IMG/VR virus record: IMGVR_UViG_3300013094_000183
Span: 1-30,633 of that record
DNA length: 30,633 bases
Source: a virus
Lineage: Duplodnaviria; Caudoviricetes
Reading direction: 5' to 3' (one strand)
Shown: one piece after another, positions 1-30,633 of the stretch
Layout of the letters: every line of letters begins with the position of its first letter
How positions within the stretch are numbered: the first letter of the stretch is position 1
The notes under the pieces: generated by a model
What the model saw: the letters and a program-made list of their open reading frames with translations, nothing else
Databases searched by the model: none
Told to the model about the DNA's origin: nothing
Made by a program: the position numbers and the translations under genes

Positions 1-303
1 ACAATTCCAACCTACTTTAACTATAACGGTACACCGTTAAACCCAGCGCCACCAAACTTACCAGTATCTGCGCCTAGCAACTATACGCCTCAATTTGAGA
101 ACCAAATATTAAGCCAGCTACGTTTGTACTTTAACCAGCTAAATAACTATACCCAAGCTACTGCTATACCAGACTACGGAACAAAAACCCAAAGACCGAC
201 TGCTAATCAACAAATTGGTCAGTTTTACTTTGATACCACTCTTGGGTATCCTATTTGGTGGAACGGTACTAAATGGGTAAATGCTAGTGGAACGGTGGTT
301 TAA
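1..303 (+). CDS. Tail-associated virion protein, 5'-truncated by window edge
   Basis: Frame 1 is open from base 1 to TAA at 301-303 (not in the ORF track): ...PAPPNLPVSAPSNYTPQFENQILSQLRLYFNQLNN...GTKTQRPT...GQFYFDTTLGYPIWWNGTKWVNASGTVV*. The GTxxxRP / YFDTTLGxPIWWNG end is typical of tail fibre/spike C-termini. Confidence 0.7.
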   Translation, partial: TIPTYFNYNGTPLNPAPPNLPVSAPSNYTPQFENQILSQLRLYFNQLNNYTQATAIPDYGTKTQRPTANQQIGQFYFDTTLGYPIWWNGTKWVNASGTVV

Positions 304-343
304 ATGATAAACTTCAATAAATACGTATTAAAGGAGGCCATTT

Positions 344-832
344 ATGGCTAATATGGGAATTGGTGCAGCTATGCTTATGAAGCATGCTATGGGTGACAAC
401 GCAGGTAATGCCGGAATCAGTGCGCTTAATCCTTCCATGCCCCCTGCACAAATGGCTCCTAAAAAGCCTGCAGCTAGCGCTTTAAAAATACTAACTAATT
501 ACTTCCAAAACCGTGGAATCCCTATCCCACAAGGTATGGCTGCAGTACAAAAAGAAATATCCGAAGGTTTACAATTACTTCAGTTTAGGCAGTCAATTAT
601 GGCTATTAAAGAAATGGGTCAAGGAGTTGCCCAGATTCACTTTTTTACTTTAGATACCGAAGCCCAACTTAGCGAAGATGTTAAACACTTTATTAATTTG
701 CTTCGTAAAGCGGGTATTCATACTATCTACGATAAAGATGCTGACCCAGTACTTATGCAAGCTGCCCAACCTATGGGGGTTACAGCACAGCAATCAGATC
801 AACCACAGTTTAAGTTAATGGCTACTCTATGA
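344..832 (+). CDS. Hypothetical protein (virion module)
   Basis: 162-aa ORF with strong RBS AAGGAGG at about 330-337; ATGA overlap with the next gene. Confidence 0.75.
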   Translation: MANMGIGAAMLMKHAMGDNAGNAGISALNPSMPPAQMAPKKPAASALKILTNYFQNRGIPIPQGMAAVQKEISEGLQLLQFRQSIMAIKEMGQGVAQIHFFTLDTEAQLSEDVKHFINLLRKAGIHTIYDKDADPVLMQAAQPMGVTAQQSDQPQFKLMATL

Positions 833-1221
833 GCCTAGTAATACAGCCTTCGTTTAAAAAAATAGAAGCTATGTTGCCCCAGCTTCGTGCTATGCCGCAA
901 GTTAAATGTGTTGAAAAACATCATTTTGGACCTGGAATGTATGTTAAAGAAGTTACTATGCCTGCTGGCTCTATTATTGTAGGTAAACCCCATAAGACTG
1001 AACATTTATGTATTTTGCTGCAAGGCAAAATGAAACTAGTTAAAGAAGATGGGGAAGTTATAGAGTTAGTTGCCCCTGCTACTTTTGTAGGTAAACCCGG
1101 TAGGAAAATAGCTTACATAATCGAAACCGTTGTTTTTCAAAATATTTTTGCAACCGATGAAACTGATGTGAAAAAGCTAGAACACATGTTTGTCGAGAAT
1201 CCGTTATTGGAAGGAAACTAA
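829..1221 (+). CDS. Cupin-fold (RmlC-like) phage protein
   Basis: HHFGPGMYVKEVTMPAGSIIVGKPHKTEHLCILLQG fits the cupin beta-barrel pattern with His ligands (HxxxH); G-x-K-x-A-Y second motif. Confidence 0.7.
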   Translation: MSLVIQPSFKKIEAMLPQLRAMPQVKCVEKHHFGPGMYVKEVTMPAGSIIVGKPHKTEHLCILLQGKMKLVKEDGEVIELVAPATFVGKPGRKIAYIIETVVFQNIFATDETDVKKLEHMFVENPLLEGN

Positions 1222-1222
1222 T

Positions 1223-2464
1223 ATGGCATTTGTTGACGTTGGTGTAGCTATTATTGGATCCGAAGCCGCTGCAGCTATTGGTACTGCTGGCACTGCTGCT
1301 ATCGGTTCTGGTTTAGTTGGTGCTGGTACAGGTGCATTAATGGCGGGTATCCAAGGAAAAAATGTGCTTAATGGCGCATTAATGGGTGGTGCGCTTGGTG
1401 CTGTAGGTGGTGGTATTGGTGGATCAATGATGGGTGCCGCAGGAAATGTTACTGGACAAATTGGTACTGATGTTGCTTCAATGCAAGCGGCGGGAGCAAG
1501 TTATAGCGAAGTAAACCAAGCTTTAATGGATACCTATGGTATGACTTCAGCCCAAGCTGATGCAGCTATAACCCAAACAGCCCAAACAGGATCAACTGCT
1601 GGTGGTATTAATGCCGCTTCTGCCAATGCTTTAGATAAAGGTGTAGGTATTGCAAGTAATATTGGTCCAAGTACGGCCCCCGTAGGTAGTAGCAATGCTG
1701 CTGTTCAAGGCGCTAAAACCGCTATGACTAACCCAAACCTTTTAAAATACGGTGTACCTGCAGCTATGGTTGCCTATGGTTCAGGTTTATTTGGTAATAA
1801 AACTAGTGGTCCCGGCATTACTTCACAAAACACTATTGGTCAATCTAAGCCTGTACCGGGTATTATGAGTGCCCAGCTAAGCCCAAATTATCAAGGTTAC
1901 TTCCAAGCAGCTGAGGGTGGCATTGCTAAGTTAGCTGTAGGTGGTGGGGCTGAAGCCGAAATGACTCCTGACGTTAACCAAACATCGGTTAATCCTGCTG
2001 ATCTGAATCAAAGTAAAAGTGCTAGTTTATCCCCACAAACACAGTCTTTATTAAACCAATATGGTATTAACCAAAGCCAAGCAACGGGTGTTCTATCAGC
2101 ATTACAAAGCCAAGGTATTGGTAATCAACCAACTCATGCAGCTTCAGGCGGTATTATGGGTTTAGCCTCTGGTGGTGGAACTGGCTATCACTTAGGTGGT
2201 TATTCAGATGGTGGTCGTTTACTTAAAGGTCCTGGCGATGGTATGTCCGACGAAATTCCTGCAACAATTGGTCATAAACAACCAGCCCGTTTGGCTGATG
2301 GTGAGTTTGTTGTGCCTGCTGACGTTGTCTCGCATCTTGGTAACGGTTCTACTGATGCTGGTGCAAAGCACCTCTATAAGATGATGGATAACATACGACA
2401 TGCTCGCACAGGTAATAAGAAACAAGGCAAACAAATTAAGGCAGACAAATACTTACCAAAATGA
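1223..2464 (+). CDS. Internal virion / DNA ejection protein (Gly/Ala-rich)
   Basis: Likely start ATG 1223 (MAFVDVG) after GGAAGG rather than 1190. Gly/Ala-rich hydrophobic N-terminus; C-terminal GPGDGMSDEIPA...ARLADGEFVVPADVVSHLGNGSTDAGA block that I recognise from podovirus internal proteins. Confidence 0.65.
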   Translation: MAFVDVGVAIIGSEAAAAIGTAGTAAIGSGLVGAGTGALMAGIQGKNVLNGALMGGALGAVGGGIGGSMMGAAGNVTGQIGTDVASMQAAGASYSEVNQALMDTYGMTSAQADAAITQTAQTGSTAGGINAASANALDKGVGIASNIGPSTAPVGSSNAAVQGAKTAMTNPNLLKYGVPAAMVAYGSGLFGNKTSGPGITSQNTIGQSKPVPGIMSAQLSPNYQGYFQAAEGGIAKLAVGGGAEAEMTPDVNQTSVNPADLNQSKSASLSPQTQSLLNQYGINQSQATGVLSALQSQGIGNQPTHAASGGIMGLASGGGTGYHLGGYSDGGRLLKGPGDGMSDEIPATIGHKQPARLADGEFVVPADVVSHLGNGSTDAGAKHLYKMMDNIRHARTGNKKQGKQIKADKYLPK

Positions 2465-2862
2465 TCATTAGCCACATCCAGACAAACTACTGTGCCCAAA
2501 TTTGGCCTAAAGTAGAAGGTTTTTTAGCAGAAGCCTGTAAGTTTGGCGATGAGTACACATTAGATCAGATTAAAGTGTTTGTTTGCACAGGGCAATGGAT
2601 GTTGTTAGTGGCAGGAGATAATGAGAAAATATACGGCGCAGCAACAGTAAATTTTCTAAATATGCCAAACAGTAGGGTAGCATTTGTTACAGCTATAGGT
2701 GGAAAGTTAATTTCCAGTAAAGATACTTATGGTCAGATGGTAGAAATTTTTAAGCATTTTGGAGCTACTAAAGTTCAAGGTGCTGCTAGAGAGTCTATTG
2801 CACGTTTGTGGAGTAGATACGGGTTTAAAGAACGCTACAGGATTGTAGAGGCAAATATATGA
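2461..2862 (+). CDS. GNAT-like (acetyltransferase-fold) virion morphogenesis protein
   Basis: 133 aa, lies between internal protein genes as T7 gp13 / P22 gp14-type genes do; ends with GNAT-like G-x-A-R-x-S-x-x-R-L-W-x-R-Y-G-F. Confidence 0.5.
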   Translation: MIISHIQTNYCAQIWPKVEGFLAEACKFGDEYTLDQIKVFVCTGQWMLLVAGDNEKIYGAATVNFLNMPNSRVAFVTAIGGKLISSKDTYGQMVEIFKHFGATKVQGAARESIARLWSRYGFKERYRIVEANI

Positions 2863-5495
2863 ATTTGATTAAATTGTTAAAGTGGTTTTTTATAGACCAA
2901 TTTATGTTGGGTTTTGGTGGCGGCGGATCTAGCGGTGGTGGTGGAACCACACAATCAGTATCAAATCAATATTCAAGTCTATCACCTTGGGCAGCGCCCT
3001 ATGTGACGTCTATGCTTGGTGCTGCTCAAAACCAAGTGTTTCAAACTGACCCAACCTCGGGTCAAATTACAGGCATGAACCCATACAATGCTTTTGGTAC
3101 ATCCAATGGTCAAGGTGGTCAATATGGTATGACTGCTAATGATATGACTGCCGCTAATTCTGCAGTGGCTCCATTTAGTCAACTTCAAAACCAATCTTTT
3201 GGTGCTGCAAGTAATCTGCAAACTCCTGGACAGTATGGTATGGCTACTGGCGCCGCTGGTATGGGTACTATGGGTGCTTTAGGTGCAGGTCAAAATCTGC
3301 AAAACACTCTGACTAGTGGTAATGCTATGAGTCAGTATATGAACCCATATATTCAAAATGTGCTTAACCCAGCTCTACAGCTATCTAACCAACAGTATGG
3401 TATCGCAGGACAACAAGCCCAAAGCGCTGCTACAGGTGCAGGTGCTTTCGGCGGATCACGTAATGCTTTAGCACAAGGTTTAAATCAACAAAATCAAATG
3501 CTGGCTAATAACCAGTTAATTGGTAACGCCTATAACACTGCATATGGTAATGCACAAACTCAAGCTAATAACGTAGCTAATATTGGGTTACAAGGTAATC
3601 AAGCTGCTATTACTGGTGGTAATACTTTAGCTAATATTGGTGCTTCACAAAATGCTACTAACTTGGCTAATATTGGTGTACAAAATCAATACGGTCAACA
3701 ACAGACTGCGGGTCAGCAAGCAATTATTAATCAGGCTATGCAGAACTACCAGACCGGTCAACAATATCCAATACAACAACTTACTAATCTAAAAAACTTA
3801 GCTTCTGGTATTCCTGTTACAGATACAACTCAAGTTCAACAAGTTGCTCCCCCTTCTACTGCTAATTTAATTGGTGGTGCTGGAATGACTGGGCTTGGTA
3901 TTGCTGCTGCAAGTGGTAACGCACCTACAACTACTATTAATATGAATACGCCACAAGTTGCTGCTGCTAAAGCTGGCGGTATTATGAAAATTAAACGTAT
4001 GGCTAATGGTGGTATTGGTTCTATTGTTACTAAAGCTATAGATGATCCAAAGTCGGTACCAGATCAAAGCCTTAAAGATGGGGTAATTCCAAAAGGATTA
4101 CCTGCTGATTTAGTTAGCGCATTAAAAACAAGCGAATCTTTACAGTCTAAAGCTATTTCACCAGCACCTACATCTACAGTTGTTCAAGATAATGATGCTA
4201 AGTTGCAACAGCAAGTAGCCCAAACTCAAGCAGTAGATTTACAAAAGCTACAAGCCGCATTACCTACTATTTTGGCTGACTTAAAAGTTCAAAGAGATAT
4301 TGCTGAAGAAAAAGGCAACAAAAAAGAAGTTAAACAAATAGATATGATGATGTCGGAAATACTTGCTAAAGCTCAAGAAGGTCAAGCTCAGCAAATGCAA
4401 CCGCAAAGTATTCAACAACTAGCTCAACCACAACAAGCCCCACAAGGTATTCAACAATTAGCACAACCCCAACAAGCCCCTCAACAAATGGCTCAAGCTC
4501 CACAACAAGTCCCACAAGGTATTGCTGGTGGTGGAGTTATTGCTTTTAGAAAAGGTGGTGAAGTTAAACGTTTTCTTGTTGGTGGTACAAGTACTGACGA
4601 TTCCAGCGCAGACCTTTCTCCTATTTTTAGTAAAATTGGTAGTGCTTTTAGTAATGTAGCTAAAGGGACTGTTAATGCTATGGATCCTGACGCACCTGCT
4701 CCAACACCTGTAGAAACTAAACCTCCAGTAGAAACTAAACCCCCAGTAGAAAAACCTAACAATAAAATTATTATTGGTGACCGTGCTCCTTCTGTGCCTA
4801 GAGAACCAAGTGCTCCAGTTGTTAATATGGATACATTTGATGTTACTAAGTCTACGAATAATATTACCAAAATGGTAGATAACTTTTCTAATATGTTAAT
4901 GAGTCAGTACAATCGTGACGATTCAAGCAAAGCTATTAGTAATGCACTTATAGCTGGTGGTGCTGCTTGGGGTAGCCATAAAGGTGTTGGTACTGGAATG
5001 GGTGATGCTATTGGTGCATTTGGTCCTGAATATCTACGTAGTACACAAGCTGAAAATGACCGTAAAGATAAGTTAATGGGTCAATATATGGCATTAGGTA
5101 TGAGTGGCGCTGGATTGCAAATGCAAGCTCAAAAATTGGGTATTGATGCTGCAGAATTTAAAGCTAAAGCACCGTTGTACGCTGCACAAGCACACTACTA
5201 TCTTAATAAAAAGAATACAGGTAGCCAAGGGCTTGGTTCTGTTTCCGGTACTGTAGTTCAAAAAGAACTTGATGCTGCAGAAGGATATAAAGCTAACCCG
5301 TCAACTGCACCATTTTTTAAGAATTTACCAAAAGAGACTCAAATTGCTTTAACTAAAACTGATCCTAGCTCTGGTTCTTACCAGCGTAATATGGATGTAT
5401 TTAATCAGGCACTAGATGACTATACTGGTAAAAGATTAAGAACTATGCAGTTTTTTGGGGCAAAAACTCCTGTAGTAGCTTCTAGCGCAGAATAA
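2859..5495 (+). CDS. DNA ejection / pilot (DNA transfer) protein
   Basis: 878 aa, Gln/Gly/Asn-rich; GGGGSSGGGG N-terminal linker, YMNPY and GAFGGSR motifs characteristic of podovirus pilot/ejection proteins. Confidence 0.65.
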   Translation: MNLIKLLKWFFIDQFMLGFGGGGSSGGGGTTQSVSNQYSSLSPWAAPYVTSMLGAAQNQVFQTDPTSGQITGMNPYNAFGTSNGQGGQYGMTANDMTAANSAVAPFSQLQNQSFGAASNLQTPGQYGMATGAAGMGTMGALGAGQNLQNTLTSGNAMSQYMNPYIQNVLNPALQLSNQQYGIAGQQAQSAATGAGAFGGSRNALAQGLNQQNQMLANNQLIGNAYNTAYGNAQTQANNVANIGLQGNQAAITGGNTLANIGASQNATNLANIGVQNQYGQQQTAGQQAIINQAMQNYQTGQQYPIQQLTNLKNLASGIPVTDTTQVQQVAPPSTANLIGGAGMTGLGIAAASGNAPTTTINMNTPQVAAAKAGGIMKIKRMANGGIGSIVTKAIDDPKSVPDQSLKDGVIPKGLPADLVSALKTSESLQSKAISPAPTSTVVQDNDAKLQQQVAQTQAVDLQKLQAALPTILADLKVQRDIAEEKGNKKEVKQIDMMMSEILAKAQEGQAQQMQPQSIQQLAQPQQAPQGIQQLAQPQQAPQQMAQAPQQVPQGIAGGGVIAFRKGGEVKRFLVGGTSTDDSSADLSPIFSKIGSAFSNVAKGTVNAMDPDAPAPTPVETKPPVETKPPVEKPNNKIIIGDRAPSVPREPSAPVVNMDTFDVTKSTNNITKMVDNFSNMLMSQYNRDDSSKAISNALIAGGAAWGSHKGVGTGMGDAIGAFGPEYLRSTQAENDRKDKLMGQYMALGMSGAGLQMQAQKLGIDAAEFKAKAPLYAAQAHYYLNKKNTGSQGLGSVSGTVVQKELDAAEGYKANPSTAPFFKNLPKETQIALTKTDPSSGSYQRNMDVFNQALDDYTGKRLRTMQFFGAKTPVVASSAE
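4399..4523 (+). repeat. Imperfect coding repeat (PQxIQQLAQPQQA)
   Basis: QSIQQLAQPQQAPQGIQQLAQPQQAPQQMAQAPQQVPQGI; tattcaacaa recurs at 39-nt spacing. Confidence 0.6.
4706..4757 (+). repeat. 18-nt coding tandem repeat (PVETKP, about 2.5-3 copies)
   Basis: cctgtagaaactaaa-cctccagtagaaactaaa-cccccagtagaaaaacct. Confidence 0.7.
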
Positions 5496-5503
5496 GGACC
5501 ACT

Positions 5504-8500
5504 ATGCCAAAGGTAACTATACCGGGGGTCGGGGTAGTAAATTATCCTGATTCTATGTCTGATAAAGACATTATGTCTCATGCTCAAGGGTTACAGACTA
5601 AAGCTAATACACCGTTGTTAGATCCAAAAGATTTACCCGCTAAAGAACTTTTTAAAGGTGCTTTTTCTCGGGGTATTGAAGGACTTAAAGGCACTGCATT
5701 TGATTTGATTCCAGCATTAGCGGGTTCTGTTACTGGGCATGACCAATACGCTCAAGAACAAATGAAGGAATATCAAGACCGTATGGCTGCGGCAGAAGCC
5801 GAAAATCCTACAGCGTATAATAAACTTTCAGATATTAAAGGTATTGGAGATTTACCGGGGTTTGTGGCAGAAACTGCCGGTATGTTGGCACCTGATGCAT
5901 TGTCTTTTATTGCTGGCACAGGCGTAGGTACAACGCTTGGTAAATATGCTGCTAGAAAAGGTGCAGAAAAAGTTCTTGAAAAAAGTGCTCTTGAGTATGC
6001 TGCTAAAAAAGGACTTACTGGTGAAGCTGCGGATACTGCTGTAGAAGCATTTAAAAACCGTGCAATAGGTCAAAATGTTATATCTAATGCTACTGAGCAT
6101 GGTGCAAGCATTGGTACAAATTTAGGATTAACTAGTACATCTATGGCTATTAATGTGCCGGATGTACTGCAAAGTGTATATCAAGATACTGGTGAATTAC
6201 ACCCCGGTATTGCTTTAACTGTTGGTCCAATTGTTGGTGCTTTAGATACTATATTTCCAGCCCATATTGTTAAACAACTTGGTAGTACAGGCAAAAAAAT
6301 ATTAGCCAAAGAGTTGTTAGATAAGTCTACTGTTGTACCTACAACTTGGAAAAAAGCGTTTGGTAAAGAGTTACTTAAAGACGTTAGCATGGAGTCTTTA
6401 ACTGAGGGTACGCAACAAGCTTTACAAGTAGCTGCATCACAGATGGCTGGAGATAAGAAAAAATTCTTTGATCCTAACAATATTGATAGCATTATTATGG
6501 CATCGATTCAAGGTGCTATTGGTGCTGGTAGTATGGGTGCTATTCCTTCGGCTATACAAGCTAAGGGTATCAAAGCACAATCAGAACAAGATGCAGCAGC
6601 ACAAAAAGCGCAAGCTGCTTTAGATGCACAAAAAGCACAACCTCCTGCACCTCCTCTTGCATTAGGATATACATCTCCTCCAGCAATGCAACAGGTAGAA
6701 ACCGACCAAAGTAAACGACCTATTGAAGTATCTCCCGGCATTACGTATGACCCAACTACAGGGCTACATACTATTCAACAACAAGAAGAACAGCCCGGTC
6801 GTACAGTAAATCCGTTAATGAATATGCCTCAACCTAACCCTGAGTTAGTTGGTCAAGGCGCACCTAATGTTGAGTTAAATCCAGCTCAACAAGAAATGTT
6901 TGATACTACTGCTTTTGAAAAAAGACAGCCTTCAATAGATTCAGCCCTTGCCGGCCCACCAGAAGCTCCAACCGAATTTAGTTCTAAGTTAGATGCAGAA
7001 ACTTTAAAAGGAACTGGTCTCAAACCACAGTCTGGTTTTTTTAAACAGCTTCTTGATAAAGATATGTCTAAGCCTAAACAGCAAGCTGCAGTAGCGGATA
7101 TTCTTATAAATGTAAGAAAAAACCCTAACTTATCAGATTCAACTAAAAATGCTGTTGAAGCCGTTGCTATGCAAGCTTTTGGCGCATTAGCTAAACAACA
7201 AGAAATGTTTACCCCACTAGGTAACGTAAGAAAGGATGCATCTTATGCAGGAGTCCAACCTACAGTTCAATCTAAACCTATCAGTACAACAAATAGAACA
7301 GGCATTCAAGTTCCTAACGAGTCGGTACCAAACCAACCCGCCGGAGGAGTTACAGCACCTCAACAACGACGAGTGGCTCCAGTTACAGAACCTACTGCTC
7401 AATCTGCAGTACGAGAAACAGTGCAACCTTCTGCATTAAGTCAAGAGGATCAAGATGCACTTCAAGCCGAACTTCAAGCTGAAATGGCAGGTCAACAACC
7501 TACGCAACAAATGGGAACGACTCCACAAGCAGCTACTACCCCTGCTCAAGAATCTATTGTTAGAACTAATCAAGGAATACCTCAAGTGGCTGGTGTGGCA
7601 CAGTCTCAACCTGTTGCTAAAACTTCCGCTACCCAAACGTTGGCACCAGCGCTTATTCCTCATTCTGCTAAAGATATATTAAAGCAAGCCGAACAAGAAA
7701 AAGCTCGTAGAGAGAAGTTAGCAGAAGAAGGTAATCCCGAGTTTCAAGAACTTGGTCGTGCTGGTACAGGTGAATTTGACGTAAGCAAAGGTTATATGGG
7801 CTTTGCTAAAGAAGATGTAAAAAACATTGACGATAGTATTGCAGTAACAGATTTGTTACGTGGTGCAACACTTACCCCTATAGCTAAAGCTGCTAAAACA
7901 TATTTTGGTAAGATGCCTCGCCTTGTTGATAATTTAATCAACGTTGCATTTGATATAGCTTTTAATCCACCACGTTTTAGAGTTGAAGGTGAAAGCAATA
8001 GAGAAGCTAAATTTTTCCAAGGTATGAATGGAGCTAGTGCTCGTCTTGCTGCGGATTGGATACATAAAAATTTAAGCCCAGATACAGATAAGCAGTTCCG
8101 TGACTTTATTCGTGGTTTTGAACGTGCACGTGATACGACTAATGATACTCAGTTAATGCAATTAATTATGTCTGGTGTATCTGGTACTAAGGCTAAAGTT
8201 ACCGATGAAACTATTCAAAGCTATATAGATGCTATGTCTGCCGATATTGCTAATGCTCGTAACCGTGAAGCTCGCCGTGCGGTATCAGGTAAAACCAAAA
8301 AGATTCTTGAAAGCTCAGTAATTACTTTAGCTCATCCACTTCACCCAGCAGTCATAGCAGCTATCCATAATGGTGATTTACAGTCTGCATTAAAACTAAT
8401 GGCTGCAAGCTCTGATCCTTTTATTGCTAAAACCGCAGCTCGTTTTGCTGCTGTTAATTTAAATACAAAGATTAATGTAGTTGATGGTTTAATTGATGAA

Positions 8501-11500
8501 TCTGGTCGTCCTGTTCCCGGTTTATTTCACCCAGAAACTAACACAATATTGATTGATTCCATTACCGGCATGAACGGGCATGTGCTTCTGCATGAACCTG
8601 GACATGCAGTAACATCTCATGTATTAGATAACCCTAATCATCCATTAACTCGTCAACTACAACAAGTTCTTGATAAAATTAAAGATAGCCTAGATACAGC
8701 TTATGGCGCTACTGACGTGCATGAGTTTGCTGCTGAAGCTTTGTCGAATCCACAATTTGTAGGGAAACTACAATCTATTAACCCTAATGGTGGAGTACAT
8801 ACAGCGTGGGATATGTTTGCCCGTGCAGTAATTAATTTCTTTCGTCGTATGGTTGGTTTAGAGTCTAGACCCTTAGCTTCTGCTTATGATGAAGTTGACC
8901 GTATTCTATCAGGCATCATTTCCCCATCTCCTGAGTATCGTGACGCAGGGGCACTATACGCCCCAACAATCGCTAAGGACCAACAAATTTTTACTGGAGT
9001 AAATAAATTAGTTAGAAGCGTTCCAGTTTTAAATGAAAATCAAAAAGCTCATCTTGCGGATGGTATTAAACGGGCTGGTAAATTAACTAGATCCGGCATC
9101 TTCTCTATGTTACCTACTCATGCTTTAGGTGAAGTAGCTGAAAGTGTATTTCCCGGACTTGGTATGAAGTTTCATAATTTAATCAATGATCGCTCAGGTT
9201 ATCAAAATGATTTAAACAATAAGACTGATGCTGTTGTTACTGAAGCTAAAGCAGCTATTAAGGCAAAACCAGAACAACAAAAAACTTTTAATGCCATTGC
9301 TAATGAGAGTACAGTCTACGAGGTTGACCCAACTAAACCTATGTCTGAATATAAAGATCCAGAGGACATTAAAGTTTGGAAAGATTTAAATAGCCGTTAC
9401 AACAAGCTCGATAAAGTTTGGAAAGACCTATACGTTACGATGCGTAACGCTTATAAAGAAATGTATGAGGAAGTTAAGAAATCTATTAACGAACGTATTG
9501 AAGAAACTGCTTTAGATGCAGGTACTAAAAAACGAGTTAGAGATGCCATTATGGCTAAGCTATCTGAAAAAGGTATGCTTGATCCTTATTTTGCTTTAGG
9601 TCGTGAAGGTGAACATTGGTTAGCATTTAACTATAAAGATAAAAATGGTCAAATGCAACGTACGCAAGAAGCGTACAAAACAGACTATGAACGTGCTGCT
9701 CGTATGGAAGAACTTCAAAAGCTAGGTGCTACAGAAGTTGAACCTTATGAAAAGGTTTCGGCAATGAACTACCGCCGTGCACCTACTGGTTCATTTATGA
9801 ATAGTATCTTACAGATTATGGATACTAACGGAGTACCAGAAAAAGCCGTTGAAGAAACTATGCGGTTATTCTTAGCTACATTGCCGGAAACAGCATTTGC
9901 CCAATCACTTCAAAAGCGTAAAGGCACTCCCGGTTACATGGACGATACTATTGGTGTCTTCGAGCGTAAGATGCGTAATACTGCGCACCAAGTAGCTAAC
10001 ATGCGGTTTAATCCCCAACTTACTAATGTAGTTGACGAAATGCAACAAAAAACAGTTGCAGCAGGTGTGGCTGGTAAAGGTAATCAACTTGAAAAAGATT
10101 ATGTAACTGAGTTTGAAAAACACTTGAAGTATGTACTAAATCCGACTAAACGGGATCTTGGTAGCATTCTTGCGTCAACTGCATTTACTTATACGCTTGG
10201 TTTTAATTTATCTTCCGCTGTAGTTAACATGGCTAACGTACCAATGATTGTAGCTCCTTATTTAAAGGGTCAATATGCTAGTTATAACGTAGCTGGTGCT
10301 ATTGGTAATGCTTCTAAGATTTTTATAGGTAGCGGCACAAATGCTGAAATGGAAGTGCTTGGTGCTAATGGTAGAACTACTAAAACTAAAGTAATGCCAT
10401 CTATTTTAAATTATGCAAAAGATTCGGCTATTGGTAGAAAGTACGCTAAGCTGATTGAAATTGCTAATAAACGTGGACAGTTAAACCGTTCGCAACTTTA
10501 TGAGTTAATTAATGGTGATACCCGTACAGGTTTACTATCTAAATTTAATGCTATGTCGGGTTGGATGTTTCATCATGGTGAACGGATGAATCGTGAAGTA
10601 ACTATGATTGCTTCATTTGATCTTGAAATGCAGAAGTTGGCTAAAGATATTAAGAGTGGTAAGTTAACTCAAGAAGAAGCTGAAACCCAAGCAGCTAACA
10701 ATGCTGTATATACTGCAGAACTTACCAATGGTAGTATTGCTGCAGCTTCGGCCCCACGTGTAGCTCAAAATCCAATAGGTAAGTTGTTATTCATGTATAA
10801 ACGCTATGGTGTTTCTATGTATTACATGATGTTTAAAACAGCTAAAGAAGCTATAGATGTTAATCTTCCAGCCGATCAACGTAAAGCCGCATGGAGACAA
10901 CTAGGTGGAATCGTAGGTATGTCTGCATTAATGGCAGGTGCTCAGGGTATTCCTTTATTTGGTTTAGCTTCAATGGTCTATGCTTTGTTCTGCGACGATG
11001 ATGATGACGATTTAGACAATGTTACCCGTAAAGGTCTAGGTGAGTTTCTTTATAAAGGTCCGTTAGAGTACTTTACCAACCTATCTATTGCTAGCCGTAT
11101 TACTTTAAATGACTTGATTGTGCGTGATACTAAAGGCGGTACATCAGCAACTACATTTACCCAGCAGATTGGTCAAGCTATGGGTGGTCCTGCATTTGGT
11201 ATTATGGATAGAATCCAGCGTGGCTATAGCAAAATAGCTGAAGGTCATCTTGAACGTGGTATTGAAGATATGTTACCTTCCGCTTTATCTAATCCACTTA
11301 AAGGATATCGTTACGCAACTGAAGGAACTAATACTCTACGTGGGGATCCAATCACTGGAGATATTAATGCGTGGAACGTTGCTGCTCAAGCATTTGGTTT
11401 TGCACCAGCAGACTATACACGTCAAATTGAACTTAATGCCAAAGAAAAAGGTGTTGATAAATATGTAGTTCAAAAGGTTTCTAAATTAAAACAACGTTAC

Positions 11501-11734
11501 AACTTAGCTCGTATCAATCACGATACTGAAGAAATGCAAAATATGCGAGAAAAGTTAGTTGACGTCGGTAATAAACACACAGGTCTTGGTATCAATGCTG
11601 GTACAGTTTCTGAAATACTTTCAAGGTCAAAAACTGAATTTGATAAAGCTACTAAAGAGATGGTGCATGGTGTCAGATACTCTAAAAAGATGCTAAAAGA
11701 GATTAAATCTGACTCTGCTGAATACGAAAATTGA
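5504..11734 (+). CDS. Large internal virion protein / polyvalent-type protein with zincin-like metallopeptidase motif
   Basis: 2076 aa, last gene of the structural arm; G-x-F-x-P-x-x-N-x-I...VLLHEPGHA...HEFAAEALSNPQF (HExxH plus downstream E); Pro/Gln-rich linker; helical C-terminal region with a hydrophobic stretch. Confidence 0.7.
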   Translation: MPKVTIPGVGVVNYPDSMSDKDIMSHAQGLQTKANTPLLDPKDLPAKELFKGAFSRGIEGLKGTAFDLIPALAGSVTGHDQYAQEQMKEYQDRMAAAEAENPTAYNKLSDIKGIGDLPGFVAETAGMLAPDALSFIAGTGVGTTLGKYAARKGAEKVLEKSALEYAAKKGLTGEAADTAVEAFKNRAIGQNVISNATEHGASIGTNLGLTSTSMAINVPDVLQSVYQDTGELHPGIALTVGPIVGALDTIFPAHIVKQLGSTGKKILAKELLDKSTVVPTTWKKAFGKELLKDVSMESLTEGTQQALQVAASQMAGDKKKFFDPNNIDSIIMASIQGAIGAGSMGAIPSAIQAKGIKAQSEQDAAAQKAQAALDAQKAQPPAPPLALGYTSPPAMQQVETDQSKRPIEVSPGITYDPTTGLHTIQQQEEQPGRTVNPLMNMPQPNPELVGQGAPNVELNPAQQEMFDTTAFEKRQPSIDSALAGPPEAPTEFSSKLDAETLKGTGLKPQSGFFKQLLDKDMSKPKQQAAVADILINVRKNPNLSDSTKNAVEAVAMQAFGALAKQQEMFTPLGNVRKDASYAGVQPTVQSKPISTTNRTGIQVPNESVPNQPAGGVTAPQQRRVAPVTEPTAQSAVRETVQPSALSQEDQDALQAELQAEMAGQQPTQQMGTTPQAATTPAQESIVRTNQGIPQVAGVAQSQPVAKTSATQTLAPALIPHSAKDILKQAEQEKARREKLAEEGNPEFQELGRAGTGEFDVSKGYMGFAKEDVKNIDDSIAVTDLLRGATLTPIAKAAKTYFGKMPRLVDNLINVAFDIAFNPPRFRVEGESNREAKFFQGMNGASARLAADWIHKNLSPDTDKQFRDFIRGFERARDTTNDTQLMQLIMSGVSGTKAKVTDETIQSYIDAMSADIANARNREARRAVSGKTKKILESSVITLAHPLHPAVIAAIHNGDLQSALKLMAASSDPFIAKTAARFAAVNLNTKINVVDGLIDESGRPVPGLFHPETNTILIDSITGMNGHVLLHEPGHAVTSHVLDNPNHPLTRQLQQVLDKIKDSLDTAYGATDVHEFAAEALSNPQFVGKLQSINPNGGVHTAWDMFARAVINFFRRMVGLESRPLASAYDEVDRILSGIISPSPEYRDAGALYAPTIAKDQQIFTGVNKLVRSVPVLNENQKAHLADGIKRAGKLTRSGIFSMLPTHALGEVAESVFPGLGMKFHNLINDRSGYQNDLNNKTDAVVTEAKAAIKAKPEQQKTFNAIANESTVYEVDPTKPMSEYKDPEDIKVWKDLNSRYNKLDKVWKDLYVTMRNAYKEMYEEVKKSINERIEETALDAGTKKRVRDAIMAKLSEKGMLDPYFALGREGEHWLAFNYKDKNGQMQRTQEAYKTDYERAARMEELQKLGATEVEPYEKVSAMNYRRAPTGSFMNSILQIMDTNGVPEKAVEETMRLFLATLPETAFAQSLQKRKGTPGYMDDTIGVFERKMRNTAHQVANMRFNPQLTNVVDEMQQKTVAAGVAGKGNQLEKDYVTEFEKHLKYVLNPTKRDLGSILASTAFTYTLGFNLSSAVVNMANVPMIVAPYLKGQYASYNVAGAIGNASKIFIGSGTNAEMEVLGANGRTTKTKVMPSILNYAKDSAIGRKYAKLIEIANKRGQLNRSQLYELINGDTRTGLLSKFNAMSGWMFHHGERMNREVTMIASFDLEMQKLAKDIKSGKLTQEEAETQAANNAVYTAELTNGSIAAASAPRVAQNPIGKLLFMYKRYGVSMYYMMFKTAKEAIDVNLPADQRKAAWRQLGGIVGMSALMAGAQGIPLFGLASMVYALFCDDDDDDLDNVTRKGLGEFLYKGPLEYFTNLSIASRITLNDLIVRDTKGGTSATTFTQQIGQAMGGPAFGIMDRIQRGYSKIAEGHLERGIEDMLPSALSNPLKGYRYATEGTNTLRGDPITGDINAWNVAAQAFGFAPADYTRQIELNAKEKGVDKYVVQKVSKLKQRYNLARINHDTEEMQNMREKLVDVGNKHTGLGINAGTVSEILSRSKTEFDKATKEMVHGVRYSKKMLKEIKSDSAEYEN

Positions 11735-11735
11735 C

Positions 11736-11763
11736 AAAAAAACCCCCACTTTTTGGGTGGGGG
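11736..11763 (-). terminator. Rho-independent terminator of the minus-strand arm
   Basis: Minus strand reads CCCCCAC-CCAAAAA-GTGGGGG followed by T7; sits right after the stop of the convergent + strand gene. Confidence 0.8.
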
Positions 11764-11812
11764 CTAAGAGGGTTCCTCACGAGAACGAGAATGCAACAGG
11801 AGAATGTTGCAT
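11736..11812 (-). ncRNA. Candidate small RNA or structured 3' UTR with anti-SD loop
   Basis: Perfect 8-bp hairpin ATGCAACA-TTCTCC-TGTTGCAT (11791-11812), then TTCTCG x2, small hairpin GAGG-AAC-CCTC, then the terminator; possible -10 TACACT at 11817-11822. Confidence 0.35.
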
Positions 11813-11822
11813 AAGTAGTGTA

Positions 11823-12035
11823 CTACACGATTCTCCAAAAGCGCATCCCTAGTTTTTTATTCTCAATCCGGTCAAAGCCTTTAATGGTGAATCCCTTACT
11901 ATTTGCAATAGTTTGCATTTGTTTGTTCAATCTTACTAGATTAATAGCAGGGATAAAAAGTGACATTCCCACCCCAAAAGCATCCCAGTTAATGTCAATA
12001 ACCACACCATCAGGGCAAACTTGCCCTAACTTCAT
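11823..12035 (-). CDS. Small conserved phage protein
   Basis: Probable start MKLGQVCP (12035) rather than 12128; W-x-x-F-x-V-G-x-S-x-F-I-P ... G-x-R-x-W-R pattern common in small phage proteins. Confidence 0.55.
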   Translation of the reverse strand: MKLGQVCPDGVVIDINWDAFGVGMSLFIPAINLVRLNKQMQTIANSKGFTIKGFDRIENKKLGMRFWRIV

Positions 12036-14883
12036 CACCTTCAAGGGCAGCTTTGTGAGCTGCAAGGGCTTTGAGTTCTTCTTCTCTGTCATCATCCATG
12101 AATCCTTCACATTGAACGTGTAGTACATCTAAAGAAGGCAGGCTCATACGAGTACCTTTTCCCATACGTTTCTTATCAATCTTAGCTTTGGTTCGTCCAC
12201 GCTTAAGTGAATCCACAAGCCCTTCATAATTAACTTGTCGTTTGACACACCATTCCCGCAATGGATTAAGGTATATAAAGAGCAACTTAATATCATATTC
12301 ATATCGTGCAATATAAGTCATTCTTGGGCTTGCATCAGGGATAATCAAATGGTCTACGTCATCTTGTTTGAGACTACGTGAATCTTGGGTACTTTGAATG
12401 CGTAAAGTATTATTCCAATTCTCAGCCAAGAAGTTAGTTAAGGTTGTTTCAGCATCAACATCCATAAATTTGACCTGTTCTTTTACCCCCTTAACCACTT
12501 CAGCTGCCCATTGAACAATAGGCTTAATATCATAATCTATCAATCCAGCCCGTTTTGCTATCATTAAACCCATGATGGCATCTGCTACCAATACAGAGTG
12601 AAATCGATCCGCTGGGCTAAAACCACACATCTTATCGAGTGTGTGCTGAGTAGAAGTATATAGTTTTTTGATTCCCTCAATATCATTCATTACATACTGA
12701 AGATAAGGTATATAGGCATGTCCATAGTTATTTAATAACTTGATGCTAAGTTCATCGGTATCAATCTTACTCAAACCATCTACGGGACGGGCACGGTGCT
12801 CTAGTACCCGCATAGCCTCACCTTTTGGCATAGCCTTGTAGCTACTAATTTTTTCCATGATTGAAGCATTTCCAGTACTAACACCCATTTGTTTCCATAG
12901 TTCTCCACGATGCCGTTCTGAGTTTGCTGAGGCAGTCATACGATTCCTTTGTGAACCGGAAGTATATTGGTATAGAAAGTCGCTACAGTCTTTAGCTGTT
13001 GAGTTAGTTAACTCATCCATAGGTAGAAACAAGTTGTTATAAATCTCAGCACGAAGCATCTTAGATGCTGTTGTATCAGATTCTTTTAATACTATCTTAG
13101 TTGGGTCGCCCCAAATGCTAGCACCTGCAAATAGGGCTGTAGTCTTACCAATACCCGACTCAGGACTAAAGATATGCAGTAAAGCCGCATTTACAGGGGT
13201 AAAATCGGTAAATATAGAACCAAACGCTAAGCCGATTACAAATTGATGCATCTCCATTCCGGGACGTTTATAGAATGACATAGCTTCTTTCCATGCTTCC
13301 ATAGTTCCTTTGGTTTGAAATGCATGAAATAAATGCCCTGTAGATGATGAAGGTGGATTATGGTCTATGCGGTCTGCACGGATCTCTTTATCCCCTAAAA
13401 CAAATGCTTCATACTTTTCATCAACCCAACCAAACTGTCTTCTAGCTGTGTCTGCTTTATTATTAAATTGCATGTGATTTACCCAAGTTGTTAAATATGA
13501 CATCAGTTCGTCAGTTTTTACTAGTGCTACACCTTTTGTGGATAAGTATTTTCTAAGTTCATCTTTTGATGTAACTGCTGATAAAGGAATAGTAAACTCC
13601 CGCACCCCATCTTTTGGAAGGTGTAGTCGAACGACTACCGCTTCACCTACTTCCGAATCATCCAATCGCCGAGTAAGGTATATATCATTGTGATATATCA
13701 TCACCTCAATTTCGTCTTCTTGTTTAATTACCCGCTTAAAAATACCACCGTTCTTACCCCGAAAGTAAGGATCAGGATACTTTGGTATAACGTATGTTTG
13801 TGTATGACCTTGGTCTATCTGAAATGGAACATCTTCAACAATATTATCTTCATCATTAGCTTCTAATACTTCACGACCTAATACGATTGGGGATTTTATA
13901 ACCCCTTTATTTGGGCATCCATTACAGCCTTTGGGGTTATATTCTTCAAACTTAGCGCAGGTATATGGACCACCTTTGATACCACGTACCTTACGATCCG
14001 CAAACTGGGGGCTATATTCTGGGTGGTGCTCGGATATTTTGGTTACTGCTTTATCAGCATCAATACAAAATTTGGCGATACTTAGCCCTGCTCTCCACAT
14101 AGGTTCGGGCATTGTGGCTTGCTCTTTTATTATATGTGCAAGTTGCTGGCAACCTTCGTTCTTCATGGTTTTTATTAAAATCGTCTTAAACCGATTCGTG
14201 TAATTACCAAGCAGTGCTTTGGTTACGTCGTCCATCTCGCCACGAGGTATATAGGCCCGTGGTGCAAGAATAGGATCACCTATAACATCTTTTAGTGTGT
14301 CAAGCTCATATGAGCCAGGTGAGCTACCAATTAAACAAACGTCTCTAGGTTCTTGATTTTTATAGTTTAAAGTCCCCGGAACCCGTAAGATTCGTACTGA
14401 ATCAGCCGTCACTACTGGATCAGCAAATAGGTCATTGTCGTCGCACATGCTCTTTAGCTTCTCAGCCATAGGTAACCATGTTTCACGTGAAACAGCTTCA
14501 GTCAAAGCCCAATAGGCATGAATACCCCCACCGGAATTAACCATTGCTGGTCTTGGCATTTTAGTAGCTTTGCAAAAAGCGATTAATGCTTTTGTAGCAT
14601 CGACTTGCGTTTCGTAAGGTTTACCTTCACCACAATCGAGATCAACAAATAAAGACCTTAACTGCTTAACGTTAGCAGTCTTCCTTGATTTGCCATCCTC
14701 AAAAGTAGCCAATGCATAGTATGCATCGTAGCCTTCTTTCGCTAAATTCTCAGCAACTCCCACCGCATCTTCAAGCTTTTTGAAAAACTTTTGGATAGGT
14801 TTATCCGAGTCTTTCTTTAACCCAACTATGCAGTAGTATCCTTCGTCGCCAAGGACTTGCTGTAAAAATTCCAAATTGTTCAT
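12010..14883 (-). CDS. Primase-helicase (AEP/RepB-type primase + DUF927-like + P-loop helicase domain)
   Basis: FVDLD (DxD), SGGGIHAYW and RILRVPGTLN primase motifs; Cys cluster CAKF...GCNGC; Walker A SPESGIGKTT; Walker B PMDE. Confidence 0.85.
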   Translation of the reverse strand: MNNLEFLQQVLGDEGYYCIVGLKKDSDKPIQKFFKKLEDAVGVAENLAKEGYDAYYALATFEDGKSRKTANVKQLRSLFVDLDCGEGKPYETQVDATKALIAFCKATKMPRPAMVNSGGGIHAYWALTEAVSRETWLPMAEKLKSMCDDNDLFADPVVTADSVRILRVPGTLNYKNQEPRDVCLIGSSPGSYELDTLKDVIGDPILAPRAYIPRGEMDDVTKALLGNYTNRFKTILIKTMKNEGCQQLAHIIKEQATMPEPMWRAGLSIAKFCIDADKAVTKISEHHPEYSPQFADRKVRGIKGGPYTCAKFEEYNPKGCNGCPNKGVIKSPIVLGREVLEANDEDNIVEDVPFQIDQGHTQTYVIPKYPDPYFRGKNGGIFKRVIKQEDEIEVMIYHNDIYLTRRLDDSEVGEAVVVRLHLPKDGVREFTIPLSAVTSKDELRKYLSTKGVALVKTDELMSYLTTWVNHMQFNNKADTARRQFGWVDEKYEAFVLGDKEIRADRIDHNPPSSSTGHLFHAFQTKGTMEAWKEAMSFYKRPGMEMHQFVIGLAFGSIFTDFTPVNAALLHIFSPESGIGKTTALFAGASIWGDPTKIVLKESDTTASKMLRAEIYNNLFLPMDELTNSTAKDCSDFLYQYTSGSQRNRMTASANSERHRGELWKQMGVSTGNASIMEKISSYKAMPKGEAMRVLEHRARPVDGLSKIDTDELSIKLLNNYGHAYIPYLQYVMNDIEGIKKLYTSTQHTLDKMCGFSPADRFHSVLVADAIMGLMIAKRAGLIDYDIKPIVQWAAEVVKGVKEQVKFMDVDAETTLTNFLAENWNNTLRIQSTQDSRSLKQDDVDHLIIPDASPRMTYIARYEYDIKLLFIYLNPLREWCVKRQVNYEGLVDSLKRGRTKAKIDKKRMGKGTRMSLPSLDVLHVQCEGFMDDDREEELKALAAHKAALEGDEVRASLP

Positions 14884-14885
14884 TA

Positions 14886-14926
14886 GCCACCTTCAAAGGT
14901 GGGGAGTGGCTGGTGTTGATCTCCAG
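14886..14926 (-). promoter_or_regulatory. Structured leader sequestering the primase RBS
   Basis: Minus strand: GCTGG-agatcaaca-CCAGC, then CCACCT-TTGA-AGGTGG whose 3' arm is the SD-like sequence just before ATG 14883; alternative pairing AGCCAC/GTGGCT. Confidence 0.35.
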
Positions 14927-15056
14927 CTTCGGCAAAACAATTTATTCACAACCCCATCCACGAGTACAGGAAATAAGGAAACCTATACTACTTTTTCAAA
15001 TGCGAATAAAAAGCCCTCGTATCAACCTACGAATTTCACCCCCCGTAAAACGTTAT

Positions 15057-15953
15057 TTAAGCATCATCCCATTCACTCACTAAGCTATCTAAGCTAGGTT
15101 CATTTGCTACGGAAGCTTTCTTGGGTGGTACTTTCTTAGGTTCTTCAATCGCATCTACTTCTGCTTCAATAGATTCAACTGTTTCAACCTTTGCTACTGG
15201 TTTGGTTAATGCTGGTTTTGGTTTATCCTTAACACCATCAGTCTGTGCGACTGTTAAAGTAATAGCAGCAAGAGCTTCTGCGCTATCTTTAAGTTCAGTA
15301 ATTTTTAAGAACTCATCTTCAGTTACAGGACGAACAGGTTTAAATACTAACTTTGGTGTAGGGCTTGCTGTGTCAAACCGCATCTCAGTCACAACACCTG
15401 TAATCGGAGTGCCATGATTCTTAAGATGGCGAGCATATGCCTGCAGAGGATGTTTACCTTTTTCCCCATCACCAAATACTGAAGTAGGTGGCAATACAAG
15501 TTGGTAAACTTCACCTTTGTCGACTTCTCCGTCTACCACGACTGCTAGACGCTGTTGATAACGACAGGCACGACTCTCACCCTGACCAGAACCCTTAATG
15601 TTTTGAGCACAAGTGAGACAGGTGGCTGACTGCTTCTCTTTGGACTTTTCATCGGGACGCTGACTGTCGGATGACCAGCAAGTTGGGGATACAGTTTCAC
15701 CTTCTACATAACTTCCTGAGTAGAAAATACGTGAAACTTTTGGTGCAGCTTTGATAATGATTACGTTCATAGAACGTTCTTCAGATACACGGTACTCTTT
15801 ACCACCAATAAACTCACGGAATACTCCGCCTTTAATACTAATGCGACGTGCGCCTAAACCACCATCACCCGTACCAGCTAGGGAGTTGGTTGCATCATCT
15901 GCACCTTTTAAATAATCAGGCAAACCGCCTTTAAATAAAGTCATTTCACTCAT
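15057..15953 (-). CDS. Putative ssDNA-binding / annealing protein
   Basis: 298 aa next to the primase; RISIKGGVF, CWSSD..PD, CxxC..NIKGS..RAC motifs; low-complexity linker and acidic-aromatic tail (SEWDDA) as in phage SSBs; RBS GGAGAA. Confidence 0.55.
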   Translation of the reverse strand: MSEMTLFKGGLPDYLKGADDATNSLAGTGDGGLGARRISIKGGVFREFIGGKEYRVSEERSMNVIIIKAAPKVSRIFYSGSYVEGETVSPTCWSSDSQRPDEKSKEKQSATCLTCAQNIKGSGQGESRACRYQQRLAVVVDGEVDKGEVYQLVLPPTSVFGDGEKGKHPLQAYARHLKNHGTPITGVVTEMRFDTASPTPKLVFKPVRPVTEDEFLKITELKDSAEALAAITLTVAQTDGVKDKPKPALTKPVAKVETVESIEAEVDAIEEPKKVPPKKASVANEPSLDSLVSEWDDA

Positions 15954-16156
15954 GCTACTTCTCCTTTGATATAGTCACCAATTTTTTTAGCAATGTTAAC
16001 GATAGTATCTGAATCTACATCTTTAGCACGTGTTGCAAAATCAATACACATTGCTCTAAACTGCTGATTTTGTTGTGCTTGTTGTTCTGCTTTTACTGTT
16101 GCAGATAGCTCTTCGTTTACAAATGGTACATCTACTTCTTGTTGGATCTCGTCCAT
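15950..16156 (-). CDS. Hypothetical protein
   Basis: 68 aa, RBS AAGGAGA, ATGA overlap with the downstream gene. Confidence 0.7.
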   Translation of the reverse strand: MDEIQQEVDVPFVNEELSATVKAEQQAQQNQQFRAMCIDFATRAKDVDSDTIVNIAKKIGDYIKGEVA

Positions 16157-16166
16157 GTAGTTCTCC

Positions 16167-16439
16167 TTAAATATCTTCGTCAGGGTTAAAATTTAAAGCC
16201 ATTTGGGCTTGTCCTGCAGGTACGTTAACCGTTAAGCTTCCGTCTGCTTCTTCTTTTGGCAATCCTCCGCCGCATATAATCCGTAAGGCTTTCTCCACCT
16301 CAGTAATTTTGAAACGGTAAACACCGCCAATCTTTAATGAAGGGATTAAGTCTTGTCGAATCCATGCACGAACAGTCGATACTGACACAGCGAAATGCTT
16401 TGCCAAACCTTCTATCGGTACAAACGATTCATCAACCAT
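16167..16439 (-). CDS. Excisionase-like HTH DNA-binding protein (HTH_17/MerR-like)
   Basis: LAKHFAVSVSTVRAWIRQDLIPSLKIGGVYRF winged-HTH signature. Confidence 0.8.
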   Translation of the reverse strand: MVDESFVPIEGLAKHFAVSVSTVRAWIRQDLIPSLKIGGVYRFKITEVEKALRIICGGGLPKEEADGSLTVNVPAGQAQMALNFNPDEDI

Positions 16440-16851
16440 TTTTACTCCTTTTTATAGTCACAGAATATTCCATGTTTGCGTTAAGTCCCGGCGGAAGCAC
16501 ATCGGGGTTGTCCTCTAAAAATGCTTTCATATTGGTCTGTTGAATACGCTTCTCCAATAGTTCCGGCACACCATGTTCAAGAATAAACTTGCCCATAGAT
16601 TCCCAATCGGTAGTTGAATACGTTGTCCTTACGGTGCGGTATACAGTACCTGCATCAGTCCTTAAGCTTTCAGCCCCAATCTCTTTCATATGGTCGAGAA
16701 TAGCAGTCTTAACGGCTTTCATATCCGTCTCAACTTTGCTAATCTTTTCCTCAAGTTCATGAGTGATTTCAGCTTTTTTGTCCCGCATTTTGATATAAAT
16801 ACGAGTGAGTTTTTCTAAAGGCACTCCTGCCTGTACAGCGTTCTCTGACAT
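16432..16851 (-). CDS. Conserved phage replication-module protein (coiled coil + beta domain)
   Basis: 139 aa; YIKMRD coiled coil, T-x-x-G-T-V, DW..F, LLEKRI, PPGL motifs; RBS ACAGGAGAA. Confidence 0.7.
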   Translation of the reverse strand: MSENAVQAGVPLEKLTRIYIKMRDKKAEITHELEEKISKVETDMKAVKTAILDHMKEIGAESLRTDAGTVYRTVRTTYSTTDWESMGKFILEHGVPELLEKRIQQTNMKAFLEDNPDVLPPGLNANMEYSVTIKRSKNG

Positions 16852-16909
16852 AACATTCTCCTGTTAAAAACAATAACGGCTTTATTTTATTCTCGCTATT
16901 GGTACTTCT

Positions 16910-16938
16910 ACTATACTATCAAACTTTACCTTAATCAA
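16910..16938 (-). promoter_or_regulatory. Putative sigma70-type promoter
   Basis: TTGATT (16938-16933), 17-nt spacer, TATAGT (16915-16910), upstream of the 16851 start in a 79-bp intergenic gap. Confidence 0.5.
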
Positions 16939-18469
16939 GTAAATTCTTGTAAAGGTCAACTAACTTTACATGGTCTTCAATACGGTTGTCAAGCATTTTA
17001 TATAGGTGTTTTTCCGCATTTGAACCTTGTAATCTTACTATAGTCACAGGATGCCTTTGCCCTGCTCTATGAACCCTTGCATTCGCTTGGGCATATGTTT
17101 CTAAACTTGGGGTCGGACCCCACCAAACAACCGTATCAGCCGCCGTTAAAGTCACTCCATGTGCCGCCGCTTGGGGTTGAATAATTAAAATTCTTGGGGA
17201 ACTGGTTTCTTGAAACTGTTTAAATATTTCCGCACGTTTATGGGCAGGTACATCGCCGTTAATAATCTCGGTCTTAAAGCCATCTACCTGTAGCTTGGTA
17301 GATAGTATTTCAATCGTATGTTTAAAAGGTACAAAGATTAATATCTTTTGCTGTGTTTCGTCAATCACTTCCCTTAATACCTTATAGCGGTTTTTAATGT
17401 CAAATTCAAGGGTTTCACCCGAATCGGAATATACTGCACCACAAGATATTTGTAACAACTTACTTAACCCAACGGCAGCATTAACTGCAGTAACTTGTTC
17501 ACCTGCTGTTTGCATAACTAGCTTCTTACGAAGCAAGTCATAATATTTCCTTTGCTGTGGAGTAAGTTCAACTTCCCTTGTAACATAGGTCATTTCCGGC
17601 AAATCAAGACACTCTTCTTTAGTAAATCGAATCGCAGGTTGTAATGCTTCAAATACTACTTTATCAGCGTTAGGTCTAATTACCCATCTAAATTGTGACA
17701 CTTTATACATCACCATATCTTTGAAAGAACCAAAAAATTTAGGTACTCCAGTAGGATTTACCAACTTAGCCAAACCATACGCATCTACTGGGGACTGTGC
17801 GGCGGGTGTTCCTGTTAGCATCCATAGCCACTTATCAGGTGTAAGTAATTTATTTAATGTTTTCCATCTTGTGGTCTGTGCATTTTTATAAGCGTTAGCT
17901 TCATCAATTACGATAAGGTCAAACCTACCATTAGTAATAGCTTCCTGCACAATCTCAACACCGTCATAGTTAATAATAACAAACTCAGCGTCTGAAGAAA
18001 TAATGCGGTTACGTTTCTCCCTGCTGCCATACGCAATATCAACAGTACGGTGCATAGCAAACTTAAATAAGTCTGCCCGCCAAGCTGAATCCATAATAGA
18101 TAAGGGGCAAATAACCAATACACGCTTAACCTTACCTATCTTCATTAGATAGTCTGCCGCCCATATAACTGAACCTGTTTTACCAGTACCCTGTTCATTA
18201 AGGCAAAAGGCACGGGGGTGTAAAGTTAAAAATGATGCTGTAGTTTTTTGATGGTCAAACGGCTTATGTAATCCGGGCCAGGTATACTTTCCCATAATAG
18301 GTGATGGGATGTTTTTTATTTGTAAATTATTTAAAACCCGTGCTTCATCTAAGCCCCAACTAACGGCAACTTGATTAGTACCTATTTGTCTACTCTTAGG
18401 AATGACAGTTGTAACCTTATTCGGGTTCCGTAGATTCAGCAACAACACTTTGTTGTCTATTATTTCCAC
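16931..18469 (-). CDS. SNF2-family (SF2) helicase
   Basis: Walker A EQGTGKT, motif Ia ICPLS, motif II IDEAN, motif III LTGTP, motif V HGVTLT, motif VI QANARVHRAGQ; GTG start after GGAGAA. Confidence 0.9.
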   Translation of the reverse strand: MEIIDNKVLLLNLRNPNKVTTVIPKSRQIGTNQVAVSWGLDEARVLNNLQIKNIPSPIMGKYTWPGLHKPFDHQKTTASFLTLHPRAFCLNEQGTGKTGSVIWAADYLMKIGKVKRVLVICPLSIMDSAWRADLFKFAMHRTVDIAYGSREKRNRIISSDAEFVIINYDGVEIVQEAITNGRFDLIVIDEANAYKNAQTTRWKTLNKLLTPDKWLWMLTGTPAAQSPVDAYGLAKLVNPTGVPKFFGSFKDMVMYKVSQFRWVIRPNADKVVFEALQPAIRFTKEECLDLPEMTYVTREVELTPQQRKYYDLLRKKLVMQTAGEQVTAVNAAVGLSKLLQISCGAVYSDSGETLEFDIKNRYKVLREVIDETQQKILIFVPFKHTIEILSTKLQVDGFKTEIINGDVPAHKRAEIFKQFQETSSPRILIIQPQAAAHGVTLTAADTVVWWGPTPSLETYAQANARVHRAGQRHPVTIVRLQGSNAEKHLYKMLDNRIEDHVKLVDLYKNLLD

Positions 18470-18492
18470 ACATTCTCCAGTGAAGCGTTCTC

Positions 18493-18539
18493 AGGCGAAA
18501 GCGGTCTCCCGCTATCACCTTACTTAATTTCTAATTATA
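18493..18539 (-). promoter_or_regulatory. TATAAT -10 element and 5'-UTR GNRA hairpin upstream of the helicase
   Basis: TATAAT at 18539-18534; AGGTGATAGCGG-GAGA-CCGCTTTCGCCT at 18520-18493 (12-bp stem, one G-U, one U-U). No good -35 seen. Confidence 0.45.
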
Positions 18540-18545
18540 TTACTA

Positions 18546-18890
18546 CTATTTCTTAAGCTTTACAACCTTACTTAATTTCTTTTCGCCTTTTTCTTTTTTA
18601 GTCGTTTCAGAAACTAAGTTACTTTTACTATCACGTTTAAATGCTCTATTACCGCTAGCACTTTCAATAAAAACACCGTTCTTATTTGATCCACCTTTAT
18701 CTAATGCTTTGACATGGGCAACATCTTTACCTTCTCTAGCATCAGCTTTACCGTTTTTGTTTTTATCAGGCATGATCTTGTCAATAGCACGTCGGGCACG
18801 TTGACGTTCATCACGTCGTTCGCCTTCACCACGAGCTTTTTGTTGTTCATATTCTTTTTTATATGGTCTTGGTTTATTAACGTATGGCAT
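18546..18890 (-). CDS. HNH-like endonuclease / basic protein
   Basis: GKDVAHVKALDKGGSN...S..NR resembles the D-H...GG...N...N HNH core; very basic. Confidence 0.6.
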   Translation of the reverse strand: MPYVNKPRPYKKEYEQQKARGEGERRDERQRARRAIDKIMPDKNKNGKADAREGKDVAHVKALDKGGSNKNGVFIESASGNRAFKRDSKSNLVSETTKKEKGEKKLSKVVKLKK

Positions 18891-18892
18891 AT

Positions 18893-19561
18893 TTAGTTCC
18901 TTCCATTATGAGCGCACTCTAATACTGGGCAATACTTCTTACATAACCCACTTGGTCTAGGATTCCATACATTATTGGCATAGGAAAACTTCATCCGATT
19001 ATGTTCTGCAATCCATTTAACCCACATCTTATCCTGTTTTTCAGCATCATACGAATCTTTTATGAAGTTCTTAGAAATAACAAAAAGAAGCCCACCTTTG
19101 ACCTTTTTGACTTCGGGAAAAAACTTAAAAATAGCTAGTGCCATTAGTTCCAGTTGGTCAGTATCGGCATACTTAGCCGATTTGCCAGTCTTATAGTCTA
19201 CGCAACGTGCTTCATCCCCATTGATAATCAACAAGTCAGCAATACCTCGCCACCAAACCTTTGGGTCTTTGAATCCGCAGGGTTCTAGGTTTTCTGTCAA
19301 CCCCATTTCAAACTCACAATGTTTTATACCCTCTAGTTGTTTTAAACTATCTAATGTAGATTTAACAAAACTAAACTGTGGAGGTATTGGTACGTCATCC
19401 CGTACGTAATGTTCAGCTGCCGAATGAAACTCTTTACCATATAAGATAGCATCTGTTGGTGGCTCGGTTACATCTTTAGCTACACGTAAGTGGTAAAACT
19501 TTTTAGGGCATTGGTCGTATAGCTTAATGCTAGAGTATGACCATGCAGGTATCTTAGTCAA
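18893..19561 (-). CDS. PD-(D/E)XK exonuclease, Cas4/RecB-like
   Basis: WSYSS..CP, G..FH, E, RGIADL, VDYKTGK, QLELMA and C-terminal C-x3-C-x4-C (Fe-S type); TTG start preceded by GAGGTG from the array repeat. Confidence 0.85.
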   Translation of the reverse strand: MTKIPAWSYSSIKLYDQCPKKFYHLRVAKDVTEPPTDAILYGKEFHSAAEHYVRDDVPIPPQFSFVKSTLDSLKQLEGIKHCEFEMGLTENLEPCGFKDPKVWWRGIADLLIINGDEARCVDYKTGKSAKYADTDQLELMALAIFKFFPEVKKVKGGLLFVISKNFIKDSYDAEKQDKMWVKWIAEHNRMKFSYANNVWNPRPSGLCKKYCPVLECAHNGRN

Positions 19562-19718
19562 AGTCCACCTCTATTTCATAATCTTTTTGTTGGTTTAAAA
19601 TTTGTTGCGCTAAAGACTCAAGATAGGGTGGCACAATAAGTTTAGTAGGTTTAGTAGGTTTAGAAACCAAATCTATAAATATTATCTCAAGTGAAGATTC
19701 ATTTAACTCGCTATTCAT
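19554..19718 (-). CDS. Mini-protein D (54 aa): capsid-fragment-like segment + YEIEVDFD tag
   Basis: Hand translation, not in ORF track: MNSELNESSLEIIFIDLVSKPTKPTKLIVPPYLESLAQQILNQQKDYEIEVDFD*; RBS GAGGTG; overlaps both neighbours. Confidence 0.75.
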   Translation of the reverse strand: MNSELNESSLEIIFIDLVSKPTKPTKLIVPPYLESLAQQILNQQKDYEIEVDFD

Positions 19719-19881
19719 CAAAGTCCACCTCTACTATGTAACTAGGTTTATTCGCATCTCTAAATGCGCCGCTAAGTATTCGCCCTATTATTGCTTCTTT
19801 AGTCTGCTCCATTGCTTCCGCTAAATGTTGAGTATATCGCTTGCGCATTTCTTCATGCACCTTCGGGTCTATCGTGTCCAT
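19711..19881 (-). CDS. Mini-protein C (56 aa): capsid long-helix-like segment + YIVEVDFD tag
   Basis: Hand translation, not in ORF track: MDTIDPKVHEEMRKRYTQHLAEAMEQTKEAIIGRILSGAFRDANKPSYIVEVDFDE*; RBS AAGGT. Confidence 0.75.
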   Translation of the reverse strand: MDTIDPKVHEEMRKRYTQHLAEAMEQTKEAIIGRILSGAFRDANKPSYIVEVDFDE

Positions 19882-20038
19882 CAAAATCTACCTTTGTTAT
19901 GTATGGTTCATCTACAAAAATTTCACCAGCAAACTTTTTAGTTTTTGGCATGTTAGCAAGTTGAGTTGCATACTCTTCTGCTGTTATTCCAAGTTTCTTA
20001 GCTAAGTTCATTTGTACTGCACTTATTCTTATCTTCAT
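19853..20038 (-). CDS. Mini-protein B (61 aa): scaffold C-terminus-like segment + YITKVDFD tag
   Basis: MKIRISAVQMNLAKKLGITAEEYATQLANMPKTKKFAGEIFVDEPYITKVDFDGHDRPEGA*; ATG 20038 within the repeat, RBS GGAGGT. Confidence 0.75.
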   Translation of the reverse strand: MKIRISAVQMNLAKKLGITAEEYATQLANMPKTKKFAGEIFVDEPYITKVDFDGHDRPEGA

Positions 20039-20171
20039 CAAAATCTACCTCCACTATATAGTCTTCTTTATTAAATATTTCAGCACCAAATTTACTGTAC
20101 TCAAGGTCAAATAGCGCATTAAGTCCGGGTAATAGTTCTTTCAATAAGTCTTTTCTAGATATCATTATCAT
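19998..20171 (-). CDS. Mini-protein A (57 aa): capsid N-terminus-like segment + YIVEVDFD tag
   Basis: Hand translation, not in ORF track: MIMISRKDLLKELLPGLNALFDLEYSKFGAEIFNKEDYIVEVDFDEDKNKCSTNELS*; ATGA overlap with upstream gene, RBS GGAG; alternative start 20165. Confidence 0.8.
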   Translation of the reverse strand: MIMISRKDLLKELLPGLNALFDLEYSKFGAEIFNKEDYIVEVDFDEDKNKCSTNELS

Positions 20172-20470
20172 TTAACTCCATGATACTTTTCAACCCACCT
20201 AGCAAAGTCCTTGCCTTTGCCAATACTAATCCAAGCTTTCTTTAATGTTTCATCAGGTATTGGTTTAGATTGAACAGCACAACGTTTCTCTACCTTTTTT
20301 GTAGCTTCATAAGTAGCGGCACTTCTACATACGTACCATGCACTTTTCCATGCTTGCCACATAGGATCAGAGTTAATGTCTTCATTTTCGTTGTCAATCC
20401 AATGGTTATTCATAGCCCATCGTAAAAAAGACGCTAAACACTTAGCATCGGGTGAACCTTTAGCGTTCAT
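20168..20470 (-). CDS. Hypothetical protein, distant member of the EPVAW cassette family
   Basis: 100 aa; F..W...WQAW motif; C-terminal KPIPDE...DFARWVEKYHGVK echoes LTDEEI...FARAI of the neighbours. Confidence 0.7.
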   Translation of the reverse strand: MNAKGSPDAKCLASFLRWAMNNHWIDNENEDINSDPMWQAWKSAWYVCRSAATYEATKKVEKRCAVQSKPIPDETLKKAWISIGKGKDFARWVEKYHGVK

Positions 20471-20700
20471 TTCTCTTGTGCCTTTCTTAGTATTGCTCTA
20501 GCAAATTCAAGTTCAGGCTGTCCACTCCAATCCATCTCCGCCCATAAATCTTGTATTTCCTCATCTGTTAGTGTCTTTGCTGGATGGGTGTAGAGTGGAA
20601 TGTTGTAATCAGAACAATCACCACCTTTACCTGATTTCTTAAATTTATCTGTAATAACATCATCATCTTTACACATCCACGCTACTGGTTCATTGTTCAT
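20467..20700 (-). CDS. EPVAW-family small protein, copy 3
   Basis: MNNEPVAWM...IPLYTHPAKTLTDEEI...FARAILRKAQEK. Confidence 0.8.
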   Translation of the reverse strand: MNNEPVAWMCKDDDVITDKFKKSGKGGDCSDYNIPLYTHPAKTLTDEEIQDLWAEMDWSGQPELEFARAILRKAQEK

Positions 20701-20876
20701 TTCTCTTGTGCCTTTAAAAATTTAAAAGTTAAGCCAAAACACTTGTAAACATTGATGTAACCATTTCTTTCGCTAAACAATGGCTGATGGTGCTTTGTTT
20801 GTTTTACCCATAAGCCATAGCCAAAAAATCTAAACCAAAATCCATGACCAATATTGCAGTAATAAAAAGGTTTCAT
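20697..20876 (-). CDS. Small aromatic-rich protein (59 aa) carrying the KAQEK end block
   Basis: Hand translation, not in ORF track: MKPFYYCNIGHGFWFRFFGYGLWVKQTKHHQPLFSERNGYINVYKCFGLTFKFLKAQEK*; ATGA overlaps at both ends. Confidence 0.75.
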   Translation of the reverse strand: MKPFYYCNIGHGFWFRFFGYGLWVKQTKHHQPLFSERNGYINVYKCFGLTFKFLKAQEK

Positions 20877-21130
20877 TTCTCTTGTGCCTTTCTTAGTATT
20901 TCGTATGCAAACTCAGTAAATTTAATTTCATCTACCTGACCATTTTTATCTAATTCGTAATACTTTCCAGCCGCCCATACTGCATGAATTTCTCCTATGC
21001 TAAGTTTCTTTGCTGGATGGGTGTAGAGTGGAATACAAGGTTGTTTAATATCAAAAGATATGTTTAATGCTGCACCCAAGCTAGTAAAAAGCACACCATC
21101 TACCATCCATGCTACTGGTTCATTGTTCAT
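20873..21130 (-). CDS. EPVAW-family small protein, copy 2
   Basis: MNNEPVAWM...IPLYTHPAK...FAYEILRKAQEK. Confidence 0.8.
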   Translation of the reverse strand: MNNEPVAWMVDGVLFTSLGAALNISFDIKQPCIPLYTHPAKKLSIGEIHAVWAAGKYYELDKNGQVDEIKFTEFAYEILRKAQEK

Positions 21131-21366
21131 TTATCCTGTGCCTTTCTTAGTATTGCTCTAGCAAAAGCCTTTTGTTTCATCCAAGGTGTGTTGCCATGCG
21201 AATGACTCCAGCAATAATCTATTTCCTCATCTGTTAGTGTCTTTGCTGGATTGGTATAGAGTGGAATCCATGTGCCTTCAAGATGGTCAATCACTTGTAA
21301 ATTAATTAACTTTGGCTTTCGGTCTTCCAAGCCCAACAACATCCATGCTACTGGTTCATTGTTCAT
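21127..21366 (-). CDS. EPVAW-family small protein, copy 1
   Basis: MNNEPVAWM...IPLYTNPAKTLTDEEI...FARAILRKAQDK. Confidence 0.8.
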   Translation of the reverse strand: MNNEPVAWMLLGLEDRKPKLINLQVIDHLEGTWIPLYTNPAKTLTDEEIDYCWSHSHGNTPWMKQKAFARAILRKAQDK

Positions 21367-21397
21367 TTGTAATCCCAGCTAGTTCATTTGCGTTCAT
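21356..21397 (-). pseudogene. 13-codon remnant ORF MNANELAGITNEQ*
   Basis: Starts in TAATG overlap with the polymerase stop and ends inside the first EPVAW gene; looks like a deleted cassette. Confidence 0.4.
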
Positions 21398-23229
21398 TAG
21401 CAGTCTCCATATGATTTACCAAACCCACTCTCACAGTTAACAGGTAATCCATCAGCCCACTCCGGTGTCCAACGCATACAATCTTCAATATATGCTTGGG
21501 CTTCTTCAACTTCTGTTTCCGGCACAATACAAGCAACGGCATCATGCACAGTCAGTACTACCCTGTAACGCTTAGCTATACGAATCATCTGCTCACCAAT
21601 AATGCAACGTGCCAATGCTTGGCAAACATTCTCAATAACTTTACCACCATAAATCTTATTCCAACCATAACGGGTCTTATACTGATATTGAGTTTTACCA
21701 TCTTCTTTGACTGAAACTAGCTGGTCATAACGCATTAACAAGCCGCTTGGTAAACGTATTCCACGCTCCTCTGGGGCCAGATTCAATACACCATTTTTAC
21801 CCAAAGATGTTGTCATACCCTTAGCCATTGCTTCAAGCGCTATCTGGGCTTCTCGCCATAGCGCAGTAATGTACGGATATGTTTCTCTGTAAATCGTGAT
21901 GATATGACGGGCTTCATCTTCCGTAACTTCCACATCGAAAGTCTTAAGCTGTGCTTTGAATTTCTGAGCCCCCATGCCGTAGCCACATCCGAGAATTGTA
22001 GTCTTGCCGACGAATCTTTCCTCTTTTGTAATTTCATCTGCACTCTTACCATATATAGCCGAAGCCATGATCTTGTATACATCCTCGTGCCTTTCAAACG
22101 CTTCAACCAAATCATTCTGCCCCGCCAACCATGCCAACACACGTGCCTCAATTTGACTTGAATCGGCATCAATAATCATGTAGCCCTCGGGTGCAATGAT
22201 GGCTTTTTTTAGCTTACCTGCATTATCTCCACGACTAGGCAAGTTCTGCAAGTTCAAGCTATCGCTACCACCCCACCGCCCTGTATGAGCCGCATAATAT
22301 TTAAGAGGAACTGGCATCAAACCACGTTTAGAGATTCCAATAAATCGTTCAGTCCTAGTTTCTTCTAAAGTAGATTTAGCCCCAAGGCGAGCCGCTACTA
22401 AAGCCTGTACTCTTACATCAGGATGTTCAGACAAAATCTTAAACTCCTCGTCGTTCTTAGCTAACGCAAGGGCTTCTTTACCTGTCTTCAAACTAGTCTT
22501 CATCGGTGGCACAACACCAAGTAACTTTAATAGTTCAGCAAACTTCTGATTGCTCATTAGTTCTTCACGGCTAGTAATACCAGCTTCTATTAACAACTTA
22601 GCTTTTGCCGCCCTTACTGTGTCATAGTGCTGTTCAAGTAAAGTTAAATCTAAATCTAATTTCGGTTCAATAAACATACGTAGAGTAAGATCAATCAACT
22701 TCATCTCACCTTTAGGAAATCCATTTTTAACCATAGCATTAAATAGCTTATAGGTTAACTCCACATCATTAACACAATAATCACCATATCTATTAAGTTC
22801 TTCTTCGGTAAAGTCCACACGATTCTTCCCGGATGCGGCGATGACTTCATCACCCTTAACTCCTAGTTTGTATCTTTCAGTTAGTGCCGCAAGCGATGCA
22901 CTTGATTCAACACCATGAATCCCTCGACCCATGCACATCGTATCGGCATATGCTTTAGCGGTAATACCAAACTTCTCAGACATAATGAAGCCATCAAACA
23001 TACAGTTATGAGCAAGCATCATTGACTCTTTCCAAGGAAAAGTCTTAAGGTAATCCGCTATTTGTTTGTGCGTACCACTCGCCCACTCAGTCTCACCACC
23101 ATTAACCTTAATGGCTACACCGATTACTTCAAAACGGTCACTACGTACATACTCTTCAGTTGTCATCTTAGACAGACTAAAGCTAGACTTCTCATAGAAA
23201 GTCTCAAAGTCAATCGTTATTAGATTCAC
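21397..23229 (-). CDS. polA: DNA polymerase, family A, with 3'-5' exonuclease domain
   Basis: ExoI IDFET, ExoII HNCMFD, ExoIII YCVNDV; TGRW, NLQNLP, motif A DSSQIEAR, motif B RFVGKTTILGCGYG, motif C VHDA; GTG start after GAGGAG. Confidence 0.93.
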   Translation of the reverse strand: MNLITIDFETFYEKSSFSLSKMTTEEYVRSDRFEVIGVAIKVNGGETEWASGTHKQIADYLKTFPWKESMMLAHNCMFDGFIMSEKFGITAKAYADTMCMGRGIHGVESSASLAALTERYKLGVKGDEVIAASGKNRVDFTEEELNRYGDYCVNDVELTYKLFNAMVKNGFPKGEMKLIDLTLRMFIEPKLDLDLTLLEQHYDTVRAAKAKLLIEAGITSREELMSNQKFAELLKLLGVVPPMKTSLKTGKEALALAKNDEEFKILSEHPDVRVQALVAARLGAKSTLEETRTERFIGISKRGLMPVPLKYYAAHTGRWGGSDSLNLQNLPSRGDNAGKLKKAIIAPEGYMIIDADSSQIEARVLAWLAGQNDLVEAFERHEDVYKIMASAIYGKSADEITKEERFVGKTTILGCGYGMGAQKFKAQLKTFDVEVTEDEARHIITIYRETYPYITALWREAQIALEAMAKGMTTSLGKNGVLNLAPEERGIRLPSGLLMRYDQLVSVKEDGKTQYQYKTRYGWNKIYGGKVIENVCQALARCIIGEQMIRIAKRYRVVLTVHDAVACIVPETEVEEAQAYIEDCMRWTPEWADGLPVNCESGFGKSYGDC

Positions 23230-23383
23230 TTAACTTCTCCTCAAGTTGTTCCATATAACTAGCGACAATCTGAATCAGCATCGCTAATCGTTTACCTTCA
23301 TCGCTAGATACTCGTCCGCAAAGTTTCCCAATATTAAAAAATGCTTCATTGGCATCTTCTTTTGTAATCAATAAGCTAGACAT
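23210..23383 (-). CDS. Hypothetical protein (57 aa)
   Basis: Hand translation: MSSLLITKEDANEAFFNIGKLCGRVSSDEGKRLAMLIQIVASYMEQLEEKLSESNND*; RBS AAGGAG; fills the gap and overlaps both neighbours. Confidence 0.65.
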   Translation of the reverse strand: MSSLLITKEDANEAFFNIGKLCGRVSSDEGKRLAMLIQIVASYMEQLEEKLSESNND

Positions 23384-23531
23384 TCACCTGCTCCTTGTCA
23401 TCTTCTTTATCTATCCAACCTATGAATGGCACAGGTTCTTTTTTGCCAAAAATTAACTCAAAGTTTTTTTCAAACTCTTCTCTCGGTACACCTAAAGGTC
23501 TTGGTATATCGCCTTTGCCACCATCAGTCAT
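23376..23531 (-). CDS. Small phage protein (GGKG..PRP family)
   Basis: Likely start MTDGGKGDIPRPLGVPREEFEKNFELIFG at 23531 (ATGA overlap, RBS GAGG), not 23597. Confidence 0.7.
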   Translation of the reverse strand: MTDGGKGDIPRPLGVPREEFEKNFELIFGKKEPVPFIGWIDKEDDKEQVNV

Positions 23532-23644
23532 AATTCCCTCATCGTTTTCATCATTGAACCAAAAGCAAAAATACCCCACGCTACATACCAATACCATGTG
23601 GCATCACCATATACCATAAAGAACAACGTCAATAGGCTAGTCAT
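23528..23644 (-). CDS. Small membrane protein (38 aa)
   Basis: Hand translation: MTSLLTLFFMVYGDATWYWYVAWGIFAFGSMMKTMREL*; ATGA overlaps on both sides. Confidence 0.6.
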   Translation of the reverse strand: MTSLLTLFFMVYGDATWYWYVAWGIFAFGSMMKTMREL

Positions 23645-23871
23645 CCTACACCCTTTTCGTGAGAAACTAATACATCTTTTCTTTTAACTGGGTCTTTCTT
23701 GTAAGTGTATTTATCCCAAGCACCAAAGCTATCGAGGCGAGATGTAATGTTACCTTTTTTGTTATAGGTTTCTTTCATCCACACACCATCGCTATCTGTA
23801 TAGGTAAGCACACCTTTTACGGTCTCAGCTTTAACCCAACTACCATCTGCATTTTTAATTTCATGCATCAC
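23641..23871 (-). CDS. Small beta-hairpin (YD-like) repeat protein
   Basis: Three repeats of (N/D)-x-x-G-x-W-x-K-x-x: NADGSWVKAET, DSDGVWMKETY, DSFGAWDKYTY. Confidence 0.65.
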   Translation of the reverse strand: MMHEIKNADGSWVKAETVKGVLTYTDSDGVWMKETYNKKGNITSRLDSFGAWDKYTYKKDPVKRKDVLVSHEKGVG

Positions 23872-24070
23872 CTTCTCCTTTTTTCAATAAATACTTTCTT
23901 GCACTTACTCGGTTATTACAGTTACAGCATTGCCACCTATTACGTGTGCCCTCAATCATTTTCCCTGTTAACGCAGGTTGCATAGACTGACAACTTGTAC
24001 AATACCGTTTACCTGTGATACCGTGTTCCGCTTCTCGTACTGCTTTTCTTATATCAATCTTTTCGGACAT
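23861..24070 (-). CDS. Zinc-ribbon protein
   Basis: CTSC...WQCCNC (two CxxC pairs). Confidence 0.7.
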   Translation of the reverse strand: MSEKIDIRKAVREAEHGITGKRYCTSCQSMQPALTGKMIEGTRNRWQCCNCNNRVSARKYLLKKGEGDA

Positions 24071-24254
24071 ACTTTCTCTTTTTAATTGTAGCTATACCAT
24101 CATCTTCTTGTTTGATTCGGACTTCCAGCATAGCATCTGCCATCTTGTATGCGTTGCTCGCTACCTCTTCTATAACATCATCACCAATACCCCGCATGAC
24201 AATGCCACATAAAGTAAACATAGCAAAACAATCTCTTAGATCTTCGTCGTTCAC
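24054..24254 (-). CDS. Small conserved phage protein (LRDxFA...AYxxADAML family)
   Basis: LRDCFAM...AYKMADAMLEVR motif. Confidence 0.75.
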   Translation of the reverse strand: MNDEDLRDCFAMFTLCGIVMRGIGDDVIEEVASNAYKMADAMLEVRIKQEDDGIATIKKRKYVRKD

Positions 24255-24544
24255 TTGACCCCCTTCATTTTAATTTTTTTGATTCGTTCGGCTTTACGTA
24301 GGTCATGACTATGCAACTTCTTACCTACTGATTTCGGTACTTCACCAGCTTTCTCTGCTACCTTTGCCGCCTTCTTACGGTTAACAACCGCACCACTAGA
24401 TAATTCAAACATATGCTTAGAACCTTTTGCCTTCTTACCTTCTTTAGCAATAAGTTCATCGTGTGAATATGCCTTGTTAGGTGCTTCAACAATCTTGCCT
24501 GATTTCTCTTTGATTGCAGGTACTTTTACTGTTAGCTTCGCCAT
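24251..24544 (-). CDS. Highly basic hypothetical protein
   Basis: 97 aa, Lys-rich; PAI...H...F..SSG.VV.R..A..VA..AGE...L.S.DL pattern; RBS AAGGA. Confidence 0.7.
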   Translation of the reverse strand: MAKLTVKVPAIKEKSGKIVEAPNKAYSHDELIAKEGKKAKGSKHMFELSSGAVVNRKKAAKVAEKAGEVPKSVGKKLHSHDLRKAERIKKIKMKGVK

Positions 24545-24545
24545 G

Positions 24546-25310
24546 TTATATTCCTTTTAAAATGTTGGGGTTAATCTCCCCTATATTATCCAAGTTCCTG
24601 CCTGCATAGTCATTATTTAGTAGAACATGTTGCATTGTGGCAATCCTTGCACTCCTCTTGCAGTCTGACTTAACTACTATCCAAGGGTTATCCTCTGATG
24701 TGTATTTAAGTATGCTCCGTTCTGCATGGGTATATTCATCCCACTTATCCTGACTTACCCTATCAATCGGGGATAACTTACCTAATTTCAAAGGGTTGCT
24801 TTCCCTTTCTTTAAACCGCCGTTCCTGCTCTTTTTTACTAACGTCTAACCAAAACTTAATAAGGCATATGCCACTTTCTTGCCACATCTCTTCCATTGTG
24901 TAACATTGGCTATAGAAAATAGCAACCTCGTCGGTTGTGGCAAAACCCATGACTCTCTCAACAGTTGCTCGGTTATACCAAGACCTATCCCATAGGGTAA
25001 CTTCTCCTGTACGTGGTAGTTCCTTGATAAACCGTTGCCAATACCATTGCATACGTTCTTGCTCGGTAGGTTTGTCCAATGCTACGACTCGGGCGGACTT
25101 TGGATTCATATGTTCCATAAATCGTTTAATCGTACCGCCCTTGCCTGCACCATCTCGTCCCTCAAAAACCACCATATGCTTCTGACCAGTATCTTTGACG
25201 TGGTGTTGCCACTTCAATAGTTCTACTTGCAAAGCATACTTCTTAGTATCAAATTCCTTTTGGGACATAAGATTCCTAGGTGATTCCTCGGTTTGATCAA
25301 TCGTGCTCAC
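24546..25310 (-). CDS. ppk2: Polyphosphate kinase 2 (single-domain)
   Basis: LQVELLKWQ, FEGRDGAGKGGTIKR (Walker A), KPTEQE..QWYWQRF, DRSWYNR (Walker B), IKFWL.VS..EQ..RF, KLSP.D lid, PW.VV.SD.K..AR. Confidence 0.93.
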   Translation of the reverse strand: MSTIDQTEESPRNLMSQKEFDTKKYALQVELLKWQHHVKDTGQKHMVVFEGRDGAGKGGTIKRFMEHMNPKSARVVALDKPTEQERMQWYWQRFIKELPRTGEVTLWDRSWYNRATVERVMGFATTDEVAIFYSQCYTMEEMWQESGICLIKFWLDVSKKEQERRFKERESNPLKLGKLSPIDRVSQDKWDEYTHAERSILKYTSEDNPWIVVKSDCKRSARIATMQHVLLNNDYAGRNLDNIGEINPNILKGI

Positions 25311-25674
25311 TTAGCCCTCTATTAACATTACTCAAAACATCGTCAACGACAGAGCCTTGTCTTATTACGGTGTTATAGATACCAAATACTTTACGGTTCA
25401 TGAACTCTCGTTCCTCTTCGTCTTTATAGTTGAAATGAACATTAGCAGTTTTTGTAAATTCATGTAGCAACGCAGTATCTAAATGTTTATCTACAAACGT
25501 TCGGTTTACTCCGTGCTCATACTTTAACTTATCGAATGCAGGAATAACGTCTTTGTACAAATATAAAGTTTTATTAACATCATCTACACTCGCCATTGAT
25601 GGATCTATAGCTAGCATCAGATATAACAGACGCATTATGATCCAATCCTTTTCACTCATATCTTCAATCTTCAT
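25297..25674 (-). CDS. Hypothetical protein
   Basis: ORF track 25297..25689; likely start MKIEDM at 25674 after AAGGGAG. Confidence 0.65.
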   Translation of the reverse strand: MKIEDMSEKDWIIMRLLYLMLAIDPSMASVDDVNKTLYLYKDVIPAFDKLKYEHGVNRTFVDKHLDTALLHEFTKTANVHFNYKDEEEREFMNRKVFGIYNTVIRQGSVVDDVLSNVNRGLSEHD

Positions 25675-26251
25675 GTACGCTCCCTTCACCCCAAGTCTCG
25701 TTCATAATCTCAGCGTAGTTAAACTTTTCACCTACACAATCTTTAATGTAAACAGTTTCTACACTAACATCTTTGAGTGTGTCGTTGTAAAGATAAACAA
25801 ACTTGGGTATTTGAACTAACCCTCTAGCAAACTGCATGCCTAAAGGTGTGACTCGCCATAGTCCGCTAGATCTTTTCTCTGAATCTTCACGAACTAACTT
25901 TTCATTACCTTCATCGTCTATCTCTACCTTGACTGACATATCTAAGTTCATAGGTTGAATTAAATGCCACCACTTCAATGTAGCAAATGTATAAGTTGCT
26001 ACCACAGACTTAGGTGCTACTCTTGGCATATCAATCCAGTTCTCACCATGATTACTTGCCATCCATAGTAATGACTTCACCATAGATTCTGATACTTTGT
26101 AACGATATACCTTACCCCATCTGTCGCAACAAGGGCAATGCCCTCCCTTGTCACGTATCGTCAAGTCCCAGTTGTTTCTTGCTTGCTCAAGCGTTGTTTG
26201 TGCAGGGGGTGGTCTAAACCGTAATGCTTTGATTTGATCAAGCGTTATCAT
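25664..26251 (-). CDS. Hypothetical protein with CPCC knuckle and probable winged-helix domain
   Basis: GHCPCCDR; LKWWHLI and GLWRVTPLG..F resemble a wHTH wing. Confidence 0.65.
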   Translation of the reverse strand: MITLDQIKALRFRPPPAQTTLEQARNNWDLTIRDKGGHCPCCDRWGKVYRYKVSESMVKSLLWMASNHGENWIDMPRVAPKSVVATYTFATLKWWHLIQPMNLDMSVKVEIDDEGNEKLVREDSEKRSSGLWRVTPLGMQFARGLVQIPKFVYLYNDTLKDVSVETVYIKDCVGEKFNYAEIMNETWGEGSVHED

Positions 26252-26604
26252 TATCTTTTTCCTTCCAAGTATTTAATTACCGCCTTAGCGTCAAGCAATG
26301 CTGATCTAGAAAATTCAAGTTCATCTTGCAAGGCATCATGCTTACCCCGCCAATCTAAGCACCATTGATGATACTTAGCGATTTCGGCTTCAAGTCCTTT
26401 GATGATCTTGTTAACGTCTTGCTTCACAGTGGTAGTCGGCTGACTACCTGCTTTCTTAACGTGTTTAGTTTTAACATAGTTACGTAGGGCATATGTACGT
26501 TGTACAGTTACACCTAACCTTGCCGCCATATCACTAACGGATATGTTTGGTTCTACTTTTAAAAGTTCAATCGATTTTGCTACTAGTGTTTGTTTCTTGC
26601 TCAT
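26251..26604 (-). CDS. Putative HTH + coiled-coil protein
   Basis: PNISVSDMAARLGVTVQRTY HTH-like; heptad C-terminus; RBS ACAGGAGAA. Confidence 0.65.
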   Translation of the reverse strand: MSKKQTLVAKSIELLKVEPNISVSDMAARLGVTVQRTYALRNYVKTKHVKKAGSQPTTTVKQDVNKIIKGLEAEIAKYHQWCLDWRGKHDALQDELEFSRSALLDAKAVIKYLEGKR

Positions 26605-26899
26605 TTAATTCTCCTGTTGTTAATAAAGATGGAAGATACTTAACGTCATCTTCCCTTACTACTAAAGCCACACCACCGCAGTCAATAATCTTTTTAAGAT
26701 TAAGTTCTTGCAATGTAGTTAGCTTTCCTTTTCCAGCTTTAGTTTCAATGCCGAAAAATAGACCTTTATGGCAGACTAAAAAATCAGGTGCACCTTGCTT
26801 ACCGTAACCGCCTGTAACTGGCATCACGTAATAAGCACCAAGCCCATCAAGGACTTGGCGCACTTGTTTTTTAACTTTCCCCTCGGGGGTCAGTGCCAT
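26567..26899 (-). CDS. VRR-NUC domain nuclease / Holliday junction resolvase-like
   Basis: Likely start MALTPEGKVK (26899) after AAGGAG; GAPDFL, FFGIETKAG, LTTLQ, GG.A.VV motifs. Confidence 0.88.
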   Translation of the reverse strand: MALTPEGKVKKQVRQVLDGLGAYYVMPVTGGYGKQGAPDFLVCHKGLFFGIETKAGKGKLTTLQELNLKKIIDCGGVALVVREDDVKYLPSLLTTGELNEQETNTSSKID

Positions 26900-27293
26900 C
26901 GTTCTCTCCTTTGAAAACCCAATAAATACTACTGTTAATACGACGACCAACGTTCTTGATTTCTTCGTTCTGCTTTGTGTGATCAAGTAACATTAAGACT
27001 GCAAGTTTATCTTGCACCCATTTTGGTAATTCGTCAACACTATCATAAGACATTTTTAACTCAGGTGCAAAGTTTTCTAATAAATCATAACAATCTGTTT
27101 GCACACTACTATCGGTATTAACCTTGATTCGATAGATAGGTTCTTCCTTTATCATTTCAAGGATTTGCATAAGTTCTTCTTCGGGTGCTGATAACATCTT
27201 TTTTCCGTGTTCGTCCACAGCATTAGCGTGAAAGCCCAAGTCATAAAAGATGTGTATATACATCGACTTCTCTCGTTTAGCGGCATCGTACAT
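26871..27293 (-). CDS. Hypothetical protein
   Basis: 140 aa; C-terminal LPKWVQDKLAVL...VGRRI...YWV resembles the end of the upstream 326-aa protein. Confidence 0.7.
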   Translation of the reverse strand: MYDAAKREKSMYIHIFYDLGFHANAVDEHGKKMLSAPEEELMQILEMIKEEPIYRIKVNTDSSVQTDCYDLLENFAPELKMSYDSVDELPKWVQDKLAVLMLLDHTKQNEEIKNVGRRINSSIYWVFKGENDGTDPRGES

Positions 27294-27294
27294 A

Positions 27295-28275
27295 TTAACC
27301 TCGTTCTATATAGTAAGTAACTTCATCAATCTTCTGACCAACTTTGTCTACATATTGCCCATCGCTTAAGATACTAAGGACAGATATGCTACCTACGATG
27401 TCTTCAGGGAGACTTGACATAGGGTAGGTAGTCGGCTGACTACTCATCTCAGGTCTTTGCGAATTTCTACGCACGTCATCTACCTCTTGTACATCAACAT
27501 ACATATCCTCTCCGACCTTACGGCAACGCACAAATAACATCTGTACCTTACGTACTTCCTCGGCTCTTGCTTCGGCAACGGCTTCCTCTACTTGCTCTGC
27601 CGCTTTTTTAAATGCCTCGGTCTTAAACTGTATACCCAAAGACTTAAGATGTAAAAGTTCTGCCAGTACTTCTTGGTTACTGTTAGTAACTATTCTTGAT
27701 ACATCACGCATCTTGTTCTGTGCTTTGTCATACACAGTAGACACAGATCTATGTACGCTATCATAAAATGCCGTTGCTAGTTCCTTATGGGTATATGGCA
27801 CAAGATATTTACACGCATTTTTTACGGCTTTGTTAGCATCTGCTGACATAATCATATGGTATTGATCTCGGTGCGTATCATACTTATCATTCATGATCTT
27901 GCGACTGTATACACCATAGCTAGGTACTGCCTTGTTACTATCTTTCTTGACTGCATAGTTACGGAAACCCACCCAACCTAAGTCAAATGGAAACTCATCC
28001 ATCACTACACAGAACTCATCAACGATGAAACATCTCCCCTGTACACCTGTCGCAACGACGTGTTGTACTGACGTTACCTCGGCAGGGATTAGCTTAGCAC
28101 TTGGCATACTTTGTTGTAGTGTAGTTAAGAACCCGACCATCTCTTGTGGCACAGGACAATCGCTGTACCAATGAAGCCAGTTACACTCTTTGCTCGTCTG
28201 CTTAGCCCGAGCGACCCTCTCTCGATAGTTATCGTTTGCCAATATTCGCTTAATGTCTACTAGTTTTGCAGTCAT
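27295..28275 (-). CDS. Hypothetical early protein
   Basis: 326 aa, RBS AAGGAGAA; ends LPEDIVGSISVL...VGQKI...YYI. Confidence 0.75.
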   Translation of the reverse strand: MTAKLVDIKRILANDNYRERVARAKQTSKECNWLHWYSDCPVPQEMVGFLTTLQQSMPSAKLIPAEVTSVQHVVATGVQGRCFIVDEFCVVMDEFPFDLGWVGFRNYAVKKDSNKAVPSYGVYSRKIMNDKYDTHRDQYHMIMSADANKAVKNACKYLVPYTHKELATAFYDSVHRSVSTVYDKAQNKMRDVSRIVTNSNQEVLAELLHLKSLGIQFKTEAFKKAAEQVEEAVAEARAEEVRKVQMLFVRCRKVGEDMYVDVQEVDDVRRNSQRPEMSSQPTTYPMSSLPEDIVGSISVLSILSDGQYVDKVGQKIDEVTYYIERG

Positions 28276-28286
28276 ATTTATTCTCC

Positions 28287-29189
28287 TTAAACCATGTCTA
28301 TTAAATAAAAGTTACCTGTCTTGCGAACCAAATCCCTAAGCATTTTGAATGAATTTGCTTTGGGTTGGAATCGTCCCTGCTCTAATGCATTCATCTCATT
28401 AGCTATACAAACTGCAAATGCCATACGTTTATCGTGTTGTTCATCTTCTAGTAGTCCACGGACTACCTCAGATCCAACTTGTTTAGTCCAATACCAATAA
28501 CTACCACCGCCAGTTAGTGTTTCTGCATATTCATGACGGTTACTATTAAGTGTTTCACCTAGTACAGGAAGAACTATCTGCATCCAATCCCACAGCTCCC
28601 GTACCTTCGGAGCGTAACTCCTGTCAAGATCTTTATCAATCCTTCTCGTTTGCATAGGTAACAGATCACTAACACGCTCGAACCCATCAGGATTTATATC
28701 TTTAAACACTAACGTATTATCTTTAATACTTGTAAATATTTTAGTGTTGTGATCGTAGCTACCTTGTGACTTCGGCAAGTAAAACTCTTTCCAAGTTCCA
28801 TCTTTATTTCTTTGATGAACAAAGTGTTTACCGTTGCTACCCCAATCAAAGCGCATACCTTGTGGTAAGTACCTATCTATAAACTGATAGCGAGATACCG
28901 ATGAACCACCGTTTAGGTTGTTACGTATAGTAATGTAGTCACCATCAGGCTTGCGTTCCCATGTAATCGGACAAACGTTCTGATATGTCCCCTCGGGGTT
29001 ATTACCACCTGCACCCCAGTATGCCCAGTTACCATCCATCAATAGGTACTTGGTATCACTTACTTTGTGTATACGATTCCACCAATACCGACGTTGACCC
29101 AATGGACGAATGTCCTCAGTGCGCTTCCGAATCGGCTTAGTTTCCGCATAATGTTTTGCTACTTGGTCAAACGTATTGAACATTCCCAT
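28287..29189 (-). CDS. Hypothetical early protein
   Basis: Likely start MGMFNTF at 29189 (RBS ACAGGAGAA, TAATG overlap) rather than 29270; 300 aa. Confidence 0.75.
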   Translation of the reverse strand: MGMFNTFDQVAKHYAETKPIRKRTEDIRPLGQRRYWWNRIHKVSDTKYLLMDGNWAYWGAGGNNPEGTYQNVCPITWERKPDGDYITIRNNLNGGSSVSRYQFIDRYLPQGMRFDWGSNGKHFVHQRNKDGTWKEFYLPKSQGSYDHNTKIFTSIKDNTLVFKDINPDGFERVSDLLPMQTRRIDKDLDRSYAPKVRELWDWMQIVLPVLGETLNSNRHEYAETLTGGGSYWYWTKQVGSEVVRGLLEDEQHDKRMAFAVCIANEMNALEQGRFQPKANSFKMLRDLVRKTGNFYLIDMV

Positions 29190-29317
29190 TATTCTTCTCC
29201 TGTTATTAACTTGATTAACATTGTTGCTACATAAATGACAACAGCTACCAATGCAACGGCTACCGCACAAACACTTAAGCCTATTAAGTACCTCGTAAAC
29301 TCGGTAAACATATCCAT
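29189..29317 (-). CDS. Small single-pass membrane protein (42 aa)
   Basis: Hand translation: MDMFTEFTRYLIGLSVCAVAVALVAVVIYVATMLIKLITGEE*; RBS GAGGAG. Confidence 0.7.
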   Translation of the reverse strand: MDMFTEFTRYLIGLSVCAVAVALVAVVIYVATMLIKLITGEE

Positions 29318-30505
29318 TTAGTTCTCCTCAATATGTACAGTCACACCAACATCTGCGTTGGCACTCTTATTACCTTGAATACACCACAACACAGGCACAG
29401 TCCACCGACCCCATGACCCACCCAAATAGCCATCTGTTAACACAACAACACACTCGGGCTTGATGCCATGCTCGTTCATATACATCGGCACACACTCGAC
29501 GTTAGTACCACCGCCCCCTGCAGGCTTGGTAGACTTCACCAAATCATCAAGTTCATCTTGCATATAAACTTCTTCCTTACATACGTCCGTGTCCCAATAC
29601 AACATACGAACCTTGCTCGGCTTAACCTGATCACAGATACCTTTGACCTCTGTTAAGAACTTCATCAGTTCATGCTGACCAATCGAACCCGACGTATCTA
29701 TGGCTATGACAATCTCACCGATTGATTCACTAATGCTTGACGGCATTAACATATCCATACCCACATATCTACGGTTAGGTTTGCGCCATGTAGAGTAGTC
29801 TTTACCTGCACAAGTTGTTGTCACAAAGTCACGTAGTAACTCTTTCCAATCTTTCTTGGTTTGCAATAACTCACTAATATCACGTAACCCACCAGTACCC
29901 ATCTTGCCTGCCATGATTGCGCCTTGCCTTACAGCTTCATCAATATCTTTGGCTAACTCCTCAGCTTCTTCGGCAGATAACGCTTGAGCACCCTCCCAGT
30001 CATGGTCATCGAAACCAGTGCCCTCACCCAAACCTTGACCTTTACCTTTTCCATTACTAGGTGGTAGTAAGTCAAAGACTTGTTTAGAGTCCATGCCTGC
30101 ATACTTGAGATCCATCAGCCCACCATCGGGCATTCGTATCCACCCACTCCTACATGCATCGGTATCTGTTAACTTGTGATTGATTACATAGTCACATGCT
30201 TGGTTGGCCCGTTCATGATCTAAGTCATGCAGATACTTCCATGTAGTCAAGTGTCGATACATCTTGTGATAACACTCATGCAACATTAAGAATCTAAACT
30301 CAGCGTCATTCAAAGAGTCAACAAACTCCCGACCATACTTCTCGTCACGTCCGTTGGTACATGCAGTTGGTAGTCCGTCGACTACTTCTTTGTTGCCAAT
30401 CATGAGCACCCCTGCAAGGGCGACGAACTCTTCCCGACCTACGATGTCAGTCGTAGCCTTCATAAGTCGTTGCTCTGCAGTTAATGGTTTACCTATTGCT
30501 AACAT
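29318..30505 (-). CDS. Metallopeptidase + vWA domain protein (DUF2201-like)
   Basis: TACTNG, HECYH (HExxH), N.ACD..IN; MIDAS DTSGS, GGGGT, LTDGY. Confidence 0.88.
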   Translation of the reverse strand: MLAIGKPLTAEQRLMKATTDIVGREEFVALAGVLMIGNKEVVDGLPTACTNGRDEKYGREFVDSLNDAEFRFLMLHECYHKMYRHLTTWKYLHDLDHERANQACDYVINHKLTDTDACRSGWIRMPDGGLMDLKYAGMDSKQVFDLLPPSNGKGKGQGLGEGTGFDDHDWEGAQALSAEEAEELAKDIDEAVRQGAIMAGKMGTGGLRDISELLQTKKDWKELLRDFVTTTCAGKDYSTWRKPNRRYVGMDMLMPSSISESIGEIVIAIDTSGSIGQHELMKFLTEVKGICDQVKPSKVRMLYWDTDVCKEEVYMQDELDDLVKSTKPAGGGGTNVECVPMYMNEHGIKPECVVVLTDGYLGGSWGRWTVPVLWCIQGNKSANADVGVTVHIEEN

Positions 30506-30516
30506 AATGTTTCTCC

Positions 30517-30633
30517 TTATTTTTTATCTGCGCTAAACATGAAGTTGTTGTCCATGCACCATTGAGTAAACTTCTTATTACCCATGACCATAGACTGACG
30601 TTGATACTTCGGATTGCGTACCTGCATAGCGAA
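30517..30633 (-). CDS. C-terminus of a probable AAA+ (MoxR-like) ATPase, truncated by window edge
   Basis: FAMQVRNPKYQRQSMVMGNKKFTQWCMDNNFMFSADKK*; product inferred only from the F..W...N..F end and its position directly upstream of a DUF2201-vWA gene. Confidence 0.45.
   Translation of the reverse strand, partial: FAMQVRNPKYQRQSMVMGNKKFTQWCMDNNFMFSADKK

Follow-up and report, generated by a model that had tools for sequence, protein, structure and literature searches.

The window, the whole stretch of DNA analysed here, is a 30.6-kb virus record that is 47% complete. Its plus strand carries the last part of the virion arm, ending at 11734, and its minus strand the replication arm (primase, helicase, exonuclease and family A polymerase). 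Between the polymerase and the exonuclease lie four small overlapping genes, each consisting of a piece of a head protein (the bait) and a common eight-residue tag (the handle), arranged as follows.

21397..23229, minus strand: family A DNA polymerase, upstream anchor of the variable locus (phrog_17)
19998..20171, minus strand: mini-gene A, 57 aa; copy of the major capsid protein's (MCP's) N-arm helix (~3-30), linker, tag and 12-aa tail
20037..20060, minus strand: tag 1, YIVEVDFD codons, containing the RBS and start of B
19853..20038, minus strand: mini-gene B, 61 aa; copy of 26 C-terminal residues of the scaffold, linker, tag and 8-aa tail
19880..19903, minus strand: tag 2, YITKVDFD codons, containing the RBS and start of C
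19711..19881, minus strand: mini-gene C, 56 aa; copy of the MCP spine helix (~92-130) and tag
19717..19740, minus strand: tag 3, YIVEVDFD codons, containing the RBS and start of D; site of the crossover that deleted D in L004
19554..19718, minus strand: mini-gene D, 54 aa; copy of MCP 163-212 (helix-strand-helix of the A-domain, by HK97 topology) lacking eight internal residues, and tag
19557..19580, minus strand: tag 4, YEIEVDFD codons, containing the RBS and TTG start of the exonuclease
18893..19561, minus strand: PD-(D/E)XK exonuclease, fixed downstream anchor of the array (PF12705, phrog_69)

A sequence-only reading of this DNA had reported four intact, overlapping ORFs of 54-61 aa about 8 kb from the structural arm and on the opposite strand, and all four were found on the minus strand, 7.8 kb from the end of the plus-strand arm. 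The shared tag was also recovered, as YIVEVDFD in A and C, YITKVDFD in B and YEIEVDFD in D; it is followed by 12 residues in A and 8 in B, and is thus not C-terminal in these two, while the scaffold motif of B starts at residue 2. Two details of the earlier description need amending. Each gene does have an RBS and start, as had been stated, but those of B, C, D and the exonuclease sit within the tag of the preceding gene; and the cargos, given as unrelated, are not wholly so in the case of A and B, because these have a longer 58-nt repeat (71%) in common. The tag DNA itself is a 27-nt direct repeat present in four copies, 157-163 nt apart. A promoter scan returned 18 sites, fewer than in shuffled sequences (34.9).

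A longer record, G001, has the same coordinates as the window and is identical to it across the 1,633-base overlap checked. Its further genes are those for terminase, portal, GroES and scaffold, plus the two genes preceding the capsid gene, before which it stops; the window record/G001 encodes its own polymerase, terminase, portal and scaffold. MCP comparisons were made with close relatives because the phage's own MCP gene lies on neither record, using sequences from two complete genomes: G006 (66,194 bp, terminal repeats, 182 ORFs), with 68-80% nucleotide identity over long blocks, and G010 (65,394 bp), which carries cassettes together with an intact MCP. GroES is encoded beside the scaffold in these phages. 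MCP matches in GTDB genomes fell in bins of unrelated phyla, so that no host was identified. An ORF between GroES and scaffold (G001:C1:41383-41832, plus strand), which we take to be HNH-like from its motif, is missing at that place in G006, and the early arm of the window includes a polyphosphate kinase 2 gene (24546-25310, minus strand; PF03976, E=4e-82).

When A, C and D were compared with the 182 ORFs of G006, the best match of each was the MCP (scores 113, 64 and 65; MCP residues ~3-47, ~92-130 and ~163-212, respectively), while that of B was the scaffold C-terminus (score 67), with 0/2000 shuffles reaching the score in each case. Profile-profile comparison with 74 MCPs gave E=1.9e-19 for A, 4.8e-14 for C and 7.1e-7 for D, and B matched the phage's own scaffold on G001 with the same score of 67 (0/2000 shuffles). 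These results bear out the proposed resemblance of A, C and D to three MCP regions in N-to-C order and of B to the scaffold C-terminus. Pfam and PHROGs scans of the four ORFs gave sub-threshold matches only, for D to phrog_371 (E=0.041) and PF10124 (E=0.052) and for B to phrog_28737 (E=0.012), with nothing relevant for A and C; an ESM Atlas search with C gave no usable match and a PDB sequence search with the MCP a single irrelevant one (E=0.068).

The source of the baits is an HK97-fold MCP (PF25209/PF10124, Mu gpT-like) and a scaffold (phrog_28737) of the types also carried by the named phages HTVC023P, HTVC027P, DSL-LC04 and Pag-Yong1. In contrast to these source proteins, the mini-genes keep just 26-50 residues, differ at invariant positions and are encoded away from the head module. 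A, C and D are homologous in sequence to the HK97-fold MCP family, but are single elements of 54-57 aa in the replication arm, rather than the full-length fold (~300 aa; N-arm, E-loop, P and A domains) in a head module. An AlphaFold model of the G006 MCP from 74 sequences (pLDDT 86.5), used instead of an earlier one from 33 near-identical sequences (pLDDT 34), matches HK97-fold capsids (387 hits at E<=0.001; HK97 itself 2e-11). On this model, with elements named after standard HK97 topology, A corresponds to the first helix (5-26) in the N-arm, C to the long spine helix (99-127), and D to a helix-strand-helix of the A-domain (167-210) minus eight residues.

Exonuclease and tag-pattern searches found arrays in 6/36, 17/19, 6/14 and 9/49 loci, and DNA-pattern matches without an array (2/19, 8/14 and 40/49) were dropped. 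Thirteen distinct arrays of 1-6 cassettes were obtained, all located between polymerase and exonuclease and varying in number and content, and the 32 cassettes analysed are all open frames with a tag (32/32). On an exonuclease tree of 22 rows (L017, with no parsed exonuclease, was left out) four well-supported sister groups differ in cassette content: ABCD versus ABC, A versus AC, C versus none (L116 versus G006, a clean indel) and two cassettes versus none (L005 versus L006/L008/L010). G006, although a complete close relative, is without any cassette. Chimeric cassettes combine a C front or a B front with a D back, and in L080 D comes first and A last, unlike the order in the window. D-like genes are present in L080, L083 and L090, and L090 has the one B homologue, which is diverged. 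Pieces of the C-terminus of an uncharacterised gene after the scaffold have also been recruited (0/1000 shuffles in 4/33 genes); several cargos in L068, L080 and L083 have no assignment, and portal matches are weak. Protein searches returned short relatives for 15/15 candidates with A and relatives for 5/6 with D, the latter all near-identical or chimeric. Cassettes have been gained, lost and fused among relatives, and the locus is a recombination-shuffled array of mini-genes, each a head-protein bait with a common eight-residue handle.

Just upstream of the array (window 20467-21366, minus strand) is a second tandem family of four small genes, which have start (NEPVAW) and/or end (RKAQEK-type) modules in common, present as direct repeats of 42-60 nt. 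L002, L003 and L004, which are near-identical and have the same neighbours, each carry one different member of this family, which is therefore another recombination-shuffled array. G011 has two more small MCP-excerpt genes outside its array (G011:C1:20946-21369, minus strand; E-loop region 53-70 and C-terminal 285-301), with weak tag-like strands (4.7-7.4 bits). In the near-identical phages L116 and L124 the single C cassette (L116:2021-2194 and L124:2250-2420) differs only over the ~20 codons that separate the bait core from the tag, as if a segment had been replaced.

In all 19 internal junctions (19/19; scanned from offset 17 onward) the start codon of the following gene is at tag offset 19 or 22. 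GAGGT is present in 26/32 tags and TTG at a fixed place in 25/32, and L004 equals the window minus D with the join falling within a tag. Because the tag doubles as translation-initiation site and recombination point, the locus is a shufflable cassette array. Besides these two uses, the tag is conserved codon by codon as a peptide. Across 30 unique tags, which are not independent of one another, pN/pS was 0.34 in the mini-gene frame versus 0.84 and 1.64 in the other frames, and 0.19 in the RBS-spacer codon; codon 1 is Y, H or W in 30/30, encoded by TAY, CAY and TGG. At the 14 positions not set by the RBS or start, entropy was 1.51 in third codon positions versus 0.74 elsewhere (8/2002 splits), and the same test on the 22 tags not picked by DNA pattern gave 10/2002 splits. 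Six tags without GAGGT still show the alternating peptide pattern, and tags are followed by 0-18 variable residues. The tags were found by peptide pattern, which missed that of the third cassette of L090, not among the 32. A tag-profile scan of G001 (21,141 windows) gave scores above 20 bits for just the four array genes, the next being 6.8.

Since four bait-less relatives (L006, L008, L010 and L011) have the same RBS-start core upstream of the exonuclease, the second half of the tag probably arose from the exonuclease start region. At the array site these four have an unrelated gene of ~147 aa, which ends in the core without the aromatic first residue. Among 98,388 windows the best tag-profile match was the N-terminal strand of the HTVC027P portal (11.2 bits), a weak candidate for the origin of the tag; scaffold N-termini scored 5.7-6.1, compared with 15.6-29.8 for real tags and 10.5 for chance hits. 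MCP 35-47, a further candidate, aligns to the tag, yet several A genes retain residues 33-35 separately upstream of it, and the alignment between tagged genes and the tail of the gene after the scaffold covers the linker only. Derivation from an MCP strand near residue 270 was rejected (profile score -2.9), and homogenisation of tags within arrays was not significant (318/5000 permutations). The tag may also resemble the C-terminal tail of bacterial DnaK, another candidate for its origin. C-terminal degron or adaptor tails of the ssrA/SspB type must end at a free C-terminus, a position that the tag, with its 0-18 following residues, does not have.

The spine-helix bait is found with other handles as well. 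A profile of nine C genes searched against 1.84 billion representatives gave 111 hits, of which 39 reach the tag end of the profile; 38 are tagged proteins of 49-89 residues, counted as cluster representatives at the 50% level and including representatives of the inputs. In nine other hits (9/111) the same helix lies behind a twin-arginine-like leader, which in the Pfam TAT_signal search scored E 5e-5 to 0.096 across the nine genes, with one (1/9) passing the cut-off. Genes with Tat-like leaders are L167:4998-5240, L198:1252-1632, P0179, P0191, P0199, P0206, P0221, P0222, P0229, P0231 and P0243, and one such bait gene sits in a complete phage that has its own MCP of the same family. Occurrence of the same bait behind a different leader means that bait and handle are separable modules. 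L167 has another gene with a twin-arginine-like leader two ORFs downstream. P0162 may have a third handle: where the tag would be, its spine-helix bait is followed by a different C-terminal module of ~40 residues. A search for its locus confirmed 0/51 stretches.

With tags excluded, pooled pN and pS were 0.20 and 0.70 for A cargos (36 pairs of 9) and 0.38 and 0.69 for C cargos (45 pairs of 10), giving ratios of ~0.28 and ~0.55 against 0.16 for the MCP and 0.15 for the exonuclease as controls, these ratios being biased by local alignment and saturation and the pairs not independent. Baits A and C are under purifying selection, constrained yet freer than the capsid. The single B pair, with 8 non-synonymous and 3 synonymous differences, is too little to demonstrate selection. 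Several residues that are almost invariant in the capsid have been replaced: Q7 (65/65 MCPs) is D, E or N in 13/14 A genes and G21 (65/65 MCPs) is kept in 5/14, while R112 (64/65 MCPs) is kept in 4/39 tagged C genes and K121 (64/65 MCPs) has become L, I, V or M in 28/29 aligned tagged C genes and 9/9 Tat-type genes, and is hydrophobic in both families. A mostly hydrophobic helical stripe (Y106, L110, A111, M114, T117, K118) is retained in C baits. Residues 1-35 of the MCP are the same in G010, a carrier of cassettes, and in G006, a non-carrier.

Decay of a capsid or scaffold gene after duplication, or neutral debris left by recombination, might account for A, C and D in N-to-C order, as in the window, and baits that diverge faster than the MCP. 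However, neither frameshifts nor stops were found among the 32 cassettes, pN/pS of A and C is below 1, peptides persist with synonymous sites near saturation, and tagged C-type genes number 38 representatives even at the 50% level. The fragments are also not colinear, given the different order in L080 and the scaffold piece between capsid pieces. Decay, which we consider hardly credible, is already largely refuted, and the alignments, purifying selection on A and C, 13 arrays and intact MCP in a carrier uphold the earlier view of a maintained system.

Bacterial immunity is known to be set off by capsid proteins, which a phage cannot easily change. CapRel (PMC9712102) and Thoeris (PMC12578639) are reported to be triggered by capsid protein, and a review ties scaffold and MCP mutations to evasion of CBASS (PMC13728456). 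We would give an even chance to the reading that the array products are decoys that occupy the host's anti-phage sensors for capsid or scaffold protein at a time when genuine head proteins have yet to be synthesised. Translation of the mini-genes would be coupled in series with that of the replication operon and would precede that of the late genes. The baits would keep one binding face, having lost residues needed for capsid building or sensor activation, and the tag, a predicted acidic beta-strand from its alternating pattern, would give the bait a destination, or avidity through a common partner or self-binding. Cassette content would track the sensors of different host strains. In favour of decoys, the baits derive from MCP and scaffold types that the phage group itself has, and the genes are chained to an early replication gene; residues essential to the capsid have been dropped, the handle is exchangeable, and the MCP N-arm of the carrier G010 shows no change towards self-immunity. 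Content differences in four sister groups are as might be expected of a conflict locus. Against this, the bait set reads as a list of assembly interfaces: A and B correspond to the two partners in the contact between capsid and scaffold whose structure is reported for phage 80alpha (PMC5644958), and the uncharacterised gene after the scaffold has contributed pieces too. In C, the conserved stripe is possibly hidden from a sensor, because it may be buried in the folded MCP, and some MCP triggers are described in the review as needing oligomerisation (PMC13728456), which a lone peptide lacks.

The same list of interfaces (N-arm helix, spine helix, A-domain, scaffold tail), and burial of the C stripe, would suit dominant-negative poisons of procapsid assembly in co-infecting relatives, with A sequestering scaffold, B blocking scaffold sites on the MCP, C and D inserting into folding MCP and the tag routing captured protein to disposal. 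A scaffold-tail mimic can compete for capsid protein, as reported for SaPI CpmB (PMC5644958), and, in a target family so large and so well conserved (E<=1e-20 for all 8000 candidates scored), one poison would reach many rivals. We nevertheless regard poisoning, the main rival, as unlikely: the unchanged N-arm of the carrier MCP (G010 versus G006) means that there is no visible self-immunity change, which a poison would need, and that it would also strike the carrier unless timing protects it, and the baits have invariant capsid residues replaced. Distinctly less probable are self-regulators of head morphogenesis, which would delay nucleation, buffer premature MCP and scaffold or tune chaperonin use, with a tag that binds whatever partner is bound by the acidic N-terminal strands of portal and scaffold. 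Own-type baits, the GroES gene beside the scaffold and the HTVC027P portal strand as top tag-profile match all fit this, but the portal and scaffold scores are far under those of real tags and near chance, the complete close relative G006 has no cassettes, and content turns over fast between sister phages, unlike a core regulator.

It could also be that the baits function while the tag serves as a DNA module only, each insertion bringing along a copy of the RBS and start of the exonuclease, with the encoded peptide incidental, an account that we rate as similarly improbable. The recurrent GAGGT, TTG and start positions, the same RBS-start core in relatives without baits and the variable tails after the tag all agree with it. 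Set against these are the third codon positions, about twice as variable at the 14 unfixed positions, the aromatic or histidine first residue reached through different codons, and the alternating pattern of the six tags that lack GAGGT. Of the three functions that had been proposed (decoys, procapsid poisons, and adaptors linking head proteins to a partner through the tag), the evidence leans to decoys; translation, partners and function are all things that we infer.

DSAD1, the anti-DSR2 protein of SPbeta phages, is described as mimicking a virion protein (the tail tube) and filling the sensor pocket without activation (PMC10973363), the mode proposed here for the decoys, and the mini-genes are likewise optional accessory genes with a patchy distribution among relatives. 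SaPI1 CpmB is reported as a small protein that bears a version of the scaffold C-terminal motif and competes for the capsid N-arm (PMC5644958). B has the same anatomy and carries such a motif copy, and by analogy the scaffold tail would bind capsid in this phage group too. CpmB, however, is satellite-encoded, has a dimerisation domain and is built into capsids, changing their size (PMC5644958), whereas B has neither satellite origin nor an N-terminal dimerisation domain, being phage-encoded, in the replication arm and among capsid-derived siblings. The nearest published idea is the proposal for ankyrin-repeat proteins of Bodo saltans virus (PMC5871332), described as an expanding array in which fragments of the virus's own essential proteins are joined to a common module, as proposed decoys. 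That system differs in belonging to a eukaryotic giant virus, with enzyme fragments as baits and a large ankyrin domain as handle, and its decoy role is a proposal there too (PMC5871332). A literature search, mostly outside subscription journals, found no description of genes such as those of the array. Relative to the literature searched the design is new, its function being one that we infer.

The known escapes from capsid sensing are point mutations or dedicated inhibitors, to which an array of excerpts from the phage's own proteins, under selection and open to shuffling, would add a third route. More tentatively, and at somewhat less than an even chance, these phages may maintain a collection of head-protein excerpts of their own that can be recombined, each with a handle that is at once peptide, RBS and crossover point, as a programmable set of decoys against capsid sensors. 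If true, 'bait plus handle' would be a general class of counter-defence, with the destination of the captured sensor set by the handle, and the baits would map epitopes recognised by wild bacteria. Peptides of 50-70 residues make two questions testable, namely what parts of the capsid surface are sensed by hosts and by what means phages conceal a trigger that they cannot do without. If the mini-genes are instead poisons, they would be naturally occurring inhibitors of head assembly with a broad reach, directed at a phage family that, with at least 8000 MCP clusters, is among the largest in these databases. Under either reading, the triple-use tag is an unusual gene architecture.
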